A stretch of DNA of 64,000 bases from a phage. Location of the stretch: assembly GCA_033580375.1 (NCBI GenBank), contig GCA_033580375.1_4527.1. One strand, written 5' to 3'. The translations under genes were made by a program, and so were the position numbers. Below, in pieces: positions 1 to 64,000 of this stretch (positions within the stretch are counted from its first letter, which is position 1; each line of letters opens with the position of its first letter). The notes below the pieces were generated by a model, which was not told the origin of the DNA, searched no databases, and saw only the letters and a list, made by a program, of their open reading frames with translations.

Positions 1-63
1 CGCAGAAGCTCTGGTGTGGTCAAGACGACGATTGATTTTGTTAATTTTATTATTTGATAACAT
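1..63 (-). CDS. hypothetical protein, N-terminal fragment (gene runs off window start)
   Basis: ATG at 63..61 on minus strand preceded by GAGGA-like SD; frame open to window edge (MLSNNKINKINRRLDHT...). Confidence 0.3.
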   Translation of the reverse strand, partial: MLSNNKINKINRRLDHTRASA

Positions 64-215
64 AATATTTTCCTCTGTCTTACGGACGTTAGGTCATTTA
101 GCTGATAAGCTTATAATATCATGCCCTCAGGCAGTGTACACTCTTTTTTCATAAAATGCTTTAATTTTTTATGTGTTATAATGGTTCTGAGTTCCATCCG
201 GTTATTCCAATCCAG

Positions 216-824
216 TCAGTAACTGACAATAGTCAGATTCCAGATTGTATAATTTCCGTCTTGAATAATAGAATCTACACGCAGTGTAGTCCCTATAGGG
301 AGCATAAATTCACATTCGTCAGATATAAGTCTAGCATTAGACCGTCTTGTCGCTTCAGGGAAAGCTCCATTGAACTCACAAGACGGCGCAGCCAGAATCA
401 TATTAAGCATATGTTCACGGAAGTTGAAAGCAAATGGTGCATCTTTGATGCAGAACATATTAAATGTTCCGTAAAAATTATACGAAGCGAAGTTACGTGC
501 TACACCGAACACCGGGCTGAAGCTCATTACTCTATCAAATTTAATAATACTACCAACGCCTTTATCATCAAGTGTGGCCATAGTTTTCTTAGAGATTCCA
601 CGATACATTGTCTCAGGAACAGAAGACGACCAATTTCTACGAACAATTGCACTTAAATCTTGTTGGATGCTATCAGGCTTGTTTTCCATACACTGCCATA
701 GTACACTTTGTTCAATGTCGCTGAATTGCTCATCGATTTTGTACTGAAGCATATCTTGATAATCTGGACATTGAGCACGTCGAACCATTTCCTCAATTTC
801 ACATTCATTATACGGCATAAACAT
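216..824 (-). CDS. ADP-ribosyltransferase, ModA/ModB-like
   Basis: 202 aa; R (YRGISKK), S-x-S (SFSPVF) and E-x-E (DECEF) motifs in the order expected for Arg-specific ARTs; sits near soc as mod genes do in T4. Confidence 0.5.
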   Translation of the reverse strand: MFMPYNECEIEEMVRRAQCPDYQDMLQYKIDEQFSDIEQSVLWQCMENKPDSIQQDLSAIVRRNWSSSVPETMYRGISKKTMATLDDKGVGSIIKFDRVMSFSPVFGVARNFASYNFYGTFNMFCIKDAPFAFNFREHMLNMILAAPSCEFNGAFPEATRRSNARLISDECEFMLPIGTTLRVDSIIQDGNYTIWNLTIVSY

Positions 825-1232
825 TTTGGTTTCTCCTATGGTTGATAAAGGTATAGTATCATCATCGGAAGAGTTTGTACACTAAAAATTCAACATTTTC
901 AAATGAATGATTTTGTATAATCGAGATAAAGGGATATATTCTAAGTCTTCAATTTCCACAATCTCAAATCTAGAGATACTTGAGACCATGTACTCTTATT
1001 CAGATTGACATGTCATGATAGACCTCCATTTAAAGATAAGCCTATCATAACACGAAAGGAGGGAATGTAAACTACTTTTTAAGCTTTCCTACTAAAGGAC
1101 CGTCAGGCCCAGGTTGTTCTAACATGAATGGTGATGCTTTAAGAAGCAATGCCAACCCTTTCACCATTCGATACCATATCTCAAAGTCCTTTTTCTTGGT
1201 TTCCACTAAGAATTGCTCTTTCAAATGCTCTT

Positions 1233-1421
1233 TCATTTCCAAGGACTCCACGGTGGTGGGTCGTCATAATAAGAGGCTAGGTCTTTCAGGACTTCTAATG
1301 GTAAACTAAAACCATGACGTTGTATAATACTATCAATTTCATTGACAAGTTCACCACGTTGTTCTTTAGGAGCCTTGACTTCAGGCTCATCAAACATACT
1401 CATCAAGTCCATATTATTCAC
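1233..1421 (-). CDS. hypothetical protein
   Basis: 62-aa ORF on dominant strand, overlaps next gene by 8 nt. Confidence 0.35.
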   Translation of the reverse strand: MNNMDLMSMFDEPEVKAPKEQRGELVNEIDSIIQRHGFSLPLEVLKDLASYYDDPPPWSPWK

Positions 1422-1878
1422 CGAGATAAAAACTAGCCGGTTCAGAGAATGTTTCTAGTGCTACACCTTTTGTCTTAAAAAATTTCCAAATAGCTCGTTG
1501 CAAATGGATTAAATCTGCTAATGATGTAATAAAGTATTTTTTGGCAAAATACTTATGGTCTCGCTTTTCAAACAGGTCTAAACGCTTTTCAGGATTCACA
1601 TAAACAGCATTTTCTGTAGATTCGTACCCTAAATCCTTTATGCCTTCTTCAAGACTAAATGGAGAATTTTTAGAATGAGTAATAGCTCCAACTCGCTCTA
1701 CACGAATTTTGTAACCTTTAGGAATCTGCAATTTACAGAATTCTTCTACGATATATTGCGGATTATTTAGACTTTTGTTAATGAGAATAGCTATTTCTAG
1801 TGGAGTCTTATCTTCTACTGGTATATGTTTAAATGACTTGGCTTCAAGCAAATACATTTTAAATAACATAGCATCCAT
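1414..1878 (-). CDS. hypothetical protein
   Basis: 154-aa ORF on dominant coding strand; no recognisable motif. Confidence 0.5.
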   Translation of the reverse strand: MDAMLFKMYLLEAKSFKHIPVEDKTPLEIAILINKSLNNPQYIVEEFCKLQIPKGYKIRVERVGAITHSKNSPFSLEEGIKDLGYESTENAVYVNPEKRLDLFEKRDHKYFAKKYFITSLADLIHLQRAIWKFFKTKGVALETFSEPASFYLGE

Positions 1879-2053
1879 TATAATTTCCTCAATGGTTCAC
1901 CCATATAAAGTTTTACAATACGTTCGCCTTCATCTTCGACGAGCTTTTCTTCATGTTTCTGGAGTTCTTTGACCATTTTCTCTTCAAAAACATCTAACCA
2001 ATCTTCTGGACCGACACCATCATTCAAGCTTTTAAACCATTTTACTATTCTGT

Positions 2054-2377
2054 TCATTCACAGCTCCCTGAGCTTGAACTACAATCAGAATCACTTGTCC
2101 CAGAATCACCAGGCCAAGACGATACGTATGAATGATTATAACTTGAAGAGCTTGAAGCATTAACCTGTTTTGTTTTTGGACGAATAATTTCTTCCATCAT
2201 TCCGTCACCGATATATTCCCAACTTTTTTCATGTGTATCAGGAATAGGCATCATCCCCTCGCCTGGTTTAGCAGCAAACAACTTCTTCAGCATCGTAAGC
2301 ATTAATTGTTCCTCGAACAAAACGAACACCACCATCATCCCAACGGATTTCGGCATTAAATTTGACGTCTTCACCAT
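2054..2377 (-). CDS. hypothetical protein, Ser-rich C-terminus (start uncertain; internal ATGs possible)
   Basis: 107-aa ORF; 5' end overlaps ORF 2268..2495 in another frame, so true start is probably internal. Confidence 0.35.
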   Translation of the reverse strand: MVKTSNLMPKSVGMMVVFVLFEEQLMLTMLKKLFAAKPGEGMMPIPDTHEKSWEYIGDGMMEEIIRPKTKQVNASSSSSYNHSYVSSWPGDSGTSDSDCSSSSGSCE

Positions 2378-2495
2378 CCATCATGAATGAGTGTACGACT
2401 ACATCATCGTAATATCCAAGACCGTATTTCAACGAAACTTCTTGAGCAATCAAAGCACCTAATGTGTTATTAGGTTTAATCCAACGATTTAACAT
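2268..2495 (-). CDS. hypothetical protein
   Basis: 75-aa ORF on dominant strand. Confidence 0.35.
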   Translation of the reverse strand: MLNRWIKPNNTLGALIAQEVSLKYGLGYYDDVVVHSFMMDGEDVKFNAEIRWDDGGVRFVRGTINAYDAEEVVCC

Positions 2496-2562
2496 ATTGT
2501 TCTCCTCTTGAGTAAGTAAGAATATCTTAACATAGTTTTTAGTGGTTGTAAACTCTAGAAAC

Positions 2563-2588
2563 GAAAAAAGGAATCCCGAAGGATTCCT
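2563..2588 (-). terminator. rho-independent terminator, UUCG-tetraloop hairpin plus U-tract
   Basis: minus-strand RNA AGGAAUCC-UUCG-GGAUUCCU followed by UUUUUU, just after soc stop. Confidence 0.6.
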
Positions 2589-2596
2589 TAAATTAT

Positions 2597-2833
2597 TTAA
2601 CCACTTACTGGTGTAGGGGTAAACATTGTAGCGTTCTTAGTACGCCAATCTTCTGCGCTTGACACTACCGTAGTGTAAGCAGCTTTTTCAGATGGGAAAG
2701 TCTGATAATGAGCATCAGCAATTCGGTGCTCATTTGAGTAAATCTCAAACGGAACCGAAACTTCCATACCTTTAACTTCTTTGCCTTCACCAGCAGGATG
2801 CGTAAAGGTTTTGATGTTTACATAACCACCCAT
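2597..2833 (-). CDS. soc: small outer capsid protein Soc
   Basis: 78 aa; GYVNIKTF...AHYQTFPSEKAAY matches T4 Soc as I recall it. Confidence 0.8.
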   Translation of the reverse strand: MGGYVNIKTFTHPAGEGKEVKGMEVSVPFEIYSNEHRIADAHYQTFPSEKAAYTTVVSSAEDWRTKNATMFTPTPVSG

Positions 2834-2864
2834 AATTAACTCCTTTGTTGTTTAATTACAGGTG

Positions 2865-2872
2865 TATTTATA
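2865..2872 (-). promoter_or_regulatory. T4-type late promoter TATAAATA upstream of soc
   Basis: plus tatttata = minus TATAAATA about 30 nt upstream of soc ATG. Confidence 0.5.
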
Positions 2873-2878
2873 ACTTAA

Positions 2879-3400
2879 TTAGTACCCATTATCCTGACGT
2901 TCAAAGTTGTGTTGGTTTTTCAAGTAGTAAAGTTTAAAGATTTCTTCAGCCGAAAGACCTAGACCCTGGAACATATTTAGAACGAAATGCAGAATATCAA
3001 TCATTTCAAATTTAATTTCAAGTTGGTCTTCAGGAGACAGTTCATCGATACGACGATTTCGATATTCAGCATGTTGTGCTTTCCAAGGCTTCCATACACT
3101 GCTGGCAGCTTTTTCACCATTGCTCATACCACCAAGTGAAGTCAGCAGTTCACGGAATTCATCATCAATATAATCTTTCTGATTACGCAGCCAATCAACA
3201 ACATCGCCAGCAGTGACCAATTCATCAGGATGTTTGTTATGTTCAGGCTTGTCATTTGCCAGACGAACCTGTAAAGATTTCTGCATATCAAGCATTACCT
3301 GCAGTGGGTCTTTATCTTCGTGAATCAGAGCATTAAAATAAGCTTCTTCTGCTTTATCAACACCAGAAATAAGTTGTGAACATTCATTAAAGTGTGCCAT
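2879..3400 (-). CDS. 56: dCTP pyrophosphatase (dCTPase/dUTPase) gp56
   Basis: MAHFNEC...DPLQVMLDMQ...DDEFRELLTSLG...KFE..DI.HFVLNMF..LG..AEEIFKLYYLKN matches T4 gp56; start set at ATG 3400 (173 aa). Confidence 0.85.
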   Translation of the reverse strand: MAHFNECSQLISGVDKAEEAYFNALIHEDKDPLQVMLDMQKSLQVRLANDKPEHNKHPDELVTAGDVVDWLRNQKDYIDDEFRELLTSLGGMSNGEKAASSVWKPWKAQHAEYRNRRIDELSPEDQLEIKFEMIDILHFVLNMFQGLGLSAEEIFKLYYLKNQHNFERQDNGY

Positions 3401-3489
3401 TATTTTTCCTTTCAATTCAGTATAAGAGAGTTAATTCTAACATTAATTTTATAAAGCGTAATAAATAATAAGGTAACTAAGGAGATATT

Positions 3490-3687
3490 ATGTTTAAACT
3501 TCCATCGTTAATCAATGCTATTAAAGGCAATAAAAAGAAAACTGCTATCGCTGCAATAGTTGTAGGTGGCATTATTTCATGGAACTTCGGTATCGCACCG
3601 GTGTTAGTTGCTAATGGTATTATAGTTCCTTCTGTTCCGTTGGATACTGTTGTTGACCTAGCTTTTGCTGTTATAGGGCTAGTCTAA
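3490..3687 (+). CDS. small hydrophobic (membrane) protein, plus strand
   Basis: 65 aa, strong SD AAGGAG 8 nt upstream of ATG, two predicted TM segments; late-promoter-like ATAAATA upstream. Confidence 0.5.
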   Translation: MFKLPSLINAIKGNKKKTAIAAIVVGGIISWNFGIAPVLVANGIIVPSVPLDTVVDLAFAVIGLV

Positions 3688-4718
3688 ATTTTAGAATACC
3701 GAGATAATCTCATTTTAGCATGCAACCCACTTGAAATATTCTGTTTCATATATTCTAAAATTTCTTGTGGTGTTGCATTTTCTTTCATTACCATATCATT
3801 CACATCCTTTGATCTCCATGGAGCTCTATCCCAGAACATGACACGTTCGCCTGCATCAACTAATCGCTTCATACGAGCTATAGTATCCGGATGCCTAGGT
3901 TCATTATCCATTACCCATACCCGACGTTCTTTAAATGGTACCACATCTAAATCTATTGAGCCGCCTGTAATAGCGATTGCATTAGGTATGAATAAACTAT
4001 CAATAGGGCCTTCCATTACCCAGACGTCTCCTTCCTTAACACGTTCAACACCATAAATTTTTGTTGCGGACTCAAAAGCTTTAATAGTGATATATTTTTG
4101 AGGAGCATCTTTGCGAAGTGCACGTCCTTGAAATGACTCGGCCTTCCCGTCTTTATTAAAAATAGGAATCACTAAACGCGGTTCGGGAATCTCTTTCTTA
4201 TACGTACCAGGTTGAATCTTGTTGACCAATTTAGGCCATTCTAATGTGAACCATAATCTGTTCCACGATTCTTTAGGAATACACCGAGACTTAACATATT
4301 TCACAATAGGATGCTCTTCAGGCAACTTGTCCAGACGAGAACAAGACGGCAAAGAATTTATAGTCTTTTTCTCCGGTTCTGGTTTATGTTCAGGAACCTT
4401 TTCGATCTTTGGTTCCATTCTAGCTTTTTCTTTACGAACTTCCATTAGATATTCGCGATAAAGCTCTTCGTCATACTCTTTTAAGTATCCAGAAATCGTA
4501 TTATGATATTGGCAGTTATAGCAATGCACATTACCTGGAGTACCGCCATAATACCATCCGCGGGCTTTCATTGCATCTGTCTGAGAGTCGCCACAAACTG
4601 GACAACGAAACGTTAATTTAAATGTGCTTGAATTATTGATTTGTCTAAAACGAGGTAGGTGAGAAAACGCACGATAAGCAAATTCATTATCTATCCATTC
4701 AGCCATAGTATTCTCCAA
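3684..4718 (-). CDS. 61: DNA primase gp61
   Basis: WIDNEFAYRA...NNSSTFKL.FRCPVCGDS..D..KARGWYYG zinc-ribbon N-terminus matches T4 gp61. Confidence 0.9.
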   Translation of the reverse strand: MENTMAEWIDNEFAYRAFSHLPRFRQINNSSTFKLTFRCPVCGDSQTDAMKARGWYYGGTPGNVHCYNCQYHNTISGYLKEYDEELYREYLMEVRKEKARMEPKIEKVPEHKPEPEKKTINSLPSCSRLDKLPEEHPIVKYVKSRCIPKESWNRLWFTLEWPKLVNKIQPGTYKKEIPEPRLVIPIFNKDGKAESFQGRALRKDAPQKYITIKAFESATKIYGVERVKEGDVWVMEGPIDSLFIPNAIAITGGSIDLDVVPFKERRVWVMDNEPRHPDTIARMKRLVDAGERVMFWDRAPWRSKDVNDMVMKENATPQEILEYMKQNISSGLHAKMRLSRYSKI

Positions 4719-4745
4719 AGGCCTTAAATTAATAAGGCCATCATA

Positions 4746-5240
4746 TCACAACTTATTGATATTTACTTTAATTCGCTTTCTTTTCTTGTAAGGAATTTGT
4801 TCTGGACCTTTATTTACGACTGCACCTGTAGTTGTTCCTGATGCAATAGCTTGAGGGCTGCCACCTGAATCACCGGCCACCATATCCTCAAATAAAGGGA
4901 GTTCTTTAAATATTTCTTTCTGTTGTTCTTCAGTAATGTTATAGCGTGAAGCTACAGCACTCCAAGCAGACATCATTGAGGCCATTCCATTAAGACCCGG
5001 AACAGTGCTCATCATTCGCTTCATTGAACGAACTGAAGCATGAAAAGGTGTATAAGCCGCTTTCTCTTCAGGAGTAGAAGGACGTTTAAGAACACTTCCA
5101 CGTTCGTCGATTATTTTGGCTTCGTACGCTTTCCATTCTGTAAAAGGTTTTTGCATTAGTCGAATAAACTTATATGCATAAACTGAATCTATTGCAGTGT
5201 TAATAATACCCATAGGTACCTCCTGAGTATATTTAATCAA
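4746..5240 (-). CDS. hypothetical protein
   Basis: 164-aa ORF between primase and helicase genes. Confidence 0.5.
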   Translation of the reverse strand: MIKYTQEVPMGIINTAIDSVYAYKFIRLMQKPFTEWKAYEAKIIDERGSVLKRPSTPEEKAAYTPFHASVRSMKRMMSTVPGLNGMASMMSAWSAVASRYNITEEQQKEIFKELPLFEDMVAGDSGGSPQAIASGTTTGAVVNKGPEQIPYKKRKRIKVNINKL

Positions 5241-5430
5241 TCACAAAGATCGCTTTATCGCCGTTCGCATCTGTGACTTCATATGTAGTGTCTTCATAGT
5301 GTGGAATATTCCAAATTACACCATCATTAGCTTTTACGCTAATATGACATTGGTGTTTTGAAACAACTTCATAATCTTCAAAACTTGTAAAAACACTAAT
5401 TTTAGAACCAGTGCAAATTGCAGTAGTCAT
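5233..5430 (-). CDS. hypothetical protein
   Basis: 65-aa ORF, tightly packed with neighbours. Confidence 0.4.
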   Translation of the reverse strand: MTTAICTGSKISVFTSFEDYEVVSKHQCHISVKANDGVIWNIPHYEDTTYEVTDANGDKAIFVID

Positions 5431-5431
5431 T

Positions 5432-6091
5432 TTAACCTCGATTCATAAATGCATTAAATATTTGGTCATCAACAGAAATTTCTAATTCGACTTCAATTGC
5501 TTCAGCCTTTTCTTCAGGTGGTAATTCGTATCCACACACTACAATTTTTTCATCGATATCAAAATATACAGAAGCAATATGATTAATGTTATTTTCAGTT
5601 AAGTCTAAATCAACATCAACATCTTTTTGACCTACACTTAAAGGATAACTAATACGGGTTATTTTATTATCTTTAACAAAGAGTCCACCAACATACTCTG
5701 TACTACGTTTGAAGTTTACACGTTTCCGAATTGAAAGATATGATGCATCTTTACCGTGGGCTCGGCTCATAGGACATAATGAATAACTAGAATAAGAGAT
5801 ATCAAATCCTACGCCTTCAACATGTGCCAGAGTATCATGAGTAAACCAATTATAGTCGTATGCCAAATCCATTAAATTATAATATGTGAATGGAACCGGA
5901 TTAACGTCATACGTTGTACCTTTAAAATCTGCCCAGGCAACGATTTCGTTATCTTTAACAATTACAAAAATTACACCAATATGGTATCCGTTATTATTTT
6001 CATTCGGCGTTATATTATAACATTGTGCATTAGGAAATTTACCATATTTAAATGGCGCGTTTTTGTGCATATAATAAATCATATTATTCAC
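5432..6091 (-). CDS. hypothetical protein
   Basis: 219-aa ORF, no recognisable motif. Confidence 0.5.
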   Translation of the reverse strand: MNNMIYYMHKNAPFKYGKFPNAQCYNITPNENNNGYHIGVIFVIVKDNEIVAWADFKGTTYDVNPVPFTYYNLMDLAYDYNWFTHDTLAHVEGVGFDISYSSYSLCPMSRAHGKDASYLSIRKRVNFKRSTEYVGGLFVKDNKITRISYPLSVGQKDVDVDLDLTENNINHIASVYFDIDEKIVVCGYELPPEEKAEAIEVELEISVDDQIFNAFMNRG

Positions 6092-6377
6092 CTGTGATTT
6101 CGGTTACGATATCTTTGTTATCGAAATTAGGGTCACAATACAAAACATAGTTGTACTGCATGATACCGCCAGACTTAAGTTGTTCAACAACTTTATTAAC
6201 CATATTAGGACGGTCTCGTTTAGTGATGTTCATGATATCAGAGAAGATTTGTTGTTCAACATCTTCTTGATTTGCAGTCATTGACCACTCACAGAGGTCT
6301 TTATCATAACCTGCTGTAACTGGAGCTGGTGCACATGATACTGCAAGTAAGATTGCTGCCAATGATAACTTTTTCAT
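6084..6377 (-). CDS. sp: Spackle periplasmic protein (superinfection exclusion)
   Basis: 97 aa with signal peptide; AGYDKDLCEWSMTA...DIMNI.KRDRP...QLKSGG.MQYNYVLYCD.NF.NK matches T4 Sp. Confidence 0.8.
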   Translation of the reverse strand: MKKLSLAAILLAVSCAPAPVTAGYDKDLCEWSMTANQEDVEQQIFSDIMNITKRDRPNMVNKVVEQLKSGGIMQYNYVLYCDPNFDNKDIVTEITGE

Positions 6378-6394
6378 TTTAACTCCTTAGTTGA

Positions 6395-6436
6395 TTTGAT
6401 AGGACTACTATACTATAGTCCATCTATAATGTAAAC
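6395..6436 (-). promoter_or_regulatory. T4-type early promoter (GTTTAC -35, TATAGT -10) with inverted repeat
   Basis: minus-strand GTTTAC...TATAGT upstream of sp; ggacta/tagtcc inverted repeat around the -10. Confidence 0.5.
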
Positions 6437-6440
6437 AAGT

Positions 6441-6689
6441 TTATTCTTTTTCGCGAATAATAATTACTTGTTGAGGCTGCTGAGCAGATTTCTTTTCGGC
6501 AACGATAGACCAAATTAAAGTTCCAATCCAACCAACCATCGTCCAGTTAAAGAGCAAAGATACAAAGAAGATTGCTGTTGTGCTTTTTGTGCCACGAATA
6601 AGTGCGATTACCCAAGGCAACATGTAAATGATGATTGAACCAATACCTGCGATTAAAACTGCTACTGAACTAGCTACGAATAATTCCAT
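6441..6689 (-). CDS. small inner-membrane protein
   Basis: 82 aa, two long hydrophobic segments. Confidence 0.5.
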   Translation of the reverse strand: MELFVASSVAVLIAGIGSIIIYMLPWVIALIRGTKSTTAIFFVSLLFNWTMVGWIGTLIWSIVAEKKSAQQPQQVIIIREKE

Positions 6690-6750
6690 GTTAATTTCCT
6701 CTTGATTTGTTATGTTTATAGTATCTTGTTTTAACTTTGGCGTAAACCAA

Positions 6751-7119
6751 TTAATTAAATTTGTTTAAACGTTCAATACACTGGACGTAGTTATTCGCGA
6801 TTTGTTTCTGGGTAGGCTCTTTACCAGTTGTTTCAACATAGCGAATGAATGCGATTTCAGTAGCCTGTAGACAATGTTCTTTAACGCGTTGTTCTTTTGT
6901 CAATGCTACAGTATCAGAGTCACGATAACGTTGAGCATGGGCATCGGCTTGAATCATTCGATTACCTACAGTAACCGGGTCTTCCACTTCAACTTTAGGT
7001 TGGTTGTACTGTTTAACATTCGGGTTATAAATCAATTGGCCAACATTATTAGGGATAAAGCCATGAGCACCACATCCAGTTAATCCGAATACCATTGCTA
7101 AAGCTATTAATTTTTTCAT
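6751..7119 (-). CDS. predicted lipoprotein
   Basis: 122 aa; signal peptide with lipobox LTGC. Confidence 0.5.
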   Translation of the reverse strand: MKKLIALAMVFGLTGCGAHGFIPNNVGQLIYNPNVKQYNQPKVEVEDPVTVGNRMIQADAHAQRYRDSDTVALTKEQRVKEHCLQATEIAFIRYVETTGKEPTQKQIANNYVQCIERLNKFN

Positions 7120-7190
7120 TTCAATTTCCTCTGTAGTTGATAGAAAGATAGTAACACAGTATGCGGTGCTTGTAAACAGTTATTTTAAAA

Positions 7191-7379
7191 TTATCGAAAA
7201 TCTGCTTCAAAAACTTTCTCGTCATTAATAAATGCTTTAACTAATGCGTTGTTCACTTCAGCAAGTTGTACCGCAACCCACTCGATTTCTTCACGATCAC
7301 CTGATAACATGATATCTTTAGTGAACATCTCACCGCTTTTAAACCAGCCAATAAAAGTAATTTTAGTTAATTTGCTCAT
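7191..7379 (-). CDS. dmd: Dmd-like antitoxin (inhibitor of RnlA/LsoA-type toxins)
   Basis: FIGWFKSGEMFTKDI...AEVNNALVKAFIND resembles T4 Dmd as recalled; start taken at internal Met. Confidence 0.5.
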   Translation of the reverse strand: MSKLTKITFIGWFKSGEMFTKDIMLSGDREEIEWVAVQLAEVNNALVKAFINDEKVFEADFR

Positions 7380-7693
7380 ATTTCCTCGCAAAATGCCCAT
7401 TCAGCGTGATAAACTGTAGCACCTTTAGTATCATTCATTTGAACTACATCTACCGGAGAAATTACTCGATAGAGACGTGGTTCACCTCCATAAGAGCGTG
7501 CTGCTCGTCCTGCATAAATCTTTGCTAAACCGATATCTTCAGTAAAGAATACACGATCCAAGTTTTTCTTACGTCCGGTTTCAGACAGAACTCCTGTTTC
7601 TTCAGGAGGACAAAGCATGTTTTCGATGTTAGCTGAACTACTTGAACCGTGATAAAAAATCTTAAATTCTGCTTTACAATCAATGGTTTTCAT
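7376..7693 (-). CDS. hypothetical protein
   Basis: 105-aa ORF with SD GGAGAA. Confidence 0.45.
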   Translation of the reverse strand: MKTIDCKAEFKIFYHGSSSSANIENMLCPPEETGVLSETGRKKNLDRVFFTEDIGLAKIYAGRAARSYGGEPRLYRVISPVDVVQMNDTKGATVYHAEWAFCEEI

Positions 7694-7699
7694 TTTGTT

Positions 7700-7748
7700 C
7701 TCCAGTAGTTGATATGTCTATAATAACACAACTACTGGAGAAGTAAAC
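7700..7748 (-). promoter_or_regulatory. early promoter embedded in 12-bp inverted repeat that can sequester the downstream SD
   Basis: minus GTTTAC-tt-CTCCAGTAGTTG-[loop with TGTTATTAT]-CAACTACTGGAG-aacaaa-ATG; 3' arm contains GGAG of the SD. Confidence 0.6.
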
Positions 7749-8123
7749 TTAAAAACGTAATTTAGATATATCTGCGTTGATTTCGTTTTGGTTTGCGTCG
7801 TATGCAATTAAACGAACCGCTTTAGATGGGTCATTCAATGCATAGAAATGATGGAACATTGCTCGAACGATATCACCATTTACGAGTTCTACCTGGATAG
7901 GAGAACCTTTTTCGAGTTGGAAATGTTCATAAGCTTTGATGGTTCGCAGATAATCAAGTTTTTGATTTCCGGCTCCAACGATTTGTACGATACGTTTGCC
8001 CATGTTTTCCATACGAGATACAATAGTTTTAGGAGCAAGAATAACGTAGGTTGCCAGCGGAGAAACTACTTCAACAGTTGTGTTTTCGGTGATTGCAGTA
8101 AAAATTGCTTGAGACATATTCAT
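7749..8123 (-). CDS. hypothetical protein
   Basis: 124-aa ORF. Confidence 0.45.
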   Translation of the reverse strand: MNMSQAIFTAITENTTVEVVSPLATYVILAPKTIVSRMENMGKRIVQIVGAGNQKLDYLRTIKAYEHFQLEKGSPIQVELVNGDIVRAMFHHFYALNDPSKAVRLIAYDANQNEINADISKLRF

Positions 8124-8185
8124 AATGTTTTCCTCTTGGTTGGTGTAAGTACATCATATCATGCCTAGAGGAAGATGTAAACCCC

Positions 8186-8210
8186 GAAAGGAGACCGAAG
8201 TCTCCTTTTT
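8186..8210. terminator. hairpin terminator (GGAGAC-CGAA-GTCTCC) next to gp41 stop
   Basis: perfect 6-bp stem with tetraloop, T5 run on plus side, weaker U-run on minus side. Confidence 0.45.
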
Positions 8211-8211
8211 A

Positions 8212-9654
8212 TTAAAATTTTAACTCATTGGCTAAGCTATCTAGGTCAGCCCGTGTTGCCTTGGCTTTACCTACGCGTTCCGTGCGATTCACCTCTGCCT
8301 GACGCATCTGAGCACCTGCGTTTTCATTTACCGTGTTAGGTGTGTTCATGCCTTCTTGCTCAATCTCAACCCATTTCTGATTGCCTTTACGTACACCCAT
8401 CAAGAACTTGTTCCACTTATTCTTATCACCATATCGTGATTTGATTTGTTTGATAAGTTGTTGTTCAGCTTGTGCAAGTTCTTCGGTTTCAATTACGGCC
8501 AACATGAAATCTGCTGTCGCCGGTAAACCTGCTGATTCTGCAATATCACTCATGTTCATGTCTGAAGCATCCCATGCTGCACGTCCTACTTGAGCTGCAG
8601 TCCATAGAACTGTTTCAGATTCTACTGCTAATGCACGAAGTTCTTCTGCGATAGCTTTAACTAATGTGTAACTATTTTCAGTGTAAACTCTGATACGACA
8701 AGACCCACAAATACCTAAGTAATCGACTATAATTACAGACGGCACAAAGTTCTTCTTAAGTTTCAATTCATTAAGCAATGCACGGAATGTATTAGCATTA
8801 GCTCCACCAGTAGGATACTGTTTAACTACTAAACGTCCTAATGTTGATTTTGAACGCCATTTTTCCATCTTGGCTTTATATTCAGCATAAGATACGTTAC
8901 CATCATCGATATCATCGAGTGATACGTCAAGCATGTTTGCATCTATACGCTTAGCACAAACTTCTTCAGCCATTTCCATGGAAATATAAAGAACATTATG
9001 TCCTGTTTGAAGATAATCTGCAGCAAGTGAACAAAGGCCTAAAGATTTACCAACGTTAACACCAGCCATTAAAACGTTTAGTGTACCTGTTTCTGCACCA
9101 CCTTTAGTGATTTTATTCAGAATGTTTAATTTGAACGGGACCTTACGTGCTTTATTTAGATAAGAAAGCCAGCGTGATTCGTAGTCTTCCATCCAGTCAT
9201 GACCAACATAACTATCAAACGAAATTGAAAGTGCTTGACGCATAATATCAGGAATAGCTCCTACGTCAGGCATTTTCTTGTTACGTTGTTCTGGAGGTAG
9301 TTCGGCATTAGTCTGAATCTCAATGATTTTGGACGTGGCATTATACATCGCTTTTTGCTGGACATATTTCTCAGTTTCTTTAACCAACCATTCGTGGTCT
9401 TCAGGAGTATCAGCCAATTTTTCAATTAGGTCTGAAGTTCCTTTATATTCGGCTTCAGTTAAAGAACTGTTATCTAAAGCCACCTTTAATGCATTGATAG
9501 ATGGCATTGCATTATATTCGTTAACGTGGCTCTTTATAATTTTAAAGACATTTTTTGCCGGTCCACGCTCAAAATACTCAGAATCCATATAAGGCCAGAC
9601 CTTAGAAAAATAAGCCTGGTCGTATACGAGATGAGACAAAATAATTTCTACCAC
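8212..9654 (-). CDS. 41: replicative DNA helicase gp41 (DnaB-like)
   Basis: 480 aa; Walker A GVNVGKS, DnaB-family layout, matches T4 gp41. Confidence 0.9.
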   Translation of the reverse strand: MVEIILSHLVYDQAYFSKVWPYMDSEYFERGPAKNVFKIIKSHVNEYNAMPSINALKVALDNSSLTEAEYKGTSDLIEKLADTPEDHEWLVKETEKYVQQKAMYNATSKIIEIQTNAELPPEQRNKKMPDVGAIPDIMRQALSISFDSYVGHDWMEDYESRWLSYLNKARKVPFKLNILNKITKGGAETGTLNVLMAGVNVGKSLGLCSLAADYLQTGHNVLYISMEMAEEVCAKRIDANMLDVSLDDIDDGNVSYAEYKAKMEKWRSKSTLGRLVVKQYPTGGANANTFRALLNELKLKKNFVPSVIIVDYLGICGSCRIRVYTENSYTLVKAIAEELRALAVESETVLWTAAQVGRAAWDASDMNMSDIAESAGLPATADFMLAVIETEELAQAEQQLIKQIKSRYGDKNKWNKFLMGVRKGNQKWVEIEQEGMNTPNTVNENAGAQMRQAEVNRTERVGKAKATRADLDSLANELKF

Positions 9655-9663
9655 GATAACTCC

Positions 9664-10026
9664 TTAAAAGAATTTAAATTTTTTCTTGGTTCGTTCATTA
9701 AAAGCTTGTTGTACCTGCATTGTAACACATTTTTCAACATGCGGCGCAAGTTCTGCTTTTCTGTCCTGGTCAAGAACTGCAAAGTCCATTACGATTTTAC
9801 CATCAACCCAGTCTAGTTTTGTAATATAGACTATATGATGAGAACCGTCTTCAAGTGTAATCAGAATCTCTTGAATGACGTTTTCCATTGCTGAACGGAT
9901 AATTTTAAGAGATTCATTAAACACTCGTTCTTTGCGAATGTCTTCCCCTTCCGAAGAAGGGGATTCATCAACGATTTCTAGATTTAAATCATCGAGATTA
10001 TTCATCGAAATCTTCCATTTCGTCAA
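9664..10026 (-). CDS. 40: gp40-like protein (head vertex assembly chaperone)
   Basis: 120-aa ORF in the conserved 41-40-uvsX position; call by synteny only. Confidence 0.45.
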   Translation of the reverse strand: MTKWKISMNNLDDLNLEIVDESPSSEGEDIRKERVFNESLKIIRSAMENVIQEILITLEDGSHHIVYITKLDWVDGKIVMDFAVLDQDRKAELAPHVEKCVTMQVQQAFNERTKKKFKFF

Positions 10027-11170
10027 GGTCGTTTTCTATATCTGCTGCAGATGGAGCATCAGAAGTTTTAACCGGAACTTTAGTTGTTGCTTTGCAATTA
10101 ATAAGGTCGTTAACTGCGTCATCAACTTCTTTAATAGAAGAGATAGCGCCTAGTTTATATTTAGTTTCAATTGCATCTCGGAAAGGTTTGTGTTTAAACA
10201 ACGGTCCCCAGAATTCTACGCAATCAGTAGCTTTAGCACGCCATGATTTCTCTTCACGAATCATTTCACCTGTTTCTTCGTCAAGGAATTCACGAGCATA
10301 CCAACCGGCTTTAGGTTTAACCACAAAACCAATTTCAGTTGCCATTTCTAACAAGCCACTGAATGGGTCAATACCGCCATCAAAATTAACCGTGATCGGG
10401 AAAGTAGATTTCTCTTTAACAGTACGAGATTTTTCTGCTTTCAACGTGAAGTCATAACCGGTCAATTCTGTACCTTCTTTAACCTGACGTTTAGAGATAA
10501 AGAATACAGTGTTAGCAGAGTAAAGAATACCTGTACCACCACCCATAATCTCTTTAGGATATAGTCCACCGATTTCCATTGCTGTATGGTTAATTGCAAC
10601 ACATGGAATATCTTTAATAGTCAGATACGGGGTCACAATACGGAACAGAGATTTAAGTGCCTTAGCACGAGACATATCACCTACGACTTTCTCGTTCAAT
10701 GCATCTTCGGTTTCTTTCTTAGATGCAGTATTACCGATTGAATCGATAAAGATAATAACTTTATCACCGCGTTCAATAGCGTCAAGCTGATTAGTCATAT
10801 CAACTTTAAGTTGTTCGACGGACTGAATTGGTGTGTGAACTACACGGTCTAAATCAACACCCATTGAACGAAAATAAGATTCTGAAGCACCGAATTCTGA
10901 ATCATAGAACAAACAAATTGCATCTTTATATTTCTTCATATACGCTGCAACCATGGTCAGCCCAAACAATGTTTTAAAATGTTTAGAAGGTGCAGCAAAA
11001 ATAGTCAAGCCTGATTGCAATCCTGCATTCAGAGCACCACCTAGTGCAATATTCAACATCGGAATACGAGTAGGGACTTCATCGCGATTATTAAACAGCT
11101 TAGACTTAGTCAAGTCTGCAGTCATTTTAGAAGTAGAAGCTTTAATCAGACGAGATTTTAAATCAGACAT
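9998..11170 (-). CDS. uvsX: recombinase UvsX (RecA-like)
   Basis: MSDLKSRLIKASTSK...RIPMLNIALGG...NHT...WYAREFLDEETGEMIREEKSWRAK nearly co-linear with T4 UvsX. Confidence 0.9.
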   Translation of the reverse strand: MSDLKSRLIKASTSKMTADLTKSKLFNNRDEVPTRIPMLNIALGGALNAGLQSGLTIFAAPSKHFKTLFGLTMVAAYMKKYKDAICLFYDSEFGASESYFRSMGVDLDRVVHTPIQSVEQLKVDMTNQLDAIERGDKVIIFIDSIGNTASKKETEDALNEKVVGDMSRAKALKSLFRIVTPYLTIKDIPCVAINHTAMEIGGLYPKEIMGGGTGILYSANTVFFISKRQVKEGTELTGYDFTLKAEKSRTVKEKSTFPITVNFDGGIDPFSGLLEMATEIGFVVKPKAGWYAREFLDEETGEMIREEKSWRAKATDCVEFWGPLFKHKPFRDAIETKYKLGAISSIKEVDDAVNDLINCKATTKVPVKTSDAPSAADIENDLDEMEDFDE

Positions 11171-11269
11171 TGTATTTTTCCATAGGCATCATTATATTTT
11201 ACTCATGTTTAAAAGATAAGATGATTATATACTAATGATTATACAGCATTTAAAACTTTAAACAGGCTC

Positions 11270-11818
11270 TTAACGAGCCCATTTGATGATTTCTGTAATC
11301 AAATCATTACGTTCGCTTGCATTAAATCCTATAACTTTGTTAGCACCATCATGATTAAGTAATTGATACGTTTGGATTTTGTTATGAATTGCAAACTCTT
11401 CAAAATGTGAAATGACTGTATTAAAACTGAGTGAAGACAAAGTAATAAGATCGTCTTCAAAACTTTCAGTCATTTCGTTACGTGTTAAAATAATTGTGAA
11501 CACGTCATGGTTTTGGCAAAGACGAACATAATCCTGCTCATAAACATCAAGAACCGAGTCCGCATCTTGTCGAATACGTCCATAAACCCAGTTACTAATA
11601 TATCCACGGTCTAACAGATAAATCTTAGTAGGGTCTAAATAATTCAACATCGTTTCGAAACAACCAACTTCATTTCGAGACTTAACATCGAAACGTCCAT
11701 CAACTGTTCGTTTAGGGAAATCAATCTTTACATATCTTTCACTAATTTCCATTATGACATTAATGAAAGTTGTTTTGCCGGCATTATCTGGGCCATCTAC
11801 TAAAATAATTTTAGCCAT
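11270..11818 (-). CDS. thymidylate-kinase-like P-loop nucleotide kinase
   Basis: 182 aa; ILVDGPDNAGKTT Walker A and DRGYISNWVYG resembling the Tmk DR motif. Confidence 0.5.
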   Translation of the reverse strand: MAKIILVDGPDNAGKTTFINVIMEISERYVKIDFPKRTVDGRFDVKSRNEVGCFETMLNYLDPTKIYLLDRGYISNWVYGRIRQDADSVLDVYEQDYVRLCQNHDVFTIILTRNEMTESFEDDLITLSSLSFNTVISHFEEFAIHNKIQTYQLLNHDGANKVIGFNASERNDLITEIIKWAR

Positions 11819-11819
11819 T

Positions 11820-12716
11820 TTATTCCTCGATTACGACATCTTCGTATTTAGGTATATTATACGGCGAAGAAATTAAAGCATTAAAGTAGATGAACTCACC
11901 AAGACCTGGATGGAATACTTCTTCAGGATTTTCGAAATATTGAATCTTCGGACGTCCTTTAAGAATTTGATAGTACTCAGTTTTAGTTGGTTTAAAAATT
12001 CGAATCAGCGCTTCTTCAGGATACTTATTTCTGTCGAAGCTATTATTTGGATCGGTTATATAAAGTGGTTGTCCTAATTGAATTGCACATTCAACCACTT
12101 GTTCAAAATGATAACACGGATCACTAATTCGAAATGGATGAAAAATACCATCTACATGAATAGGAGCCAAATCACCTACAAGACGCTGCATGATGGAAGG
12201 ACGTATAACTTTCTGCGTTACGATAATCTTATTATCTGCGCCAGCGTTAACCAGCACTTCTTTTTGACGTTCATTCAACACAGTAGTTTGAAGTGAACGA
12301 TTAACCGACAACATGTCGGTTTTTAAGAATTCGTCAATATAAAAACGTGGTTTATTAGGGTCTGCAGTGATATTGAAATTGAATTCTACATCAAAAGCGC
12401 CGTCATATCCAGTGATATCTGTGATTAGAAAATCACAATCATAATAAGCAATTAATGAATCAACAACAAATTCATTTTCAGACCAGAAATATTTACGAGT
12501 GTTATACGCGTTATCTTTATACCATAATGGAACAAACTTAAATTCTGGGAAAAGACGTTCACATTCTTTAATATCAGATGCATTACGTGGATATGTAATC
12601 ACATCACCCGGATTAGCACGGTGCAAATGAAGTTGGAAGTTGCCATCCTTAAGGATAGCATACTGTCCAGTTTCATAAGACCGCATACTCAAGATTGGTA
12701 CGCGGAAAATAGCCAT
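11820..12716 (-). CDS. hypothetical protein at the T4 beta-gt position; candidate DNA-modifying transferase
   Basis: 298-aa ORF; no similarity to T4 beta-gt recognisable by eye. Confidence 0.45.
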   Translation of the reverse strand: MAIFRVPILSMRSYETGQYAILKDGNFQLHLHRANPGDVITYPRNASDIKECERLFPEFKFVPLWYKDNAYNTRKYFWSENEFVVDSLIAYYDCDFLITDITGYDGAFDVEFNFNITADPNKPRFYIDEFLKTDMLSVNRSLQTTVLNERQKEVLVNAGADNKIIVTQKVIRPSIMQRLVGDLAPIHVDGIFHPFRISDPCYHFEQVVECAIQLGQPLYITDPNNSFDRNKYPEEALIRIFKPTKTEYYQILKGRPKIQYFENPEEVFHPGLGEFIYFNALISSPYNIPKYEDVVIEE

Positions 12717-13432
12717 TAGTCAAGGAATCCTTTAACATAATCAAAATCACGTTCAAACACATGGGCACTTACCATGGTATGAGTATAATCACCAACTTCT
12801 ACACCGCATTCGTTAGCGATATAATGAAGTAATTTTCCTTGGAGATAAAAATCCAACTGCATAACAACAGCACAGTTCTGAGAACGCATATGACAGTGGG
12901 TATAAAGCTTACCATCACGAATATAATAAGTCACTGAGTCAGTACATGGATATTCAAGTGTTTCATCTGAATCAAGCAAAGCCTGATCAGAACTTTCTAG
13001 AATTTGGAACACAACTCTTCGAGAGTTAGGTTTTTCTTTAAGTTCTTTTAGAAGAGCTGGTAATTGAGCCGCAATGCGAGGACCATAGAAAGTGTTGAAG
13101 TTTGCAGGCAAAGCATCTGATTTTGGTTTAGAAATAAATTTAGCGACATTAGGATATGCCTTAAACGCTTCTTCTGCATCAGTACCACCGGAAATCATAA
13201 ACTTCCAGAAGTCTTCGGCATATTCATAAGATATGCGATTAATACGTGGGTCGGTCATTTTGAATGATGATGGAGTGTCAACAACTACTGTCATAGACCC
13301 AATTTCATTACAACGTCCAATACGAGAATCAGTTACGAATTCTGGGTTTTCTAAAATTTCACGATTGACTGCTTTAAATGCGGTTTGAAAATCTGCGGCT
13401 TTGATATATTTCATTGTGTTATGTTTTCCCAT
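12716..13432 (-). CDS. 42: dCMP hydroxymethylase gp42 (thymidylate-synthase fold)
   Basis: 238 aa; YPCTDSVTYYIRDGKL (catalytic Cys) and HMRSQNCAVVMQLDF resemble T4 gp42/ThyA motifs; syntenic position. Confidence 0.8.
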   Translation of the reverse strand: MGKHNTMKYIKAADFQTAFKAVNREILENPEFVTDSRIGRCNEIGSMTVVVDTPSSFKMTDPRINRISYEYAEDFWKFMISGGTDAEEAFKAYPNVAKFISKPKSDALPANFNTFYGPRIAAQLPALLKELKEKPNSRRVVFQILESSDQALLDSDETLEYPCTDSVTYYIRDGKLYTHCHMRSQNCAVVMQLDFYLQGKLLHYIANECGVEVGDYTHTMVSAHVFERDFDYVKGFLD

Positions 13433-13710
13433 GTTTACCTCAATACAATTTATTATATACTCAATTCGTAAAGCTTATTTGAATTTCTTGGCAATGTTGA
13501 TATAACGTAAAGCTTCAGCATCGATACTTCCAAGAACACTATGAAGAAATGCATCAGCTTAGTATTCTAATTGAACAGGTTCTTTAATCACTTTAGCCGC
13601 TTTGGTTTCAAACAGGCCCATAAGGGCCTTTTTAAGAATTTGTTCGTTAGTGTTCAGTTTCATAGTCAAAATCTCTTCATTAAGTTTATAATTAAAAGCT
13701 TTTCTAGAAA

Positions 13711-14871
13711 TCATTCCGGGTACCTCAAAGCGTCATCAGAGTTAGTTATATCAATAATAGATATGGAGTTTTCTGCTAACCCGTTTTTAGATAATTGACG
13801 TTTGTAATATCTTTCACAATATGTACACGTTGACCCACAGATTTCATTAGCACAATCGAAATCCGGATGTCTGAACCACCTTTTTTCTAAAAAGCCATCT
13901 AACAAAGAGGTTTCAATATTTACTGTATGTGAAAACTCAGTCTCATTTTCAAGAGTGAAAATAGTCTCTAAAGGCTTCCACAGTTCTAACAAATTACCTT
14001 CAAACTTTTCAGAAGCGTATGCTTCAAGAACTTTCAAAATGTAGTCTGTGCTACCTGTACGTCCTGAAACTTTGAATTGAGTGATACCAATATCATTATA
14101 AAGTTTCAAATCTTGAGGACGAACAAAACGAGTTCTCAGCCAGTTAAATGGGTCTGTATCACGAGCTTTAATGCAGTGTTGCATTGGATATCCATTTAAG
14201 GATTTAGCATCATCAGCGGTAACATCAGTACTATGGAAAATATAGCAAGAGTCACGATAACTACAATGTGTTGTATACCCTTTACCAGCATTAGAACAGA
14301 ACTCATTTACAAGAACTTCAAATATTATATTGTTCTTATTGCAAAACTCTGCTGCACGCTTCAGGAAAGAAACTGAACGGTTCTTATGAATTCCACAGCA
14401 GACCTTTTTGATATTATATTGGTCATGCAAGTATTTGATTTGAGTTACGGCATCAACATGTAGAATTGTTGAAACTTCAATCTCAATATCTTTATTGACT
14501 TCACGAACAATTTCCATAACAACAGGGTTAGCGATAGTAATACGCCATACACCTATTGACCAAAGATACTGAACATAATCCTGAATAGCTTTCTTCTTCC
14601 ACTCAACTAGTTCTCTTTTTGAACCAGGATTTATCGTGTTGAGTGTATAGTTAAAGCAAATACCTAATTCGTTACAACGTTTAACATAGTCTTCTAACAT
14701 TTTTTTGTCAACGTCAGGAAGCCTAAAATCAGGTCTGGCTGCTACAAAAGCCATTTCTCTTGTAGAGCCATATACTTCGTTTATCAAGCTATTAGGATAA
14801 GTTTTATTGAGCTCTACGATTTTATCAAGAAGAGCTAAATCAAAATTCGTTCCGATTTTAAAAGTATTCAT
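13711..14871 (-). CDS. hypothetical Cys-rich protein, function unknown
   Basis: 386 aa; C-terminal CANEICGSTCTYC cluster plus further conserved-looking Cys; lies between gene 42 and the sugar-nucleotide genes. Confidence 0.5.
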   Translation of the reverse strand: MNTFKIGTNFDLALLDKIVELNKTYPNSLINEVYGSTREMAFVAARPDFRLPDVDKKMLEDYVKRCNELGICFNYTLNTINPGSKRELVEWKKKAIQDYVQYLWSIGVWRITIANPVVMEIVREVNKDIEIEVSTILHVDAVTQIKYLHDQYNIKKVCCGIHKNRSVSFLKRAAEFCNKNNIIFEVLVNEFCSNAGKGYTTHCSYRDSCYIFHSTDVTADDAKSLNGYPMQHCIKARDTDPFNWLRTRFVRPQDLKLYNDIGITQFKVSGRTGSTDYILKVLEAYASEKFEGNLLELWKPLETIFTLENETEFSHTVNIETSLLDGFLEKRWFRHPDFDCANEICGSTCTYCERYYKRQLSKNGLAENSISIIDITNSDDALRYPE

Positions 14872-14929
14872 TTTTTTGCATCTCGCGTTAATTGATGCGA
14901 TGGGTTTTTTGCAGGTCTTACTTAAATTA

Positions 14930-15331
14930 TTATAGATTCGGTTTATACGATTTAAATGTTTCGAATTCGCCTTTATTCATAAGAGCTTTGAATTCGTCAG
15001 GACGCATAGCTTTGTCGTCGATAATCCAATCATATACTGGTTTATGTGTTAGCAAATTATGGTACTTCAAACCAATGTTTTCCAAGTTCTGAATCAGACT
15101 TGGGAGAATGTCAATTGCTATACGACCAGGACCTACTGACTTCATACCACGAGCAGTGTAAAGCGTTATGGTATGCCCTGCATCATACAGGGCATTAATG
15201 GCGGTCACCATTTCGACGTCTGGTTTGAAGTTCGCGTAATCACGATTGTTATTCCATTCCGTGATGCAATCATCGACATCAAAACAAAGATTAAGCATGT
15301 TTTCTACACGGCGCATTAGATTCGTTCCCAT
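14930..15331 (-). CDS. small HAD-superfamily sugar-phosphate phosphatase (KdsC/GmhB-like)
   Basis: 133 aa; FDVDDCI DxD nucleophile motif near N-terminus, TARG motif II. Confidence 0.55.
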   Translation of the reverse strand: MGTNLMRRVENMLNLCFDVDDCITEWNNNRDYANFKPDVEMVTAINALYDAGHTITLYTARGMKSVGPGRIAIDILPSLIQNLENIGLKYHNLLTHKPVYDWIIDDKAMRPDEFKALMNKGEFETFKSYKPNL

Positions 15332-17001
15332 TGATGAGTGATATCGCCACCGATTGGACGATAGGAAACACCAGTTTCTTTATCAGTTAGTACCCATTTA
15401 CCAGGATTTTTTGTAATCAGAGTAGCCGTTACAGGTTCTGCTACGTCATAACTAATAGAGCCGTCTTGAAGTACACGACCCATGTTACGTAATTGCTTAG
15501 TCAGAAGTTCCATACCTTTATAATATGCGGCTACCGCTTTAAGTGGATTATTCTTGAAATAACCACCTAATGCAATCCAGATAATCGCCACTGCCAAATG
15601 ATGATACTCGTTAAACGAACTCATCTTTCCATATTTGTAAACTAATGGATTGATGTTAATAGTCACATTACAAGTTGTTTCGTCAATAGTAAACTGTCCC
15701 CAGGTCGGATTAGCATTGAATTCATCATAACCTGAAACAGCATAAAGCACTTTAGCTTCATCGTACAATTTTGGCCCGTAAATCTTGGTTTCACCAAAAT
15801 ATCCACGAGGGTCGATAAACTTGACTTCGCCGTTATCAGTAATCATAGTATTACTGAAGTTCGGGTCACCGTGAATAACAGAGTACTGTCCCTGAGAACG
15901 GTTATGATAACGAATAAGGTGTTCTAAAGCTTGTTTCAACATTGGCTTCAGACGTCCAATCTTAGTGTAGTTCACATGTGTGATTTTACCAAATGAATCA
16001 ATCAATGGTTGAATGCTTTCACAACGATCAATAACTTTCGTATAGAATTCTTTAGTGAAATCACGACGAACAGTTTCAGGACTTACAAAATAAATGTCTG
16101 TGCTGAATTTCAGTGCATCTAAAATTGCATCAACAATTTGTGGACGAGCAAGACTTGATTTGGATTTAATATATTCAAATGCTGGCTTACCTTTAATGCG
16201 TTCCATTTCAAAGTTATTTTCATTAACAGAAACTAACTGAGGAACTGAATCTGATTTTACTTTCAAATACCATGAAATCTCATCTTTTTGAAGAGCTCGT
16301 CCCTGTTCTGTTAATGCGAATTTAGTTACAGTTTCTTCACCAATTTCAACTGCATTAAAACTACGATTAAGTTCACGAACTTCATGAGCCTTTTCAAGTT
16401 TAGGCATATCACCTAAATCAATTAGATTCATAAGCTCTGATTTATTGAATGCACTGCCGTAAAGGAATTCTACAAAATCACGTCCTTTACAGTATTCGTG
16501 AATTTCCTCGTCAGTAGAACCCATGTAGAATTCCCAGTCTTTGAACTGATAAATTCCTACAACATTACCGCCTGTTGAACCTACGTTAGTGATATTTTCA
16601 CCATCGAAATTATATCGACATTCATCACCCTTAACATAGATTGCGTTAACATTCCAAGACCATGAACCAAAATCTGGAATAATATCACACCAGTTAACAA
16701 CTACGTTATGGCCGTCTAAATCTTTATGTAATTTAGCAAGAGCATAAGCAGAACCATACGCTTCATCAACTGTACGAATAGTCACATTGAACCCTTCTTG
16801 CTCACAATAAGCTCGAACAGTTTCAGCAAATTTTGAATGAACTACTACAATAATTTCATCTGCACCAAGGTCAGAATAAATTGTATACAAATTGCTCAGA
16901 ATAGTGTCTTGTTTATAGTTCACAAGAACTTTTGGAATATGGTGAGTAATTGGATATAAACGAGTTGCCAGTCCAGCACCAAGAATAACAGCTTTTTTCA
17001 T
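15316..17001 (-). CDS. bifunctional sugar-1-phosphate nucleotidyltransferase (N-term) / APH-type sugar kinase (C-term)
   Basis: 561 aa; N-term ILGAGLATRLYPIT (RmlA/GalU-like G-x-G-x-R), C-term HGDPNFSN Brenner motif and FIDPRG as in choline/aminoglycoside-kinase fold. Confidence 0.65.
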   Translation of the reverse strand: MKKAVILGAGLATRLYPITHHIPKVLVNYKQDTILSNLYTIYSDLGADEIIVVVHSKFAETVRAYCEQEGFNVTIRTVDEAYGSAYALAKLHKDLDGHNVVVNWCDIIPDFGSWSWNVNAIYVKGDECRYNFDGENITNVGSTGGNVVGIYQFKDWEFYMGSTDEEIHEYCKGRDFVEFLYGSAFNKSELMNLIDLGDMPKLEKAHEVRELNRSFNAVEIGEETVTKFALTEQGRALQKDEISWYLKVKSDSVPQLVSVNENNFEMERIKGKPAFEYIKSKSSLARPQIVDAILDALKFSTDIYFVSPETVRRDFTKEFYTKVIDRCESIQPLIDSFGKITHVNYTKIGRLKPMLKQALEHLIRYHNRSQGQYSVIHGDPNFSNTMITDNGEVKFIDPRGYFGETKIYGPKLYDEAKVLYAVSGYDEFNANPTWGQFTIDETTCNVTININPLVYKYGKMSSFNEYHHLAVAIIWIALGGYFKNNPLKAVAAYYKGMELLTKQLRNMGRVLQDGSISYDVAEPVTATLITKNPGKWVLTDKETGVSYRPIGGDITHQWERI

Positions 17002-17042
17002 GTTGAAGTCCTCATTGGTAAGTAGGAGTATTGTACACTATT

Positions 17043-17186
17043 CTAGTTAAAGCATTCATACTTTGCTTGTAGTCCAATCATAATCCATCCAATTACAAGT
17101 GTTGGAATCATTACTGGAGCCGTTAAGCTCCAGTAGATAGTCATGACAAGCATCAATAGTAAAAGTCCTATTGTTATTGCTTTCAT
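17043..17186 (-). CDS. small hydrophobic peptide at the T4 imm position
   Basis: 47 aa, below track threshold; ATG with GAGG SD, entirely hydrophobic. Confidence 0.3.
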   Translation of the reverse strand: MKAITIGLLLLMLVMTIYWSLTAPVMIPTLVIGWIMIGLQAKYECFN

Positions 17187-17818
17187 TGCTCGCCTCGTAA
17201 CATGGCACCTAGAGCACCGCCAGGGTGGAACTTAAGGAAATCATTAGAGGTAAATCCACGTTCAGACGAAAGGTTGATAGCAAACGTATCGATAAGCGCT
17301 AACAACAATGTAGTGGACATGGTCGGAGCTAAAGAGTTCTCGTCAACTTCTACCGCGATACCGGTACAGAACGTATAATCAAAAAGAGCTTCGTATTCTT
17401 GCGGAATGTCAGGGTTACAATGTAACAGAATCTGTTTAACCTGAGGACGAATCATACGAAGATGTTTAGCAACACCTATCATTTCTTCAGTCTTACCAGA
17501 ACGACTGATGTGAACTAATACATCATTAGGTGCAATAAATCCTGCGTCGCCATGAGAATAATGCCCAGTGTTCAAATACATGCTAGGAATACCGAGTGAA
17601 GCAAATGTCTCAGAAGCTTTAGTTGCAATATTAGCATTCTTACCAACACCTGTAATAATTACACGACTTTCATAATTACTCAGTCCAGGGCGTCGAAGAG
17701 TTTCAAGAATAGCATTATAACGAGCAGGGTTTTGACTAATTACTTTGGCCATAGCGGCCAAAGAAGAAGCTTGTTTTATGATTGCGTCAATAGCGATAGT
17801 AATAGGAGTAGTTTTCAT
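17183..17818 (-). CDS. SIS-domain sugar-phosphate isomerase (KdsD/GutQ-like arabinose-5-phosphate isomerase, single domain)
   Basis: 211 aa; ITGVGKNANIATKASETFASLG...HGDAGFIAPNDVLVHISRSGKTEE matches KdsD-type SIS motifs. Confidence 0.65.
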   Translation of the reverse strand: MKTTPITIAIDAIIKQASSLAAMAKVISQNPARYNAILETLRRPGLSNYESRVIITGVGKNANIATKASETFASLGIPSMYLNTGHYSHGDAGFIAPNDVLVHISRSGKTEEMIGVAKHLRMIRPQVKQILLHCNPDIPQEYEALFDYTFCTGIAVEVDENSLAPTMSTTLLLALIDTFAINLSSERGFTSNDFLKFHPGGALGAMLRGEQ

Positions 17819-17858
17819 ATTTCTCTCATTTAATTAGTTTACCGTCCTTGGCATTATA

Positions 17859-20570
17859 TCAAAAATCGAACATATCGAATAGAGATGCTTTCTTCTCGTA
17901 ATCGAGTTTCGCTGCTGATGTGAATCCTTCAAGTGGTTTAATAAATGTCTTCTCAAGGAGAACAGTGTAGTCCATCCAATGAAGTACATCATCTTTGATT
18001 AAATCAGTGATTTCAGTACCAGAAGGCCATGCGATACATTTATCACCGAACGGGTTTCCTTCACGTAAAGGCAGAACATATACTTTTTCACCTTCTACAA
18101 CTTGTGGTGCATCGATATTACCTTTGATAGCCCGGTTATACGTCAGAATTCCACGAATATGGAACGGACATTTAGGACCAGGGAATCCACCTACATCATA
18201 TTTAGCAATGTTATTCGCAGAAGATACCGACGCGATGCTAATATAATTCAATTGACGGAATTCTTTTTCAAACTCTTTAAAATATTCTTGTAATGATTCT
18301 TCACCTTCTTGAAGCATACGACGAATACATTCTTTAAGAGCTTTCTGTACCGCTTTAGGAGTTGAAGATTTCTGTGTTTCGAGACCCATGATTTTGAGTT
18401 TAGGCTCAGCGTAACGAGTACCTTCCATATCCCACACGTTTAATGCATAACGTTTCTTACCAGTCCAGAATCCGCCAATACCTTTAGAACCGAGCGGAGG
18501 ACCAGCGATAGCTTCTCGGTCCATGAACATTAAGTGTTGTTTATTGTTCATGTATTCACACATTTCACGGAAACCTCTATCAATAGCCGGTTCCATACGT
18601 TCACGAGCGAACTTATCTAAGAAGTCTACCCAATGGTTGGTATCACGGAATTTAGATTCACCAACCTTATCAATAATTTTATCTGCAGATACATAAATGG
18701 AGTCTGTATCACCATAAAGAACGAAAGCTTCACCTTCTGTACCACAAACTTCGTTCAGATATTCATTAACTTTACGTTCAATCCACTGTAAAGCCATTTG
18801 CCCGAATGTTGTGATTGCAGTAGCATTACGCAAATCGTAATAACGGAACCAAACGTTTCCAAGTGCACCATAAAGCGAGTTGATGAGTAATTTACGGTTA
18901 ATCTGTGCAGTCATACCTGCAACTTCAGTACGTTGAGCTCTAAACAACATTTCATTAAGAGATTTAGCAGACAACTTTTTAATCTTTTCTTTAATCTCGT
19001 CAGTGAAGTCGAAACGATAATCAACATCTAATGGTTCATCAACAGAAAGATTAGGATTATGCAATGCCTCTTTAATTATTTCACCATTACGTTGAGCTGC
19101 AAGCATGTAACCTTTATGTTCTTTACGCTGATTAAAGACCTTAGTGATTTCGGTTGGAACTACACCATCACGGTCTTTATAATACATCATGCCATTAGGA
19201 GAGCAACTGTACACATCTGAAGGACGTTCAGCAACAGCGTTAATATAATCATGCAATGGAGCTACTTTAAACGTTCCTGCTATTGTTTCTGGGCTAATAT
19301 TCACTTGGCGAATAATACTTGGATACAGAGATGTAAGGTCGAAACTCATTACATATTTGTATCGATTTGGAATAGGTTCCTTAACAAAAGCGCCAGGATA
19401 AGGTTGAACCGGGTGAGAACGACCTTGTGGAATCACCTTGTTCTGCTCTTTAAGGCTATTAAAAATAATAGCATCCCATGTTTTAATTGGGCTAAACACA
19501 GATTGAATCTGTATCTTAGCATAATAACCCATGTCCAAACTCAAGTTGATGAACTGACGCTTAGCATCAATTTGCAATACACGATACACGTCGATAATGT
19601 TATAAGAAATATATCGTTGGTGATTGCTTTCACGAAGCTTAGAAATAGGGCCTTCATATTTCAGTTTACCAACGTTCAATTCAAATTCTGAAATGTAATC
19701 CAGAGAATACGACGGTTGATTGGTAAAAGAGAATTTTTTGTAAAGGTCAATGTAATCAAGAACAGAGATACCGAACAATGTAATGATTTCACGAGAACCA
19801 TACATGTTTTCGATAACTTTAACACGAGTTTTACGATGTGGTGATAAACGTTTCGCAGTAGATTCGCCAAAAATATTCTTGATTCGGTTATACACATATG
19901 GAATATCAAATGACTCAACGTTCCATCCAGTCAAAATGACAGGAGTTTTCTGTTGCCAGAAGTTGAGATATTCCATCAACAATTCTTTTTCGTTATCGAA
20001 CGGCATATAAATGATTTTATCAATAATTTCGGATGGAACTTCATCACCACCTTGTTCTTGAAGCTTAGCCGCAATTTCGATAGACCATTCTTCCACATTA
20101 CCATATGGAGAATTCAATAGATCAAATACGTAGAACCTGTCGTCAATTGAGTCATAATGGGTGATAGCATCAATCGGATGTTTTGCTTGTGACGGCTCAG
20201 GGAACCCATCCGGAGATGTTACTTCGATGTCGAAGTTAGCCACACGAATTTTTGTATGGTCGTATTTGATTTCATAGTTATAAGTGTCAGACAAATACGC
20301 TAATTTGAAATCGTCCATGCCAAGTGCTTCAAGTCCGATATCTTCCATGCGTTTAATCCATTGGGAGGCATCACGCATATTAGCGAACAACTTACGAGTA
20401 CATGGCTTACCGTAGATATCGAAATATTTCGTAGCCTGACTTTCTGGACAATGAGCAAACAGTGATGGTTTATATTCTACTTCACGAGTACGTTCACGGC
20501 CGTTAGAATCGATGTAACGTTCAAAAATTGAATCACCGATCTGTTCAACCGTTAAGTAAAATTCTTTCAT
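17859..20570 (-). CDS. 43: DNA polymerase gp43 (family B)
   Basis: 903 aa; MKEFYLTVEQIGDSIFERYIDSNGRERTREVEYKPSLFAHCPESQATKYFDIYGKPCTRKLF... matches the RB69 gp43 sequence from structural studies; exo and pol motifs (LYGDTDS) present. Confidence 0.95.
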   Translation of the reverse strand: MKEFYLTVEQIGDSIFERYIDSNGRERTREVEYKPSLFAHCPESQATKYFDIYGKPCTRKLFANMRDASQWIKRMEDIGLEALGMDDFKLAYLSDTYNYEIKYDHTKIRVANFDIEVTSPDGFPEPSQAKHPIDAITHYDSIDDRFYVFDLLNSPYGNVEEWSIEIAAKLQEQGGDEVPSEIIDKIIYMPFDNEKELLMEYLNFWQQKTPVILTGWNVESFDIPYVYNRIKNIFGESTAKRLSPHRKTRVKVIENMYGSREIITLFGISVLDYIDLYKKFSFTNQPSYSLDYISEFELNVGKLKYEGPISKLRESNHQRYISYNIIDVYRVLQIDAKRQFINLSLDMGYYAKIQIQSVFSPIKTWDAIIFNSLKEQNKVIPQGRSHPVQPYPGAFVKEPIPNRYKYVMSFDLTSLYPSIIRQVNISPETIAGTFKVAPLHDYINAVAERPSDVYSCSPNGMMYYKDRDGVVPTEITKVFNQRKEHKGYMLAAQRNGEIIKEALHNPNLSVDEPLDVDYRFDFTDEIKEKIKKLSAKSLNEMLFRAQRTEVAGMTAQINRKLLINSLYGALGNVWFRYYDLRNATAITTFGQMALQWIERKVNEYLNEVCGTEGEAFVLYGDTDSIYVSADKIIDKVGESKFRDTNHWVDFLDKFARERMEPAIDRGFREMCEYMNNKQHLMFMDREAIAGPPLGSKGIGGFWTGKKRYALNVWDMEGTRYAEPKLKIMGLETQKSSTPKAVQKALKECIRRMLQEGEESLQEYFKEFEKEFRQLNYISIASVSSANNIAKYDVGGFPGPKCPFHIRGILTYNRAIKGNIDAPQVVEGEKVYVLPLREGNPFGDKCIAWPSGTEITDLIKDDVLHWMDYTVLLEKTFIKPLEGFTSAAKLDYEKKASLFDMFDF

Positions 20571-20630
20571 TTAATTTCCTTTAGACGAGTTATTGTCTTT
20601 TGTTTGTTGATGAACTTATTATACTCCAAA

Positions 20631-20648
20631 TGGGACCGAAGTCCCATT
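20631..20648 (-). promoter_or_regulatory. UUCG-tetraloop hairpin between regA and gene 43 (terminator or translational-operator candidate)
   Basis: minus RNA AUGGGAC-UUCG-GUCCCAU; lies in the leader of gene 43. Confidence 0.4.
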
Positions 20649-20651
20649 GCT

Positions 20652-21020
20652 TTAATTACCAATTGTATATTTTGCTTTCAAAGTCCAGTCATCTTTCTGT
20701 TTAAAAGAGATAACACGGAAGTTATTAGTCAGGCTAAATAGATCTTCACGAGCAGAGTCTTCAATAACAATTAATCCCCAGTCTTCAAGCAACTGAGCAA
20801 TCGAATCACGTCGCTGATAGTCTTCACCATCAATATCAACCTGACGTCCGTCCATACGCAGCATTTCTTTAAAGTGGACGATGTAATATTTACCTTGCTT
20901 TTGGAGGATATGACAGGACTGATAAAGGATTTTATCCTTGTTATTAGCGATGCCCATACGGGTCAAAGTCTCTTTGACTTTCAGAAAATCTTCAGGGTTC
21001 TTCAATTTAATTTCAATCAT
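20652..21020 (-). CDS. regA: translational repressor RegA
   Basis: MIEIKLKNPEDFLKVKETLTRMGIANNKDK.LYQSCHILQK.G.YYIVHFKEMLRMDGRQV matches T4 RegA; 122 aa from ATG 21020. Confidence 0.9.
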   Translation of the reverse strand: MIEIKLKNPEDFLKVKETLTRMGIANNKDKILYQSCHILQKQGKYYIVHFKEMLRMDGRQVDIDGEDYQRRDSIAQLLEDWGLIVIEDSAREDLFSLTNNFRVISFKQKDDWTLKAKYTIGN

Positions 21021-21022
21021 TT

Positions 21023-21586
21023 TTACCATTCCAATGCTAATTTTTTAAATTGTTTTTGTTCTTTTACGTTTTTAGTAACTTCTTTGAGAAATTCATCAGT
21101 GACCATGGCCTTCAGTTCTTTAAGGACTATTGGCAGCTTGTTATTTTTTTCAAGGAGCCGCTTATACTCGGTAGCATCATTCATGTTGATTGTGTAATGT
21201 TTCATCAACAGTTTGATAACTAGTAACTCTGAAGTGTCTTCGACTAGTTTAGCCCATTTAGAGAATCGACGACCACGCGGAATTGCCGCCATCATATAGT
21301 TGAAGTGCGCTTCATCACTTAATTCAGAACCGACTAAGTTCATCATGTAAACGGCTGGCATACATTCTGGGAACTGGGATAATGAGTTCTCAATCATAAA
21401 TTTTGAGTAGTCGACCTGAGCAATTGACATAGATTTCTTTTCATTAATGGCATTAATGATTTTAAAGAATTCATTCTCAGGTTTTTCTTTAAACATATCA
21501 GCACATTTTTGAATCGCATCAGCGTCATTAGACTTCCATGCAATTTGGTGCTCGTTAAGCTGGACGTCATCATCGAATAAGTTCAT
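21023..21586 (-). CDS. 62: clamp-loader small subunit gp62
   Basis: 187 aa, same length and position as T4 gp62. Confidence 0.8.
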
Positions 21587-21587
21587 A

Positions 21588-22550
21588 TTATTTCCAAGTC
21601 AGTTCACAGGTCAGTTGAAGAAGCATATACATAACATGTAATTCAATATTACTTGCTAGTCCATGAAACTTATTATTTTCGCCTGCAATTTCGTAAAGCG
21701 AAATAATACTTTTACCAGGTGCAACTTGGTCATAACATTCTGAAACTAATTTATCGATGAACCACGAATAATCTGCAGCATATTTTGGAGCTAATGCACG
21801 AAGCTGTTTGATATCTTTGTTCTTCATTGCTTCGATAACATCAGAGACTGTTCCACGGTCATTAGTTACGATAGACAGAATACCTGCATCAAGAACACCT
21901 TTAGACGAGTACTGGTCTAATTGGCCGATTGTGCGACGAAAGTCTGGGAAGTTCTTTTTAACCAGAGCTGCAACAACTTTCATATCAGCGATTTCGATAT
22001 TTTCATTCTTACAGATTTCAACCATACGATGAATCATTTTCTTCATCATCGAGATTTTATCTTCTTCGGTCGGACGACCGAATTCGATAACTCGACAACG
22101 GCTACGTAATGGTTCAATAATTCCATCGATGTTGTTAGCAGTAATAATAATAGAACAGTTACTAGAGAATTCTTCCATGAATGTACGAAGGTGACGTTGT
22201 GATTCGGCGAGGCCACTACGGTCAAATTCATCAATAACAATAACTTTAGGCTTGCCTTCCATTGAGACTGAACGAGCGAATGCAGTTAACGGACCACGCA
22301 CAAAATCAATTTTACAATCAGAACCGTTGACGAACATCATTTCGGCATTGATATCATTACATAATGCTTTTGCTACGGTTGTTTTACCTGTACCAGGAGA
22401 TGGAGAGTGTAAAATAATATGAGGAAGTTTTCCTTTAGATACTAAAGACTTGAATGTTTCATGGTCATACGCAGGCAGAATACATTCGTCAATGGAAGAA
22501 GGACGATATTTCTGTTCTAGAATGTGTTCTTTGGAATTGATAGTAATCAT
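21588..22550 (-). CDS. 44: clamp-loader large subunit gp44 (AAA+)
   Basis: [11 protein letters not shown] Walker [10 protein letters not shown] Walker B; near-identical to T4 gp44. Confidence 0.9.
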
Positions 22551-22625
22551 GTAATTTTCCTCATTATCATTAAACTGGAGGATTTCTCCTCCATAATCGT
22601 ACTACATTAAACGTAAAGCTTTAAC

Positions 22626-23312
22626 TTAGAAGTCGTGGGTAGAATCGGCTTCCATCGCAATAACATAACTTACTTGAGAGCTTTCAAACTTAGCTGCAAC
22701 TTTATCACCAGCTCCCCACAACATTACTTTATAGTTACCTGGCTGGATTTTCATATTAGCCATATTGATTACGAAGTTAAAGTTATTAGAACCATCATAA
22801 TCGGTAAGAGTCAAAGAATACTTAGGACGAGTTAGTCCAGAATCTTCAACTTTATTATAACCGTTGATAACAATTTTACCATCTTTATTTGTAATAGCAA
22901 TTGTATCAATCTGAAGACCACGTGAAACTCGAAGCAATTGTTGAAGGTCTTCAGCTTTAATTTCAGTAATCACCGAAGCCACTGGGAATTGAATTGGCTT
23001 ATTAGGAAAAACAATGGTGCTCTTGTCGGCAGCAGGCCAATAAACTGTGGAACGTGTATCTGCAATTTTAATATTGCCATCGGTGTGCATTGAAATTTCA
23101 GCATCATCAGACACTAGACTCAAAATGCTTAAGAAGCTATTCAAATCATAAAGTGCTACGTCAAAATCAATTTCATCAGAGATATTTGCTTCCGCATAAG
23201 TGGTGCCATTAACTGCACGGGTCATAATAAATTTACCTTGACTCAGCAGAATGCCGGAGTTAATAGAGGCAAAGTTTTTCAGAATAGCGATAGTATCTTT
23301 AGACAGTTTCAT
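22626..23312 (-). CDS. 45: sliding clamp gp45
   Basis: MKLSKDT.A.LKNFA.INSGI.L..G.FIMTRAVNGTTYAEANISD matches T4 gp45; 228 aa from ATG 23312. Confidence 0.9.
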   Translation of the reverse strand: MKLSKDTIAILKNFASINSGILLSQGKFIMTRAVNGTTYAEANISDEIDFDVALYDLNSFLSILSLVSDDAEISMHTDGNIKIADTRSTVYWPAADKSTIVFPNKPIQFPVASVITEIKAEDLQQLLRVSRGLQIDTIAITNKDGKIVINGYNKVEDSGLTRPKYSLTLTDYDGSNNFNFVINMANMKIQPGNYKVMLWGAGDKVAAKFESSQVSYVIAMEADSTHDF

Positions 23313-23354
23313 TTTATTTCCTTTCAAGACAATTCAAAGTTTAAAAAAAATTTA

Positions 23355-23771
23355 TTATGCAGCAACCATCTGCTTTTTAATAGCTTCAGGCAGTGATTCA
23401 ATATATTCTGGAATTTTAGAAGCAACAATTTCGCCGGCTGCAATTAATTGTTCGTCGGCATCAACACAGTAGAAATCTTCCAGACGCTCAGAACCATCTT
23501 TATCAAGAACGATTTTTCCACCAGCTTCAATAGAATCTTTATAGTGCTTACGCATCAGATGAATCCACATATCAGATACATCGTTGTCGATAAAACCATA
23601 AATCATAAAACGAGTTTCTTGTGGCAAAGATTGAAGCTTTTTAGCACTTGCGTCATCACAATGCAGGACCCATGCTTTACGAACACGATTATGGTTATGT
23701 GGGTTAGCGTCAGTACGGATAGAAGTAACTTTCAGATCAGCAGCAGTAAAACCTTTAGCAGTAGTAAACAT
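23355..23771 (-). CDS. rpbA: RNA polymerase-binding protein RpbA-like
   Basis: 138-aa ORF directly downstream of gene 45 as in T4; call by synteny. Confidence 0.45.
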   Translation of the reverse strand: MFTTAKGFTAADLKVTSIRTDANPHNHNRVRKAWVLHCDDASAKKLQSLPQETRFMIYGFIDNDVSDMWIHLMRKHYKDSIEAGGKIVLDKDGSERLEDFYCVDADEQLIAAGEIVASKIPEYIESLPEAIKKQMVAA

Positions 23772-23783
23772 ATTATTTCTCTC

Positions 23784-23984
23784 TTATTCGTAGAAGTCGG
23801 TAACTGTCCATGCGGAATTGCGATTAGACATTATTTTATTATACTCATCTTTAAAAGCAGATTTGAGCATTTGTTCAGTAACAATATGTTCTTCACCTGA
23901 AAACGTATTGGTCAAAACATATTTTTTAATTTCAGGGACAACAAGAAGATGTTGTCCGGTTGAATACTCCATGTTGTTCTCCAT
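23784..23984 (-). CDS. hypothetical protein
   Basis: 66-aa ORF. Confidence 0.4.
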   Translation of the reverse strand: MENNMEYSTGQHLLVVPEIKKYVLTNTFSGEEHIVTEQMLKSAFKDEYNKIMSNRNSAWTVTDFYE

Positions 23985-24026
23985 TTAATTTGATGTGGTC
24001 ATTATAACCACATCGTGTTAAAGCGT

Positions 24027-25715
24027 TTATGAAACAGTCATTACCGTAAATCGTCCAACTTTGCTCATCTGAAGATGTTGTCCATAAGCTTGTGGGTCAT
24101 GGTCTCTGTGACTAATTATAAACACGTTTGCATCGGTTAGAGAGTTAAGAATTGTTGAAATAGCTTTAATACCTTCAGAATCAGTCGCGGAATCCATGAC
24201 TTCGTCCATAATTAATGTATTGATTCTAACACCAGAAACCTTTTCAGCAATATCTCGCCATGTAAACAACAATGCGATATCGATACGTGCTTTTTCACCT
24301 TGACTAAATGAAGCATAACTAAAATCTTCACGGCCGCGTGATTTTATAGATTCATTGAATTCTTCGTCAATAGAAAACACATAATCAGCTTCCATGATTT
24401 TAAGATAATGGTTAATCTGCTTGTTGAACAGAGGCACATATTTTTTAATGATAGCACCTTTAATACCAGAATCTTTTAACATATCTGTGATAATACCACG
24501 ATGGTATTTTTCAAGAACGATATCCGATTTTGTTTTAATGATTTTATCAAGTTCTTTTTGAAGCAAAGCTATCTCATCGGCATGGTCGATAAATTCCGCC
24601 GAGGCTTGTTCTATTGCAGCTTTAACTTTCTTAGCTTTATCAATAGTGGCAATCATTGCTTGTTTCTTGGTACGAATATCGGATGCAAGGTCCTGTTTAG
24701 TCTTAACATTAGCTCGATATTCGTCCACTAGGACACTCAGATTATCTCTGTGACAGGTAAGTTGCTCGAATGAGTGATTACATTCATGAAGCTTATCGGT
24801 AATCTTAGAGACAATAGGATCACCCTGGTGCAACTGCGATGCACAAGTAGGACATGTGCCACCATCGTGATACATCTTAATAACTTTGTTATATGAGTCA
24901 ATTTTAGATTTAATCAAGAATGCTTCTTGTCCGATCTTGTTGAACGCCTCAGTAGGGTCTTCATCAAGAACGATATTAAGTAGACGCTCATTAGCTTCTT
25001 CGATTTCTGCTTTTAATGAACGAGCTTCTTTGGCTAGGTCGTCATACATATTCTGTAGACGTGCTACATTATCGCCAGATAATTTCTTTTGACGTTCGAT
25101 ATTCTCGTTATAAATCTTAATTTGTTGGATAATACCATCTTTCTTGGCATCGAGAACTTGTCCCTGGGAATTAAGTTCGCGAACTTGAGACTTATTGATT
25201 TTATCCATTTCAGCGAGTGTGCCGACTTCTAAAAGGTCTTCGACAAGTTTTCTACGAGCAGGGGTGCTAAGAGCCATGAAAGGGGTATACCCTGCCGTCC
25301 CAAGCACAACGATTTGTTTAAAAGACGCGTATGACATTCCGATGCTACGTTCAAATTCTTCTTGGAAGTCACGACTGCTGGCAGATTCATCGAGACGAAC
25401 ACCGTCAACGGAGATTTCGAAAATATTGGGCTTTTGGCCACGTTTAATGAAGTATTTTTTACCATCGAATTCCATCCAAAGCTCAACTAAGAGCTCTTTC
25501 TTGTTCGTGCTATTAATGATTTGTCCTTTCTTAACATCACGAAATGGTTTACCGAAAAGTCCGAAAGTAATGGCTTCTAACATCGTAGATTTACCACCGC
25601 CATTTTTACCAGTGATTAATGTCTTTTGGACTTTATCTAATTGGATATCGATAGGATTCCCACCTACCGACATGATGTTTTGATAACGAACACGATTTAA
25701 TTTAAATGATTTCAT
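24027..25715 (-). CDS. 46: recombination endonuclease subunit gp46 (Rad50/SbcC-like ATPase)
   Basis: 562 aa; GKNGGGKST Walker A, long coiled coil, CPTC zinc hook, C-terminal signature; near-identical to T4 gp46. Confidence 0.9.
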   Translation of the reverse strand: MKSFKLNRVRYQNIMSVGGNPIDIQLDKVQKTLITGKNGGGKSTMLEAITFGLFGKPFRDVKKGQIINSTNKKELLVELWMEFDGKKYFIKRGQKPNIFEISVDGVRLDESASSRDFQEEFERSIGMSYASFKQIVVLGTAGYTPFMALSTPARRKLVEDLLEVGTLAEMDKINKSQVRELNSQGQVLDAKKDGIIQQIKIYNENIERQKKLSGDNVARLQNMYDDLAKEARSLKAEIEEANERLLNIVLDEDPTEAFNKIGQEAFLIKSKIDSYNKVIKMYHDGGTCPTCASQLHQGDPIVSKITDKLHECNHSFEQLTCHRDNLSVLVDEYRANVKTKQDLASDIRTKKQAMIATIDKAKKVKAAIEQASAEFIDHADEIALLQKELDKIIKTKSDIVLEKYHRGIITDMLKDSGIKGAIIKKYVPLFNKQINHYLKIMEADYVFSIDEEFNESIKSRGREDFSYASFSQGEKARIDIALLFTWRDIAEKVSGVRINTLIMDEVMDSATDSEGIKAISTILNSLTDANVFIISHRDHDPQAYGQHLQMSKVGRFTVMTVS

Positions 25716-25960
25716 ATGTATTCTCTTCGAATGAAGTCCTCTACATATTTTAACATGTCATCCCTATCAGCAAAATATTCATCTAGTTCTGCATACATAA
25801 CAACACCCGGTGCATACTCACAGGTAACATACATTGTTCCAAAGAAACGAGGAGATGATTCCTCGTAATTCTCAGTCCATTCAACGATACCAATATAACC
25901 GTCGCCAATACTAAATTCATGACGATGGATTTCATAGTCAGTCTTCGTCATTATACGCAT
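25712..25960 (-). CDS. hypothetical protein
   Basis: 82-aa ORF between 46 and 47. Confidence 0.45.
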   Translation of the reverse strand: MRIMTKTDYEIHRHEFSIGDGYIGIVEWTENYEESSPRFFGTMYVTCEYAPGVVMYAELDEYFADRDDMLKYVEDFIRREYI

Positions 25961-26195
25961 CCTCGATACATGCTTCAGCCATTTTAAGAATAGAGCCAGG
26001 AGTATCGTTGTCCATTATATTAAAGCTAAATTCAATAGCCCAGTCGGTACAGACATGAACGGCTTTAACTTCATTGCCTTCAACGCGTAATGGCTCAATC
26101 CAATACTTGATGGTGTTCTCGAATCCATCATCATCTTTAACGTCTATTTCAGCTTCAAGTCCGAGCCCAGCATTGTTAAATTCATCTAAAGTCAT
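25938..26195 (-). CDS. hypothetical protein
   Basis: 85-aa acidic ORF. Confidence 0.45.
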   Translation of the reverse strand: MTLDEFNNAGLGLEAEIDVKDDDGFENTIKYWIEPLRVEGNEVKAVHVCTDWAIEFSFNIMDNDTPGSILKMAEACIEDAYNDED

Positions 26196-27211
26196 TGTGT
26201 TGCCTCAATATAAAGTTCGTTGGAATATTTGACCAGCGCTTCTCTGTCTTCGTCTGAGATATCTGGAATCGCGTCAATATATTCTTTAATGATATCTTGA
26301 AGTGATTTAATCTCGATTTCCTGGTCGTCATCAGATTCAACACTGTTATCAACTTTAGAAACCATACGAAGAGAGTGAACTACTTTTTCAAGTTCAGATT
26401 CAAACTTAGTCAACTCTGAATCAATTTCTGATACTATAACACGTACGGCTAGATTAGTATAATCAGAATAATTGATTTTGCCTTTAAACGGATAAGTGAT
26501 TCGTCGATGCCATGTTGTTTCATTAGGAATAAATTCCATACGTTCAACATCAGTGTCAAATACCCAGAATCCGCGCGGGTCGTTCTCGTCACCTGCAGTA
26601 AGGGTCCATGGTGTCCCAATATATTTGACGTTAGCAGCTTCAGAGATTGTGTGGAAGTGGCCAGACCAGACTTGTTTATAGGTCTTTAAGAAATCAGGTT
26701 CAAGCCCATGAGACTTCATTCCTTTATAGAAATAAAAGCCATTCAGTTCCCAGTGCCCAACACAATATGCCGCAGAAGAAGTCTTGATGTGCTCTAAGAT
26801 TTCACCTGTATTTTCTTCACACATCCACGGAACGATATCAATCAGACATCCGTCAAAATCTACAGTAGTTGGATGTTCGTAAATAGTAAAGTTTTCAAAT
26901 TGAGTTAACAATTCAGAAACAGTGTTAGGTGTTATTGTATTCTTAAACGCCATGTCATGGTTTCCTATCGTGACATGAACGTGAATGCCTGCTTTAGAAA
27001 TCATATCAACGATTTCACGATTGAATTCCATTGTACGATGTGTAATTGCTTTACGGACGTCAAACCAATCACCGTACTGAATCCAAGTTTTAATCCCGTG
27101 TTTCTTAGAGTATTCAATTGCTTGACGAATACCATCACGTTGAATATCTTGAACCCATGGGTCATCTTGTTTGACTCCGATATGGAAGTCGCCTAAGTGC
27201 AAAATTTTCAT
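26192..27211 (-). CDS. 47: recombination endonuclease subunit gp47 (Mre11/SbcD-like phosphoesterase)
   Basis: 339 aa; MKILHLGD.H.G, GNHD, GHWE phosphoesterase motifs; near-identical to T4 gp47. Confidence 0.9.
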   Translation of the reverse strand: MKILHLGDFHIGVKQDDPWVQDIQRDGIRQAIEYSKKHGIKTWIQYGDWFDVRKAITHRTMEFNREIVDMISKAGIHVHVTIGNHDMAFKNTITPNTVSELLTQFENFTIYEHPTTVDFDGCLIDIVPWMCEENTGEILEHIKTSSAAYCVGHWELNGFYFYKGMKSHGLEPDFLKTYKQVWSGHFHTISEAANVKYIGTPWTLTAGDENDPRGFWVFDTDVERMEFIPNETTWHRRITYPFKGKINYSDYTNLAVRVIVSEIDSELTKFESELEKVVHSLRMVSKVDNSVESDDDQEIEIKSLQDIIKEYIDAIPDISDEDREALVKYSNELYIEATQ

Positions 27212-27247
27212 ATTATTTCCTCATTAGTTAATTCATTCTATCATCCG

Positions 27248-27457
27248 TTTATAAAGCAAAAAAAAAAGAACTCCGAAGAGTTCCTATCCACATAGTACAC
27301 CGTACAGAGGCTCATTTGAACTTTTAAATCGAATGGGCTTGTGCGTAATAGTTCCTTCGGCTTTAGCTTTATCATAAGACTCTTTAAAACGTCTCATTCT
27401 TTCTGCTTTGCCTTTACGGATTTTATCGAAATTTTCAGAGGTCAGGTCGTTCGTCAT
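27248..27457 (-). CDS. small basic protein (ORF not in supplied track)
   Basis: 69-codon ATG ORF with GAGAGG SD, checked triplet by triplet; 3' end runs through the terminator hairpin. Confidence 0.3.
27257..27282 (-). terminator. rho-independent terminator (GAACUC-UUCG-GAGUUC + U10)
   Basis: UUCG tetraloop hairpin followed by ten U on minus-strand RNA, upstream of gene 47. Confidence 0.65.
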
Positions 27458-27496
27458 GCATAAGCACCTCTCAGAAAATGCCTAAATCGATTTCTC

Positions 27497-27718
27497 TCAT
27501 CGTTTCCACCATTTCTTAACTTGAAATGAATCGACCCACACGAGTTGTTTTGGGTCTGCCTTTACAATAGGCGGACAAATTTCTGTAATAGAACCGTCGT
27601 GATATTCCTTTTCAGAAATTTTAACACAAAGAGGACCACCCAATTTAATGGTGAACCCTGCGTTCAGCTTCAGACGTTTAAATTTTGTTTGAACTAGCGC
27701 CATTAATGATGTCCTCAA
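27497..27718 (-). CDS. hypothetical protein
   Basis: 73-aa ORF. Confidence 0.4.
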   Translation of the reverse strand: MRTSLMALVQTKFKRLKLNAGFTIKLGGPLCVKISEKEYHDGSITEICPPIVKADPKQLVWVDSFQVKKWWKR

Positions 27719-28001
27719 TAGCCTGACGAGTAGTAATCCACTGGATTTTAATTAACTTGTCATTATATGGTTGTCGTAGAATATCCCGAGATTTCTTAAT
27801 AGCATATTCGTAAGCTTCGAAGTTGTTTTGAATTGCTGCTTCTTGAGCATGTGCATAAAGACGGTTTAGTTCAAAACGATTCTTTTTAAGAATCTTTTCA
27901 GATTTTTTACGTGCTTCAGCTTCATTTTTCTTTTGGATTTCTTGTAGCATTTTAGCCACTGCATCTTCTGCTTCTTTATTTTCAATAATCTCGGTAGTCA
28001 T
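27678..28001 (-). CDS. hypothetical protein
   Basis: 107-aa ORF, helical/charged. Confidence 0.45.
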   Translation of the reverse strand: MTTEIIENKEAEDAVAKMLQEIQKKNEAEARKKSEKILKKNRFELNRLYAHAQEAAIQNNFEAYEYAIKKSRDILRQPYNDKLIKIQWITTRQAIEDIINGASSNKI

Positions 28002-28002
28002 A

Positions 28003-28212
28003 TTATCTCATTAAATTAAAATAAAAACGTCCGTCCTCTTCAATACAGAACTCGTACTCAACTGGAGTCCCATTTATCGAAAATGACACGTCATGTGGGT
28101 TCAAAGGGTCGATGTCAAAATTAATTTTAAATTCTCGACCCAACAGTTTTACCAAATAAGGGATTGCTTCGTCAAAAGGTTCTTCTAAGTAGTTAGAGAT
28201 ATCAATTGTCAT
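28003..28212 (-). CDS. hypothetical protein (start trimmed to internal ATG to avoid 95-nt overlap with gene 55)
   Basis: ORF 28003..28296 overlaps gp55 3' end; internal Met at 28212. Confidence 0.35.
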
Positions 28213-28777
28213 CCTCATATAAAAAATCCAAACTAGGTGAATCGCTAACAACTTCCTTCTTTTCAGCCCCAGGAGCTTTATAAGCGGATTCTTCATAATG
28301 CGTCATTTTATCGTAGATGTCTTGAATAAACGTTTCATCTACCAACGCTACCATATCATCGTCATGACTGTCGTAGACGTTATGAACGAAGTAACTATAT
28401 TTCTTTGCAACTTCCTTACGTTCTTTTTTGATACGTTGGACAAAAGCATTAAAACAAGCTCGAGTTATGTATGCATGTGGGTTATTGTACTTAGTTTCGT
28501 CGAAATTATGAAGTCCCTTAATAGAGGCTTCAATCCCATCTGCAATCATCTCCTGCTTCCAAGACTGGGTATATCCTGAAAAGTTGAAACGTTTGGACAG
28601 GCCTTCGGCGATAAGCATAATTGCTAAACCGATGGTATCATTCTGACGAATAATTTTGTTTGGGTCTTTATTATTTAAGAGCTCCTTTTTCCACTCGATT
28701 ATAGCGGCGAGAAGCTCTTTATTATTCACATAGTTATTTTTAGGTTTTTGTTCAGTCATAAGTACCTCTTGGCTCAA
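28202..28777 (-). CDS. 55: late-transcription sigma factor gp55
   Basis: [77 protein letters not shown] matches T4 gp55. Confidence 0.9.
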
Positions 28778-28914
28778 TTCATAGGTCTATTATATCATAA
28801 TATTTAGAGACCTATCTTAAAGCACGAGATACTATCAAAGATACGTAACTTTCATAAAGTTGACGACTTAAAATTCACCAAACTTTTCTTCGGTTATAGC
28901 AATTCGAGATAGTT

Positions 28915-29142
28915 TCATTCTAATTCCTTCGCTGCAAATAAGGCAGCATCCAACGAATCAAATTGGTCAACGAAATCAATATTCAACGCATCGTCAACCG
29001 TAGCATATAACCACCATTGTTTGAATTCGTATTCTAGAATAAATCCAGGACCTTCAATCTGAGGAAGACCTAGGCTATTTGTACCAACTTCGTAACCAGC
29101 TAGACGCAGGTCATTAATCAAAGTTTCTGTTAATACGCTCAT
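28915..29142 (-). CDS. hypothetical protein
   Basis: 75-aa ORF. Confidence 0.4.
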   Translation of the reverse strand: MSVLTETLINDLRLAGYEVGTNSLGLPQIEGPGFILEYEFKQWWLYATVDDALNIDFVDQFDSLDAALFAAKELE

Positions 29143-29519
29143 TTTACCGCCTTAACAATTTTCAGGTCAACGAATTTTTTCTTACGTTGATTTTTCATAC
29201 GACGGATAGTCTTTTCAGAGATTTCATGTTTCTGATAAGCTTTAGATTCAACACCAAATGCAGCAACGTCAAATTCAGAAAGAATATATTGTACTAGAAT
29301 TTCGCGAATAGAATTACGTCCAATTTTCTGGTCGTGTTTTTGCATGATTTCATAAAGACGGAATTCCCACGCATCAAGAACTTGAGGAGTAACAATATTG
29401 CCGGATTCCAGAAGAGCAACAACTTTATCGAAAGCGAAAGAATTAACTACGTTTTTGATTTTAGTAGACATATTATTTTCCTCGGTTATTTTATTATCCA
29501 ATGAGAGAATTATACTCAT
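29139..29519 (-). CDS. hypothetical protein
   Basis: 126-aa ORF. Confidence 0.45.
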   Translation of the reverse strand: MSIILSLDNKITEENNMSTKIKNVVNSFAFDKVVALLESGNIVTPQVLDAWEFRLYEIMQKHDQKIGRNSIREILVQYILSEFDVAAFGVESKAYQKHEISEKTIRRMKNQRKKKFVDLKIVKAVK

Positions 29520-29776
29520 CTCTCAAGAGTTTCTATACTATTTTTAAGCATGAAAAGTAAGTAATTTGTATCACGTGGAGTAATATCAACACCCATATCA
29601 AAGATGCCTTTATAGATTGGGTATTTGTTTTCGGTTGTATCGAAGCTGAAACTATTTCCATCACATCTAACAGTAATAGCATCTGTTAAAATGTCATACT
29701 CAATCCTAACAATTGAATCCCCAATTTTAACGTCGAGGTGTTTTTTGAATTTGATAAAATCTAATTCTTCGGCCAC
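29516..29776 (-). CDS. hypothetical protein
   Basis: 86-aa ORF. Confidence 0.4.
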   Translation of the reverse strand: MAEELDFIKFKKHLDVKIGDSIVRIEYDILTDAITVRCDGNSFSFDTTENKYPIYKGIFDMGVDITPRDTNYLLFMLKNSIETLER

Positions 29777-29839
29777 GATATTTTCCTCATTTTAAGACGA
29801 TAGGAAGATAATAACATGTCTTCCTATCGTTGTACATTA

Positions 29840-30040
29840 TTAACCGAACTTTTTAGCGCCTTTCCAGCCTTCGTACATAACTGCACAAGTCAGTAGTACA
29901 GCGTGCTGGCATTCTTTGTATTTGTAAATCCAGAACCAGCGTAAGAAGTCTTCGTCCTCAACACCATTGAGTTTCATATTGGCAAAGAATTCTGCACGTT
30001 CTTCACGAAGTTGCCATGACACAATATTTTCAGGATTCAT
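29840..30040 (-). CDS. hypothetical protein
   Basis: 66-aa ORF. Confidence 0.35.
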   Translation of the reverse strand: MNPENIVSWQLREERAEFFANMKLNGVEDEDFLRWFWIYKYKECQHAVLLTCAVMYEGWKGAKKFG

Positions 30041-30265
30041 TTAAATTTTCCAGTTACCGTTTTCATCAATAAATTTAATCCAGTCATTTACTGACCACTT
30101 AGTTGTATCGCCTTTTGGAGCAGAATTTAAAGTGTAGAACCCTTGCTTAAAAAGCCAGCGTTTGATATTCATAATTTCCTCAACTGTAACGATAACATTC
30201 GTTAGCTTTACGTTTGGCTTCAGTATGAGAAGTATTATAATCATACTCTTCTTTACTGTAAACAT
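30041..30265 (-). CDS. hypothetical protein
   Basis: 74-aa ORF. Confidence 0.35.
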   Translation of the reverse strand: MFTVKKSMIIILLILKPNVKLTNVIVTVEEIMNIKRWLFKQGFYTLNSAPKGDTTKWSVNDWIKFIDENGNWKI

Positions 30266-30500
30266 CTTTTTTCAACTTACGAACTTCTTTGCGGAGTTGT
30301 CGATTCATTTCATTCTTGACTTCAGAATCAACGCCTTTCATACGTTTCCATTTATCTGAGCGGAAGATGTTTTCAACCATGTCTTTGTGGCTAACACCGT
30401 CAGGAGCTTTACGCTTACCAAAATAGTCGTAATCGCGAACTTTCAAATCTTTACGACGATATGTTTTACCCATAAGTACCTCAGAGGTTGATTGATACAA
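30180..30500 (-). CDS. hypothetical basic protein
   Basis: 106-aa Lys/Arg-rich ORF; overlaps the neighbouring ORF, start uncertain. Confidence 0.35.
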   Translation of the reverse strand: MYQSTSEVLMGKTYRRKDLKVRDYDYFGKRKAPDGVSHKDMVENIFRSDKWKRMKGVDSEVKNEMNRQLRKEVRKLKKDVYSKEEYDYNTSHTEAKRKANECYRYS

Positions 30501-30729
30501 TGCGTTTGATAAAATTCACTTCACTTACTGAAAGGTCTTTAAGACCGATTGATTCTAAACGCTGAGTAAGCGTCAACATTGGGATATAGTCCCAATGAGT
30601 TTTATTTGCTTGATAAGTACGAACGTCATTAGCAATTTCAACATGCAAATCGGAAATGGTAATGAATACCTGATGCTCGTCATTAACTTTAAGGGTTAGA
30701 ACAACCTTCTTTGAATCTAAACTAATCAT
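30481..30729 (-). CDS. hypothetical protein
   Basis: 82-aa ORF. Confidence 0.4.
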   Translation of the reverse strand: MISLDSKKVVLTLKVNDEHQVFITISDLHVEIANDVRTYQANKTHWDYIPMLTLTQRLESIGLKDLSVSEVNFIKRIVSINL

Positions 30730-31070
30730 GGCTTAATTTCCTTCGCAATTGAACAGAAGATACTACGGTCACAAAGCATTTCACCAATTTCTGGATATTT
30801 GATTGAACGGTACCAAACATCCAGGCTTGAAACTCTGGTTATCTGTACTGCGTTACCGTTGACAGAATAGTACTGCTCAACCTTAATTTCTTTATCTTCA
30901 ATTGTCATTTTGTTTTCCTCTATAGCAGTTGGTTTAATCTTAACACATCTATCGAGGATGTAAACTGTTTTATGAAAAATATTTTTGATTTGAGAGGGGC
31001 ACAAGGAGATAGTGAAGTGAAGATTCCAATGGATTATATTAGAAATAGGATAAAGAAGACCAGGCGGCAC
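30726..31070 (-). CDS. hypothetical protein
   Basis: 114-aa ORF. Confidence 0.4.
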   Translation of the reverse strand: MPPGLLYPISNIIHWNLHFTISLCPSQIKNIFHKTVYILDRCVKIKPTAIEENKMTIEDKEIKVEQYYSVNGNAVQITRVSSLDVWYRSIKYPEIGEMLCDRSIFCSIAKEIKP

Positions 31071-31074
31071 CTGG

Positions 31075-31398
31075 TCAATCTTCTATGATATCAGAGTCGT
31101 ATCCTAATGAAATCAAGGACTTTTTAAACTCTGCAATATTCTTTTGTTTCTTATCATTTAAAAATATGACAGGATAACGAATATTAAGTGAAGTGAATCC
31201 TGCACGTTTAGCAAGAGATACGATTAAAGGACGGTCGTATTCAATCTTACCATTATTAGTGAGGACTTTATAAAATGTATAAGGAACATTGAGCTCCTTT
31301 AAAAGTTTTGTAACAGTATAACATCCTGGACAACGTCCAACTTCTTCAGGGATGCCATAAATTTCAATCTTGTTCTTTAAGTTCGAGTTTTGTTCCAC
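31075..31398 (-). CDS. nrdH: glutaredoxin/thioredoxin-fold protein, NrdH-like (start uncertain, possibly GTG)
   Basis: CPGC active-site motif in a roughly 100-aa thioredoxin-fold region; sits upstream of nrdG as nrdH does in T4. Confidence 0.45.
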   Translation of the reverse strand: MEQNSNLKNKIEIYGIPEEVGRCPGCYTVTKLLKELNVPYTFYKVLTNNGKIEYDRPLIVSLAKRAGFTSLNIRYPVIFLNDKKQKNIAEFKKSLISLGYDSDIIED

Positions 31399-31681
31399 GA
31401 GAAATAATTCCTTGGTAAGCCCAATAAGGAGGATTAACAGAATCCTCACCCGAGTTTTCTTCAGGAAAATAAACCTGGATAACGAAGCCGGATTCATCAA
31501 ATGTAAAATAAACTGTAGGCAGTTCACCTAACAATTCGGCGCGAGCATTAATTTCTTCGAGATCTCGTTCACGTCCAGCCCAAAAACTAGGATTTAGATT
31601 ACATTCGTAAAAATAATAGTCATTACCGAACATATCAAACCCATTCCAACTCTCTACCACGTACCGCTCAAAACTAATCAT
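31364..31681 (-). CDS. hypothetical protein
   Basis: 105-aa acidic ORF. Confidence 0.4.
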   Translation of the reverse strand: MISFERYVVESWNGFDMFGNDYYFYECNLNPSFWAGRERDLEEINARAELLGELPTVYFTFDESGFVIQVYFPEENSGEDSVNPPYWAYQGIISRGTKLELKEQD

Positions 31682-31683
31682 AA

Positions 31684-31899
31684 TTAAGCCTTTTTATCAA
31701 GAACAGAATTCAGTTTGTTAGTAATTTTATCCAGACGCTCATTGAACTCATTAGAAGATAAGCCCTTTTCTGGAGAAATTAAACTAATCACGAAAAATAC
31801 ACCAGTAAAAGGAATAAGAAAAATAGCTCCAACTGCCATAAACAAAAAGAACGTTACAGTTGTAAGAAAATCAGCTAAACCTTTACGAAATTTATACAT
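31684..31899 (-). CDS. small membrane protein
   Basis: 71 aa with one long hydrophobic segment. Confidence 0.4.
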   Translation of the reverse strand: MYKFRKGLADFLTTVTFFLFMAVGAIFLIPFTGVFFVISLISPEKGLSSNEFNERLDKITNKLNSVLDKKA

Positions 31900-32013
31900 A
31901 TTTACCCTTAATTAATTAACCAAGCATTGATAAGCACTAAACTATATTGCGAATAAAATTCTGGACCAAAATGAAAAATCATATCATTTATAGTATCCAT
32001 AATGTAGTTCAAT

Positions 32014-32484
32014 TTAATCATGTTTCCACACCCCATCGGTATTTGACCAAAGTCGCTGATTATCTGATCCTCGCCATAGCTTTTTGGTCGGAAGATTTTT
32101 CTCATACTTCCCATCAATAATAACATCAACATATTTAAGCATTTCTAGCTGTTTAATATCTTCAAACTTATATCCTGTCCACAACCAAATGCTTTTATTG
32201 GGATAAAGATTTTTAATAGTTTGAACCACAGAATGAATAACATCTCGGTTGTCAGGATAGAGAGGGTCTCCTCCAGATATAGTTAATCCTTCTATATAAT
32301 CATTATTCAAACATTCAATTAATTGTTCTAGTGTCTCTCCGGTGAATGGAGCACCATTTCTAGCGTTCCATGTTGATTTATTATAACACCCTTCACATTT
32401 ATGCAAACACCCTGTAACGAAAAGAACGACCCTACAACCAGGGCCATTAACAAAATCGCAAGGATAAAATCTATCATAATTCAT
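32014..32484 (-). CDS. nrdG: anaerobic ribonucleotide reductase activating protein NrdG
   Basis: 156 aa; Cys cluster near N-terminus (GCLHKCEGCYN) typical of NrdG; same length as T4 NrdG. Confidence 0.85.
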   Translation of the reverse strand: MNYDRFYPCDFVNGPGCRVVLFVTGCLHKCEGCYNKSTWNARNGAPFTGETLEQLIECLNNDYIEGLTISGGDPLYPDNRDVIHSVVQTIKNLYPNKSIWLWTGYKFEDIKQLEMLKYVDVIIDGKYEKNLPTKKLWRGSDNQRLWSNTDGVWKHD

Positions 32485-34298
32485 TGGTGTTTAACCCTAT
32501 GCATGATTTCTTTATTTTTACCGAGATTAAATCCGCGTTCGTTCGGATTTCCAAGATAACCGCATGTTCTTCTTATGGTGTTCATCTTTTTAGGATCAGT
32601 TTCTCCGCAAACTGAACAAACAAATCCATTTTCAGTAGGAGTCATTTCATGAGTACTTCCACATGTAAAACATTTATCTACTGGCATATTAACACCAAAA
32701 TAATCTAAATGTTGTGCAGCATAATCCCAGACAGCCTCAAGTCCCTTTAAATTGTTTTTCATATCAGGAAGTTCAACATAAGAAATGTGACCACCTGTCG
32801 CAATGAAATGATATGGCGCTTCACGAGAAATCTTTTCAAACGGAGTAATATTTTCTTCTACTGAAACGTGGAAACTATTAGTGTACCAGCCTTTATCGGT
32901 AACATCTTTTACACTTCCGTATTTTTCTGTATCAAGTTTACAGAAGCGATAACAAAGGTTTTCAGCAGGAGTCGAATATAAACTAAAAGCAAATCCAGTT
33001 CTTTCAGTCCACTGTTTAAGATGAGCATTCATTTTAGTTAAAATTTCTTGCCCAATATCACGACCGACAAGAATATTCAATTCGTGAATACCAATGTATC
33101 CCAAAGACACTGAACTTCTACCGTTTTTAAATAACTCAATTATGTCGTCATCTGGTTTAAGACGAACCCCGAATGCACCTTCTTGGTAAAGAATAGGAGC
33201 AACAGTCGCTTTAACTCCTTTTAAGGAACTAATTCTACACATCAAAGCTTCAAAACATAAATCCATTCGTTCATTGAATAATTCAACAAATTTCTGTTCA
33301 TTGAACTGTGTTCCAATATAAGAATCTAATGCGATACGAGGAAGATTCAGCGTTACAACACCGAGATTATTACGCCCATCAAGAATTTCATTACTGGTTG
33401 AATCTTTCCATACGCTCAAGAAACTACGGCAACCCATTGGAGAAACTGGAACTGAAGAACCGGTAATAACTTTGTTATTCTTAACCGAAATGATGTCAGG
33501 ATACATTCTTTTGCTTGCACATTCTAACGCAAGCTGCTTAATATCATAGTTCGGGTCGTCTTTATAAAGATTAACACCTTCTTCAATGAACATAACAAGT
33601 TTAGGGAAAATAGGAGTTATTCCATCACGACCAAGACCTTTAATCCGATTTTTCAGAATTGCTTTCTGAATCATTCGTTCAGTCCAATCGGTTCCCGTAC
33701 CAAATGTAATTGTTACAAAAGGCGTTTGTCCATTTGAACTAAAGAGAGTATTTACTTCATATTCATAAGCTTGGAATGCATCGTATACGTCTTTTTCTGT
33801 TTTAGATTGAGCATAATTCAACGCATCAGCGATTTGCCATTTTTCTGCATCCTCAATATGTTTTGCATAGGTGCGTTTAACATAAGGAGAAAGTACTTTA
33901 TCTACATTAGCAAAAGTCGTTCCGCCGTATTGATGTGAAGCAACTTGTGCAGTAATTTGTGCCATAATTGCAGTAGCAACACCAATCGATTTAGGCGTTT
34001 CAATTTGAGCATTGCCTAATTTAAAACCATTCTCAAGCATCCCCTTTAAATCGACTAAACAGCAATTGGTAAACGGAAGAGCAGGAGAATAATCAATATC
34101 ATGCATATGAATGATTCCGCTTTCATGCGCATTCATAATAAAAGACGGGACCATATTTTTGGCAATGTGCTTAGACACAATACCAGCCATAAGGTCCCGT
34201 TGAGTTGGAAAAACACGAGAATCTTTATTAGCATTCTCGTTCAAAAGATCTTTATTAGTTTTATAAATTAATCCTTCAATTTCTTTTTCAATTTTCAT
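32481..34298 (-). CDS. nrdD: anaerobic ribonucleoside-triphosphate reductase NrdD
   Basis: 605 aa; C-terminal glycyl-radical motif RTCGYLG and Zn-ribbon cysteines; uninterrupted ORF. Confidence 0.9.
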   Translation of the reverse strand: MKIEKEIEGLIYKTNKDLLNENANKDSRVFPTQRDLMAGIVSKHIAKNMVPSFIMNAHESGIIHMHDIDYSPALPFTNCCLVDLKGMLENGFKLGNAQIETPKSIGVATAIMAQITAQVASHQYGGTTFANVDKVLSPYVKRTYAKHIEDAEKWQIADALNYAQSKTEKDVYDAFQAYEYEVNTLFSSNGQTPFVTITFGTGTDWTERMIQKAILKNRIKGLGRDGITPIFPKLVMFIEEGVNLYKDDPNYDIKQLALECASKRMYPDIISVKNNKVITGSSVPVSPMGCRSFLSVWKDSTSNEILDGRNNLGVVTLNLPRIALDSYIGTQFNEQKFVELFNERMDLCFEALMCRISSLKGVKATVAPILYQEGAFGVRLKPDDDIIELFKNGRSSVSLGYIGIHELNILVGRDIGQEILTKMNAHLKQWTERTGFAFSLYSTPAENLCYRFCKLDTEKYGSVKDVTDKGWYTNSFHVSVEENITPFEKISREAPYHFIATGGHISYVELPDMKNNLKGLEAVWDYAAQHLDYFGVNMPVDKCFTCGSTHEMTPTENGFVCSVCGETDPKKMNTIRRTCGYLGNPNERGFNLGKNKEIMHRVKHQ

Positions 34299-34768
34299 TT
34301 TAAACTCTTTCTAAGCTGCTTTTTGAATGAAGCTATTAATTGTGTTTTAGTATCAGATTCATTATATTCAAATCCTCTTTGAAGCATCTCAGCCATCATT
34401 TCCTCTTTACCTAGTCTTGAGAACTCTTTAGTTTTGTCTGGAACAAAATTAGGATGTATATTATTATCAGAATAATCTTGTTTCAAATAAGCAAGAAGAG
34501 CTTCAAGCCATTCGAGGTAGTCGACATCACGACCTTTAAGACCAGAACGGTTGAACTTATGCTTCATTTGGCCTTCTGCTGCGTTGCACAGAGAACAGAG
34601 TAACCCACGAACTCTACCGGCTTTTGGCCCGTTTAATTCATGGTCGTGGTCAAGATGGTTACCTTGAACATCAGAGTCTAATTCACGGTGGCAAATAGGA
34701 CACTTACCGTTCTGTGCATCATAAAATTTTTGTTTTTCTTCTTTATATTTTGCGCCTGATAATAACAT
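34295..34768 (-). CDS. 49: endonuclease VII gp49 (Holliday-junction resolvase)
   Basis: 157 aa; KYKEEKQKFYDAQNGKC.IC.REL...HLDHDHELNGPKAG.VRGLLC.LCNAAEGQMKHKFNRSGLKG...LGKEEMMAEMLQRGFEYNESDTKTQLIASFKKQLRKSLK near-identical to T4 endo VII. Confidence 0.9.
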   Translation of the reverse strand: MLLSGAKYKEEKQKFYDAQNGKCPICHRELDSDVQGNHLDHDHELNGPKAGRVRGLLCSLCNAAEGQMKHKFNRSGLKGRDVDYLEWLEALLAYLKQDYSDNNIHPNFVPDKTKEFSRLGKEEMMAEMLQRGFEYNESDTKTQLIASFKKQLRKSLK

Positions 34769-34807
34769 GATAAACCCTTACCTTAAATAGATAAGGGTAT
34801 TTATAAT

Positions 34808-35005
34808 TTAGTAAACTTTATAAAAGTTACGATGAGAACGTTTAGCTTTGCGAAGCTGACGTTTAGTAGGACGAACTGTAAATGGTTGTCCAGAGAAAAA
34901 ATTCGGATCGGTTTTAATAAGCAAATACCAATCATGCTTGCCATTTTTTAATAAACGGTACAATAATTTAACTTGCATAATAATCTCTTCCCATTTCCAT
35001 ATCAA
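34808..35005 (-). CDS. hypothetical basic protein
   Basis: 65-aa ORF. Confidence 0.35.
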   Translation of the reverse strand: MIWKWEEIIMQVKLLYRLLKNGKHDWYLLIKTDPNFFSGQPFTVRPTKRQLRKAKRSHRNFYKVY

Positions 35006-35106
35006 TTAATTCATTTATTGAAGGTTCATCATAACACGGTTCTTCGTCGTTGTAAACAGTTTCGACGTCTGGCTCGACAGTCTCCCATCGAGCAGAATAC
35101 CACGGT

Positions 35107-35463
35107 TTAACCCCGGAGTTTATTGAGCTCTTCATAATCAATCCAGGATTCTAGTCCGGATGGCAGGTCACATTCAATGTTCCACAGAAGCTCTTCAATG
35201 GCTTGCAGGCGATTATATTCTTCAACGGTAATGGTAACCATTGGTGCAACCGGTTCTGCCTTTTTAACCATCATATCGTTCATCAGGACGTAAAGGTCAT
35301 CACGAACGACAGTGTCGTTCCAACCCCATGATTTGGCTTCGTAAGCTAATGATGAAGGGAGCACATTTAAAACTTCAATAATAGTTGGAGCATCAGGACC
35401 AAGTTCATTGGCACAAACTTCGTATACATCTTGGAAATCTTTAAGATTTAATGAATATGTCAT
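35107..35463 (-). CDS. hypothetical protein
   Basis: 118-aa acidic ORF. Confidence 0.45.
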   Translation of the reverse strand: MTYSLNLKDFQDVYEVCANELGPDAPTIIEVLNVLPSSLAYEAKSWGWNDTVVRDDLYVLMNDMMVKKAEPVAPMVTITVEEYNRLQAIEELLWNIECDLPSGLESWIDYEELNKLRG

Positions 35464-35723
35464 TTAAAATATTCTCGTAGTTGGTCAAAGCCACCGATCG
35501 AAGTTCCATCAGGAGCAAACACCTGAGGCATAGTCAATCCAACTTGTGATTCACGTCCAAGCTTAACCAGAAGCTCAGCAATTTTCTCATCATCGAACAC
35601 ACCTTTTTCTGGCATCACGTTAATGAATTCGAACGGCTGTTTCTTAACAGTCAGCAATCGTTTCGCATTATCACAATAAATGCATTTATGAATAGTAGAG
35701 TCATACCCGTACACTTTAAACAT
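35460..35723 (-). CDS. nrdC: thioredoxin NrdC (glutaredoxin-like)
   Basis: MFKVYGYDS.IHKC.YCDNAKRLLTVKKQPFEFIN.MPEKGVFDDEKIAELL.KLGR matches T4 NrdC; 87 aa from ATG 35723. Confidence 0.85.
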   Translation of the reverse strand: MFKVYGYDSTIHKCIYCDNAKRLLTVKKQPFEFINVMPEKGVFDDEKIAELLVKLGRESQVGLTMPQVFAPDGTSIGGFDQLREYFK

Positions 35724-36129
35724 TATTTTTCCTTTCGTCAATTAAGCAATTAACACCCAATACAATACATGTAATAAAACCTGTGATACCGATAGAAAAC
35801 ATCAACACTGTACCAAAGAACCAAATGATGTTATCTCGAGTATTTTGCTGAATATCCATCTCACGAATTTCTATAGCTATAGTATCACCTTTATTCAGAA
35901 GCGTATAAAACGATGGTGATACATGCCTGTCAAAAACTCGTCCTTGCTCATCTTTATAGACTGCAATAAATTCTAATTTAGAATATTTTCCTGTAGATTG
36001 GCCTGAGATTAATTCCACTACCTCCACAGGAATTACTTTAGTTTCCATATAAGTATTCTGGCTGTTCCAAATGAATGGAATAACAGCAAAAACTAAAGCT
36101 GCGATAAAACAACGAAGGCTATATCTCAT
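35716..36129 (-). CDS. membrane protein
   Basis: 137 aa with N- and C-terminal hydrophobic segments. Confidence 0.45.
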   Translation of the reverse strand: MRYSLRCFIAALVFAVIPFIWNSQNTYMETKVIPVEVVELISGQSTGKYSKLEFIAVYKDEQGRVFDRHVSPSFYTLLNKGDTIAIEIREMDIQQNTRDNIIWFFGTVLMFSIGITGFITCIVLGVNCLIDERKNNV

Positions 36130-36434
36130 TATAATGTTCTCTCAAATTTGTGGAAGCATTTACGGCATTTCAATTTCAAGTTATCAGTGGTCCAGTTAAC
36201 CAATTGGACTTGGATAGTTCCACATTCCGGACATGGATGTTTTGCTGCCGATTTGGCAGCATTTTCACGTCGTTCAACCATTTTCATTATTTCGTTCCAT
36301 GCCGGAGGAACGAACTCTTCTTCACCATGGATTTTATCTCGCTGAACAAATTCAATCTTTGAACTATCATCAATAAACTTAACTAAGCCATGATTAGTGT
36401 TCATATCAATATCCTCTAGAAGACGTAGGTTCAT
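36129..36434 (-). CDS. zinc-ribbon protein
   Basis: 101 aa; CPECG...CRKC Cys4 arrangement. Confidence 0.45.
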   Translation of the reverse strand: MNLRLLEDIDMNTNHGLVKFIDDSSKIEFVQRDKIHGEEEFVPPAWNEIMKMVERRENAAKSAAKHPCPECGTIQVQLVNWTTDNLKLKCRKCFHKFERTL

Positions 36435-37375
36435 TATAACACCTCAATGGCATTTCGTAAACCGTCCGCTTTCGCATTCAGAGCTTTTAACGATTTAGTC
36501 TGTTCTTTAATCTGAGCTTCGACTTCTTTCAGACGAGATTTGAGATATTCACGTTCTTCGCTCAGGTTATCAACCTTTTCAACTTTAGGTTCTTTAGGCT
36601 TATACTCGTTAGGATTCTTCAGTTTAATTCGAATTCGAGAACTGAATAACATTGAACCGTTATCTTCGGTTTCGTCGAACATTTCAACAACATCCATAGT
36701 CTGTAACATCACGCAGAGTTTATAAGACAACGAACGAATAGTTTTGTTGTGCTTATTAATTTCTTCGGCTTTCATGGTACCGAGATTACGTGAGTAGTAA
36801 TAAGGAACCTGGATATCAATTGATAATGATGCGTTACCATTACCAGTTGGTTTGAATACTGCAGTAACCCAATCTTTAACATGAACTTTATTTGTACGAC
36901 CATCACCGCCTGTGAATAATTTACGAGAATGTTTAAAAAGCATATTCACTTGTTTATTGAATTCACAAGCAAATTTATCAGCAAATTTAGTTTCAGGAAT
37001 GGTAGATAACCAATCAGCCAAATGAGTCTTTTTAACATCATTAACAATAGTGAATTCAACCAAATCGGTTTTAGATGTCACAGATTTAATAAAGCTCGGT
37101 TTCATAAAGTTTTTAATGTTATCACGAGCTACAGTAGAAGATAATAAACGAGAACGTTTGAACCATTGAAGCAGCGTCCCTAATGAATGAGAATACGCAT
37201 TCTGAGTATCTTTACAGATATGATTTTCTTGGCCTGTGTATGTACCAAAATCTCGAAGAATACCACTTACTACATCTCGGTGTGGAACATCAAATCCTAG
37301 TGCACCAGAAGCGCGCTGAGCATGAACGTTAGCGATAAGACCGGCAAAGTATTCAATGTAATGTGAACGCGTCAT
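36434..37375 (-). CDS. hypothetical protein with C-terminal coiled coil
   Basis: 313 aa; heptad-like C-terminus; preceded by conserved promoter cassette. Confidence 0.5.
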   Translation of the reverse strand: MTRSHYIEYFAGLIANVHAQRASGALGFDVPHRDVVSGILRDFGTYTGQENHICKDTQNAYSHSLGTLLQWFKRSRLLSSTVARDNIKNFMKPSFIKSVTSKTDLVEFTIVNDVKKTHLADWLSTIPETKFADKFACEFNKQVNMLFKHSRKLFTGGDGRTNKVHVKDWVTAVFKPTGNGNASLSIDIQVPYYYSRNLGTMKAEEINKHNKTIRSLSYKLCVMLQTMDVVEMFDETEDNGSMLFSSRIRIKLKNPNEYKPKEPKVEKVDNLSEEREYLKSRLKEVEAQIKEQTKSLKALNAKADGLRNAIEVL

Positions 37376-37403
37376 AATATTTTCCTCTCGTTAAGATAGA
37401 AAG

Positions 37404-37435
37404 ATTATACTCCAACCATCCTTGGTTGTAAACTG
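37404..37435 (-). promoter_or_regulatory. early promoter GTTTAC-N18-TATAAT with inverted repeat in spacer
   Basis: minus GTTTACaaccaaggatggttggagTATAAT; 26-nt core identical to copy at 38423..38448. Confidence 0.6.
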
Positions 37436-37437
37436 AT

Positions 37438-38397
37438 TTATGATTTTAATGCATTCATTGCGTTAAAAAGTTTAGAGTACTGCAACTGGAGATTGGTCAC
37501 CACCTGTTGAGCATCACGAAGCTTAGCTTGTGCTTTATCAAGTTCAACGGATAGTTGGTCTACAGTGGCCTTGATTTGATTATAATGGTAGTCTTCGGCA
37601 GGAAGAAGGTCATTAGAAACATTTAGTTTTACTGCAGACAGTTTGCACACATTTGGCAAACCTTTAAACATACCAGATTGTGCTGGAGAATATGCACCTA
37701 GAACCTCTGCATTACCGACTGGTGTTGCTGTAATATTGCCTTCAAACAATGCATTTTCCTTTTTAAGATTTTGATAGTATTCAGAGTCTTTGTGCCACCA
37801 TGGTGCAGGAACCTTTTTACCAATAGATACACGAGCTTGGATAGCGATATGGCCCTTATTCTTGATAAGGTCGACAATATTAAGCTCACGAGAATAAATT
37901 GCTTTAATCTGGTGGATATTATCACCTAAAACTTCCAACGCTTGGTGGAATACACGAGCAACGTTATCATTCTTAGGTTTATACGTAAGAGTGAACTCAT
38001 TCTCACTGATAACCATGATTTCCAACTTATCGTAAGTATATTTCAAATGTTTCATGTTAATTGCTTGAGGACGAATACGAGAAGCAATGGCCATCAGATT
38101 GTTAAGGTTATTCCGGAACTGCTTAGCGAAATATTGTCCTTCACCGTCAATACAAAAATTACGAAGTTTCTGTTTGGCTAATAAACGGCTGAACTCACCA
38201 TTTTTAATGAACTCTTTAACGGGTGTGTTAGTAACGCATTCAAATTGAGTAAACTTACGAGAAGTAATCCCATAATACGAACAGACTTCCTCAATCTCTT
38301 CAGGAGTCTTTACAGGCATACGGATAGGATTAGGTCCTGGAGTATATGCGTTCGAGGTAAATTCTTTGATAAGTTCTCTACGTGTAATAAAAGACAT
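37438..38397 (-). CDS. hypothetical protein with C-terminal coiled coil
   Basis: 319-aa ORF. Confidence 0.5.
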   Translation of the reverse strand: MSFITRRELIKEFTSNAYTPGPNPIRMPVKTPEEIEEVCSYYGITSRKFTQFECVTNTPVKEFIKNGEFSRLLAKQKLRNFCIDGEGQYFAKQFRNNLNNLMAIASRIRPQAINMKHLKYTYDKLEIMVISENEFTLTYKPKNDNVARVFHQALEVLGDNIHQIKAIYSRELNIVDLIKNKGHIAIQARVSIGKKVPAPWWHKDSEYYQNLKKENALFEGNITATPVGNAEVLGAYSPAQSGMFKGLPNVCKLSAVKLNVSNDLLPAEDYHYNQIKATVDQLSVELDKAQAKLRDAQQVVTNLQLQYSKLFNAMNALKS

Positions 38398-38422
38398 TTT
38401 ATATTCCTCATGTTGAAAAAAT

Positions 38423-38452
38423 TATTATACTCCAACCATCCTTGGTTGTACA
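38423..38452 (-). promoter_or_regulatory. early promoter, duplicate of 37404..37435 cassette
   Basis: attatactccaaccatccttggttgta identical 26-mer. Confidence 0.55.
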
Positions 38453-39448
38453 TCATTCCTTAAGAAGTTTTACTACTTGAATAAGATTAGCTCGTTCTGT
38501 TTTATTTTTACCGTTTAAGCCTGCTAATCGTGAGATTTCATCGTCAGTCTGTTGAATAGTTACATTAAGTTCGTTAATCAAAGCTTCAAAGTATTTGATT
38601 TGCTCAGCATGTTTTGATTCAAATTTCTGAACCGGAATAACGTCTTGGTTCAGTTCATCAATAAGGTCTTTAAGAGCATCTTCTTGGTTGATATCGTATT
38701 CAACTTCTTTTATTTCTTCAACGAGCTCGTCTTTATATCTAACGTCTTTTAGTCCTGGTGCTGGTCCTGAAATCTCTTCTTTAAGAGTACAAACATACCC
38801 AATACGGTATCCAATGCCGTCTCGCTTGATATCAACTTCGTCGATAAATCCACAATGTTTAAGTCCAGAGCCGATTATGTCAAAATATCCTTGACGTCGT
38901 CCTTCAAACGTTACACGAACTACTAAGACAGTTTTGCCACCAACCTTTTGAAGCTCACATTTATAAAAGTCTGTTGAACCTGAATAACGTGGATGAGTTT
39001 TAAAGTTCATCTGACGATCTAGGCCCATTTGTAAACGTGCTGTTACAGCCATAAAACGTGTTTGGTTCTCGTTAAGATGAGCAACGATCCATTTCAAAGG
39101 CATTTTACACTGTTCACGACCGAACAAGTCGGTATGTCCTAGATTACGCAGGATGTTGTTAGAGTTAATCATCGACAGAACGTTAAGTTTATTCAGCGCG
39201 CTGAAGATTCCATCAGCCATTGATTTTCCATAACCTTTACACGCTTTAATAAGTGCTCGCGGCAGATTAGTATAGATTTCGGACGGCATATGAAAATCAA
39301 ATTTACTAGTCAGTAATTGATGAACCTGGATAGCAATTTGCTCATAATTAAGTGCTCTGCGATCGTTATGGTCTTTAAACCACACTTTAATCTGTGAAGC
39401 ACATAAACCGTTAATTTCATGTTTTACCGCATCAGATGTAATGCTCAT
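38453..39448 (-). CDS. hypothetical protein with C-terminal coiled coil
   Basis: 331-aa ORF. Confidence 0.5.
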   Translation of the reverse strand: MSITSDAVKHEINGLCASQIKVWFKDHNDRRALNYEQIAIQVHQLLTSKFDFHMPSEIYTNLPRALIKACKGYGKSMADGIFSALNKLNVLSMINSNNILRNLGHTDLFGREQCKMPLKWIVAHLNENQTRFMAVTARLQMGLDRQMNFKTHPRYSGSTDFYKCELQKVGGKTVLVVRVTFEGRRQGYFDIIGSGLKHCGFIDEVDIKRDGIGYRIGYVCTLKEEISGPAPGLKDVRYKDELVEEIKEVEYDINQEDALKDLIDELNQDVIPVQKFESKHAEQIKYFEALINELNVTIQQTDDEISRLAGLNGKNKTERANLIQVVKLLKE

Positions 39449-39510
39449 AACTATTTCCTCAGATTGAATTGGAACTCAAAACCATTATAACCCGTCCTTG
39501 GGTAAAGCGT

Positions 39511-40038
39511 TTATGCGTGAACCGTCTTTAAACGTTCTTCAAATTTCCGAAGAGTACTAATACGTTCTGCTTTCTGTTTTGTGTAGTTTGCAATACGTTC
39601 TGAAGTGAGAGCGTATCGTTCGTTTACTGTTTCTTTCATGAAGTCAGGGATTTCACGAGAAGCTTTAATTTCATCAAACTTATCGAGTACTGCCTGGTCT
39701 TCAGCAATTAAATTTTCGTACATCTCGATATCTTTCTTAATGAACTCGATATCTTCCTGGGTTACTTTGGATAAACGAAATGCTTTATCCTTTTTGTACT
39801 GCTCGTTGGTTTCACGAGACCAGAATAATGTACGTTTTTTATTAGTGTTTTTGTAGACTTCCACAATTCCAACTAAATCGATGATAACAATCCAATTCCA
39901 GCGAGATTTGAAAATCTGACCTCCGTCCACGGTAATCTCGTTACCATAAGCAACGTCATTAAAGAACTTGCTTTGTGCTTCAGATTTAAATTTACCGTCG
40001 TTATAATTTACCAGGTTGAAAATATCTTTAGCGTTCAT
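39511..40038 (-). CDS. hypothetical protein
   Basis: 175-aa ORF. Confidence 0.5.
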   Translation of the reverse strand: MNAKDIFNLVNYNDGKFKSEAQSKFFNDVAYGNEITVDGGQIFKSRWNWIVIIDLVGIVEVYKNTNKKRTLFWSRETNEQYKKDKAFRLSKVTQEDIEFIKKDIEMYENLIAEDQAVLDKFDEIKASREIPDFMKETVNERYALTSERIANYTKQKAERISTLRKFEERLKTVHA

Positions 40039-40045
40039 GTTTTAC

Positions 40046-40094
40046 CTCCAGTAGTTGATAGGTCTATAATAACATAACCATAGACCTTGTAAAC
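40046..40094 (-). promoter_or_regulatory. early promoter with inverted repeat (aggtctat / atagacct)
   Basis: minus GTTTAC...TGTTATTATAGACC; arm contains SD of downstream gene. Confidence 0.5.
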
Positions 40095-40096
40095 AA

Positions 40097-40372
40097 CTAA
40101 AAGAAACTTTTTTCGGTATTTTTTCCACTGAACCAAACAGACTTCGGGATTTTTTGTAATTTTTCAGATTTAAGTTTCTCTTCCTGTTCTTTCTTATACG
40201 CATCCTTGTCGTACTGGAGCATCTCTATGGCATTCTTTTGCAAACGATCTAAGGTAATTAAGGCTTTAGTTTTTCCTTTCAAGGAAGAGTCCTGGCGAAC
40301 CTCCTCGCTATATTGTTCTGTTGCACTAATCATACGATGGGCATATAATTCACGACTGGCTTGGATATTCAT
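40097..40372 (-). CDS. hypothetical protein
   Basis: 91-aa ORF. Confidence 0.4.
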   Translation of the reverse strand: MNIQASRELYAHRMISATEQYSEEVRQDSSLKGKTKALITLDRLQKNAIEMLQYDKDAYKKEQEEKLKSEKLQKIPKSVWFSGKNTEKSFF

Positions 40373-40379
40373 AATTTCC

Positions 40380-41372
40380 TCATTTCAGTAAAGTTACTTC
40401 GGAGATTTCCTCCCAACCATCTTTATCAGTTGAAATAAAATCTGCTACATAAAGAGCCGTACGTAATGATACATTGCGAAGACGAGATATGTTAGCCTTC
40501 ATCCAGGACAATGCTTTGTACGTTTCTGCATCCGTCAGGCCACGTTTCTGCATCATGTCAGTAGATAATATTACATCTTCAACTCGGACCATAATCTCTT
40601 CATTAGAGTGTACTCCAAGGTCCAAATACACTGAACGAGATACTAAAGCTTGAAGGTGTGGAGCAAGTTTCGAACCGCGTTCTAACTCTTTATCGATATC
40701 AACGTTTGTAATGAAAACGATAGTACCTTCAAACTCAAATTCTTTATCTATACCCTTATCATCAAGATAAGATGATGCAGTGCTCCAGCAAACTTTGCGT
40801 TTATCGCCAGTATCTAATGCTGCTTTAAGAAGGTTCAAGATGTCCATATCAGAGAATACGTCAACGTCATCGATTAAGAGAACGCTGTCTGCATCACGGT
40901 TGAGCCAAAGTTGTTCGTAAAGGCCAATACCAGAGATTTTGCCATTAATGCTTTTGTATTTGATGAAACCATTATCATTAGCATTATTAAGCGCTTTATC
41001 CAGAGAATATGTCTTACCAATACCGGCTGCACCTGAAATAATGAGTGAACGAATTTTGCCATCGATAATGCCATTCGTCATCATGTTCATTACTTTAAAG
41101 CGTTTGTTGATACGAGTTTTCATATCTTCAGCGTTTTCAACAACTGCAACTGGTGATGTCTCAACTCCTTCCATTACGATGTCTGATTTGAAGACCCATA
41201 CTCCACGTTCAGAACCATCAATCATAACGAAAATTTTACCGTCACCTAAGTGGGAACATTCAGGATTAAGCTTTGCCGGGAACCATGTCTTTGTGGCAAC
41301 ATAAGAACCAGAGATTTCGTTATTACGATAGATACCTTTTTTGATTTGAACGTTGAACATTTTATTCTCCAA
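40380..41372 (-). CDS. P-loop NTPase (AAA-like)
   Basis: 330 aa; Walker A SGAAGIGKT and Walker B LLIDDVD. Confidence 0.55.
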   Translation of the reverse strand: MENKMFNVQIKKGIYRNNEISGSYVATKTWFPAKLNPECSHLGDGKIFVMIDGSERGVWVFKSDIVMEGVETSPVAVVENAEDMKTRINKRFKVMNMMTNGIIDGKIRSLIISGAAGIGKTYSLDKALNNANDNGFIKYKSINGKISGIGLYEQLWLNRDADSVLLIDDVDVFSDMDILNLLKAALDTGDKRKVCWSTASSYLDDKGIDKEFEFEGTIVFITNVDIDKELERGSKLAPHLQALVSRSVYLDLGVHSNEEIMVRVEDVILSTDMMQKRGLTDAETYKALSWMKANISRLRNVSLRTALYVADFISTDKDGWEEISEVTLLK

Positions 41373-41430
41373 ATTTACTCATTTCGTTTCGATAGGTCTA
41401 TAATAACATGTTTAAAGCAAAAGTAAACAA

Positions 41431-41649
41431 TTATTTGCGACGAGATTTTTTGGTAAGAGGTTGAAAGAACACTGCTTTACCAGCAGGAGTCAAAGTGACT
41501 CGTAATGCATTACCGATTCCTAAGGATGCTTTAACTAGACCTTTAGCTTTCAGTTCACCGAATGCTTGACGTTGGTCTGCATCACGAGTGTTAACCATAA
41601 GACCTTTATCACCAGCTTCACGAATCATTTCTAACATTTTGGTTTTCAT
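41431..41649 (-). CDS. hypothetical protein
   Basis: 72-aa ORF. Confidence 0.4.
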   Translation of the reverse strand: MKTKMLEMIREAGDKGLMVNTRDADQRQAFGELKAKGLVKASLGIGNALRVTLTPAGKAVFFQPLTKKSRRK

Positions 41650-41730
41650 TTTGTTTTCTCCTCTTGTTTTGATAGGTCTATAATAACATATCCTAAAAGC
41701 ATGTACACTACTTTTTAAAAATATTTTGAC

Positions 41731-41752
41731 CCCCTAAAGGGCCCGAAGGCCC
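41731..41752 (-). terminator. UUCG-tetraloop hairpin after gene stop (terminator-like)
   Basis: minus RNA GGGCC-UUCG-GGCCC then U-rich tract. Confidence 0.45.
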
Positions 41753-41755
41753 TTA

Positions 41756-42745
41756 TCATTTATAGTATGAATTGTGGTTTTCTAAGTAGACTTGCTCAAG
41801 GAAGTCATCCCAGAAACTCATATCTACTTTTTGCTGCATACCGTTCTTAGCAGCTTGTTCTGCCGCATGTTCAACTTGGTCAACGATATCTTCTAGGAAT
41901 TCTTGTACGGTTTTAAACGTATGTTTACCAAGCTTAACATCGAGAATAAATGGAGCATCCTGAAGCGGGTAAACCAGGTCGCCGGTTTTGTAAATTTCTA
42001 AGAGCTGAAGTCCACCACGGCATGCGTGACTCAATGCTTTCCAATCAATACCTTCATTGGCTTCTGCCTTACGAGCACGTTCACCGTAGTTCTCTTCAAG
42101 TTTAACCAGGATGGCATTGAACTCTTTGTTAGTTAACGTATCTTGGAATTTACGGTCTAACAGATTATAGAATGTTTGCTTACCTGTTTTCTCGTTTTCG
42201 GTTTCAACCCATGAAGCAAATTCACCTACAGGCAGAACATTCTTCATATGTGATAAACGAATTACTGCACCATTATCAAAGTATTGTCCCCATTCATTAG
42301 AACGTTTAAGGGCTTGACGAAGAACAGCCAGTCGAGAACCCTTGACACCGTATTTAGAAGCTTGCTTACGGACATACCCTAAATAAGATTTCATGTTAGT
42401 AGTATAGAAACGAGACCTGTTATCTTGAATATACTTCCATACATCAGGCAAATCAGATTTAACTACTAGACTTGGTGGAGTGTGAAGCATATCTAATGCG
42501 ACAGTTTCACCATCTGCAGCTAGTTTAAAGAAATATTTGAGACTATATAACTCATGGTCCACGTCGTCTTTTGTGTTCTTAGAAGATGTGTTATTCGTGT
42601 TCTTGCTCATATGTTCTTTAACGTTACCGGTCAAAATATCACGAGCATGAGGGACATAAATTTCTTTAAAATCGACGTCAGATTCAGGAGTAGACGTTCC
42701 ATAAAGGTGGCTACCAAAGTAGCCTTTCATAATTGTTTTCATCAT
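41756..42745 (-). CDS. nucleotidyltransferase-fold protein (Pol-beta superfamily)
   Basis: 329 aa; N-terminal GSHLYGTSTPESDVDF resembles the G-S...D-x-D minimal NTase signature. Confidence 0.45.
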   Translation of the reverse strand: MMKTIMKGYFGSHLYGTSTPESDVDFKEIYVPHARDILTGNVKEHMSKNTNNTSSKNTKDDVDHELYSLKYFFKLAADGETVALDMLHTPPSLVVKSDLPDVWKYIQDNRSRFYTTNMKSYLGYVRKQASKYGVKGSRLAVLRQALKRSNEWGQYFDNGAVIRLSHMKNVLPVGEFASWVETENEKTGKQTFYNLLDRKFQDTLTNKEFNAILVKLEENYGERARKAEANEGIDWKALSHACRGGLQLLEIYKTGDLVYPLQDAPFILDVKLGKHTFKTVQEFLEDIVDQVEHAAEQAAKNGMQQKVDMSFWDDFLEQVYLENHNSYYK

Positions 42746-43215
42746 TTAGCCTTATATTCAAGAGTAGGACAGACTTTTTCTTTACGAGCTTTAAGGTATT
42801 CACCTATTAATGATTTCTTACGTTCAATAGGCTCAAGTCCATTTTTAATTCGTTCTTGGTTTTGTGCAATGAGCTCAACTTCTTTATAATACTTCCGCTC
42901 TCTGTATAAGTCGATTAGCCATGGTATGCCTAATACTAAAACTATAGAAATACCAACACATAATGCAATGAATAAAACACCTACACCAATTGAGGCCGGA
43001 ACTAATGTCCATAAACTACTAAAGACAAAGAATTTAGTTAAAATTTCCTGGCCAATGATTGTGGCTGCTGCTAAAATCGCAAATCCAATAATCGAAACAA
43101 ACAATACAGGGAGAAACGTTTTCCAAAAATAAGCACACAGCGTTTTCGGACGATTCCATGTACTATTGAACGCGGCATAAATTTTAAAGTGCCAAGAGTT
43201 TTCATTGATAATCAT
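42742..43215 (-). CDS. membrane protein
   Basis: 157 aa with three or four hydrophobic helices. Confidence 0.45.
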   Translation of the reverse strand: MIINENSWHFKIYAAFNSTWNRPKTLCAYFWKTFLPVLFVSIIGFAILAAATIIGQEILTKFFVFSSLWTLVPASIGVGVLFIALCVGISIVLVLGIPWLIDLYRERKYYKEVELIAQNQERIKNGLEPIERKKSLIGEYLKARKEKVCPTLEYKAK

Positions 43216-43224
43216 AATAATTCC

Positions 43225-43767
43225 TTATTTCAAAGTCGGGATAACAGAATCAAGATAAGCTTTAAGAGCAACAGCTTCGTCTTTGGTAAACGTAGTAATA
43301 TGTGAACGTAAATCATCAATTTGGCGAATAACTACGACATCACCGTCTTCATAAGAAGGATTAACGCCCAAGACAGTTGTAGAGTCAGGGTTGGCCAGAT
43401 TTGTAATAAAAGCATTACGGCATTTAGCCCATTGAAGTTTGGCCTTTTTGGCTGTTTCAGATTCAATGAATTCTTTCACCTTAGTGACGAATGTTTTCCA
43501 ATTATTAATAGAAAAACATTCGTCTTCAGTTTCGATATTAACCCCACTATAAAGTCCGTGATAAAAACGAACTTGAAGGTCTTCATCAATGTTAATTACA
43601 GATGCATGGCCTGGTGGATTTAGTTTCAAAATCTTGTCCAGTTCCATAGGAAGAATAGTAACAGCATCATCTTCTTGTGTCAGAACGTAAGCGTAACCAC
43701 GTTTTTCGATACATAAATCACCAAACAACTCAGTTGTTTCAATTACAGTTTTCATATTATTCACCAA
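43225..43767 (-). CDS. hypothetical protein
   Basis: 180-aa ORF. Confidence 0.5.
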   Translation of the reverse strand: MVNNMKTVIETTELFGDLCIEKRGYAYVLTQEDDAVTILPMELDKILKLNPPGHASVINIDEDLQVRFYHGLYSGVNIETEDECFSINNWKTFVTKVKEFIESETAKKAKLQWAKCRNAFITNLANPDSTTVLGVNPSYEDGDVVVIRQIDDLRSHITTFTKDEAVALKAYLDSVIPTLK

Positions 43768-43936
43768 TTAAAGTTTCAACAAAATTCACCAAATCATTCA
43801 GACAAGCATCAACCTGATTTTCATAAAACTCTTCGTTATCATTTACCGCATGATAAGCTACATCATTCAAATCTGAATCGGCTTCACGTAAGTTACGGAT
43901 AAGTTCCATCAATTTATTAGCTTGTTCACGGGTCAT
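43757..43936 (-). CDS. small acidic protein (below track threshold)
   Basis: 59-aa ATG ORF; its ATG overlaps the TGA of the upstream 36-aa ORF (ATGA). Confidence 0.3.
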   Translation of the reverse strand: MTREQANKLMELIRNLREADSDLNDVAYHAVNDNEEFYENQVDACLNDLVNFVETLIGE

Positions 43937-44043
43937 TTTACCATACTCGTTTCAATAAGATTCACTATGCCGTTTACCATGTTATAAGTAAACATCGGAT
44001 AATTGTATTGTACTACAACATAAGCGATAAGCAAAAGTTTCAT
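43934..44043 (-). CDS. small hydrophobic peptide
   Basis: 36-aa ORF with strong SD GGAGAA directly downstream of an early promoter. Confidence 0.3.
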
Positions 44044-44064
44044 TTTGTTCTCCATTCGTTTTAG

Positions 44065-44101
44065 TAGGACTACTATAACATAGTCCTACCAAGATGTAAA
44101 C
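44065..44101 (-). promoter_or_regulatory. early promoter with TAGGACTA / TAGTCCTA inverted repeat
   Basis: minus GTTTACatcttggTAGGACTAtgttatagTAGTCCTA; same cassette at 55166, 56457, 63389, 63713. Confidence 0.55.
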
Positions 44102-44337
44102 TACCGATTGTGTTTTAAATGTTGATAAAGTTCTTCAACTTGTTTAGGGTCCAAAACAATTAAGTCATTTTCTTGACGAAGATAAATCCATCCCTTATCC
44201 CCAGGACCATTTTTACAAAACATCACCGTCGTCATATCATCATCTTCAGCGCTTTCAGGTAAAAGTTCAAGTACGCCGTCTTCAGATTTTCCAGTATAAT
44301 CGTAAAGCATAATGTCCTCACATAATCTCGTTAACAT
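44101..44337 (-). CDS. hypothetical protein
   Basis: 78-aa ORF. Confidence 0.4.
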   Translation of the reverse strand: MLTRLCEDIMLYDYTGKSEDGVLELLPESAEDDDMTTVMFCKNGPGDKGWIYLRQENDLIVLDPKQVEELYQHLKHNR

Positions 44338-44536
44338 ACATTTGCAATTCAGTGTGCGTATCAGCCATCTTTTTCATTGCCTTATTGATATCGATATCAC
44401 CGTCTTCACACCCATGGGCATTTTCCCAATCAGATACAGCATTAGCATACTCTTCAATCAAAAACATTAACTTAGAAATTTTTTCTTTACGTGACATAAC
44501 GTTCTCCTCTAGTAAGTAAGGTCTACTATAACACAA
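44318..44536 (-). CDS. hypothetical protein
   Basis: 72-aa ORF. Confidence 0.4.
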   Translation of the reverse strand: MCYSRPYLLEENVMSRKEKISKLMFLIEEYANAVSDWENAHGCEDGDIDINKAMKKMADTHTELQMYVNEIM

Positions 44537-44563
44537 CCTGAGGAGAAGTAAACTGATAGATAC

Positions 44564-44592
44564 AAAAAAGCCCCAACCTTTCGGAAGGGGCT
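44564..44592 (-). terminator. rho-independent terminator
   Basis: hairpin AGCCCC...GGGGCU followed by U6 on minus RNA; identical hairpin at 61057..61085. Confidence 0.6.
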
Positions 44593-44598
44593 AGTAAA

Positions 44599-44901
44599 TT
44601 AGATAGATGTAGGCTCTAATTTTATTTTCATGAACTCGGCAAATTGTCTGGCAGTTTTTATGCCTTGTTCCTGGCATTCAAATGCATCATCACAGGGGCT
44701 ATTTTTGTAATGCTTTGCCATATACTTATAAAATTTTTCAGAATTCTCAACATTTTGAATTTCGAACAAAGTATATACGTTTTTAATCCCTGATTCCATA
44801 AAGTTATCAAAGTACGGGTCAACATATGCAGTACCAACAATAGGAGTCGTTGCTGCAAAAAACCCCAGCATCGCCACAATGGCTATCGCTCTTAAGGCCA
44901 T
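44599..44901 (-). CDS. secreted protein (signal peptide)
   Basis: 100 aa; N-terminal hydrophobic signal-like segment, Cys pairs. Confidence 0.45.
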   Translation of the reverse strand: MALRAIAIVAMLGFFAATTPIVGTAYVDPYFDNFMESGIKNVYTLFEIQNVENSEKFYKYMAKHYKNSPCDDAFECQEQGIKTARQFAEFMKIKLEPTSI

Positions 44902-44913
44902 ATAGGCCTCCTG

Positions 44914-45126
44914 TTAATTTTGGCCAGTATTTATTTTTCGCCTTTGAACGGCCTTAACATCTGCGAGGTATTTTTCCAGCTTGCGCTTGCGTGTATAATC
45001 AGCTTTAGAACCAGTTTGACGGATATCCTCGTTTAAATGAGAAATAGAATGTCCTAATTCTCTTCGGATTTCATCCAATTGGGTTACAGTAAGATTACGA
45101 AGTTGTCTTTCGTTTAATTGCTGCAT
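44914..45126 (-). CDS. hypothetical protein
   Basis: 70-aa basic ORF. Confidence 0.4.
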
Positions 45127-45153
45127 ATATACCTCTTGGTTAGATATTAGTAT

Positions 45154-45735
45154 TTATAACAACCCTGTCAAATCATTCCAATGCTTCCGGCATAATGACA
45201 CATATCTATCGGTATCACCAATTTCAATTTGTCCACCGTCTGTAATTGGAAGTCCATCTTCCGTGACTCTAGCTACCATAGTGGCCTTTTTACCACAATG
45301 ACAGACACCTTTAAGTTCAACAAGCTTGTCGGCAATAGCCATTAATGCTTGAGAACCTTCAAATAGATTACCTTTAAAATCTGTTCGTAGTCCATATGCC
45401 ATTACTGGCACATTGTATACGTCAACAATACGACTAAGTTGATACACCTTTTCAGTAGTTAAGAACTGAGCTTCGTCAACAAATACACAGTGAATATCCT
45501 TTTGTGCTGCAGCCCATTTATAGAATTCAAAGATATCCATGTCTTTTGTAATTATATTGGCATCCTGACGAATACCAATACGAGAGACTATTTCACCTTT
45601 TGAATCACGAGTATCAATATCCGGTTTAAGAACTAATACACCCATGCCACGTTCTTTATAGTTATGTGCGGCAGTAAGTAATGAAGCAGACTTACCAGCG
45701 TTCATTGCTGCATAAGTAAAAATTAAACTCGCCAT
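45154..45735 (-). CDS. tk: thymidine kinase
   Basis: 193 aa; YAAMNAGKS Walker A, VDEAQF, C-terminal CxCG...C zinc motif; same length as T4 Tk. Confidence 0.9.
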   Translation of the reverse strand: MASLIFTYAAMNAGKSASLLTAAHNYKERGMGVLVLKPDIDTRDSKGEIVSRIGIRQDANIITKDMDIFEFYKWAAAQKDIHCVFVDEAQFLTTEKVYQLSRIVDVYNVPVMAYGLRTDFKGNLFEGSQALMAIADKLVELKGVCHCGKKATMVARVTEDGLPITDGGQIEIGDTDRYVSLCRKHWNDLTGLL

Positions 45736-45744
45736 AAGAGTCCC

Positions 45745-45927
45745 TTATAATGAATTCACATAGTCAATGAGTTCTTGTTCTTTCCTGTCAAATGATTCCA
45801 ACAACGCTTGATATTCTTCATCTGTTAAAGGAGCATATTCATCGTACGCATTGGTGGCTGCTTGCTCATCCAATAGGTCATGGATAAGTTCGAACAGTTT
45901 AGCTTTCTCTTCTTTAGTCAATTTCAT
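45745..45927 (-). CDS. hypothetical protein
   Basis: 60-aa acidic ORF. Confidence 0.35.
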   Translation of the reverse strand: MKLTKEEKAKLFELIHDLLDEQAATNAYDEYAPLTDEEYQALLESFDRKEQELIDYVNSL

Positions 45928-46151
45928 TTAGGTTCACCTTCTTTAACGAAATCTGGGTAAGGGTAAAATCCTGAGTAAAACCCTTCACCTTTGTGATTGC
46001 TACAACCTTTGTTCGAACAGTAGCACCAATAATCAAAATCACAAGCCATTTCATCATTGCATAAAGCAAAAACTACAGGCCATTCACATCTTTCGCATTT
46101 AGCACCTGTAAGAATTTTTGTTTGACTCATAACCATTTGACCTGCATGCAA
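45924..46151 (-). CDS. small Cys-rich protein
   Basis: 75 aa with about 10 Cys (possible Zn binding). Confidence 0.4.
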   Translation of the reverse strand: MHAGQMVMSQTKILTGAKCERCEWPVVFALCNDEMACDFDYWCYCSNKGCSNHKGEGFYSGFYPYPDFVKEGEPK

Positions 46152-46339
46152 TATTCTTCGACATGCTTTTTACGACCTTTCTTATCAATAAAGGTGTATT
46201 CCATAAAGCGTCCATGATAACGACGTTCAACATCGTGAGGGGTGTTAATAGGACACTTAGTCTGACGAATTTCTTCCCATTCACGAATAATAACTGCTTT
46301 ATTCTTTGGGTCATACGGGTGAGGATAATGCACATTCAT
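46127..46339 (-). CDS. hypothetical protein
   Basis: ATG at 46339 overlaps the TGA of the macro-domain gene (ATGA). Confidence 0.4.
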   Translation of the reverse strand: MNVHYPHPYDPKNKAVIIREWEEIRQTKCPINTPHDVERRYHGRFMEYTFIDKKGRKKHVEEYCMQVKWL

Positions 46340-46833
46340 AATAATGGTTCCCAATCAACAATCACAATTTCTAGTTTAGTGGAATATGTATCAAGAATTT
46401 CTTCGATAACGTCCCAGTTTCCACCACCGATACCTGCACCAATTCTTGGCATATAAATTACAGGCTTTGTTATCTTATTCTTTCCGAATTCATTTAATTC
46501 TATTATACAATTCATTAAAGCAGAGTACTCAAAATTAGGTCCCGGCTCAAACTGTGTATAAAGATTAAAGCAATAAGCTTTATGGGTCTTAAAATATTTT
46601 TCATAAACTGAATAAGACCCGAGTTTAGACTCGTCTCCGAATTCGGTTTGAAGTTTATCAGCTTCCAGAATTTTTGGATAAGCCTTTGCTAATTGTCCTG
46701 CCACACCAGCGCCCATTGTATGAAAACAATTACACCCATGAGCAATATTGTTACCTTTAGAAAACAGGGCGACAATATCGCCCTTGATATAGTTTTTAAT
46801 CACTTGCTGCAAGTCCTCTAGTATAAGAGTCAA
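46336..46833 (-). CDS. macro-domain protein (ADP-ribose binding / hydrolase fold)
   Basis: 165 aa; AHGCNCFHTMGAGVAGQLAKAYP and MPRIGAGIGGG resemble macro-domain glycine-rich motifs. Confidence 0.55.
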   Translation of the reverse strand: MTLILEDLQQVIKNYIKGDIVALFSKGNNIAHGCNCFHTMGAGVAGQLAKAYPKILEADKLQTEFGDESKLGSYSVYEKYFKTHKAYCFNLYTQFEPGPNFEYSALMNCIIELNEFGKNKITKPVIYMPRIGAGIGGGNWDVIEEILDTYSTKLEIVIVDWEPLL

Positions 46834-47143
46834 CTAGACGGTCCACCATAGAATTGCATGCTGCCTTATCTTTAGGTTCCGCCACCGAGCATTCTAATAT
46901 TTGCCATTTTTTATGATATCGTTTAATTAAGGTAGACGCCTTGAACCTACTAGACGCCCCATCTTTTTCTCCGTCTTTATATGCGTATAACAATTTTTGT
47001 GAAAAATCTACTTTACACTCTTGACTTTTACCACAATAATCAGACGCCGTTCTGTTTGTATACTCCGTTACATCAGTATATGTAGTATTAGCAAGAGCGT
47101 TAAATGAAACCAAGCCAACTATTAAAGCCAACATTTTGGTCAT
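46796..47143 (-). CDS. secreted protein (signal peptide)
   Basis: 115 aa; hydrophobic N-terminus, ends ALA-NT. Confidence 0.45.
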   Translation of the reverse strand: MTKMLALIVGLVSFNALANTTYTDVTEYTNRTASDYCGKSQECKVDFSQKLLYAYKDGEKDGASSRFKASTLIKRYHKKWQILECSVAEPKDKAACNSMVDRLVDSYTRGLAASD

Positions 47144-47682
47144 TCTTTTACTTCCAGTAGTTTATTTGATTTAAGGTAATTAGCCTTTTCTAGGACTTCA
47201 GAAGCATATTTACTTCCAGCACTTGTCTTCCATCCCGCATTATATGAGGATATAGCTTTTCTTATATCCCCGTTATGTATATTTAACCAATAAGAAAATT
47301 CGATATAAGCCCATCTGGCTGAATTAGACCGCTTAGATAGCATTTTCTTAATTTGGGCATCAGTCATATTATAACCAAGCTGGTTAATTCTTGCCCTCAT
47401 TGTTGGTAGATAGTTTTGGAACATTCCATACGCATGGTGACCTTTCTTATCTTTAAGATTAACACCGGCAGATGATTCCTGCCATAGTATTGCGGCCATT
47501 ATGTATCCAAGTCCTTTCTTATGCATATTTTCATGCGTTTTAAATTTTCCGTCCTTAGAAAACTGTTCCCCAAACTGATAAGCATAATTCAAGTTATCGA
47601 GTTGGACATTACTAAAAGTATGCTCGGAGCTATGTGCTGATAACGAAAGAGCAAATAGACCAGCGAGTAGTGCTTTTCTCAT
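47140..47682 (-). CDS. periplasmic lytic transglycosylase-like (SLT domain) protein
   Basis: 180 aa; signal peptide; QESSAG (catalytic E-S) and SSYNAG motifs typical of SLT/goose-lysozyme fold. Confidence 0.5.
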   Translation of the reverse strand: MRKALLAGLFALSLSAHSSEHTFSNVQLDNLNYAYQFGEQFSKDGKFKTHENMHKKGLGYIMAAILWQESSAGVNLKDKKGHHAYGMFQNYLPTMRARINQLGYNMTDAQIKKMLSKRSNSARWAYIEFSYWLNIHNGDIRKAISSYNAGWKTSAGSKYASEVLEKANYLKSNKLLEVKE

Positions 47683-47690
47683 GTTTACCT

Positions 47691-48149
47691 CTAGATTTTA
47701 ATAACTGCTTTAGAAGCTTTTCCTGGTAGTCGTTTACTGTTAATAATAGCCATTCTACATTGAAGAGTCTTCATTTTGAATGCCGGATTTTCGCGACAAA
47801 CTGTAAGGCCTAGCCAAAGATTTCCATCAGTTATTTCTAAACGGCCTGGGCGGTATTCGACACCTTCGACAAAATCTTCATCAACATCTGGACGTGCCGG
47901 CATTGATAAAAATTCTGCAACTTCTTTAACGTGATTTTTTACTTTACGAAATAATTCAAAAACGTAATTCTCATCTATTTCTCTCTGGATGGCACGATCT
48001 AAGAGATGTTGAGAATACTTGATATGAAAGCCTGGTAGTCCAAGAGACTTTGCAGCATCTTTTATACCGGCATTTATTTTGCGGAACTCCGTTTCAAAGA
48101 TTCGACGGAGTTTATTACGGCGGATAAAAACTTCCGAATTGATAGTCAT
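47691..48149 (-). CDS. regB: endoribonuclease RegB
   Basis: MTIN.EVFIRRNKLRR.FE.EFR.IN...YSQHLLDRAIQREIDE.YVFELF...PGRLEITDGNLWLG.TVC...LQCRMAIINS.RLPGKASKAVIK matches T4 RegB. Confidence 0.9.
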   Translation of the reverse strand: MTINSEVFIRRNKLRRIFETEFRKINAGIKDAAKSLGLPGFHIKYSQHLLDRAIQREIDENYVFELFRKVKNHVKEVAEFLSMPARPDVDEDFVEGVEYRPGRLEITDGNLWLGLTVCRENPAFKMKTLQCRMAIINSKRLPGKASKAVIKI

Positions 48150-48157
48150 TTTGATTT

Positions 48158-48206
48158 CTCCTCTAGTTGACAGGTCTATAGTAACACAACTAGAGGAGAA
48201 GTAAAC
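48158..48206 (-). promoter_or_regulatory. early promoter embedded in 12-bp inverted repeat sequestering regB SD
   Basis: minus GTTTACtt-CTCCTCTAGTTG-[loop TGTTACTATAGACCTG]-CAACTAGAGGAG-aaatcaaa-ATG. Confidence 0.6.
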
Positions 48207-48210
48207 TACT

Positions 48211-48426
48211 TTATTGATAAAATGGAGTTAAAGCCCAAGATTCTTTAGATACCATATCGGCGAAATGCCTCATCTCTTCGATTTGGCGACGACGCTGGTC
48301 AGCATAGTCTTCTTCGCCTTCTTCTTTACAATCTTCAAGGTCTTCTTCAAGATACTTTAAGTATTCACTACAAATTTTGTTGATCTTTTCCTGGAAGTCC
48401 AATAACCCAGTAATAGTAGAAGCCAT
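48211..48426 (-). CDS. hypothetical protein
   Basis: 71-aa acidic ORF. Confidence 0.4.
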   Translation of the reverse strand: MASTITGLLDFQEKINKICSEYLKYLEEDLEDCKEEGEEDYADQRRRQIEEMRHFADMVSKESWALTPFYQ

Positions 48427-48692
48427 TAGTATTTTTCCTCAGGTCGAAATACTGCGCGGCATGCCCACATGCTGGCTTCTTTTAGATGTTGCTTAGCATA
48501 CTTAAGAGCCTGCACTGCATCCATATCTTCTTTGGTTTGTTGCTCTGTTTCATTTTCTTTCAAGATATATGCTTCTTCAATCAGAGCATCAAACAACAAT
48601 CCAAGACGGACTTCAGCATCTTTAATAGCGTTCACTTTACCAATTTTATCATCGGTATGCGGCTTGTAGCCTTTGATGTCTTCAATCGACAT
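48426..48692 (-). CDS. hypothetical protein (start trimmed to internal ATG)
   Basis: ORF 48426..48860 overlaps 48682..48906; internal Met MSIEDIKGYK gives compact arrangement. Confidence 0.4.
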   Translation of the reverse strand: MSIEDIKGYKPHTDDKIGKVNAIKDAEVRLGLLFDALIEEAYILKENETEQQTKEDMDAVQALKYAKQHLKEASMWACRAVFRPEEKY

Positions 48693-48906
48693 AAGGAATT
48701 TCCTCATCGGTGGCAAGGTCATATTCGACCAATTGGATAGGCTCATTAATACCATATCCACGTACAGTGATATCAGTTGTCGGATAGTTTCCAGTAATAT
48801 CACCCATTCTAAATGCTTCAATGAATGATTGCTCGCCTGAGCAACTAAACCAGGCGGCAAAACATTTTAAAACATCTTCAGACCCTTCTATAATCAATTT
48901 AGCCAT
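48682..48906 (-). CDS. hypothetical protein
   Basis: 74-aa ORF starting right at the GrcA-like stop. Confidence 0.4.
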   Translation of the reverse strand: MAKLIIEGSEDVLKCFAAWFSCSGEQSFIEAFRMGDITGNYPTTDITVRGYGINEPIQLVEYDLATDEEIPYVD

Positions 48907-49268
48907 TATAGACTCTCAGTAAAGGTACGAGCGATAACGTCGCGCTGCTGTTCTGGAGTCAGAGAGTTAAAGCGAACTGCATAACCGGATACACGAATGG
49001 TCAGCTGAGGATATTTTTCCGGATGCTTAACTGCATCTTCCAGAGTTTCACGACGCAGAACGTTAACGTTCAGATGTTGACCACCTTCAATTTTAACTTT
49101 AGGTTGATGTTCAATTTCAATTTCACGGGCATTCAAACCGTAGAAAATTTCAGGGTCTACAATAGCGTCTTCTTTAAAAGTCTTAGAGACAATAATCCGG
49201 GCTTGAGTACCGTCTTCAAAATAAATAGTGCCTTTATGTGCACCTTCAAGAATTTGATATGCTTTCAT
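48906..49268 (-). CDS. autonomous glycyl-radical cofactor, GrcA (YfiD)-like
   Basis: 120 aa; C-terminal [58 protein letters not shown] matches the E. coli GrcA C-terminus as recalled, including the RVSGY glycyl-radical motif. Confidence 0.85.
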
Positions 49269-49274
49269 ATAACC

Positions 49275-49583
49275 TCAATTAGAAAATAAATTTATCCAAG
49301 TTTTTTCTTTAATCAAAAATGGGTCGGAATTAAACGCCATTAAACTTTGAGTGATTAATCCCTTAAATGGCCCATCAATAAATTCCATTTTGAAATGCGG
49401 AATACTAGTCATCAACCGTGCATTAGGAGCAGTACAAAGAACCTGCTGACCTGCGAATGGACCTTTAGTCAAACGATATCGTTTAGGTTTAAAATGGTAG
49501 ATCTCGTAATTTTCTACAAGAGCCCTTTTATTGCATACTGGGCTATTATAACAATATTCAAAAACTTCAATAGTGGTCATCAT
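49275..49583 (-). CDS. hypothetical protein (start uncertain)
   Basis: ORF 49275..49646 trimmed to internal Met to avoid overlap. Confidence 0.4.
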   Translation of the reverse strand: MMTTIEVFEYCYNSPVCNKRALVENYEIYHFKPKRYRLTKGPFAGQQVLCTAPNARLMTSIPHFKMEFIDGPFKGLITQSLMAFNSDPFLIKEKTWINLFSN

Positions 49584-50119
49584 TGCATTCCAATCACAAA
49601 AAATTGAGGACGAGCAATACCGCCGATGCAATATTTGCTTTTGCAACAGTGTTGGACTGTTTTAATATGTATGTTATAAATCTTATCCATATCAGGAGCT
49701 TTAATAGGCTCGTCAATTATATACAGAATACGAGAAAGCGTTAATCCACGGAATTTAGAACCTTCGTTGCCAATAAAACTACGGACAGAATCAGTAAATA
49801 AACGGAATCGAATATCGTCGCTAGAATAACGAGAAAATTCTTTTTTAATGTTGCCAGCAGAAATTTTAGAATAAGCTGAAGTATTAGAAAGAATAATAAC
49901 TGTTCCACCATCATACAGCCAATTAACAGCAAAATTAGTTACTGCGGTCGATTTACCTGATTGTCTGCCGCCGTCTAAACGAAGTGTACAGTACTGCTTG
50001 AGTACGTCTTCAAATGGTGGGGCATAACCGTTCTTACAAATTTCTTCTACTCTAGCATCAGAATGGTGTGTAAAAGCATTCATCAGGGATAGATAAGGTC
50101 CAGTTAAAAATGTTCTCAT
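49580..50119 (-). CDS. small P-loop ATPase (start uncertain)
   Basis: Walker A GGRQSGKST and Walker B ILYIIDEP; ATG at 50119 chosen, ORF could extend to 50233. Confidence 0.45.
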   Translation of the reverse strand: MRTFLTGPYLSLMNAFTHHSDARVEEICKNGYAPPFEDVLKQYCTLRLDGGRQSGKSTAVTNFAVNWLYDGGTVIILSNTSAYSKISAGNIKKEFSRYSSDDIRFRLFTDSVRSFIGNEGSKFRGLTLSRILYIIDEPIKAPDMDKIYNIHIKTVQHCCKSKYCIGGIARPQFFVIGMQ

Positions 50120-50282
50120 ATTATTTCTCTTAAGGTTGGGGGCCATTCCATGGCGCATGAATTGTCCATTTCTGTATTTACCCATTACCGCACTTGGGCT
50201 CGACCTTATTACAGGTTGGCGGGAATCCCTCATAGAATCATGAGGTCCAGGTTGTTCCCATTTTATTTGAATGTAAATATTT

Positions 50283-50328
50283 TTGCCACGTGTTTACGAA
50301 TTATACCAAAAAAAAAACACGTGGCAAT
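50283..50328 (-). promoter_or_regulatory. sigma70-like promoter (TTGCCA-16-TGgTATAAT) inside a perfect 12-bp inverted repeat
   Basis: plus ttgccacgtgtt...aacacgtggcaa; minus strand reads TTGCCAcgtg-T10-gg-TATAAT. Confidence 0.45.
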
Positions 50329-50452
50329 TCACAGTATTCGGCGATTAAATGTTGATCAGCAAATTTAGATACTAAAGTCAAATTAATATAAGTCATTTAC
50401 CCATCCAAGTAATTATGAATATACTATCACAATTCTAGGAGAAAGTAAACTG

Positions 50453-50755
50453 TTATTTACCTTTAATTACTTTAGCTGCTTCGATAGCCGCTTGCTGAAG
50501 GTCATCCATAGACATACCGAATTTAGAAGCAAAGTTATCAATTTTCTTTTCGACAGCATTCAAAGGCTTGGCCTGTTTACCTTCATTAGCGCCAGGAAGA
50601 GCGAGAATACGCTCTTTGTCAATATAAAGGCTTACAAGTTTCTTACGGTCTTTATCGGACAAATCATGAAATGAATGGGCCTTTTTATTTATAGCGGCTT
50701 CTAATTTACCTGCACTCACTCGAGCTTCAGTAATAAATTCTTGATATGTTTTCAT
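50453..50755 (-). CDS. ipII: internal protein IPII-like (capsid-targeting N-terminus)
   Basis: 100 aa; N-terminal MKTYQEFITEA matches the T4 internal-protein targeting sequence cleaved by the prohead protease. Confidence 0.65.
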   Translation of the reverse strand: MKTYQEFITEARVSAGKLEAAINKKAHSFHDLSDKDRKKLVSLYIDKERILALPGANEGKQAKPLNAVEKKIDNFASKFGMSMDDLQQAAIEAAKVIKGK

Positions 50756-50796
50756 ATGTTTCCTTTAAATGTAAATAGGCCTATACTTAGACCTTA

Positions 50797-51375
50797 TTAA
50801 TTACCACGGGCTGCATTAGCAACGGCGTAAGCGTACTGAACATTAGCGTCTTTAAACGTACCTTTAGATGTATCTATTTCTGCCTTAAAGCCACCTTTAG
50901 CCATAACATCGGCAAATTCTTTACGGAAAGCCATTGCATCAAGACCTTTCCATGATGATTTATGCTTGGCAAATTCAAGACCAGCGTAGTTGACAGCTTT
51001 AGCTAATTTATTATCAATAACCCATTTACCGGCTTTAGGCACAAACTTCGGGCCTTTTTGTTTAGAGAACAGTTTTAAATTCCAGCGACGAAGGTCACTG
51101 TCGGCTTTAACAAAAGCTGCGTCTAAGTTACTAGCAACAACATCTTCAATATGAGCAAATTTAAGTCCGTCAACTTCAATATTTAGATCGTTACGCCAGC
51201 GTAGTCCTTCCCAAGCGAAGGCTTTAAAATCAGAAGCCTTTGTAGCTAAGTACCGTTCAATAGGAGCTGTTTTAGGGTCAAAGCCGTTTCCGCCACGATA
51301 AGTCCACTCGTCCTTATTAATGCCTTGAGCTTTTCCTGCAAAGGCCTCGGCGATAAATTCTTTATACGTTTTCAT
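50797..51375 (-). CDS. ipIII: internal protein IPIII-like
   Basis: 192 aa; N-terminal MKTYKEFIAEA. Confidence 0.65.
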   Translation of the reverse strand: MKTYKEFIAEAFAGKAQGINKDEWTYRGGNGFDPKTAPIERYLATKASDFKAFAWEGLRWRNDLNIEVDGLKFAHIEDVVASNLDAAFVKADSDLRRWNLKLFSKQKGPKFVPKAGKWVIDNKLAKAVNYAGLEFAKHKSSWKGLDAMAFRKEFADVMAKGGFKAEIDTSKGTFKDANVQYAYAVANAARGN

Positions 51376-51438
51376 TTTTGTTTCCTTGTTTGTTTTGATA
51401 GAGTAATTATACCATATTAATACTTAAGCGTAAACAAT

Positions 51439-51699
51439 TTAAGCTTTACCGCCAGAAATAATTCCGAAGTTGTTAAAATCGTATCCAATATCGTCAGCAT
51501 CTACTTTAGGACTTGCTACAACATAAGCAATTTCACTACGTTTTGCATAGGTGTTGATTTCTTTACCATCGCCACCTAAGAAAGAATACCCATTACGTTT
51601 TAATGAGCCAAAGTCTTCCGCATCACCAATGAAAGCTTTAACTTTAAATTTGGGGTCTTTGGCATCCGCTTCAGTGATAAATTCTTGATACATTTTCAT
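51439..51699 (-). CDS. internal-protein-like (CTS-bearing) small protein
   Basis: 86 aa; N-terminal MKMYQEFITEA. Confidence 0.55.
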   Translation of the reverse strand: MKMYQEFITEADAKDPKFKVKAFIGDAEDFGSLKRNGYSFLGGDGKEINTYAKRSEIAYVVASPKVDADDIGYDFNNFGIISGGKA

Positions 51700-51705
51700 T
51701 TTTCC

Positions 51706-52119
51706 TTAGTAAATTGATTTACCATAGTATTTGTACCAAGTGGGACGTTGAGCAATTTTTTCATCTAAGCGTGCTTGACTTATCGCAATGGACGCTTCGG
51801 ACGGGACATAATTATTACGAAATTCTACAGGAATGTCGGAAATATCCTGGACTGTCGTGTCCTTGATTTTGAAACCACGTTTCAAACATTCAGCTATTAG
51901 CTCGATTTGACGTAAACGTAAAAATTCGAGTTTGTCGTAAAAGAATGTTACGTGGCCCGTGCCTAAAATAAATGTTGGAGAGATTTTAAAATCTTTTACA
52001 CGTTTACCATTTTGAACATGTTTACGGACTGCACCGAATACACGAGGTAATTCACGATACTCAGCCATAAGATGTTGGTCGGTCAGTTCAGAAACAAGTG
52101 TTAAATTGATACGGGTCAT
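51706..52119 (-). CDS. denV: endonuclease V (pyrimidine-dimer DNA glycosylase) DenV
   Basis: [91 protein letters not shown] near-identical to T4 DenV. Confidence 0.9.
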
Positions 52120-52177
52120 AATTTCCTCCAAGTAGTTGATAGATGTATAGTATCAAAACCCTTGGAGGAAGTAAACA
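52120..52177 (-). promoter_or_regulatory. early promoter with inverted repeat (cctccaag / cttggagg)
   Basis: minus GTTTACttCCTCCAAGggttttgatactatacatctatcaactaCTTGGAGG. Confidence 0.45.
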
Positions 52178-52459
52178 CTATTTTTCTGAAGCGCCTGAAA
52201 TATATTTTTCAAGACGTTGTTTCATCAGCGAGCCGTTCTTAGCGATTTCTTCGGGTTTATCGCACATACGCAACAGTGCTTCAAGCTTAACGATATCACT
52301 GGTGCGCTCAAATTTGCGAGTATCTATCTTACTGGCAAGTTCAGAAATACGTGCTAATAGACTTTCAGCTTCGACCAAAGCTGCACCTAGCTTAGTTGCA
52401 AATGTGTCAGTAGCTTCATTAAGAATAGATTCTGATAAAAATTCATTATATGTTTTCAT
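52178..52459 (-). CDS. internal-protein-like (CTS-bearing) protein
   Basis: [11 protein letters not shown] from ATG 52459, which overlaps the lysozyme TGA (ATGA). Confidence 0.5.
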
Positions 52460-52944
52460 ATATACGCTTTCCAAGTTCCTGTTTTAAATGTTGAGATTAC
52501 GCGTTTCGCGCGATTAGGTGTCTGACGATACCATTTAGATTGGGCGAGATTTACTGCCGCTTCATCCCAACGTTTCTGTTGAAGCATACGAAGAGAATTA
52601 GTAAAACCAGCAACGCCTGCTACACCCATTTGGAAGACCATATTGACCAATGCACATCGACGAACTGCATCTAAAGAATCATATACCGGTTTAAGTTTAG
52701 CATTACCCAAGATTCCGCGAACGGCTTTATCAACATCTTCATTAAATAGCTTTTCAGCCTCATCAAGGGTAATTGTACCGTTGCATTTACGACCGATCAT
52801 TCTATCAAGTTCAGCTTTAGCTACGGCTAAAGACGGGTTCTTTGTTACCAAATGGCCTATGCCAATAGTCCAAAAGCCTTCGGTGTCTTTGTATAAAGAC
52901 AGTCTAAGACCTTCGTCATTACGAAGCATTTCAAATATATTCAT
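52456..52944 (-). CDS. e: lysozyme (endolysin) e
   Basis: [37 protein letters not shown]...[50 protein letters not shown] near-identical to T4 lysozyme. Confidence 0.9.
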
Positions 52945-52949
52945 AATAC

Positions 52950-52975
52950 CTCCCACGTTTATAGGAGGTATTTAT
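52950..52975 (-). promoter_or_regulatory. hairpin sequestering the gene e SD, with late-promoter-like TATAAAC in loop
   Basis: plus tacctcc-cacgtttata-ggaggta; minus RNA ACCUCC pairs with GGAGGU (SD) just 5' of AUG, as in the classical T4 gene e arrangement. Confidence 0.55.
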
Positions 52976-52978
52976 TAC

Positions 52979-53437
52979 TTATAGGAGTGTAGTGAGCACC
53001 TTATATAATGATTTGCCCATCACATATTCCCATTGAGAAGGTTTAATTAAAGCGAATGCATCAAATTCAGGAATCTGTCGTCCGTCTGGGAATGTATGAT
53101 AGGAATTACAAACACTGTTTCTGAATTGCTCGTGCTCTACAGGGATGGTATATAGGAACAGATGAATATTCTTATTGTCTGAGTAATGATGTTCGCCTAG
53201 GTCTTTCAGGAAGGCAGGGTCATATTGTGTAAACCCAGTTTCTTCTTCGCATTCACGAATAGCGGCTTCGATAGGAGATTCGCCGGGTTCGACACGGCCT
53301 TTAGGAATATCCCACCGATGAGCTAAAGAACCTTTAGGACGAGAACCAGTTACACGGCCCATGAATAACTCTTTATCTTCGGTAAGGAAAATAATACCGG
53401 CTGATAGCTCTTTCACTTTATTTTTCTTACTCATCAT
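52979..53437 (-). CDS. nudE: Nudix hydrolase NudE
   Basis: 152 aa; Nudix box GRVEPGESPIEAAIRECEEETGF. Confidence 0.8.
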   Translation of the reverse strand: MMSKKNKVKELSAGIIFLTEDKELFMGRVTGSRPKGSLAHRWDIPKGRVEPGESPIEAAIRECEEETGFTQYDPAFLKDLGEHHYSDNKNIHLFLYTIPVEHEQFRNSVCNSYHTFPDGRQIPEFDAFALIKPSQWEYVMGKSLYKVLTTLL

Positions 53438-53678
53438 CTCGGTCCCATGATTTAGCCATTAATTCGGACATAAATTCTTCAATGCGCGTTTCTTTAGATG
53501 GACTTTCACTATTAGAGACCGCAAGTTTGTAATCTGCAATAGGACGGAACAAATCAAGGTCCATATTAAGATCGTCTTTGATTTTTTCTTCTGACACATC
53601 TTTATCATATGTGTACAGATAACTATCACATGATTCTGATTTAATGTAAATTGCTATACTCATCTCAAATTCCTGCAT
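53427..53678 (-). CDS. hypothetical protein
   Basis: 83-aa acidic ORF. Confidence 0.4.
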   Translation of the reverse strand: MQEFEMSIAIYIKSESCDSYLYTYDKDVSEEKIKDDLNMDLDLFRPIADYKLAVSNSESPSKETRIEEFMSELMAKSWDRDDE

Positions 53679-54151
53679 TCGGTAATAAAACGTTCAACTT
53701 CATTATTCTTGGCTTTTATCTTGTCTTTACGTTCCTGTAAACTACTTTTAACAAGATTAATAATGATGCCTATAGTACCTCCACCAATAATACCACCAAT
53801 AATACTTACGATAGTAGATGCTAATAATATAGCGATAATATCTGGTATGGCAAAGGCACTTACTTTAGTACTAAAAAACCATACCGACGGTGCAAATATA
53901 ATCCATCCTGTTATCCATTGGCACTTATTGAAAAACTTTTCAAGCTCAGCTTGAGTTGTTCGTATTACTTCATCGATAGGTTGATATCCATTAATGTATC
54001 TGTTCACGATAATACCTGCTGGCTGGTCGATTTTAAATTCTTGGCAAATACGTTTCACTAAGTAGGATGGACATCCTGTCCAATCTACTGAGTAGTACGA
54101 AATACCTTCATTACCGTCGTCTATATTAGACCAATATGTTTTGTTAATCAT
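53660..54151 (-). CDS. membrane-anchored protein
   Basis: 163 aa; hydrophobic segments in C-terminal half including Gly-zipper IIGGIIGGGTIGII. Confidence 0.45.
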   Translation of the reverse strand: MINKTYWSNIDDGNEGISYYSVDWTGCPSYLVKRICQEFKIDQPAGIIVNRYINGYQPIDEVIRTTQAELEKFFNKCQWITGWIIFAPSVWFFSTKVSAFAIPDIIAILLASTIVSIIGGIIGGGTIGIIINLVKSSLQERKDKIKAKNNEVERFITECRNLR

Positions 54152-54837
54152 TACCAGCCTTCCATAGGGAATTCCAGATAAACTTGGGCATTGACACGAA
54201 TTTCATTGGTAATCTTTTTAACTCGGTCTGTATTACGAGATACACGTCCGAACCAACGCCATCCATTACTAATTGCACGAGAACCAGTGTGCCATGTTTG
54301 CCAATCAAACTGAAGAAGAGTACGGTCTGGAGCTTCCCATTTCTCTAGTTCACCTTTTTCAATTTTTTCGAGGACTTCTTTGTGCCATTGTCGATAGATA
54401 AGTTCGCCATCAGGAATCTGACTGAACTCTGCAGTTCCTGTTGCAAAATGAGTAGGACACACGTCAGCGTTAACAAGGCCAAGAATATGTTCAGACAAAT
54501 AGCGAGGATTGTCATAATCAGGTTGTCCTGCAGTAATAAAATGTTGACCAACTGGAATATCCGGGCGTGGTACATCGTCATGGTGATAACCTGGGATAGC
54601 AGGGTACCAACCAGGCATCAGCATGTGGACTCGTGAATCAAATACCACATCCGAGCCTTTCCAATCGTCAGGGAGATTTTGGATAAAGCTACGAGTAATT
54701 GGGCCGCCATTATCAAAAGCAAAATTCAAATCGCAGTTAAAGAACATAGGCTCGTTTTTAATCTGGTCATTTTTAATCGCATGAGCAAAACCACCTACTG
54801 CACGAGCTTGACTATTAAACACTTTAGAACTATTCAT
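54151..54837 (-). CDS. hypothetical protein
   Basis: 228-aa ORF. Confidence 0.45.
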   Translation of the reverse strand: MNSSKVFNSQARAVGGFAHAIKNDQIKNEPMFFNCDLNFAFDNGGPITRSFIQNLPDDWKGSDVVFDSRVHMLMPGWYPAIPGYHHDDVPRPDIPVGQHFITAGQPDYDNPRYLSEHILGLVNADVCPTHFATGTAEFSQIPDGELIYRQWHKEVLEKIEKGELEKWEAPDRTLLQFDWQTWHTGSRAISNGWRWFGRVSRNTDRVKKITNEIRVNAQVYLEFPMEGW

Positions 54838-54838
54838 A

Positions 54839-55144
54839 TTATTTTCCTCGACATTCTTTAATGAAATTTTCTAGATTGGTAGATTCAATAGCTTTTTTAC
54901 GAGCTTCTGCATGTTCTTCTTCAGACAATTTACATTTATAATTAACCCAGACGTTATGGTCAAAACTAGTCGTGGCGTATAATAACAAAGCCCCGACAAA
55001 TAATAAAAATGGTGATAAGAATACAAAACCAGGAACACCATCCATATCGTAAGCCTTTTGTAATACTGCAACAGAAAGAGCTGCATAAAAAGGTGATGCA
55101 AATATTGTTAAAAGACCAATTCGGTTGGTTTCTGTTAATTTCAT
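54839..55144 (-). CDS. membrane protein
   Basis: 101 aa with two hydrophobic helices. Confidence 0.45.
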   Translation of the reverse strand: MKLTETNRIGLLTIFASPFYAALSVAVLQKAYDMDGVPGFVFLSPFLLFVGALLLYATTSFDHNVWVNYKCKLSEEEHAEARKKAIESTNLENFIKECRGK

Positions 55145-55165
55145 AATATTCTCCTCATGTTTTAA

Positions 55166-55202
55166 TAGGACTACTATAACATAGTCCTATAATTGTGTAA
55201 AC
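55166..55202 (-). promoter_or_regulatory. early promoter with TAGGACTA / TAGTCCTA inverted repeat
   Basis: taggactactataacatagtccta + gtaaac; copy of the 44065 cassette. Confidence 0.55.
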
Positions 55203-55214
55203 AGTTTTGCGAAA

Positions 55215-56171
55215 TTATTTGAAAGGTTTTACCATATGGAAATTTTGTTTGAAACGTTTGACGTAATCATCATGTCCTAAGCTTTGGTACATACTTACTA
55301 CTTTGCTGTAGTTTTCCCAAGCGTATTCACGGAACCAACCGGAGGTGATGCTTGTGCAGACTTTTTCTAATGCCATCATAAAACTGGCTTCAGGGTTAAT
55401 TTTAAAGTCATTAGGAATCTGAGAACGTTCTAATGCTAGTACACATGATTCTTCGTATACACCGGCCAATTTGACCATTTCTGGTAATGATTCGAACTTC
55501 TCGCGTGAGGTCATGACTTCAGAACCATCTTTCATGTAAAACGTATAAGCAGGGCGGTCTGTTAGTGCAATGGCTTCGTGAATAGTATCATGGACATACG
55601 TATAGATGTCATCTTTAAAGAATGCGCTTTTAGAAGTGTCAAGAACTGGGTGAGCATAGTTCAAGGTTTCTTTCTGGCGTTTCAGCATAATTTCAGTAAG
55701 TTCATCGTTCAGTGTAACACCTTTACCACGAAGATACTGAATATGGTTCATAGTCTTTAAAAAGAATGGATTATTTTTCTTGAAACGATGAGACATCTTA
55801 ATTGCAAGACACATCTCAGGAGTTGCCCAGTAAAACCCGTTCAAACGGTCTTTAGTCAAATTTTTCTTGGCGTATTTTAAAAGGTCATAAGAAGACGTGA
55901 AATCTTCAGGAGTGAGTTCACCGACTAATTCACGGACATTAGTGATTGCCGGAACAATATATGCTTCAAAATGAGTTTCGCGTCCATTATGGAAGCATTT
56001 GAAAACTTGGACATCAGGATTATCTTGGTGAACATATACACCCATCATTTGATTTTTGAATGCATTCCAAGAACCTTGGTCCGCAATAAAGTCCCAGTCA
56101 CTATTTTTAATAGCGCTAGAATCAATAAGGCCGTGATAGTGAAGTGCACGAGAACCAATAACTAACATCAT
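55215..56171 (-). CDS. hypothetical protein
   Basis: 318-aa ORF, no motif recognised. Confidence 0.5.
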   Translation of the reverse strand: MMLVIGSRALHYHGLIDSSAIKNSDWDFIADQGSWNAFKNQMMGVYVHQDNPDVQVFKCFHNGRETHFEAYIVPAITNVRELVGELTPEDFTSSYDLLKYAKKNLTKDRLNGFYWATPEMCLAIKMSHRFKKNNPFFLKTMNHIQYLRGKGVTLNDELTEIMLKRQKETLNYAHPVLDTSKSAFFKDDIYTYVHDTIHEAIALTDRPAYTFYMKDGSEVMTSREKFESLPEMVKLAGVYEESCVLALERSQIPNDFKINPEASFMMALEKVCTSITSGWFREYAWENYSKVVSMYQSLGHDDYVKRFKQNFHMVKPFK

Positions 56172-56196
56172 AATAATTTCCTCGAATTTAGATTAC

Positions 56197-56448
56197 TTAA
56201 ATTTCGCGACATGCGATATTATATTCATCCCAGAGGTCATCGTGTGAAGCCTCTACCAATGGAACGATTGTACCGTTTATGTCTTCATTATAAGGACAAA
56301 TTGTACAGTGCGCATCTTCGAATCGTATGCCTTTGTGTTCAGATTTTTTATAACGCATATCGAATATCTTTGCAAACTTTTCACGAGTAATGGTTTTACC
56401 AACCACTTTGGTTCCGATACTTTCGTAATAAATCATTGTGGACTCCAT
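56197..56448 (-). CDS. hypothetical protein
   Basis: 83-aa ORF. Confidence 0.4.
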   Translation of the reverse strand: MESTMIYYESIGTKVVGKTITREKFAKIFDMRYKKSEHKGIRFEDAHCTICPYNEDINGTIVPLVEASHDDLWDEYNIACREI

Positions 56449-56456
56449 TTAATTTG

Positions 56457-56494
56457 ATAGGACTACTATAACATAGCCCTATCTTGTTGTAAAC
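56457..56494 (-). promoter_or_regulatory. early promoter cassette (taggactactataacatagccctat)
   Basis: near-copy of the 44065 cassette with GTTTAC. Confidence 0.5.
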
Positions 56495-56498
56495 TGTT

Positions 56499-56696
56499 TT
56501 AGCAAGAATAACTAGACGATACCCAGCCTTGAACAGTAATACTATTATTGGATAATGAGATTGCGTTCTGGAGATTCAGACCTGCGTTATCTTCAATCCA
56601 CAATGTAACTTCTTCGCGTTCTTCTGTTGCAATTTGGAACAGGTTTTCCAGAGCAGCTACTGCCGTACGTACAGCACAATCTAATTCACGAGACAT
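56499..56696 (-). CDS. small protein, paralog family with C-terminal GWVSSS..C (member 3)
   Basis: 65 aa ending QGWVSSSYSC. Confidence 0.45.
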   Translation of the reverse strand: MSRELDCAVRTAVAALENLFQIATEEREEVTLWIEDNAGLNLQNAISLSNNSITVQGWVSSSYSC

Positions 56697-56705
56697 ATGG
56701 TTTCC

Positions 56706-56978
56706 TTAGCAAGTGTGAGAAGATGCAACCCAACCGCCGTCTTCAAGGCTCAGGTTGTAGTCGTATTGGTAAACGTCAGCCCATTCAGCATAACCGTTTT
56801 TTGTACAACGTTCAAGATCGGCTTTAAGATGTCCAGGTGAATGATAGGTTCCACCCATACCATAAGCTGGATACAAGTCGAATGTTGTGTTTTGTTTATT
56901 AGCAATTTCTTTGGCTGCCTCAATAGCTGCATAGATTTTTGCTACGGCTTCAGCCAGTTCGGTTTGTTCTTTAGACAT
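56706..56978 (-). CDS. small protein, paralog family with C-terminal GWVSSS..C (member 2)
   Basis: 90 aa ending GGWVASSHTC. Confidence 0.45.
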   Translation of the reverse strand: MSKEQTELAEAVAKIYAAIEAAKEIANKQNTTFDLYPAYGMGGTYHSPGHLKADLERCTKNGYAEWADVYQYDYNLSLEDGGWVASSHTC

Positions 56979-56987
56979 AATGATTCC

Positions 56988-57293
56988 TTAGCACAATGCA
57001 GAAGAGGAAACCCAAGCACCTTCAGTAATAACGTAACCATTACCTTCACGCTTAACATCGCCACCATTATTTTCAATTTCATCTTTCATCCACTGGGATA
57101 CAATTTCACCCTTAGGATAATAAGTACGACCGCTACCATAATCACCTACAGAAAACGATACGGCGTATTGGTCTGCGATCTTTGTTGCTTCTTCTTCGAT
57201 ACGTTCAGCTTGATTCAGAAGTTTATAAATTGCATCTGAAGCGGATTTGGCATCATTAAACTCTGGTACTTTAATTTCGATAATCTTACTCAT
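56988..57293 (-). CDS. small protein, paralog family with C-terminal GWVSSS..C (member 1)
   Basis: 101 aa ending GAWVSSSALC. Confidence 0.45.
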   Translation of the reverse strand: MSKIIEIKVPEFNDAKSASDAIYKLLNQAERIEEEATKIADQYAVSFSVGDYGSGRTYYPKGEIVSQWMKDEIENNGGDVKREGNGYVITEGAWVSSSALC

Positions 57294-57649
57294 TTTCTAC
57301 ATTCCTTAATAAAGTTTTCGATTGTTTCATTTTCACGTTTAGCTAGGAGTTCATTATAACTAATCATTTGAGAAGCGTAAACCTTTTTATTTTTCTTGTT
57401 ATGGTTTATAAAATCGTAGTAAAAATAGACTACAGTACAAAATGATGCGATGGATGCAAAGGCTTGGGTATACCGTAAGTCCTGCCATTGGTCTGTGAAT
57501 CCACCAGTGTTCCCTATAAATCCTAACACAACGCCGTCAATAATAAATCCAACTAATCCAAAGGCAAATCCCATGCCAATACTCATAATAAAAATTAGAA
57601 TGTTCTCGCCAAGAGAAGGCCATACGGTTAAGAGTTGAGGCTTTTGCAT
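57290..57649 (-). CDS. membrane protein
   Basis: 119 aa with about three TM helices. Confidence 0.45.
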   Translation of the reverse strand: MQKPQLLTVWPSLGENILIFIMSIGMGFAFGLVGFIIDGVVLGFIGNTGGFTDQWQDLRYTQAFASIASFCTVVYFYYDFINHNKKNKKVYASQMISYNELLAKRENETIENFIKECRK

Positions 57650-58053
57650 CTTATTTCCTTAACGAATTCCATAGCTTCTTCATATTCATACTTTTTAACA
57701 GCTTCATCATACTGAGCTTGGGCTTTTGCGCACTGAACTTTCCATTCTCTTAATCGGGCTCTGTGATGACGGCCTTGGTGCCAATATCCGGCCCAATTAA
57801 TAGGCATTAATAAAAACGGTACAATAAGTGGTGCGACGAACATTAATGAAAACGCTGCATCAGACGATATAACTTTATTGGAATCTAAAATAGCTCCTAT
57901 AATCATAAAGATTAAAAATGCTAAAGCTAAAATAGGACCAAACAACACTTCATTTGGGATTAATTTACGCTTGTATTCATACGCCCAGGGCTTACTTGGC
58001 ATGTATAGGGTTGGCTTTGACATATTCTCTACATTCCATAATAAATTGCTCAA
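57628..58053 (-). CDS. membrane protein (start uncertain)
   Basis: 141 aa with two TM helices and basic C-terminus. Confidence 0.4.
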   Translation of the reverse strand: MSNLLWNVENMSKPTLYMPSKPWAYEYKRKLIPNEVLFGPILALAFLIFMIIGAILDSNKVISSDAAFSLMFVAPLIVPFLLMPINWAGYWHQGRHHRARLREWKVQCAKAQAQYDEAVKKYEYEEAMEFVKEIRCKSLNS

Positions 58054-58594
58054 GGATTAAATTGTTAGTGAAATTAGGACTAACAACCATAGTTTCATAA
58101 AGCGCATCAATAGCACTTAAAGCATCAACTCTTTTAAGCAAAGGCTTGCCTTCATACATAGTTTCAGAATCTACGATTAACGTAAAGTAATATTTTTTAT
58201 TATCGACTAGAACTTCAGTATCGATATAAAACATGTTAGACCTTAAAAGCTTATCTCTAAAACCATAATAATCTTCAGAGCGTTCGCTGATATATTCCCA
58301 TTCGGTGTTTAAACAACAAACAGACCACGTAGGAGCAACGAAATCAGTGAATCTAATATCATGGTCTGCAACTAGTTTAGCAATAGCTCCGATATCATTA
58401 ATCATAATACCTGGGGCTAATAAAGATTTTCTGCTATGGCTAGCCGTTTTCTCAGTAGTCTCATAAGAAGACGACCAGTACCATTTACGTCCAGTTGCAA
58501 CATATCGTAATGAATCAACTAAAGACGTAGGTGGATTTACCTTATCTCGGAACTCTTCGAACATTGAGTCAATATCATTATTTTGGTTTCGCAT
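57992..58594 (-). CDS. hypothetical protein
   Basis: ATG at 58594 with AAGGAG SD (track ORF starts further upstream on a non-ATG codon). Confidence 0.45.
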   Translation of the reverse strand: MRNQNNDIDSMFEEFRDKVNPPTSLVDSLRYVATGRKWYWSSSYETTEKTASHSRKSLLAPGIMINDIGAIAKLVADHDIRFTDFVAPTWSVCCLNTEWEYISERSEDYYGFRDKLLRSNMFYIDTEVLVDNKKYYFTLIVDSETMYEGKPLLKRVDALSAIDALYETMVVSPNFTNNLILEQFIMECREYVKANPIHAK

Positions 58595-58611
58595 GTTAAC
58601 TCCTTTATTAT

Positions 58612-58635
58612 CCAAAAGGAGGACCGGAGTCCTCC
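58612..58635 (-). terminator. rho-independent terminator
   Basis: minus RNA GGAGGAC-UCCG-GUCCUCC followed by UUUU. Confidence 0.55.
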
Positions 58636-58643
58636 GTATTATT

Positions 58644-59237
58644 TTATTTCAAAGAGTTAATATATTCTTGTACATCAGCAGAAGTGGTTTCGACACCAGC
58701 TGGAGCGCCATTGAACGTTTCAACACGAGTCAGAGTGTCTTCGATATCAACCTTAGTCAGTGCAGCGATTTCAATTACATCATCAGCCGTAGAGATACCA
58801 AGGGCATTGGCTGCTCGAGTTTCACGAATGTATTCGAGTTTGATTGCCAGGTTCTGACGAGCATCGTCAAGTTCAACCACCTTACGAGCAATTTCAATTC
58901 GCATAGCGGCATACCCGTCAGCTTTTGTATTAAGTTGTTCGGCAGTTCGACGATACAGAAGACCAAGCTTAGCATGCATGGTAACATCTTGTCCTTCAGC
59001 CAGGAGCTTACGAATTTCACGTTCTTTAGAAGCGGCTTGCTTGTTCTTTTCATTAACAAGTTCTCGAATACGTTTTTCTTCGTTAATAGATTTAACAGAA
59101 GCAGTTTTTAGTTCTTTGATTTGGGTAATCAACTTATCTGCGGCTGCGTTATACTGTTCTTCGACAGTCAGATTTTTAGCCATAGCAGTACCCAGTTTAG
59201 TGCGGATGAATTCAACAAGTTTCTTCAGTGTGTTCAT
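58644..59237 (-). CDS. PspA/IM30-like coiled-coil protein
   Basis: about 197 aa, all-helical heptad-rich sequence resembling phage-shock protein A. Confidence 0.4.
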
Positions 59238-59307
59238 ATTATTACCTTTCAATTGGTGGTTTATTATCCAACGAGAGCATTATACTCTGCTCTCAAGAGT
59301 TTGTACA

Positions 59308-59535
59308 TTATTTTTTAATCAAATTGACATAAAACTCTGCGTCTTCCGGGTGCATGCCTTCGCAGTATTCTTCAACCATGAACTTCTTAACAGCTTCATA
59401 AGGACCACTCAGATTAAGCTCAGTTGTCCAAAACTTGGAATCTTGGGCTGAATCGATACGAACTTCAGGGTGACGGTTGCGAATAACTTCTTCGGTGTAT
59501 TCATAATCAACGACATCAATACTAACTTTAGCCAT
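59308..59535 (-). CDS. hypothetical protein
   Basis: 75-aa acidic ORF. Confidence 0.4.
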   Translation of the reverse strand: MAKVSIDVVDYEYTEEVIRNRHPEVRIDSAQDSKFWTTELNLSGPYEAVKKFMVEEYCEGMHPEDAEFYVNLIKK

Positions 59536-59602
59536 TTTGTTTCTCCTCTGTAGTTGATAAGTTTATAGTATCACCATCATTGGTGCTTGTACATCATTAT
59601 TT

Positions 59603-59935
59603 TTAATTTTTCCAACTTAACAACTTGTAGTGTCCTTCATTCGTACGAGGTTTATCCCAAGAAATACTAATATATGATTCGCTGTCAATAGAAGTCGCCG
59701 GGTTTTTCTCTACAGTAAGACCTTCGCTTTCCAGCCATTCAATAGTGTTTGCGCATAAATCAGAAGAACACCTCATTGGAAACTGACAAGATTTTTCACC
59801 TTTAGCTGCAGTGTTATACATCTTTTCTAAAATACGCTTTTGCACGTTTTTAAAAATAGTTTCAGCAGATTCTTCAGATTTTTTATTCAGTTCAGTATAA
59901 AGACTCATAACATTCTTCTCGTTAATAGGGCTCAT
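59603..59935 (-). CDS. hypothetical protein
   Basis: 110-aa ORF. Confidence 0.45.
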   Translation of the reverse strand: MSPINEKNVMSLYTELNKKSEESAETIFKNVQKRILEKMYNTAAKGEKSCQFPMRCSSDLCANTIEWLESEGLTVEKNPATSIDSESYISISWDKPRTNEGHYKLLSWKN

Positions 59936-59965
59936 AATATCTTAATCATGAGCCCATGTAAACAA

Positions 59966-60241
59966 TTATTTCATATTATTGAAATAATCTTCCGCATCAA
60001 AATCGTTATCATGATAAACTTTGGTAGACGATTTGGCGTAGCCTTCAGCTGAGAACATATTAATCACAACTTTAATTGTATACCACTGCCCGTCTTCATT
60101 ACCCATTACTGCGTAGGTTTCATACACTGGGTGTTCAGGTCCAATAACTTTAATATCATTCACCGTACGTCCGAAATCTTCTGGAACGCATTTCATAAAG
60201 AAGTTGAACAGTTCACCGTAATTATCCATTTCATTCTCCAA
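59966..60241 (-). CDS. hypothetical protein
   Basis: 91-aa acidic ORF. Confidence 0.4.
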   Translation of the reverse strand: MENEMDNYGELFNFFMKCVPEDFGRTVNDIKVIGPEHPVYETYAVMGNEDGQWYTIKVVINMFSAEGYAKSSTKVYHDNDFDAEDYFNNMK

Positions 60242-60371
60242 GGTTTTTCTGTATCGGTAGTTGATAGTTGTATAGTACCACGGAAGAACAGGGATGTAAA
60301 CAGTTTTGTGAAAAAAATTTTTAAAAAGTTTTGGGGAATTCTAGGACAGGGAGAGGAAAGGCCTAGATACC

Positions 60372-60398
60372 AAAAAGCCCTATCTAAATGATAGGGCT
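60372..60398 (-). terminator. rho-independent terminator
   Basis: minus RNA AGCCCUAUC-AUUUA-GAUAGGGCU followed by UUUUU. Confidence 0.55.
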
Positions 60399-60403
60399 TA
60401 AAA

Positions 60404-60967
60404 TTATTTACCTAGTTTAGTTATTATAGCTTCGGCAGCAGCTTTTAGCTTAGATGCAGTGTTAATACGATTTTTAATTTCAGTATACGCATCGCCAAGA
60501 ACATCAAGGCTATCAGAATAAACACTTACACTATTGCGTTCGCTATTTGAAATAGAACCTTTAGTTTTACGATCAAAATCAGTGTACACGTCTTGAAGAT
60601 CACGGGCTGCCTTCTTTGCATCATCCAATGCATCAAGAGCTTTATTCAAAGCATTGACATATTTTTTAGTGTCAAACATATTCTTAGAAATTTTAACAGG
60701 TGCACGTTCAGGAGTAGCTAAGGCGGATTTAGGAACCTGCGTGCCAGATGCCAGTTTCTTAGAAATTTTGAAAAACGCTTTATTGAAACTATTTTCTTGA
60801 CTCATCGTAAAAGAACTAGTATCGATGTTATACATTTCAATAGCTTTAGCTTTCCACTTAAGAAAATCGCCACGGTCTTTTGGATCCAAGTTGAAGAATA
60901 CTTTAGTAAGATCTGCTTCAGATGGTAATTTTGCTGCTTCGGTTAAAAATTCGGCGTAGGTTTTCAT
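60404..60967 (-). CDS. internal-protein-like (CTS-bearing) protein
   Basis: 187 aa; N-terminal MKTYAEFLTEA. Confidence 0.55.
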   Translation of the reverse strand: MKTYAEFLTEAAKLPSEADLTKVFFNLDPKDRGDFLKWKAKAIEMYNIDTSSFTMSQENSFNKAFFKISKKLASGTQVPKSALATPERAPVKISKNMFDTKKYVNALNKALDALDDAKKAARDLQDVYTDFDRKTKGSISNSERNSVSVYSDSLDVLGDAYTEIKNRINTASKLKAAAEAIITKLGK

Positions 60968-61056
60968 TTAAAATCCTTGAAATAATTTATCGGTTGGTTA
61001 TTAATTATTTATTACTTTGGTATTATCAGTAACAGCATTCTCTGAGAGATTCAAAC

Positions 61057-61085
61057 TAAAAAGCCCCAACCTTTCGGAAGGGGCT
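61057..61085 (-). terminator. rho-independent terminator (same hairpin as 44564..44592)
   Basis: AGCCCCAACCTTTCGGAAGGGGCT with A-run on plus = U-run on minus RNA. Confidence 0.6.
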
Positions 61086-61398
61086 AAGCCTTGCGGCGAC
61101 CTTGTCGGGGTTCCACCTGCTAAGGCAAGTGTTTGTACGAAACGCCGGGATTCGAACCCGGTTATTAAGCAGTTGACGCTACTCAATATTTTTAAAAGGC
61201 CATATCTCGACCATATCCGAACGTTCCGTCAAAAACGCTACTCGGCTTACGGCAAAGATATTTCCTCGAATCGATAATTCTGTGCGCCGTTTCTGCTGTG
61301 ATGTAAGGGGATATTAACGAATCATAAAGATTTATTAAGACCAGTCCTTACTCAGGGAACATCAGTCCGACGACTTGCCGGTAGCGACCCGGCTTCTC

Positions 61399-61743
61399 TT
61401 ATTTTGGCATATCATCAATTTGCTCTCTACGCCGACGCCATAGATTAATCGCTTCATAGGCACATTCTGCGTTTGGTATATGACGGCAATAATATAATGA
61501 TTCACGTTTCTGAAACCGATGTTGCAATGGGATTTCGTTTAAAAGGTCTTTACGATCAAAGTATTCAAAACTAGTTAACCCTGAACGGTTTTTAATGAAC
61601 TTCCAATGACCGAATTCATTTTGAACATAGATGTAATCAGCGTGTTGATAAAGTGAATTAATCAATCGGTCTGAAATAACTGTATCATGTTCGTTAAAAT
61701 AAAACGTTAAATCATGAACTACTAAATAGACATTACCTTTCAT
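61399..61743 (-). CDS. hypothetical protein (start trimmed so it does not overlap tRNA-Arg)
   Basis: ATG at 61743 with GAGGA SD; track ORF start 61791 would overlap the tRNA. Confidence 0.45.
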   Translation of the reverse strand: MKGNVYLVVHDLTFYFNEHDTVISDRLINSLYQHADYIYVQNEFGHWKFIKNRSGLTSFEYFDRKDLLNEIPLQHRFQKRESLYYCRHIPNAECAYEAINLWRRRREQIDDMPK

Positions 61744-61761
61744 ATTTTCCTCACTTATAAT

Positions 61762-61838
<77 letters not shown>

Positions 61839-61844
61839 AATATA

Positions 61845-61918
61845 TGACCCAGACCAGATTCGAACTGGTAACCTTTCCCTTATGAGGGGACTGCTACTAA
61901 CCGTTGAGCTACAGGGCC
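61845..61918 (-). tRNA. tRNA with CAU anticodon (Met or Ile2)
   Basis: hand-folded: T-arm ACCAG-TTCGAAT-CTGGT, anticodon loop CTCATAA, acceptor GGCCCTG/CTGGGTC with one mismatch; no encoded CCA. Confidence 0.55.
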
Positions 61919-61997
61919 TAAATAACTTTCTATTATGAAAGGCACTTTAGAGCACCTTTGGTAATAGAGGGTATGAGTTAATAATAACACATAATTC

Positions 61998-62513
61998 TTA
62001 AAGCAAATCAATCATTTTAACAGTCGGCAAAACGATTTCTTCTTCAATATAAGCAAATTCAACACATTCAACTACACGCAAGAAATCATAATCATAATAT
62101 TCAGAAGCATAGCCAAGAATATCAATGAGACCTTCTGATACTAAATATCCATTCTCACGGAACAGGTCAAATACACGTGATTCATCTTCTTCAGATTTAT
62201 TACCGAGGTCGACTTCAATATCAAAGACCTTTTTAATGAATTCTGGATAAAGCTGGTCTGAGAACAATCCTTCAACCAAGTATTCATAGATTAAAAGCGA
62301 GCAATCACTGAATGGTGTATTACCACAGTAACGTTCAGCTTTAGTGCTAGAATGACGACTCTTAAATTTCTTCAAAAGATATTTAAACTGTTGGAGCTCA
62401 TGCTCTTCCACTTCAAACAATGTTTTGGTTTTATAGTTGTCACCATCATTTTCATAGGTAGTGACATCAATTACATAACCCTTAGGAATTGTACTGCCTA
62501 AACAAATATTCAT
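61998..62513 (-). CDS. hypothetical protein
   Basis: 171-aa acidic ORF. Confidence 0.5.
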   Translation of the reverse strand: MNICLGSTIPKGYVIDVTTYENDGDNYKTKTLFEVEEHELQQFKYLLKKFKSRHSSTKAERYCGNTPFSDCSLLIYEYLVEGLFSDQLYPEFIKKVFDIEVDLGNKSEEDESRVFDLFRENGYLVSEGLIDILGYASEYYDYDFLRVVECVEFAYIEEEIVLPTVKMIDLL

Positions 62514-62517
62514 TTAC

Positions 62518-62808
62518 TCACCGTACCATATTAATGTAATTATATTCAATGCAACGTAATTTCAAAGGATTCTTGAAAATATCATATTCAAGAGGACCTT
62601 TTTCTGTTTCAATAAAGAAATCAAAGTTAACTGTATTAAATTTATCATCTTCACAGAGTAATTTAACTTGCGAAGATGAACGGTCGATATAAACCTTTTC
62701 AACCTCAAAGTTAGTCAGAATACCGTAGTCATCAACTAGTGCTTTAGCTGCACGTTGGTCGCTTTCGTATCCGTTCTCAATAGATGACACTTTAGCATAA
62801 AGAATCAT
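62518..62808 (-). CDS. hypothetical protein
   Basis: 96-aa ORF. Confidence 0.45.
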   Translation of the reverse strand: MILYAKVSSIENGYESDQRAAKALVDDYGILTNFEVEKVYIDRSSSQVKLLCEDDKFNTVNFDFFIETEKGPLEYDIFKNPLKLRCIEYNYINMVR

Positions 62809-63167
62809 GAATGTTCCACCACTTCAAAGCTATGAGCATCAACAATATGATACCAGTCAAAATTTTCTTCTGCGTTTTTATAAATTTCGCGAAGAGCTTC
62901 AACAGTTTTTCCTGTAGCAACAAGATCATCAATACCACCAAGAGGATAACAGTCATAACCAGCAAACAGAAGGAAATTAATAGTTTCTGTAGGTTCTGGA
63001 TGCAGAACACCGTTATCATCTACCACTTCAAAGAAAGTGTAAGAAGGAGTACAAGTTTTAATCCAAGCCCATGCTTGAGATGCCGAATCAAATGGTCTAC
63101 GTATCAAACGACAATCAGGGTCTTTAGAAGGATTTGCTTCAAAATCTGCATATACATGATATTTCAT
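62805..63167 (-). CDS. hypothetical protein
   Basis: 120-aa ORF; preferred over overlapping 62792..63019. Confidence 0.45.
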   Translation of the reverse strand: MKYHVYADFEANPSKDPDCRLIRRPFDSASQAWAWIKTCTPSYTFFEVVDDNGVLHPEPTETINFLLFAGYDCYPLGGIDDLVATGKTVEALREIYKNAEENFDWYHIVDAHSFEVVEHS

Positions 63168-63374
63168 TTACTCACCTTTTGCAATTTTATCCATAACAAT
63201 AGCGATTAAACCGATTAGAAATGCTACTACCAATGAGATAGAATTTTCGGTTGTTGTCAGTAGTCCGCAAATGAATCCTACAAACATCGAAAAACTAAAA
63301 GCCATTGAAGCAATTACTACAGCAACATTACGAATCAGTTCAGCGCGTTTCATTTTATTTCTCCATTTACTCAT
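63168..63374 (-). CDS. small membrane protein
   Basis: 68 aa, two TM helices. Confidence 0.45.
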   Translation of the reverse strand: MSKWRNKMKRAELIRNVAVVIASMAFSFSMFVGFICGLLTTTENSISLVVAFLIGLIAIVMDKIAKGE

Positions 63375-63388
63375 TTTGTTTTGATAGG

Positions 63389-63420
63389 ACTACTATAACA
63401 TATCCATATAGGCTTGTATA
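63389..63420 (-). promoter_or_regulatory. early promoter cassette (taggactactataacatatccatat)
   Basis: same -10-region cassette, -35 variant GTATAC. Confidence 0.45.
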
Positions 63421-63423
63421 CCT

Positions 63424-63687
63424 TTATTTCAAATATATTGCGTATTTTTTATAGCCACCAGGCTCATGTCGAAGACCTTTATCATTCGCAAAACGTTGAA
63501 TGTTATTGAACTGATTTTCGTCAAGTTCGGATGTGTCAAATATGAAAAAGTTTCGTTTGTTACCAAGCGTGATATGCGGAGTTAAGTCAATGTTATACAA
63601 ATTAAGAATATCAGCAATAACCTGATTGACCGCTTTGTTAATTTTCACACCAGACGATTCTGAGATGAATTCGTTGAAAGTTTTCAT
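63424..63687 (-). CDS. internal-protein-like (CTS-bearing) small protein, possibly IPI-like
   Basis: MKTFNEFISES from ATG 63687; located just past the tRNAs, where ipI lies in T4. Confidence 0.5.
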   Translation of the reverse strand: MKTFNEFISESSGVKINKAVNQVIADILNLYNIDLTPHITLGNKRNFFIFDTSELDENQFNNIQRFANDKGLRHEPGGYKKYAIYLK

Positions 63688-63712
63688 TTTAGGTTCCATT
63701 TGGTTGTTTTGT

Positions 63713-63750
63713 TAGGACTACTATAACATAGTCCTACAAAGATGTAAACT
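63713..63750 (-). promoter_or_regulatory. early promoter with TAGGACTA / TAGTCCTA inverted repeat
   Basis: ttaggactactataacatagtcctacaaagatgtaaac. Confidence 0.55.
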
Positions 63751-64000
63751 ATTTTATGCCTTTAGATGAAATAGTGTTCTGGCGTTTAACCCCAGTTTGT
63801 GAAAAATCATGGTTATCAATTTGGTCAACTCGCATAACACCAAACGCAGATTTAATTTTGGCCTTTGAACCTTTTTTGATACTAATTACCATATAAGTGT
63901 CATTTTTCTTATATTCGTAATTTGATACTTCAACGCCTTGATTAGAAATTGACTTAATAATAGCATTAGCGTATTCATCATCTAACGGGCCGTTAGTGTT
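63745..64000 (-). CDS. hypothetical protein, C-terminal fragment (start beyond window end)
   Basis: open frame from window edge to TAA at 63745 (...KGSKAKIKSAFGVMRVDQIDNHDFSQTGVKRQNTISSKGI). Confidence 0.4.

Follow-up and report, generated by a model that had tools for sequence, protein, structure and literature searches.

What a phage does with a macro domain, and on whose ADP-ribose that domain acts, is the question raised by a minus-strand open reading frame at 46336..46833 of the window, by which we mean the whole 64,000-nt stretch of phage DNA analyzed here. A first-pass annotation had read the product as a macro-domain protein lying in an accessory block of small and secreted proteins, and had suggested that, together with a ModA/ModB-like ADP-ribosyltransferase encoded elsewhere in the window, the phage may both write and erase ADP-ribosylation, for example to reverse that imposed by host defence.

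In the window's list of open reading frames, this frame is read from TTG 46833 and gives 165 aa. Four facts indicate that the real start of the gene is almost certainly GTG 46803, for a product of 155 aa: (i) in relatives beyond the closest phages (>95% identical), the alignment begins at about residue 11 of the 165-aa frame; (ii) a closely related Mosigvirus record carries a 468-nt coding sequence annotated from the GTG equivalent to 46803; (iii) T4 tk.4, also 155 aa, starts at the equivalent codon (ATG), with an in-frame TAG immediately upstream; and (iv) a Shine-Dalgarno sequence precedes the GTG, with the identical GAGGA and spacing found before the T4 tk.4 ATG. The longer, TTG-start reading was dropped on these grounds, and the additional segment is improbable as a translated part of the protein. 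The frame reported at first is a real one, whose start had probably been placed 30 nt too far upstream. The features of this locus are as follows.

46336..46803, minus strand: tk.4/adfM coding sequence from the favored start, 155 aa, GTG start, TGA stop, single macro domain
46804..46833, minus strand: in-frame extension from TTG 46833, inside the 3′ end of vs
46814..46818, minus strand: Shine-Dalgarno sequence GAGGA, 10 nt upstream of GTG 46803
46796..46803, minus strand: 8 nt shared by the 3′ end of vs (stop TAA 46798..46796) and the tk.4 start at GTG
46336..46339, minus strand: ATGA overlap between the tk.4 stop (TGA 46338..46336) and the start of the tk.3 homologue (ATG 46339..46337)
46127..46339, minus strand: tk.3 homologue, 70 aa, DUF7202 (E=1.6e-37), 77% identical to T4 Tk.3
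46796..47143, minus strand: vs, 67% identical to T4 Vs

With translation beginning at GTG 46803, tk.4 overlaps genes at both of its ends, an arrangement that fits coupled translation; the overlap of its stop with the next ATG, noted at the outset, is present in the sequence at 46339..46336.

Over the 3.1 kb surrounding the gene, identity reaches 96–97.6% with many Mosigvirus phages of Escherichia (RB69-like relatives of T4), and the local order is that of T4 (tk, tk.1, tk.2, tk.3, tk.4, vs, vs.1, regB), with the neighbor families TK, Phage_zn_bind, DUF7202, Macro, vs, SLT-like and RegB recovered in the same succession. Aligned without gaps to T4 Tk.4, the protein is identical at 132 of 155 residues (85%), and it shares 151 of 153 residues with RB69 Tk.4 (99%). 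Because gene order and protein identity agree, the macro-domain gene is, by these two measures, the Mosigvirus orthologue of T4 tk.4, a gene renamed adfM (anti-DarT factor Macrodomain). The protein also matches PHROG 335 (E=8.7e-67), and GenBank labels for tk.4 proteins vary between “macro domain protein”, “ADP-ribose binding module” and “phosphatase”.

Several observations concern the neighborhood itself. The description of an accessory block of small and secreted proteins was a fair one, as the N-termini of both vs and vs.1 products resemble signal peptides. That of Vs, the “valyl-tRNA synthetase modifier” (MTKMLALIVGLVSFNALA), is unexpected, given that the enzyme on which Vs is said to act is cytoplasmic; the protein has four cysteines, all kept in T4 Vs, and vs was the most depleted gene in minimal medium in the HIDEN-SEQ preprint (10.1101/2025.11.20.689424). 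Downstream, tk.3 is present in the window and in T4 and absent from RB69, where tk.4 is followed by tk.2 (L007 5317..5960), so the overlapping downstream partner of tk.4 varies within the genus. Inside the 5′ end of tk.4, about 20 nt past the start codon, an 8-bp GC-rich hairpin (AGGGCGATATTGTCGCCCT) at 46766..46784 (minus strand) is followed by a T-rich stretch and looks terminator-like. It is identical in T4 tk.4. As the conserved KGDIVAL motif is encoded by this stretch, the hairpin may have arisen by coincidence from the coding sequence or may serve as a small regulatory structure. A consensus scan for promoters and terminators over 44900..49300 returned promoter-like sites no more often than in shuffled sequence (12 versus 14.8) and is therefore uninformative on transcription units in that interval.

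The macro-domain call, made originally from glycine-rich motifs (loops GAGVAG and IGAGIGGG), was upheld by domain, model and structure searches. Pfam Macro (PF01661, gathering cut-off 22 bits) matched residues 32–146 of the 165-aa frame at 27.4 bits, covering model positions 2–117 of 118. An AlphaFold2 model built on an alignment of 64 homologues, with six strands and five helices consistent with the α/β/α macro fold and its central mixed β sheet, reached a pLDDT of 95.8 and a pTM of 0.91. Foldseek assigned this model a probability of 1.0 to TARG1, Poa1p, DarG, BT1257 and SCO6735; it returned 136 PDB matches at E≤0.001, and each of the 50 listed is either a macro-domain structure or a designed protein whose sequence matches macro domains. 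In sequence, the best PDB relatives were BT1257 (E=5e-11) and Poa1p, with SCO6735, DarG and TARG1 weaker. As modeled, the protein is a stand-alone macro domain of the ALC1-like class, to which TARG1, DarG, SCO6735 and Poa1p belong.

The substrate of this domain is suggested by work on the T4 orthologue. T-even phages were found to be resistant to DarTG2, with the reason left unexplained (PMC11257639). In a preprint of November 2025, transposon sequencing of T4 gave one significant hit, tk.4, that was depleted on a host expressing DarTG2, and a clean tk.4 knockout was sensitized to DarTG2, the gene being renamed adfM; the authors put forward removal of ADP-ribose from DNA by T4 Tk.4 as a proposal (10.1101/2025.11.20.689424). 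The requirement for DarTG2 resistance has thus been demonstrated by others, genetically and in a preprint, for the T4 gene. Because that orthologue, 85% identical and set in the same gene order, is needed to resist DarTG2, the earlier suggestion that the protein reverses host-defence ADP-ribosylation of DNA is supported by orthology. We consider it likely that the gene in the window, as the tk.4/adfM orthologue, encodes an ADP-ribose-stripping enzyme that counters DarT2, and that its catalysis probably does not depend on a lysine.

The last of these points derives from the active site, whose three motifs are encoded as follows.

46729..46740, minus strand: codons for His22-Gly-Cys-Asn25 (H-G-C-N-C motif), Asn25 being the conserved macro-domain asparagine
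46552..46566, minus strand: codons for Asn80-Leu-Tyr-Thr-Gln84 (N-x-Y-T-Q motif), Gln84 lying at the catalytic-lysine position
46420..46449, minus strand: codons for P119-R-I-G-A-G-I-G-G-G128, the glycine-rich phosphate-binding loop

These residues are invariant or nearly so across the wider set of 260 family members: H22 in 254, N25 in 258, N80 in 259, Y82 and Q84 in all 260, and G122 and G124 in 258 each. Within the 64-sequence alignment P119, I121, G122 and G124 are invariant, and G33 is invariant or nearly so in the family. MAFFT and hhalign agree in aligning Gln84 with Lys80 of DarG and Lys84 of TARG1; the DarG K80A mutant is inactive (PMC5179494). Against SCO6735, hhalign (probability 98.2) paired N-L-Y-T-Q84 with N-M-I-G-Q85 and the H22/N25 region with H24/N27, and in SCO6735, which cleaves thymidine-linked ADP-ribose on DNA, both Q85A and Q85E are dead (PMC9411070). 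Among the other residues, H22 and N25 align with His24 and Asn27 of SCO6735, N25 with Asn22 of DarG, and the G122/G124 loop with Gly126 and Gly128 of SCO6735 and Gly119 of DarG. Mutants at the first of these positions (SCO6735 His24 and Asn27, DarG Asn22) have their activity abolished or strongly reduced, and mutants at the glycines (SCO6735 Gly126 and Gly128, DarG Gly119) have it lowered (PMC9411070, PMC5179494); specifically, SCO6735 N27S lost nearly all activity and G128E a substantial part (PMC9411070).

The alignment of catalytic residues, on which the macro-domain proposal had been made to depend in part, gave a divided outcome: the DarG/TARG1 lysine is gone, but an invariant glutamine that is functional in SCO6735, among the closest relatives with known biochemistry, stands in its place, and N25 and the glycines are kept. 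Because Gln84 is found in every one of the 260 members, within a near-invariant N-x-Y-T-Q, the loss of the lysine is, on this pattern of conservation, not decay. The new point to emerge is that the active site of T4-type AdfM appears to be glutamine-based and SCO6735-like, lacking the lysine of DarG; the T4 preprint compared the protein with Mycobacterium tuberculosis DarG alone, and the glutamine substitution goes unmentioned there (10.1101/2025.11.20.689424). For SCO6735 itself, a water-mediated, lysine-free mechanism has been proposed (PMC9411070).

Taken with the T4 genetics, our own observations (the fold, the orthologous relationship, the order of the genes and the conserved SCO6735-type residues) lead us to infer that the protein removes ADP-ribose from DNA and that the glutamine serves in doing so. 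Under the mechanism that we propose, the protein would be made from the series of small, overlapping genes that extends from tk to regB. In a DarTG2 host, DarT2 would ADP-ribosylate thymidines of single-stranded phage DNA and so block replication. The macro-domain protein would then bind the ADP-ribose in its glycine-rich cleft and hydrolyze the N-glycosidic bond between ribose and thymine, restoring the base and releasing free ADP-ribose. With Asn25 holding it in place, Gln84 would orient the distal ribose so that cleavage could proceed through water, unlike the mechanism of DarG, which uses Lys80. Set against this explanation are the nature of the T4 support, which is genetic and comes from a preprint, and the lysines K34 and K89 with which SCO6735 positions DNA; these correspond to Ala32 and Gly88 here, and most of the family has A, S or G at position 32.

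A third point against it comes from domain fusions within the family, whose spread is given first. By tblastn, matches were found in 2,799 of 50,697 phage genome records, in T4-like phages, Felixounavirus, Ackermannviridae, Pakpunavirus, and Vibrio and Acinetobacter phages. When 1.84 billion cluster representatives were searched with a profile, 17,823 matched at E≤1e-3, and the number fell to 1,162 at E≤1e-30; the roughly 1,160 clusters at the latter threshold give the size of the T4-type AdfM family, with H-G-C-N-C and N-x-Y-T-Q as hallmarks. Two homologues are labeled as bacterial MAG sequences, on contigs of 3.2 and 4.5 kb with no darT neighbor on either; T4 RNA ligase 1 and a Dda-like helicase mark one contig as clearly phage-like, and the other has an SLT-domain gene among unannotated ORFs. 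Being short and without darT, these contigs are uninformative on an origin in a cellular toxin-antitoxin system. A Pfam scan of ten longer family members found Macro or nothing in eight, DUF4326 in one and Nudix in one. For DUF4326, a clade of rhodanese-phosphatases, a role in the processing of ADP-ribose phosphates has been proposed (PMC9503650). Its association with Macro is recurrent: the two are fused in P0231, and on the phage-like contig with T4 RNA ligase 1 and the Dda-like helicase a DUF4326 gene (L005 69..371) lies three genes upstream of the Tk.4-family gene.

The Nudix and DUF4326 fusions fit small-molecule ADP-ribose processing equally well, so the protein may have such a role as a secondary or alternative activity, and the T4-type enzyme may have a wider substrate range. 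In its strong form, this alternative holds that the protein processes small ADP-ribose derivatives, as an ADP-ribose-1″-phosphate phosphatase, an O-acetyl-ADP-ribose deacetylase or a degrader of an ADP-ribose-derived immune signal, with DNA de-ADP-ribosylation secondary or absent. In addition to the fusions, it draws on yeast Poa1p, a top match in both sequence and fold that has the H-x-C-N-C motif in common; on a comparative study which argued that the Macro domains of phages act for the most part on diffusible derivatives of ADP-ribose (PMC9503650); and on the RefSeq label of T4 and RB69 tk.4, “phosphatase; contains A1pp phosphatase motif”. That label, however, rests on a motif and not on an assay, the phenotype of the T4 knockout is seen specifically with DarTG2, which modifies DNA, and the SCO6735 residues required for thymidine-ADP-ribose cleavage are the very ones that are invariant in the Tk.4 family. 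We therefore give the strong form a small chance of being correct.

A second alternative would retain the anti-DarT2 function and dispense with chemistry, the protein binding DarT2 or shielding ADP-ribosylated DNA without hydrolyzing any bond. The absence of the DarG/TARG1 catalytic lysine would be compatible with this, and binding of DarT appears to be how two other phage factors, AdfA and AdfB, work (PMC11257639). Furthermore, SCO6735 Q85A, although catalytically dead, remains an inhibitor of DarT in vitro (PMC9411070), and since it does so by binding, hydrolysis need not be the sole mechanism. Strict conservation of the active site (Q84 throughout, N25 nearly so, and both glycine loops) is nevertheless what is expected of an enzyme, whereas variation would be expected in a protein that binds fast-evolving toxins; in addition, the 155-aa protein matches only positions 4–146 of the 338-position DarG model and so has no C-terminal DarT-binding domain like that of DarG. 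A purely non-catalytic action is accordingly very unlikely in our judgment.

The final alternative involves the putative writer of ADP-ribose encoded in the same window.

216..824: open reading frame of a ModA/ModB-like ADP-ribosyltransferase, PHROG 832 (E=1.6e-38)

This identification was itself correct: in addition to the PHROG match, the product is 32% identical to T4 ModB (full length, 210 columns) and 34% to ModA, and its R, S and ExE motifs align with those of ModB (YRGIS, SFS/SFT, ExE); a Pfam scan of the same frame gave no match. The proposed pairing was not supported: although writer and potential eraser do occur in one phage, the idea that the macro domain erases ADP-ribose placed on host proteins by phage Alt/ModA/ModB-type transferases is scarcely credible. 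A distance of 45 kb separates the genes, which are unlinked in T4 too. T4 ModA and ModB are R-S-E enzymes, of which ModA is known to act on arginine (Arg265). Arg-ADP-ribose is cleaved by DraG/ARH-type enzymes; TARG1-like macrodomains, which are not known to cleave that bond, act on ester-linked ADP-ribose (PMC8120803) and in the cases of DarG, TARG1 and SCO6735 on the thymidine-linked form also (PMC9411070). The sole tk.4 phenotype reported from the T4 transposon screen was seen on the DarTG2 host (10.1101/2025.11.20.689424).

Returning to the reading of tk.4/adfM as a DarT2 counter-measure, other features of the window bear on ADP-ribose or on the character of the phage.

5435..6082, minus strand: homologue of T4 gene 61.2 (adfA, anti-DarT1 factor), 66% identical to T4 and 98% to RB69
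52979..53437, minus strand: Nudix hydrolase with a clear Nudix box, at the nudE position
61762..61838 and 61845..61918, minus strand: tRNA-Arg(TCT) and tRNA-Met(CAT), the sole two tRNA genes found in the window

The AdfA homologue has His at the position that is Arg164 in RB69; Arg164 is the non-neutralizing allele, and the His allele enables DarT1 neutralization (PMC11257639). With this allele and tk.4/adfM both in the window, the phage appears, from its gene content, to be armed against both DarT1 and DarT2, a combination useful for predicting host range from sequence. NudE is described in the RB69 record as active on ADP-ribose, and the Nudix hydrolase could dispose of the ADP-ribose freed by the macro domain.

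The gene is already known, widely annotated and recently named as a counter-defence gene, and its identification is a correct but ordinary finding; it adds one more confirmed copy and indicates that such genes can be picked from raw sequence. For T4-type AdfM, the apt catalytic-dead control would be Q84A or N25A, not a lysine mutant.

Comparison with known systems places the protein closest to the Tk.4 proteins of T4 and RB69, with which it shares length, start position, Shine-Dalgarno sequence, and the setting of vs upstream and tk.3/tk.2 and tk downstream. It differs from T4 in starting with GTG rather than ATG and in overlapping vs by 8 nt, where the T4 vs/tk.4 junction is a 4-nt ATGA overlap; no functional difference is evident.

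Outside the phages, SCO6735 of Streptomyces coelicolor (PDB 5e3b) and BT1257 of Bacteroides (2fg1/2afc), a close homologue of SCO6735, are likewise stand-alone ALC1-like proteins with Gln at the lysine position, and the His, the Asn and the two loop glycines for thymidine-ADP-ribose hydrolysis are present here. Identity to them is only ~21–27%, their motif reads N-M-I-G-Q-H-G in place of N-x-Y-T-Q, and SCO6735 is cellular whereas the protein here is phage-borne. TARG1 (human OARD1) is a top structural match, but its Lys84/Asp125 dyad is replaced by Gln84/Gly126, the latter pairing coming from MAFFT. Poa1p, the other top structural match, is a small-molecule phosphatase; its alignment is good over the N-terminal half (E=1e-8) and weak over the C-terminal half, and of the positions compared (His23, Ser30 and Phe152, mutated in PDB 6lfs/6lft/6lfu) His23 corresponds to His22 and Ser30 to Thr29.

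The DarG macro domain (Thermus aquaticus 5m31/5m3e, M. tuberculosis 5m3i) has the same fold (Foldseek probability 1.0, TM ~0.75), keeps the Asn and the glycine loops, and would share the substrate, DarT2-modified thymidine; its Lys80, in a P-T-K motif, is Gln84 here. The protein is not a DarG, because its score against the two-domain, ~340-aa NCBIfam equivalog NF048014 is 32 bits, below the cut-off of 250, because the C-terminal DarT-binding domain is missing, and because darT is absent nearby: the surrounding 5 kb, with vs and tk.3 as neighbors, contain no ART-like ORF or darT.

PhiKZ gp104, independently named AdfM, is also a phage-encoded stand-alone macro domain; it counters DarTG2, removes DarT2-made ADP-ribose from DNA in vitro and is imported into the phage nucleus (PMC13309987). 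It differs in being a close relative of DarG (E=9e-25 to M. tuberculosis DarG) that keeps the P-T-K lysine, so the name “AdfM” covers two separate branches within a single fold class, and the contrast of glutamine and lysine active sites bears on whether they should share a name. We put at about even the chance that T4-type AdfM is an independent, mostly phage-borne ALC1-like branch, not a captured DarG, that cleaves thymidine-ADP-ribose in the lysine-free, glutamine-dependent manner of SCO6735. If that branch is independent and the PhiKZ type is DarG-derived, phages have solved DarT2 at least twice, with chemically different active sites.

Follow-up and report, generated by a model that had tools for sequence, protein, structure and literature searches.

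A T4-like phage gene, vs.6, for a GrcA-type glycyl-radical cofactor appears to be a mosaic of an old phage head and a tract of Escherichia coli grcA

The phage gene vs.6 raises the question of how a viral protein came to end in the sequence of a bacterial one while its N-terminal half is of another kind. The gene lies in a stretch of 64,000 nucleotides of phage DNA (assembly GCA_033580375.1, contig GCA_033580375.1_4527.1), the whole of which is here called the window. An earlier note on this DNA had remarked that the C-terminal 60 or so residues of the product look like those of Escherichia coli GrcA (YfiD), and that the N-terminal half is divergent and AT-rich. Both remarks are borne out: residues 61-120 are identical to GrcA residues 68-127 by BLASTP, whereas residues 22-60 are about 36% identical to GrcA, and the 5' DNA has a GC content of about 0.35 and matches E. 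coli grcA at 86 of 177 aligned bases (48.6% nucleotide identity). The 5' part of the gene is referred to below as the head, the host-like 3' part as the tract, and the 3' part of any homologue, host-like or not, as the tail (Table 1).

The window and phage RB69 (Mosigvirus, Tevenvirinae) run collinear, with an identity of 96-97%. Synteny is conserved at vs.6, where the RB69 gene and the window ORF share 97.8% nucleotide identity, and the RB69 annotation mapped onto the window places the gene in a leftward block, vs.8-vs.7-vs.6-vs.5-vs.4-regB-vs.1-vs-tk.4-tk. The Vs.6 protein of T4 is of equal length (120 aa) and 93% identical in amino acids to that of the window. T4-type genomes have one grcA-like locus each, and therefore the protein known to biochemists as Y06I is Vs.6. 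As expected of a stand-alone protein of the GrcA/YfiD family, the window gene has its own ATG and ribosome-binding site, set between the vs.7 stop and the vs.5 start, and its product has a C-terminal PFL-like glycyl-radical domain with the RVSGYAV motif. The product matches the Pfam family Gly_radical (PF01228; E 2e-18, 67.3 bits against a cutoff of 22.2), the structure of E. coli GrcA (PDB 6owr; E 2e-42, 147 bits) and PFL (95 bits; PFL chain 1h16, E 3e-26). Against TIGR04365, the GrcA equivalog model, it scores 159.1 bits over residues 18-120, below the NCBI cutoff of 170, because its N-terminal region is divergent; despite this shortfall of the window protein, the T2 orthologue is named GrcA by NCBI. 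Judged by its sequence, then, vs.6 of the window has every feature of the GrcA/YfiD family except a TIGR04365 score above the cutoff. Across 10 phage genera 47 residues are invariant, all but 5 of them within the C-terminal 60. The stop codon of vs.6 overlaps the ATG of vs.5 (TAATG), and vs.5 is apparently translationally coupled to vs.6; a GAGAG run in the vs.6 ending resembles a Shine-Dalgarno sequence and may be that of vs.5. A scan for promoters and terminators around vs.6 gave promoter counts close to the shuffle expectation and terminators modestly above it.

Table 1. Positions in the window of vs.6, its parts and its neighbours
Feature	Position	Strand	Remarks
vs.6 CDS	48906..49268	(-)	120 aa + stop, ATG start; GrcA-type autonomous glycyl-radical cofactor; orthologue of T4 Vs.6/Y06I
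Head of vs.6, phage lineage	49091..49268	(-)	Gene nt 1-178, residues 1-60
Tract of vs.6, apparently host-derived	48918..49088	(-)	Gene nt 181-351, codons 61-117; DNA of E. coli grcA type, structured glycyl-radical domain
RVSGYAV motif	48975..48995	(-)	Residues 92-98; invariant in alignment of 10 phage homologues
Gly95 codon	48984-48986	(-)	Predicted radical site; aligns with the GrcA/PFL radical glycine region
vs.6 ending, GAG AGT CTA TAA	48906..48917	(-)	Last three sense codons and stop, phage-type; host has GAA AGC CTG TAA
GAGG, ribosome-binding site of vs.6	49273..49276	(-)	4 nt upstream of ATG, overlaps the vs.7 stop; function predicted from sequence
vs.5, downstream gene	48682..48906	(-)	74 aa; ORF collinear with RB69 vs.5 annotation
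vs.7, upstream gene	49275..49583	(-)	ORF mapped from RB69 annotation; start approximate, ORF end 49275

The transition from phage-like to host-like sequence within vs.6 is abrupt. Over codons 61-117 (171 nt) the gene differs from E. coli grcA at 4 of 171 positions (97.7% identity), and alignment columns 199-372 are 97.1% identical to it (Fisher p = 1e-27 against the head). The maximum chi-squared breakpoint, which falls at gene nt 178/179 (window 49090), was reached by none of 2000 permutations, and identity drops there as a single-position step without a gradient. The four differences in the tract are all synonymous and all from GC to AT, and the near-identity to the host extends to synonymous sites, which lie beyond the reach of protein constraint. 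When all 64 kb were compared by megablast with 5,426 complete genomes of E. coli, a single match was returned, 48898-49090, present in 5,426 of the 5,426; no other gene of the window showed megablast-level similarity to E. coli in that search. This search was the control for which the earlier note had called. A donor other than grcA, namely pflB, was considered and rejected, as the protein tail is exactly that of GrcA and scores against PFL are much lower.

The head has different relationships from the tract. The comparison set was made up of vs.6 genes from 16 phages, some 85 grcA genes of bacteria and the 76 scorable of 80 IMG/VR loci. Within it the head of the window is 99% identical to that of RB69, 89% to those of T4 and T2 (20 nt differences from T4), 74% to those of Klebsiella phage Roth16 (closely related to KPV15 and Nispero of Jiaodavirus) and of Enterobacter phage SonariX, and 58% to those of Slopekvirus and Pseudotevenvirus. 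Heads track phage genera, the vs.6 genes share a neighbourhood near regB, and host-like tails group with host species whereas heads group by phage relationships. These comparisons point to the head as an old branch of the GrcA family within phages, common to T4-like genera. Because the head is orthologous across those genera and only about 49% identical to host grcA, vs.6 is best read as a chimera in which the 3' part alone is recent host DNA. Of the two readings offered in the earlier note, recent capture of host grcA or a chimera, it is the chimera that survives, and not a fresh capture of the whole gene.

Base composition gives more limited guidance. The 3' DNA had been described in the earlier note as GC-richer than its AT-rich flanks, and it is: the 3' 184 nt of vs.6 have 46.2% GC and the 5' 179 nt 34.6%, so that the profile across the gene is not flat. 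The mean for the window is 36.9% (s.d. 3.7), which puts the 3' segment of vs.6 at the 98.7th percentile, with about ten other segments as high or higher. The rise from 5' to 3' is found at each codon position (GC1 0.53 to 0.67, GC2 0.28 to 0.38, GC3 0.22 to 0.34); it is modest and in part a matter of amino-acid composition. In phage homologues without host-like DNA, tails are 1-8 GC points above heads, with jumbo phage A4 as an exception. Since these homologues mostly have GC-richer tails too, GC alone is not diagnostic of host DNA. As main evidence the GC profile was rejected, and it counts in support only, given also the percentile of only 98.7 and the contribution of codon positions 1 and 2. 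Nucleotide identity, unlike GC, is diagnostic of host DNA in vs.6.

The identity of the donor is indicated by synonymous sites. Tails of E. coli phages are 96-98% identical to E. coli grcA, 93-94.5% to that of E. albertii, 90% to that of Salmonella and 83-85% to that of Klebsiella. Measured over codons 61-117, dS to E. coli is 0.10 for the window, 0.02 for RB69 and 0.00 for T4 (0 of 43 synonymous sites in 57 codons), compared with 0.18 for E. albertii and 0.46 for Salmonella. The bacterial values follow species relationships, and therefore the direction of transfer is from host to phage; the comparisons identify E. coli itself as the probable donor of the E. coli-type patch. The four GC-to-AT differences of the window are absent as E. 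coli polymorphisms from the best of the 5,426 genomes (95.3% identity over 193 nt), and at two of these four sites the window has the base of E. albertii. The differences fit a drift in base composition toward that of the phage once the DNA had been transferred, and it is possible that the tract of the window came from a variant E. coli allele or from an Escherichia other than E. coli.

A second host has left its own version. At 22 tract sites that distinguish E. coli from Klebsiella, the window has the E. coli state at 21 and T4 at all 22, whereas the Jiaodavirus phage Roth16 has the Klebsiella state at 20. Over the first ~165 nt of the tail there are 3 differences between Roth16 and Klebsiella grcA, and Roth16 contains the Klebsiella-specific Ser codon; the Klebsiella grcA DNA was obtained through a protein that NCBI names K. 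variicola GrcA, so that the species label is that of the protein name only. In a phage collection of 50,697 records, a match to E. coli grcA of 95% or more is present in 639 genomes (in 4 of them at 99% or more) and always begins at host nt 199-202. For Klebsiella grcA there are 108 genomes of Klebsiella phages with a match of 95-99%, which begins at nt 202. With grcA of Salmonella or Enterobacter cloacae as query, no phage matched at 95% or more, so that the correspondence with the host is not a general one. The E. coli-type patch is present in T4-like phages that were isolated on Yersinia, Serratia and Salmonella, and the host-like tails among the 76 scorable IMG/VR loci (of 80) are of the E. 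coli and Klebsiella types only. One further contig, L129, shows 91% identity to grcA of Yersinia; its DNA is probably that of a bacterium or a prophage.

Other phages encode much the same tail protein in quite different DNA. Their tails, which are saturated at synonymous sites, occur in Slopekvirus (KMI9 and KpF2), Cronobacter phage Invicta, SonariX, T5-like phages, Krischvirus, Aeromonas phages and jumbo phages. The tail protein is identical in Invicta, nearly so in KMI9 (3 amino acid changes) and altered at about 7 positions in SonariX, with dS to hosts above 1 in all three; the remaining saturated tails have 67-80% nucleotide identity to any host tail. As nearly the same protein is thus compatible with saturated synonymous divergence, constraint at the nucleotide level is not the cause of the identity between vs.6 and grcA. 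Two of these phages have tail residues like those of their hosts though they have no host-like tract: LLDAVEH in Klebsiella phage KMI9, as in Klebsiella GrcA, and LEDAVKH in Cronobacter phage Invicta, as in C. sakazakii GrcA. Such agreement at variable residues hints at selection for matching the host.

These observations bear on two other accounts of how vs.6 came to resemble grcA. An ancient acquisition, with the tail nucleotides frozen since then by selection on codon usage, mRNA structure or a regulatory element, could draw on the extreme protein constraint evident in the invariant residues across the phage genera and on the high expression and codon bias of grcA in the host. It is nevertheless contradicted by the dS comparison and by the diagnostic sites: Invicta and KMI9, which encode an identical or almost identical tail protein, and SonariX too, are saturated (dS > 1) against every host tested, Klebsiella phages bear Klebsiella-specific synonymous states, and E. 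albertii stands further from E. coli in the tract (0.18) than T4 does (0.00). This account is extremely improbable. Recent capture of a complete host grcA, followed by very fast divergence of an unconstrained and disordered 5' half, deserves no greater credence. The head is indeed homologous to the N-terminal region of GrcA, being included in the TIGR04365 alignment from residue 18, and the N-terminal region of YfiD is disordered and might evolve fast (PMC8683613). However, the head comparisons contradict it, since heads are kept across phage genera and hosts (89% with T4, 74% with Roth16 and SonariX), and their identity to host heads is only about 49% throughout. Tails of the E. coli and Klebsiella types are moreover found on one head lineage in one gene neighbourhood, and the drop in identity is a step at one position.

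The preferred explanation, which is very probably correct, is that vs.6 is a phage "spare part" GrcA, an old phage gene in which codons 61 to about 117 have been overwritten by host grcA with at least two origins. The age of the patch can be gauged by comparing phage genera. Between the window (Mosigvirus) and T4 (Tequatrovirus), dS is 0.39 in the head and 0.10 in the tract, where counts of synonymous differences are small. Two contigs, the Mosigvirus-like L102 and the Tequatrovirus-like L104, are each identical to the E. coli grcA tract at 171 of 171 positions, although between the heads of these two types there are about 20 differences in 180 nt. Had the tract been older than the split of the genera, the probability of no change at 43 synonymous sites would be about 0.85^43 = 9e-4, on the assumption of equal synonymous rates in head and tract. 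The E. coli-type patch is thus much younger than the Mosigvirus/Tequatrovirus split, which implies either repeated copying from E. coli or one recent copy followed by passage from phage to phage.

The edges of the tract differ in character. The 5' junction, AAAATT|GAAGG, is common to E. coli-type and Klebsiella-type phages and sits where host and phage DNA cease to be alignable. On the 3' side the edge is not constant but lies somewhere in the last few codons, and the endings are graded between those of host and phage: GAAAGCCTG, GAGAGCCTG, GAGAGTCTG, GAGAGTCTA and GAAAGTTTG. Among the carriers, OES_C-2 has GAGAGCCTG, L104 has GAGAGTCTG, L106 has GAGAGCTTG and T4 has GAAAGTTTG, and other E. 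coli phages have intermediate endings. The ending of the window, GAGAGTCTA, is also found in KMI9, KpF2 and Invicta, phages without a host-like tract. This gradation favours several conversion events. Only two host-specific origins are demonstrated; further independent conversions may have occurred.

The proposed route is one of recombination during infection, in which fragments of host DNA would have paired with the phage gene and overwritten it from codon 61 to about 117. T4 fragments the DNA of its host and has a very active recombination system. A host single strand would pair with the phage gene across the homologous region, branch migration would probably stop at heterology, and replication would then fix the donor strand. 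A heteroduplex that reaches the edges of homology would leave a constant 5' edge and a variable 3' edge; at the latter the phage would need its own sequence for the GAGAG run, the apparent Shine-Dalgarno sequence of vs.5. One origin lies with E. coli (Tequatrovirus and Mosigvirus, the window included) and one with Klebsiella (Jiaodavirus).

It is tentatively suggested that vs.6 evolves in concert with host grcA: at each new enterobacterial host, homeologous conversion from degraded host DNA would rewrite the radical-domain half of the gene as far as homology reaches, and would reset it repeatedly thereafter. Somewhat more doubtful is that a single T-even phage recently captured the E. coli patch and that it then spread from phage to phage across Tequatrovirus and Mosigvirus, the Klebsiella patch being separate. 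All E. coli-type phages do have the same 5' junction, their flanks are 89% identical between genera, which is sufficient for exchange between phages, and the phages from Yersinia, Serratia and Salmonella retain the E. coli type. Klebsiella-type phages have that junction as well, however, and therefore its common occurrence need not mean a common event; the graded 3' endings, too, are easier to obtain with several tract endpoints. The single capture is in any case a variant of the preferred explanation, overwriting of an old phage gene by host grcA, and does not contradict it.

The function of such a protein is already known from T4: it is a phage spare part for oxygen-damaged PFL. T4 Y06I and YfiD are described in PMC8683613 as the two spare-part proteins validated by experiment to restore O2-cleaved PFL, and Wagner et al. 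2001 is cited there for the activation of Y06I by PFL-AE and its restoration of O2-cleaved PFL. The C-terminal domain of YfiD duplicates the C-terminus of PFL, and residues 1-60 of YfiD are disordered, being needed for radical installation by PFL-AE and dispensable for catalysis (PMC8683613). The boundary of head and tract in vs.6 is that between the disordered N-terminal region and the C-terminal domain of YfiD. Restoration of O2-cleaved PFL is assigned to Vs.6 of the window by analogy, because it is a 93%-identical orthologue of T4 Y06I. The host activase PflA would install the radical on Gly95 of the phage protein, and the C-terminal domain, identical to that of host GrcA, would dock in a PFL whose radical loop oxygen had cut off; both of these steps were shown in vitro with the T4 orthologue. 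Fermentative output of acetyl-CoA and formate would thereby be restored in infection, when the shut-off host cannot make GrcA. The benefit to the phage would presumably be a fermentative energy metabolism sustained in the microaerobic gut after host shut-off.

The earlier note had proposed PFL or the phage NrdD as the enzyme rescued. The first half of that proposal had already been shown for T4 Y06I; for NrdD no evidence was found. A role of the vs.6 product in the service of phage NrdD, or in titrating the host activase, instead of in repair of host PFL would gain from the jumbo phage A4, whose homologue lies between genes annotated as "anaerobic ribonucleotide reductase" and "anaerobic NTP reductase". 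Such a role is nonetheless very unlikely in the window: the tail is that of GrcA and PFL-like, the 33 solved PDB chains matched at E <= 0.001 include no ribonucleotide reductase, and the gene adjoins neither nrdD nor nrdG, its RB69-annotated neighbours being vs.8, vs.7, vs.5, vs.4 and regB. Reconstitution of cleaved PFL by T4 Y06I, as PMC8683613 reports it, points the same way.

What is new here is the host-specific 3' patch, of E. coli type in some phages and Klebsiella type in others, which is a new example of a known mosaic phenomenon. No description of host-phage recombination at vs.6/grcA was found in the searchable literature, where an earlier mention is possible, nor was concerted evolution of vs.6 with host grcA found described there. 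The gene offers a concrete and tractable case of gene conversion from host to virulent phage in the best-studied group of lytic phages, one in which transfer rates and tract lengths are measurable along with their dependence on the recombination genes of T4, uvsX and 46/47, and on denA and denB, its nucleases for host DNA. A radical domain matched to the host suggests that a close fit to host PFL or PflA is required, and the tract could mark recent host history in T-even genomes. Were concerted evolution true, the tract would be a natural, datable record of host use and would furnish a tractable assay of gene flow from chromosome to lytic phage in T4 itself.

Among known systems the closest is vs.6 of T4, which occupies the corresponding place in the vs.8-vs.7-vs.6-vs.5 block near regB and is likewise a mosaic of head and tail, its tract being of E. 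coli type. The T4 gene differs from that of the window by 20 nt in the head and in its last three codons; its tract has no synonymous change and one non-synonymous change (R73H), whereas the tract of the window has four synonymous GC-to-AT changes. E. coli GrcA/YfiD (6owr) shares with Vs.6 of the window the identical C-terminal 60 residues with the RVSGYAV radical glycine, and each is a small, independent protein in which an N-terminal region required for activation is joined to a PFL-like C-terminal domain. The N-terminal region of the window protein is 7 residues shorter and about 36% identical, and its gene lies in a lytic phage operon with overlapping start and stop codons, whereas E. coli grcA adjoins ung on the chromosome.

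The nearest parallel to the mosaic itself is psbA of cyanophages, along with other auxiliary metabolic genes. In cyanomyoviruses psbA genes are patchy in GC, which has been ascribed to intragenic recombination between host and phage (PMC3900582, PMC3037559). Like vs.6, psbA is a host-derived metabolic gene of T4-like phages with GC-richer, host-like patches in a phage-type gene, and its patches then drift toward phage base composition (PMC3900582; PMC3037559). Unlike psbA, vs.6 belongs to phages of enteric hosts and to the T4 group itself, and its patch is a short one of about 171 nt, whose constant 5' edge coincides with the boundary of a protein domain. It further differs in an identity of up to 100% to a living host species, and in that two host genera have left their own versions.

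Synonymous divergence is distributed unevenly along vs.6, the gene for the GrcA-type glycyl-radical cofactor, when close phage pairs are compared. Synonymous differences are commoner in the tail (codons 61-117) than in the phage-lineage head (residues 1-60), with small counts in each of the two pairs. More specifically, dS between the window and RB69 is 0.13 in the tail and 0.03 in the head, and between the Klebsiella phages KMI9 and KpF2 it is 0.43 in the tail and 0.13 in the head. This excess is compatible either with a tail that various donors have reset repeatedly or with rapid decay of foreign codons.

The tails of two Klebsiella Slopekvirus loci (L087 and L088) and of Cronobacter phage Invicta (L089) exhibit saturated synonymous divergence from all hosts. 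At two variable tail residues these phages nevertheless carry the amino acids of their own host's GrcA, the motif being LLDAVEH in the two Klebsiella phages and LEDAVKH in Invicta; the host-type residues could be the remains of an old, decayed conversion or the product of convergent host matching.

Variants of vs.6 were also found in single phages. The homologue in Klebsiella phage KPV15 (locus L084, 401-762) is 362 nt long, one base too few, and its annotation divides it into two small CDSs; either the gene is a frameshifted pseudogene or a sequencing error accounts for the missing base. Despite the missing base, its 3' part remains Klebsiella-like (92.5%). In Escherichia phage OES_C-2, a Tequatrovirus (locus L181, 179-535), the head has lost 6 nt in frame directly upstream of the junction with the tail, and the E. 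coli-type tract of this phage reaches the stop codon with only one difference (99.5% over 185 nt).

Elsewhere in the window, the segment of 184 nt with the highest GC content (61063-61246, 51.6%) adjoins the tRNA genes; megablast of the window against 5,426 complete E. coli genomes gave no E. coli match for either the tRNA genes or this segment. Relative to RB69, the window contains an extra ~410 bp (45935-46346) between the blocks aligned to tk.4 and tk.2. Collinearity with RB69 is broken only at ~50220-51346, a stretch that may be a variable internal-protein cassette. Both neighbouring ORFs with near-identical starts lie there, and these starts resemble the sequence by which the internal proteins of T4 are targeted to the capsid.

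Locations of tRNA genes, paired ORFs and a GrcA-like gene of another phage
Feature	Location	Strand	Remark
tRNA genes Arg-tct and Met-cat (n=2)	window 61762-61918	-	phage tRNA genes
ORF	window 50453-50755	-	N-terminal MKTYQEFITEA or MKTYKEFIAEA (one peptide per ORF of the adjacent pair)
ORF	window 50797-51375	-	N-terminus almost the same as in the neighbouring ORF
GrcA-like gene	L094 527-889		Escherichia jumbo phage A4 (Asteriusvirus)

In phage A4, an annotated anaerobic ribonucleoside-triphosphate reductase gene and an annotated 'anaerobic NTP reductase' gene flank the GrcA-like gene, and a DUF4326 gene also lies between the two, an arrangement that suggests an anaerobic-metabolism module. The tail of the GrcA-like gene reaches only ~69% nucleotide identity to E. 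coli grcA. GrcA-like genes with unrelated heads are found in two T5-like Salmonella phages (L091 and L095), a Krischvirus (L092) and an Aeromonas Biquartavirus (L093), where tRNA genes often adjoin them. Because several further families of virulent phages carry GrcA-like genes, spare glycyl-radical domains encoded by phages are widespread beyond the T-even group.

Follow-up and report, generated by a model that had tools for sequence, protein, structure and literature searches.

Within the 64,000 nucleotides of phage DNA analysed here (the window), the minus strand at positions 50138-50259 very probably encodes a compact, structured non-coding RNA. As judged by comparison of sequences, it is a conserved, folded RNA of about 120 bases, present in T4 and in unrelated coliphages and absent from RNA databases. 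An earlier note on this DNA had described a GC-rich leader, with a promoter inside a palindrome at its upstream end, and had suggested a host-derived fragment, a regulatory leader for the P-loop gene downstream, or a small RNA. The small RNA is the best-supported of these readings, given the covariation, the pseudoknotted fold and an architecture that appears autonomous. The RNA and the gene that follows it are:

50138..50259, minus strand: whole structured RNA domain of the T4 type ('type A'), about 122 nt, about 97% identical to T4; 5′ hairpin domain, three-way-junction core, pseudoknot and 3′ domain
49580..50119, minus strand: vs.8 homologue, a P-loop protein of 179 aa, downstream of the RNA

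The vs.8 homologue starts at 50119 and not at 50120, as had been noted.

Composition and conservation of the element

The GC-rich stretch is real. GC content at 50138-50259 is 50.8%, compared with a mean of 36.9% for the window (sd 4.5% over segments of 122 nt), and only 0.27% of such segments are as GC-rich, which is far beyond chance. The identity to T4 is that of a Mosigvirus-like window, in which the adjoining denV codons are much more diverged from T4 and the flanks of the RNA are diverged too, with frame-changing indels. A 'DenV' stub annotated in phage JS09 suggested the idea that the whole leader is a denV remnant. However, T4 has an intact denV and carries the same GC-rich element 3′ of the denV stop codon, and therefore the GC-rich part is not a denV remnant.

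Fold of the RNA

The proposed fold comprises the following elements:

50221..50259, minus strand: 5′ domain, consisting of helix Ha, the internal loop CAACCUGGA and a hairpin
50259-50255 with 50225-50221, minus strand: helix Ha, GGGAA / UUCCC, enclosing the internal loop and the 5′ hairpin
50245-50240 with 50233-50228, minus strand: 5′ hairpin, CCUCAU / AUGAGG
50181..50219, minus strand: three-way-junction core, with P1, P2, a CGA junction, P3 and a GGUAA junction
50219-50217 with 50184 and 50182-50181, minus strand: P1, CCA with U and GG, G50183 being bulged
50216-50203, minus strand: P2, ACCU[GUAAUA]AGGU, followed by the CGA junction
50199-50190, minus strand: P3, GC[CCAAGU]GC, followed by the second junction, GGUAA (50189-50185)
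50250-50248 with 50174-50172, minus strand: pseudoknot Hb, CUG in the internal loop of the 5′ domain with CAG just 3′ of P1
50142..50154, minus strand: 3′ hairpin, GCC-AUGGAAU-GGC, with GGA in its loop, found only in T4-like versions

Single-sequence thermodynamic folding was uninformative (z = 0.17 and -0.17 for the two strands), and the fold is recognised only through comparison with relatives. Compensatory changes among these support the predicted three-way junction and its pseudoknot. Pairing reaches 98.5% in the full model of 35 pairs, where Ha, Hb, the 5′ hairpin and P1 all show compensatory changes; for the 13 type A sequences 98.9% of cells are paired and there are two compensatory changes. 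Ha changes from A-U to G-C within type A, and its equivalent in type B shows G-C, C-G and A-U pairs. The 5′ hairpin had already been pointed out (cctcat-agaatc-atgagg, plus-strand positions 50228-50245) and is kept among relatives by way of a C-G to U-A change and two U-G wobbles. The three G-C pairs of the 3′ hairpin are invariant, with a fourth pair lost in some sequences.

Over 37 distinct sequences the three inner pairs of P1 are 100% paired and comprise 5, 5 and 2 pair types. The P1 covariation score is 0.282 compared with 0.074 after shuffling, and 0 of 500 shuffles scored as high, although these statistics overstate significance because the sequences are related. Sliding the partners reduces the score to 0.02-0.07. 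P2 and P3 covary in the second tandem copies of loci L041 and L044. The centre is otherwise invariant, comprising P1 with its bulged G, P2 as ACCU[GUAAYA]AGGU, CGA, the short P3 hairpin and GGUAA; the variability of the core is under-sampled, since family members were gathered with sequence patterns, and the invariance of P2, P3 and the junctions is partly an artefact of this.

Hb is 100% paired in type B, where it covaries (CCG/CGG, CAC/GUG and CGC/GCG). A corresponding pairing of loop and tail is seen in all other subfamilies, as read by eye outside the T4-like group: CCUG/CAGG in PG7, CCAG/CUGG in magaca, GAGG/CCUC in L055, CGGA/UCCG in L023, CUCCGG/CCGGAG in Ivi and AAACCA/UGGUUU in L038. 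An unrestricted duplex-energy test across families, too noisy to corroborate these pairings, gave a mean of -12.2 kcal/mol for cognate pairs versus -10.9 kcal/mol for non-cognate pairs. By joining this loop of the 5′ domain to the tail immediately 3′ of P1, the pseudoknot locks the predicted junction.

The G-U pairs are confined to the gene-sense strand, as counted for both UG and GU, which points to an RNA made from that strand and not to a DNA element. A covariance model of the family matches the core at 71.5 bits and finds no other match in the window.

Coding potential

Three readings would do without an RNA: an N-terminal extension of Vs.8, as in T4, a C-terminal extension of DenV, as in Killian, or a site acting at the level of DNA. 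One frame is indeed open through the element in type A phages, and annotations reach into it, with T4 vs.8 given as 219 aa and Killian denV as 183 aa. However, the frame links are not conserved, as the window and Killian have spacers to the vs.8 ATG that are unequal by 2 nt, and T4 differs by 7 nt at the denV end; between phages, the length differences of the spacer from RNA to vs.8 are not multiples of three. Moreover, the near-identical relatives L018 and L020 differ by a 1-nt indel inside the P3 loop of the core, which excludes that either strand holds a conserved reading frame. In the 179-aa form, residues 3-179 are covered by the phrog_1488 profile (E = 7e-78), which thus begins at the downstream ATG, so that the 38-codon upstream extension lies outside the protein family. 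Pfam gives only weak AAA and terminase-N matches to the vs.8 homologue. Together with the compensatory changes and the strand-specific G-U pairs, these findings make any of the three readings extremely improbable. The T4 copy of the RNA is hidden within an over-extended vs.8 annotation, and both this and the Killian-type denV annotations need correcting.

Searches for known RNAs and for a host origin

No Rfam family matched the element. At the gathering threshold, the 4,227 models of Rfam 15 found only two tRNAs in the window, at 61.8 kb, and ARAGORN (tRNA/tmRNA) likewise reported only tRNA-Arg and tRNA-Met, at 61762-61918, leaving the RNA element unmatched. Relaxing the threshold to E <= 10 over positions 49900-50500 gave only chance matches of at most 19 bits, and eight diverse members searched at E <= 0.5 gave only tRNA-related matches elsewhere in their loci. 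BLASTN of the RNA against 5,426 E. coli genomes found no match, and two core patterns had zero matches in 185,579 bacterial and archaeal species genomes. The proposal of a host-derived fragment, for which BLASTN against host genomes had been put forward as the check, is thus not supported, and the scan for known RNA families put forward alongside it found no family to which the element could be assigned.

Our literature search found no description of the RNA, which may be contained in a catalogue of 10,006 candidate viral RNAs (PMC10690425). According to a 2010 review (PMC3014915), T4 had no characterised riboswitch or trans-acting regulatory RNA.

Distribution and genomic context

The core was found in 1,114 phage records, from Tequatrovirus, Mosigvirus, Karamvirus, Klebsiella T4-like phages, Vequintavirus, KpCHEMY26 (70 kb) and Ivi (45 kb). 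More than 1,000 sequenced genomes of coliphages from unrelated families thus carry the RNA, which is absent from the bacterial genomes searched. The large majority of members are T4-like phages, where the RNA lies immediately upstream of vs.8. Two T4-like contigs of 165 kb and 235 kb (L051 and L052) were considered as candidate distant relatives; a score, of 18.5 bits, was obtained for L052 only, and a P1 could not be drawn.

The core is intergenic in Vequintavirus, Karamvirus, Klebsiella T4-like phages and the phages of 45-96 kb. In most of these groups it adjoins tRNA genes, which lie 0.2-0.75 kb away on the same strand in 12 of 15 non-T4-like loci (about four lineages), and in two groups it lies beside terminators. 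In Vequintavirus and the phages of 46-96 kb the core has no vs.8 beside it and lies before or after tRNA clusters. The RNA of Ivi is flanked by two terminator hairpins and closed by an outer helix, as it also is in L023. No protein partner shared across the phage groups was found within 3.5 kb of the RNA.

By position only, the RNA is a leader of the P-loop gene in T4-like phages, as the earlier note had suggested; however, the same core is found where vs.8 is absent. A cis-regulatory leader would be a riboswitch or protein operator in the vs.8 5′ UTR, controlling translation or stability of the early vs.8-regB operon. Several observations fit: the distance from the end of the RNA to the next start codon is always 15-25 nt in T4-like phages, whose 3′ domain lies near the ribosome-binding site; aptamers typically have a pseudoknotted junction of this kind, with invariant nucleotides in it; and Karamvirus-like loci carry two tandem copies, as do some riboswitches. 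Yet the downstream context varies: Klebsiella phages have a different small gene there, Vequintavirus and the 46-kb group have tRNAs or a gene that carries its own promoter, and L038 has a terminator. Furthermore, we found neither an alternative pairing by which the vs.8 Shine-Dalgarno sequence would be buried nor, in T4-likes, a terminator 3′ of the RNA, and the phage groups have no protein partner in common. We regard a dedicated vs.8 leader as unlikely, and the RNA is probably an autonomous module.

The lineage-specific 3′ domain of T4-like versions, with its GGA-loop hairpins, and the adjacency to vs.8 fit a role in cis, at least within the T4-likes.

The position of the RNA at the boundaries of coding and tRNA segments, always oriented in the direction of transcription, also bears on a catalytic or processing role, in which a new self-cleaving ribozyme or processing signal would cut polycistronic transcripts such as mRNA/tRNA arrays or denV/vs.8. 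The core of about 45 nt combines a three-way junction and a pseudoknot with some 15 invariant unpaired nucleotides, and its helices and loops vary freely; such size, fold and invariance resemble those of self-cleaving ribozyme classes. However, the models for hammerhead, twister, twister-sister, pistol, hatchet and HDV show no similarity even at E <= 10, and no cleavage site can be inferred. In Ivi and L038, moreover, the RNA looks like the product of its own small transcription unit and not like a spacer. Catalysis is in our view decidedly unlikely.

Proximity to tRNA genes could equally be read as nascent-RNA antitermination, with the element acting like the put RNA of HK022 to carry RNA polymerase through tRNA arrays and terminators. 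Untranslated arrays are exposed to Rho, and the RNA is upstream of same-strand tRNA clusters in Vequintavirus and the 46-kb group; strict conservation across unrelated phages would fit a ligand in the host machinery. Against this, the RNA is 3′ of the tRNAs in L025 and L038, with an intrinsic terminator following within 30 nt in L038, and in T4-like phages the tRNA cluster lies 6-11 kb upstream of it. Between the RNA and the next gene of Vequintavirus there is a promoter-like site. HK022 holds no match to the covariance model, at putL/putR or elsewhere, and the top score across its complete genome is 8.6 bits, inside a tail gene. Antitermination has accordingly little probability.

A denV pseudogene upstream of the RNA

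The palindrome and the promoter-like site lie outside the RNA, in a dead second copy of denV. The features of this region are:

50261-50396, minus strand: denV pseudogene (second copy), with 28 N-terminal codons and the last codons kept and about 290 bp lost between them
50301..50396, minus strand: denV 5′ remnant, with ATG at 50396, 28 DenV codons, a frameshift in T10 and a stop
50261..50287, minus strand: denV 3′ remnant, just after the deletion of about 290 bp, with the junction at a GGCAAA microhomology (50282-50287)
51706..52131, minus strand: intact denV, Pfam Pyr_excise (PF03013), E = 3.6e-14
50283..50327: 13-bp perfect inverted repeat, arms TTGCCACGTGTTT / AAACACGTGGCAA on the minus strand
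50300..50327, minus strand: sigma-70-like match TTGCCA-16-TGgTATAAT, 11/12 positions, inferred start near 50293

The 5′ remnant is identical to T4 DenV at 23 of 28 residues (E = 6e-15). Its frame shifts in the T10 run and stops after 31 codons, compared with about 138 in an intact gene. Alignment to the intact denV of Killian and T4 contains 292 gapped columns, and matches in Tequatrovirus span 697 bp versus 411 bp in the window. Short 'DenV' stubs are annotated at the equivalent place in JS09, pEK20 and TU01, and JS09 has the same arrangement of an intact denV plus a remnant. The intact denV of the window makes the copy at 50261-50396 redundant, and that copy is a decayed duplicate, a pseudogene.

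The arms of the inverted repeat (50283-50295 and 50315-50327, 19 nt apart) are 100% complementary; they are 13 nt long and not 12, as first described. The repeat is one of nine comparable ones in the window, and one of two that are perfect at 12 nt or more, and is therefore not exceptional. The intact denV of Killian already contains both arms and the -35 hexamer, all of them denV codons (ELPRVF and KHVA). In AV110 and TU01 the arms of the repeat are mismatched. The repeat is not an intrinsic terminator, as there is no U-run on either strand (AAAAAU on the minus, TTCACAG on the plus), the loop is 19 nt and the terminator scan lists none here.

The minus-strand sigma-70-like match is present as described. 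Matches of at least 11/12 positions number 3 in the window versus 3.2 expected from Markov-shuffled sequence, and those that also have the TG number 1 versus 0.2; by itself, the match is compatible with chance. The 16-nt spacing is found only in the present genome, where the T-run has grown to T10, and it is 11-12 nt in JS09, AV110, pEK20 and TU01, which have T5 (JS09 and TU01) or T6 (AV110 and pEK20). TU01 also has TATAGT in place of TATAAT. In this genome only, expansion from T5 to T10 turns denV codons into a near-consensus sigma-70 promoter.

A unit built on the earlier note, with the palindrome as an operator around a genuine promoter for the leader and the P-loop gene, would draw on the near-consensus hexamers, spacing and TG of this genome. 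T4-type early promoters use host sigma-70, and a transcript initiated near 50293 would have the RNA at its 5′ end. However, the four relatives do not keep the spacing, and two of them have an imperfect repeat; the site is made up of denV codons that pre-existed in intact genes; the frequency of matches equals that expected by chance; and the RNA is conserved in hundreds of phages without this promoter. Such a unit is very improbable. We conclude that palindrome and promoter together are debris of a dead DNA-repair gene and not a conserved regulatory unit, and the 'promoter in palindrome' should not be taken as a regulatory element.

A proposed role for the RNA

Overall, the best reading, and one we consider probable, is an autonomous structured RNA that would act in trans and bind a ligand. 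The RNA would be made as part of an early rightward-to-leftward transcript running from the denV promoter into vs.8. In the present genome the accidental promoter may also make it, from a start near 50293, 34 nt before the RNA. It would then fold independently of its neighbours and act in trans as a stable, ligand-binding RNA. The ligand, whether protein or small molecule, may be a factor that enterobacterial hosts have in common, and the invariant junction nucleotides together with the P2 loop would form the binding surface.

The patchy spread, high identity and lack of a shared neighbouring protein suggest an accessory or counter-defence role, or one linked to tRNA or translation. Going by distribution, the RNA is possibly, though we put this forward tentatively, a decoy or sponge for a host factor. 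Three further ideas, all unsupported, are not claimed here: mimicry of the tRNA-Tyr/tRNA-His anticodon loop by CUGUA in the P2 loop, mimicry of the 16S 3′ end (GUAACAAGGU) and binding of CsrA by the GGA loops.

Structured RNAs so conserved and compact usually bind something specific or catalyse. More speculatively, and with considerable doubt, the RNA might be the founding member of a new class, a horizontally mobile phage aptamer or ribozyme without a dedicated protein, either serving as a sponge (for an immune effector or a nucleotide second messenger) or self-cleaving. The use of T4 as a model organism goes back more than 70 years; were the class real, it would have been overlooked there because it was annotated as the N-terminus of Vs.8.

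Comparison with known systems

In architecture, the RNA is analogous to the THF-I riboswitch aptamer and the exonuclease-resistant RNAs of flaviviruses, in which a three-way junction is locked by a pseudoknot between a hairpin loop and a flank. The element appears to share this arrangement, along with conserved junction nucleotides and variable helices. However, it has no Rfam match, its junction sequences differ, and it has no constant downstream gene or expression platform. Moreover, E. coli is not known to have a 5′-to-3′ exonuclease that such an RNA could block.

A second comparison is with the E. coli 23S rRNA. The P2 hexaloop GUAAUA (GUAACA in some members) appears identical to the loop of helix 44 at 1093-1098, and the GC-[6 nt]-GC of P3 appears similar to the tip of helix 43, both of these hairpins arising from a three-way junction in the GTPase-associated centre. 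Yet the order of the hairpins is swapped, and in contrast to the invariant A1067 loop that of P3 varies freely. BLASTN found no similarity in E. coli, and the likeness may be that of a recurrent loop motif only.

Within T4 itself, there is a parallel with the stable RNA species 1 and 2 (rnaC and rnaD), whose roles are not known (Uzan & Miller 2010, PMC3014915). These too are small structured phage RNAs, transcribed together with tRNA genes and from the same strand, and outside the T4-likes our element lies beside tRNA clusters. However, the two share no similarity of sequence or structure, and the covariance model with filters off scores below 10 bits over the T4 tRNA/rnaC/rnaD region (L064). 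The T4 copy of the element is 6 kb away, between denV and vs.8, and it has neither a tRNA-like 3′ half nor a CCA end.

Lastly, phages are known to make RNA decoys that copy a host-encoded RNA, such as pseudo-ToxI antitoxin repeats and the solitary-repeat RNA anti-CRISPRs. Our element differs from these in having no host copy in E. coli or the 185,579 species genomes searched and in not being repetitive, except for the tandem copies of Karamvirus-like loci. The likeness would be one of functional analogy only, in that both are short phage non-coding RNAs, trans-acting in the case of our element if the proposed role holds, that spread horizontally between unrelated phages and reside in accessory regions. 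Its spread over phage families and its linkage to tRNA clusters suggest that the RNA takes part in the contest for the translation or defence machinery of the host.

Gene order and origin of the region

The window derives from a T4-like phage whose nearest relative is the Mosigvirus JS09, with 98.5% identity across the region. Genes on the minus strand run in the order ipII, the studied region, a homologue of the P-loop gene vs.8, vs.7, vs.6 and onward to regB. The landmarks are:

51706-52131: intact denV, 1.4 kb upstream of a denV remnant, likewise in JS09
50755-50453, minus strand: ipII, upstream of the studied region
50396 (ATG), minus strand: N-terminal part of the denV remnant, 23/28 identities to the N-terminus of T4 DenV
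50119-49580, minus strand: vs.8 homologue, after the studied region

T4 and the Tequatrovirus Killian have an intact denV in the interval from ipII to vs.8. Alignment with both genomes shows that ~290 bp of denV are absent from the remnant, in which 28 DenV-like residues are followed by a frameshift and then a stop, and only the last codons are left. The deletion junction sits at a GGCAAA microhomology, and matches to the region span 697 bp in Tequatrovirus vs 411 bp in the window. These alignments identify the upstream half of the region as a dead denV gene.

At the corresponding position RB69, also a Mosigvirus, has two different small ORFs, ORF124c and ORF123c, plus a second version (type B) of the RNA described below, type A being that of T4 and the window. 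Therefore, the ipII-denV-RNA block looks to have been imported from a Tequatrovirus. Intact denV lies upstream of the locus in both the window/JS09 type and RB69, and the redundant copy would have decayed after the import. Against RB69, window positions 50453-52131 are mosaic, the window genome and JS09 carrying ipII, the denV remnant and type-A RNA there.

Further along, a Pfam Gly_radical match (E = 2e-18) identifies the vs.6 homologue (48906-49268) as a GrcA-like glycyl-radical cofactor. Two near-identical hairpins (48151-48205 and 7693-7747; 19-nt arms 89% complementary, 17-nt loops) both bury a GAGGAG Shine-Dalgarno sequence, the former immediately preceding a regB-like ORF (47691-48149). 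Both resemble the T4-type hairpins that sequester a ribosome-binding site.

The palindrome and promoter-like site

The earlier note had described a promoter inside a palindrome. Both parts are present, as a perfect 13-bp inverted repeat (50283-50295 / 50315-50327, 19-nt loop) and a minus-strand TTGCCA-16-TGgTATAAT. The window holds nine comparable inverted repeats and the repeat is therefore within chance expectation, as are the promoter matches of at least 11/12 (three observed vs 3.2 expected). The arms are denV codons for ELPRVF and KHVA, and the same repeat is already perfect in the intact denV of Killian and imperfect in T4. The -35 hexamer is a Leu-Pro codon pair of denV, whilst the -10 hexamer derives from GGT ATA (A/G)TT. 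The 16-nt spacer is found only in the window genome because a T5 run, as in JS09 and TU01, grew to T10; AV110 and pEK20 have T6. AV110 and TU01 both carry mismatches in the repeat, and the -10 of TU01 reads TATAGT. No U-run follows the palindrome, which is thus not a terminator. These comparisons show the palindrome and promoter to be accidental by-products of denV codons, and the arrangement is not a conserved device. The promoter-like site may well be active in this phage.

A conserved non-coding element

The GC-rich stretch noted downstream was recovered at 50138-50259 (50.8% GC vs a window mean of 36.9%, a value reached by only 0.27% of 122-nt windows and beyond chance), together with its hairpin at 50228-50245. 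From GGGAAC (50259) to GGCCC (50138), 4/122 positions differ between the window and T4; divergence is far greater in the denV codons directly upstream. The short flanking spacers carry 7-nt and 2-nt indels, changing the reading frame.

In T4 the element is annotated as 39 extra codons at the N-terminus of Vs.8, and in Killian as a C-terminal extension of DenV. These inconsistencies stem from a frame that stays open across the RNA: the annotations give 183 aa for Killian denV (L002 2566-3117), 'DenV' stubs of 32-45 aa in JS09-type phages (JS09, L001 2557-2694) and 219 aa for T4 vs.8 (L003 2254-2913), vs 168-184 aa in other phages. Three observations contradict the extensions: the shorter proteins of other phages, the vs.8 family profile, which starts at the downstream ATG, and a 1-nt indel inside the element between near-identical relatives. 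We conclude from these comparisons that the downstream half of the region is a conserved non-coding element.

Structure of the RNA

The core is a three-way junction:

P1: helix with a bulged G after the first 3′ pair
P2: ACCU[GUAAUA]AGGU
CGA: junction between P2 and P3
P3: GC[5-6 nt]GC
GGUAA: junction from P3 back into P1

The inner three P1 pairs form in 37/37 distinct sequences, with 5, 5 and 2 pair types. The P1 covariation score was 0.282, vs 0.074 in shuffles (0/500 reached 0.282) and 0.02-0.07 with slid partners. P2 and P3 are invariant in this set because its members were collected by pattern. Second tandem copies from Karamvirus-like contigs have P2 as GCCU/AGGC and P3 as GUC/GAC or GCC/GGC. 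Three such contigs (L041 5087-5256, L044 9015-9185, L095 357-527) carry two tandem copies between denV and vs.8; in the second, CA replaces CGA, and P2 and P3 covary.

For type B, a 35-pair model is 98.5% paired across 21 T4-like sequences. Compensatory changes occur in the closing helix of the 5′ domain, Ha (AAAGG/CCUUU; G-C, C-G and A-U), in P1 and at the base of the long 5′ hairpin, and a pseudoknot of the 5′-domain internal loop with the tail 3′ of P1 covaries (CCG/CGG, CAC/GUG, CGC/GCG). Type A follows the same plan (Ha GGGAA/UUCCC, hairpin CCUCAU/AUGAGG, pseudoknot CUG/CAG), with 98.9% pairing, two compensatory changes and two wobbles. In each remaining subfamily, read by eye, pairing is possible between the loop of a 5′ hairpin and the tail that follows P1. 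Phage Ivi and the 46-kb type have an additional outer closing helix, also in the minimum-energy fold. G-U pairs are confined to the gene-sense strand, and therefore an RNA is favoured over a DNA site. A 33-nt insertion (GGCAAGGAGCCCAATTCGATTCTAGGAAGGAAA) within the 3′ domain of L035 and L056 fits a variable peripheral element.

Distribution and genomic context

By blastn, 1,114 phage records match the 138-nt element. The T4-like carriers are phages of Escherichia, Shigella, Klebsiella, Enterobacter, Salmonella, Yersinia and Citrobacter. The core also reaches unrelated phages. About 45 nt of it (ACCTGTAAYAAGGTCGAGCC.AAGTGCGGTAA) match Vequintavirus phages (~136 kb) at 86-95%, and a 32-nt part of this stretch matches Karamvirus PG7 (94%), Kosakonia phage Kc304 (97%) and the 45-kb phage Ivi (94%). 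Scanning by pattern brought in viral contigs of 46-96 kb, the 46-kb type being that of Klebsiella phage KpCHEMY26, and 35 metagenome contigs. All matches are intergenic and no record annotates an RNA. A host-derived fragment had been suggested; nothing similar occurs in E. coli genomes, and two core patterns had no match among 185,579 bacterial and archaeal species genomes. The Vequintavirus form also turns up in records of 135-141 kb titled 'Campylobacter phage', which are probably mislabelled coliphages. Directly before a tRNA cluster, in a ~140-nt non-coding stretch, two T4-like contigs (L051 2440-2580, L052 169-330; 165 and 235 kb) have AAGGTCGAGCGC..GCGGTAAGG, which scores only 18.5 bits with the model (in L052) and may be a distant relative.

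No protein common to the phage groups lies within 3.5 kb of the RNA. In T4-like phages it lies 6-11 kb downstream of the tRNA cluster and directly ahead of vs.8, and in Klebsiella phages ahead of another small gene. Outside the T4-like group, 12/15 loci (about four lineages) have same-strand tRNA genes 0.2-0.75 kb away, the nearest often tRNA-Arg(UCU). An intrinsic terminator follows within 30 nt in L038, and in Ivi two terminator hairpins flank the RNA, with no credible ORF. In Vequintavirus loci (L004 ~2425-2450, L055 ~185-205) a 17-nt motif, AGAGGGCTTGAWAGTGC, lies on either side of the RNA, perhaps as a phage-specific promoter or as the footprint of recombination.

Function and relation to known RNAs

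Taken together, these comparisons show a structured RNA that is new, widespread and under strong constraint. It would be transcribed within the early denV-vs.8 message and, in the window genome, possibly also from the T10 promoter. Because its neighbours vary, some phages give it its own terminators and closing helices are present, we suggest that it is an independent module with autonomous folding. Most likely, it would work by binding a host-wide ligand through the invariant junction. With lower probability, it may instead act in cis on vs.8 in T4-like phages, serve as a ribozyme or processing element, or take part in antitermination.

As for known RNAs, the window locus and eight other members gave no match to any Rfam family. 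It could be among the unnamed candidates of a large catalogue (PMC10690425), but we found no description of it in the published literature. The RNA is neither tRNA nor tmRNA, is unrelated to T4 rnaC/rnaD and has no relative in HK022, which carries put RNAs.

Follow-up and report, generated by a model that had tools for sequence, protein, structure and literature searches.

An internal-protein locus of T-even type in an RB69-like Mosigvirus, with cassette breakpoints in the leader codons

Introduction

The internal proteins (Ips) of T-even phages reportedly form diverse cassettes with the leader alone in common, as described from Repoila et al. 1994 onward. This leader, the capsid-targeting sequence (CTS), reads MK-T-[Y/F]-x-E-F, with residues 4 (Y/F) and 7 (F) being critical, according to the summary of Mullaney & Black 1996 in PMC9026906. 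T4 Ip1, Ip2 and Ip3 are inhibitors of type IV restriction enzymes of the GmrSD type, each acting on a different one (Silas et al. 2025, PMC12373910), T4 IPI (IPI*), the inhibitor of GmrSD-CT596, being the paradigm of the class. Inhibition of GmrSD-ECOR21/BrxU has been shown for T4 Ip2 only (PMC12373910), and that of the two-gene GmrSD of ECOR17 for T4 Ip3 only (PMC12373910, PMC9391042). GmrSD also cleaves the DNA of RB69, to which its own IPI gives protection (PMC6024577). The standard view holds the Ip locus to be a reservoir of injected anti-defence proteins (PMC3012670, PMC2839356, PMC12373910).

Here we analyse an Ip locus within a 64-kb stretch of phage DNA (the window). The locus is real but ordinary, a re-identification of the textbook T-even internal proteins with their already known leader and anti-type-IV role, to which the analysis adds breakpoints in leader codons at two loci, a denV remnant that reveals the origin of the ipIII-ipII-denV' block, and a leader-bearing 187-aa gene at a third locus. 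The account given below is based on gene identity, leader, cleavage motif, synteny, orthology and recombination breakpoints; packaging, processing, injection and the inhibition of GmrSD by T4 Ip1-3 come from the literature, from which we infer the same for this phage and for its 86-aa and 93-aa proteins.

Layout of the locus

The window belongs to a Mosigvirus of the RB69-like kind (~97% nucleotide identity). Homologs of RB69 gp45-55 are found at ~11.3-17.8 kb, again with ~97% nucleotide identity, and the gp45-55-type cluster of RB69 has been tied to arabosylated 5-hydroxycytosine (PMC13326640), which bears out the suggestion in the preliminary description that the DNA modification is of a non-T4 type. 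The gp21 and scaffold genes are located beyond the window; because complete Mosigvirus genomes ~97% identical to it are T4-type (Straboviridae, Tevenvirinae), a gp21 protease and a gp22 scaffolding core are expected in this phage.

By gene content and order, the region is identifiable as the ipII/ipIII-denV-e internal-protein locus of an RB69-like Mosigvirus, which is a known T-even type. Its features are the following.

50301..50396, minus strand: second copy of denV, a frameshifted 5' remnant with a T4-type early promoter, downstream of ipII (a 31-aa ORF aligns to the T4 ipII-denV junction including the promoter)
50453..50755, minus strand: ipII (Ip2) ortholog, 100 aa (93% amino acid identity to T4 IPII over 100/100 residues, E 4e-66)
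50797..51375, minus strand: ipIII (Ip3) ortholog, 192 aa (92.7% amino acid identity to T4 IPIII over 192 residues, E 6e-136)
51439..51699, minus strand: RB69 ORF125-type internal protein, 86 aa (95% to RB69 ORF125; PHROG 2667 'internal head protein', E 1e-21)
51706..52119, minus strand: denV, endonuclease V, a pyrimidine-dimer glycosylase and a non-Ip gene within the cluster (79% nucleotide identity to T4 denV; annotated as denV in relatives)
52178..52459, minus strand: Ip5-like/RB69 ORF127-type internal protein, 93 aa (92% to RB69 ORF127; PHROG 3499, E 1e-46)

The four Ip ORFs have their ATGs at 50755, 51375, 51699 and 52459, so that the numbers by which they had initially been designated (50453, 50797, 51439 and 52178) are stop-codon ends on the minus strand. 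The order of transcription is e, Ip5-like gene, denV, ORF125-type Ip gene, Ip3, Ip2, denV' remnant and vs.8. With vs.8 and e/nudE as flanks and denV inside, the locus is collinear with those of T4 and RB69, and the four-gene cluster belongs to the recognised Ip loci (denV-ipII-ipIII-e or tRNA.4-ipI-57B). All four genes recur in hundreds of sequenced phages, with 92-100% conservation of the proteins.

A common leader on otherwise unrelated proteins

The common N-terminus claimed for the four ORFs was confirmed as a 10-residue leader, MK[TM]YxEF[IL]xE (MKTYQEFITEA in the 100-aa, MKTYKEFIAEA in the 192-aa and MKMYQEFITEA in the 86-aa protein). In a six-frame translation of the window, the wider pattern MK[TM][YF]xEF[ILV]xE was matched six times, in each case at the start of a minus-strand ORF, against a chance expectation of ~2e-5 matches calculated from amino-acid frequencies and none in 20 shuffles. 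Beyond the four, the window contains two more complete CTS-bearing ORFs and the 3' part of another.

60404..60967, minus strand: CTS-bearing ORF, 187 aa, MKTYAEFLTE↓AAK (↓, predicted cleavage; found by the CTS scan; PHROG 2280 'unknown function')
63424..63687, minus strand: Ip9-like internal protein, 87 aa, MKTFNEFISE↓SSG, at the T4 ipI position (71% to VR5 ip9; PHROG 7673)
63749..64000, minus strand: 3' part of an RB69 ORF156-type CTS protein, cut by the window end (matches the mature region of RB69 ORF156; 93% nucleotide identity)

What had been presented as a cluster of four does comprise four genes, but they are interrupted by denV and accompanied by these further CTS ORFs. The critical residues Y/F4 and F7 are kept in all six leader ORFs, and a ribosome-binding sequence (AGGA/AAGGA) lies just 5' of the ATG in four of them (ipII, ipIII, ip86 and ip187). 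Residues 8-11 of the four cluster ORFs read ITE↓A, IAE↓A, ITE↓A and LSE↓S, with (L/I)xE↓(A/S) as the predicted site of the gp21 prohead protease, and five of the six leader ORFs have a single [LIV]xE↓[ASGT] site, after residue 10. Leader, cleavage motif, PHROG assignment and orthology to T4 agree with the earlier reading of the genes as internal-protein genes of T4 type.

Also correct was the view that the proteins are unrelated beyond the leader: all-vs-all BLASTP of the ORFs aligned essentially the leader (~11 residues at high identity), the longer alignments having low identity and E >= 1e-4. Because only ~30 nt are common to the four genes, the word 'paralogous' that was applied to them is misleading. 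No Pfam match above threshold was obtained for any of the six leader proteins. Compared with T4 and RB69 IPI, the alignments of the four ORFs beyond the leader reached ~25-27% identity at E >= 0.003, and no convincing mature-domain similarity to T4 IPI* was found in them, the packaging and processing logic being alike.

Orthologs of T4 Ip2 and Ip3

The 100-aa and 192-aa ORFs are full-length orthologs of T4 IPII and IPIII, respectively. Cleavage within MKTYQEFITE↓ARV would give a mature Ip2 of 90 aa with a pI of 9.7, and cleavage within MKTYKEFIAE↓AFA a mature Ip3 of 182 aa with a pI of 9.6. The former protein falls into PHROG 7857 ('internal virion protein', E 4.5e-55) and the latter into PHROG 5341 (E 8e-118); the 100-aa gene is labelled ipII or internal head protein in mogra, phi25-307 and JS09. 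A PDB sequence search with the two orthologs found no solved relative.

The Ip2 ortholog resembles T4 IPII along its full length, including leader and cleavage site, and likewise has ipIII as its neighbour. In contrast to T4, which has glucosyl-hmC, it resides in a Mosigvirus genome with an RB69-type arabinosylation cluster, and it lies downstream of denV, not upstream, the denV remnant marking the import. The Ip3 ortholog follows the leader logic of T4 IPIII, but its leader is MKTYKEFIAE, as in RB69 ORF124c, instead of the MKTYQEFIAE of T4; its presence on a T4-like ipIII would fit a crossover within the leader. From their orthology, the expected targets are GmrSD of the ECOR21/BrxU type for the 100-aa protein and the two-gene GmrSD of the ECOR17 type for the 192-aa protein.

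The 86-aa and 93-aa proteins

The 86-aa protein corresponds to RB69 ORF125 also in that its gene has denV on one side and the variable cassettes on the other, with no substantive difference. Its leader, MKMYQEFITE↓ADA, would leave a mature protein of 76 aa that is acidic (predicted pI 5.2), in contrast to the basic T4 Ips. The family comprises 218 phage records, all T4-like, and a HMMER search of the mature domain against 1.8 billion representative proteins retrieved T4-like relatives only, as fragments and one distant 99-aa protein, which is itself leader-bearing (MQTFHEFLVE). Two large repeat proteins of 2017 and 417 aa that also matched the domain are regarded as repeat- or composition-driven matches and not as homologs. 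The AlphaFold2 model, built on a 7-sequence alignment, was unusable (pLDDT 52.8) and gave no functional clue.

The 93-aa protein is a member of the Ip5 family: aligned over 90% of its length, it is 47.6-51.2% identical to the PP01 and T2 versions of Ip5 (E 1e-14 to 1e-17). The ATG of its gene and the TGA that ends gene e overlap (ATGA). Candidate cleavage sites follow residues 10, 15 and 30, the 10-residue leader being continued by ↓SILNE↓ATD; the second, LNE↓A at residues 13-16, is kept in variants of the protein without the first LxE site, and a leader followed by a conserved LNE↓A is shared with Ip5 (T2, PP01 and AR1; Repoila nomenclature) and RB69 ORF127, as is the predicted all-helical structure. 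The mature form is basic (pI 8.1). AlphaFold2 returned an all-helical model (pLDDT 73, pTM 0.36), for which Foldseek against the PDB gave a single, meaningless match (E 9.4) and no fold match. The differences from the relatives concern position and leader: the gene lies here between e and denV, unlike T2 ip5, which is at ~70.2 kb of its record, presumably the ipI-57B locus, and the RB69 record of ORF127 has a doubly frameshifted leader (MKTYMNFYQNLSLNEA).

Leader-bearing genes at two further positions

The 187-aa ORF lies at a third locus, flanked by the e.8 homolog and the rnaC/tRNA region. Its family is represented in 165 phage records, and among the matches listed 30 of 30 were hypothetical, 'Phage protein' or unannotated; RB69 ORF149c is a truncated copy of the gene. 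At the ipI position, the window has the Ip9-like gene where RB69 has an IPI homolog.

Cassette exchange at leader codons

Identity to RB69 ends at position 50219 and returns (96.6%) at 51347, within CTS codons and opposite the CTS of RB69 ORF124c. The stretch between these positions is T4-like at 87-92%, compared with 71-80% in the flanks: positions 50282-50777 are 87% identical to 5247-5741 of the T4 record compared, and identity to T4 is 92% across 50799-51387, the ipIII stretch. The junction is located as follows.

51346..51387, minus strand: cassette junction from RB69-like to T4-like sequence, in the ipIII leader codons and ribosome-binding site (nucleotide identity profile)

The 5' remnant of denV shows that the ipIII-ipII-denV' block is derived from an arrangement of T4 type. 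The possibility that ipII with a denV remnant is unique to this phage was rejected, as JS09, pEK20 and AV110 have the same remnant and arrangement at 97-98% identity. Relative to RB69, the Ip9-like gene has one breakpoint at 63421 and another, within CTS codons, at 63661. Cassette-swap breakpoints thus fall in leader codons at two loci, which illustrates how cassettes pass between phage genera with the leader as the handle for recombination. The number of CTS cassettes at the ipII/ipIII locus is six in phi25-307, four in RB69 and two in T4.

Proposed function and alternatives

The explanation that we strongly favour is that of an injected Ip locus, a cassette-swapping array of leader-targeted inhibitors of type IV enzymes. 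The 10-residue CTS on each Ip would provide affinity for the prohead scaffolding core, after which a prohead protease of the T4 gp21 type would cleave behind Glu10 (I/L-x-E↓A/S), with an alternative cut behind Glu15 (LNE↓A) possible in the 93-aa protein. The mature Ip would be retained in the head, enter the cell with the injected DNA, and bind and block one particular member of the GmrSD family of modification-dependent type IV restriction enzymes. Cassettes would be gained, lost and swapped by homologous recombination in the common leader, ribosome-binding site and promoter segment. The anti-restriction role which the preliminary description gave for a T4 internal protein is the published function of Ip1, Ip2 and Ip3 (PMC12373910). 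Its proposal of a diversified set suited to new anti-defence proteins agrees with the standard reservoir view, but the set itself is not new: two members are T4 Ip2 and Ip3 orthologs at ~93% and two belong to existing internal-head-protein families. Points that weigh against the favoured explanation are the acidic mature 86-aa protein, the uninformative structure predictions, the negative result with ip4-10 described below and the absence of a canonical late promoter directly 5' of the four genes. In the literature, we found no useful proteome of Mosigvirus virions in which these proteins are covered.

For the 86-aa and 93-aa proteins, analogy would suggest a block of other GmrSD-like enzymes or other first-line defences. 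It is possible, although we lean against it, that these two and the 187-aa protein are injected and inhibit defences with which no Ip has so far been connected. There would then be at least seven such proteins, with Ip-type anti-defence genes at three loci instead of the two described, and the targets could be type IV enzymes recognising arabinosylated 5-hydroxycytosine or non-GmrSD first-line systems.

A narrower reading, which we consider rather unlikely, assigns anti-restriction to Ip2 and Ip3 only and makes the 86-aa and 93-aa proteins injected effectors against non-GmrSD targets, namely other immediate-early defences or host take-over. All three characterised Ips target one enzyme family, the diversity of GmrSD far exceeds the panel of 15 groups against which ip4-10 gave no reproducible new pair (PMC12373910), and RB69-type DNA is a substrate of GmrSD (PMC6024577). 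The result with ip4-10, which by numbering include ip5, nevertheless speaks for this reading and leaves GmrSD as only a putative target of Ip5-like proteins; that screen used only phages with glucosyl-hmC. In the same direction point the lack, outside the leader, of any similarity between Ip1-3 and either of the two proteins, and a 43-kb phage not of T4 type in which a leaderless homolog of the Ip9-like mature domain is encoded in the company of small early accessory genes, which shows that a mature Ip domain can function without being packaged.

The Ips might instead be mainly structural, abundant core parts that aid prohead assembly or neutralise or organise DNA, as would suit the basic mature forms of Ip2, Ip3 and the 93-aa protein, the ~1000 Ip molecules embedded in T4 DNA (PMC3012670) and the fact that Ips join the prohead core before the DNA is packaged (PMC9026906). 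We regard a structural role without specific anti-defence activity as very improbable. Infection of ECOR17 needs ipIII and is restored by plasmid-borne IpIII without its CTS (PMC9391042), which therefore acts in the cytoplasm; the T4 Ip genes are described as non-essential, and every T4 Ip is specific for a single GmrSD variant, which it blocks (PMC12373910); near-identical phages differ freely in cassette content, which is atypical for structural parts, and the 86-aa protein is acidic. Finally, a chance or low-complexity coincidence of N-termini, with some ORFs not being genes, has nothing but small ORF size in its favour and is refuted by the six matches, all at ORF starts, the ribosome-binding sequences and overlap with the e stop, and the conservation across hundreds of phage genomes with dedicated PHROG families.

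The practical yield consists of the leader-tagged 86-aa, 93-aa, 187-aa and Ip9-like candidates in a phage with arabinosyl- rather than glucosyl-type modification, and these four are obvious candidates for an Ip-versus-GmrSD screen of the published style.

Regulatory elements

Two candidate elements were noted between the genes.

51406..51434, minus strand: early-promoter-like site upstream of ipIII, with a GTTTAC-type -35 and a TG-extended TATAAT (consensus match only, 10/12 with TG)
50777..50794, minus strand: putative stem-loop between ipIII and ipII (terminator-like match)

A scan for sigma-70-type promoters found 9, compared with 8.4 expected from shuffles, with no overall excess, so that the candidate early promoters rest on their likeness to T4 GTTTAC...TATAAT and on the T4 ipII-denV alignment. 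Promoter and stem-loop elements have been described at Ip loci (PMC2839356), with which the stem-loop is consistent. No canonical T4 late promoter (TATAAATA) was found directly upstream of any of the four Ip genes; the single one in the region lies inside ipII.

Leader-tagged genes in the window

The cluster of four small genes encoding T4-type internal proteins (Ip) lies where the preliminary description had placed it, with all four ORFs on the minus strand, and is broken up by denV, which that description had passed over. Two further ORFs carry the N-terminal capsid-targeting leader, and a third leader-bearing gene, of the RB69 ORF156 type, is cut by the end of the window and would be a seventh Ip gene.

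Leader-bearing genes and associated features of the window (vertical bar, predicted prohead-protease cut)
50301-50396, minus: second denV copy, a frameshifted 5′ remnant of 31 codons with a T4-type early promoter, downstream of ipII
50453-50755, minus: 100-aa Ip ORF (ipII), N-terminus MKTYQEFITEA
50797-51375, minus: 192-aa Ip ORF (ipIII), N-terminus MKTYKEFIAEA
51439-51699, minus: 86-aa Ip ORF, N-terminus MKMYQEFITEA
51706-52119: denV
52178-52459, minus: 93-aa Ip ORF, with the ATG at 52459 being the start annotated in relatives
60404-60967, minus: 187-aa ORF preceded by a ribosome-binding site and starting with a perfect leader (MKTYAEFLTE|AAK); flanked by the e.8 homolog on one side and the rnaC/tRNA region on the other
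63424-63687, minus: 87-aa Ip9-like gene, in the T4 ipI position instead of IPI
63749-64000, minus: RB69 ORF156-type leader-bearing protein, 3′ part only

The start codon (ATG) of the 93-aa gene and the stop codon of e overlap; the automatic ORF call places the start at a TTG further upstream (52474). Translating the window in six frames gave six matches to the pattern MK[TM][YF]xEF[ILV]xE, all of them minus-strand ORF starts; ~2 × 10−5 would be expected by chance from residue frequencies, and none was found in 20 shuffles. The leader agrees with the capsid-targeting sequence of T4, and residues 4 and 7, reported to be critical for targeting in T4 (PMC9026906), are kept in all six ORFs. In all-against-all BLASTP, ~11 leader residues of the four clustered proteins align at high identity and longer alignments are of low identity (E ≥ 10−4). 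The proteins were thus rightly described as unrelated beyond the tag, and for the same reason 'paralogous' is an ill-fitting word for their genes.

No new sequence is found among the four. The 100-aa and 192-aa proteins are 93% and 92.7% identical to T4 IPII and IPIII, and the 86-aa and 93-aa proteins are 95% and 92% identical to RB69 ORF125 and ORF127, respectively; the last also shares 48-51% identity with the Ip5 annotated in PP01 and T2. Each of the four matches a PHROG family labelled internal virion/head protein, and the 86-aa and 93-aa families occur in 218 and 497 phage records, respectively, all T4-like. In several deposited genomes (e.g. mogra_155, at 4045-4299 of the mogra record), the start of the 86-aa gene is placed at an internal methionine, which strips the first leader residues and leaves the label 'hypothetical protein'; such inconsistent annotation masks the Ip nature of the gene. 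Pfam yielded no match above threshold, the PDB held no solved relative of Ip2 or Ip3, and exhaustive HMMER searching with the mature domain of the 86-aa protein brought up nothing beyond T4-like relatives and repeat proteins that are spurious matches. The AlphaFold2 model of the 86-aa protein was unusable (pLDDT 52.8), and that of the 93-aa protein, modest and all-helical, had no fold match in the PDB. An early-promoter-like site precedes ipIII, and no canonical late promoter was found ahead of the four genes.

Cassette exchange at the denV locus

The window is 96.9% identical to RB69 up to 50219, where the identity breaks, and 96.6% identical from 51347, a position within the ipIII leader codons that aligns with the leader of RB69 ORF124c. 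The intervening segment is T4-like, with 87% identity to T4 over ipII and the denV 5′ end and 92% over ipIII; the genes on either side of the segment reach just 71-80%. The frameshifted denV remnant and the T4-type early promoter downstream of ipII show that the ipIII-ipII-denV′ block derives from an arrangement of the Tequatrovirus type; the remnant is a fossil of its import from a T4-type genome. JS09, pEK20 and AV110 share this remnant, so that ipII with the denV remnant is an established Mosigvirus variant rather than an oddity of one phage. JS09 annotates the remnant as a small 'endonuclease V' CDS. The number of Ip cassettes at the locus varies from two in T4 to four each in RB69, mogra and the window and six in phi25-307, in line with earlier work that describes Ip loci as hot spots of shuffling, with promoter/stem-loop elements and >30 Ip variants (PMC2839356; PMC3012670).

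The ipI locus and a third locus

The ipI locus repeats this pattern: the break in RB69 identity runs from 63421, just beyond the 87-aa gene's stop codon, to 63661, within the leader codons of that gene. With the Ip9-like gene occupying the ipI position, the window has no IPI homolog. A leaderless 72-aa homolog of the Ip9-like mature domain (~57% identity) is the first gene in a series of small ORFs in Bas70, a phage of 43 kb that is not T4-like (2507-2725 of the stretch L006), suggesting that Ip mature domains circulate as free-standing accessory genes, gaining or losing the leader.

The 187-aa gene occupies a third locus, additional to the two Ip loci known from the literature, and its product is probably an unrecognised internal protein. 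The gene has matches in 165 records from Tequatrovirus and Mosigvirus, nearly all of them ≥95% identical, and among the matches listed all 30 were hypothetical, 'Phage protein' or in a record without annotation. The protein falls into PHROG 2280 ('unknown function'), and RB69 ORF149c is a truncated copy of the gene.

Probable DNA modification and anti-restriction function

Across the Ip region, nucleotide identity to many Mosigvirus genomes (mogra, phi25-307, phiE142, RB69) is 96-97%. Homology justifies the claim of a different DNA modification: the window contains, at ~11270-17820, homologs of RB69 gp45-55 (~97% nucleotide identity), a block assigned to the synthesis of arabinosylated 5-hydroxycytosine (2026 paper, PMC13326640), and the phage DNA is therefore probably arabinosylated, not glucosylated.

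In T4, Ip1, Ip2 and Ip3 enter the cell by injection along with the DNA. Each blocks its own GmrSD-family type IV enzyme, CT596 for Ip1, ECOR21/BrxU for Ip2 and the two-gene ECOR17 system for Ip3, with no cross-protection (PMC12373910). T4 requires ipIII on ECOR17, and plasmid-borne leaderless ipIII works (PMC9391042); RB69 DNA is a GmrSD substrate, and its own IPI homolog protects the phage (PMC6024577). By orthology, these published roles assign the Ip2 and Ip3 functions, GmrSD inhibition, to the 100-aa and 192-aa proteins. For the 86-aa and 93-aa proteins we infer, only by analogy with Ip1-3, that they may have a comparable target; Ip4-10 gave no reproducible new pair against 15 GmrSD groups (Silas et al., PMC12373910). 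The anti-restriction reading proposed for the cluster is correct in kind, but it is the established view, with targets experimentally defined in T4 for two of the four genes; the observation itself is confirmed. What retains value is the list of leader-tagged proteins lacking known targets in an arabinosylating phage, the 187-aa protein included.

Predicted processing sites

Each protein has the predicted cut motif (I/L)xE|(A/S) after residue 10; in the 93-aa protein it is followed by another predicted site, LNE|A, after residue 15. This second site is retained in variants without the first and recalls T4 IPI, cut after residue 19. In RB69 ORF127 (7849-8130 of the RB69 record; window 52178-52459), MKTYMNFYQNLSLNEA replaces a 16-residue stretch common to the window and most relatives. 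This difference looks like a −1/+1 double frameshift inside the leader of the RB69 sequence; it could reflect faulty sequencing, or the first cleavage site could really have been lost, with LNE|A kept.
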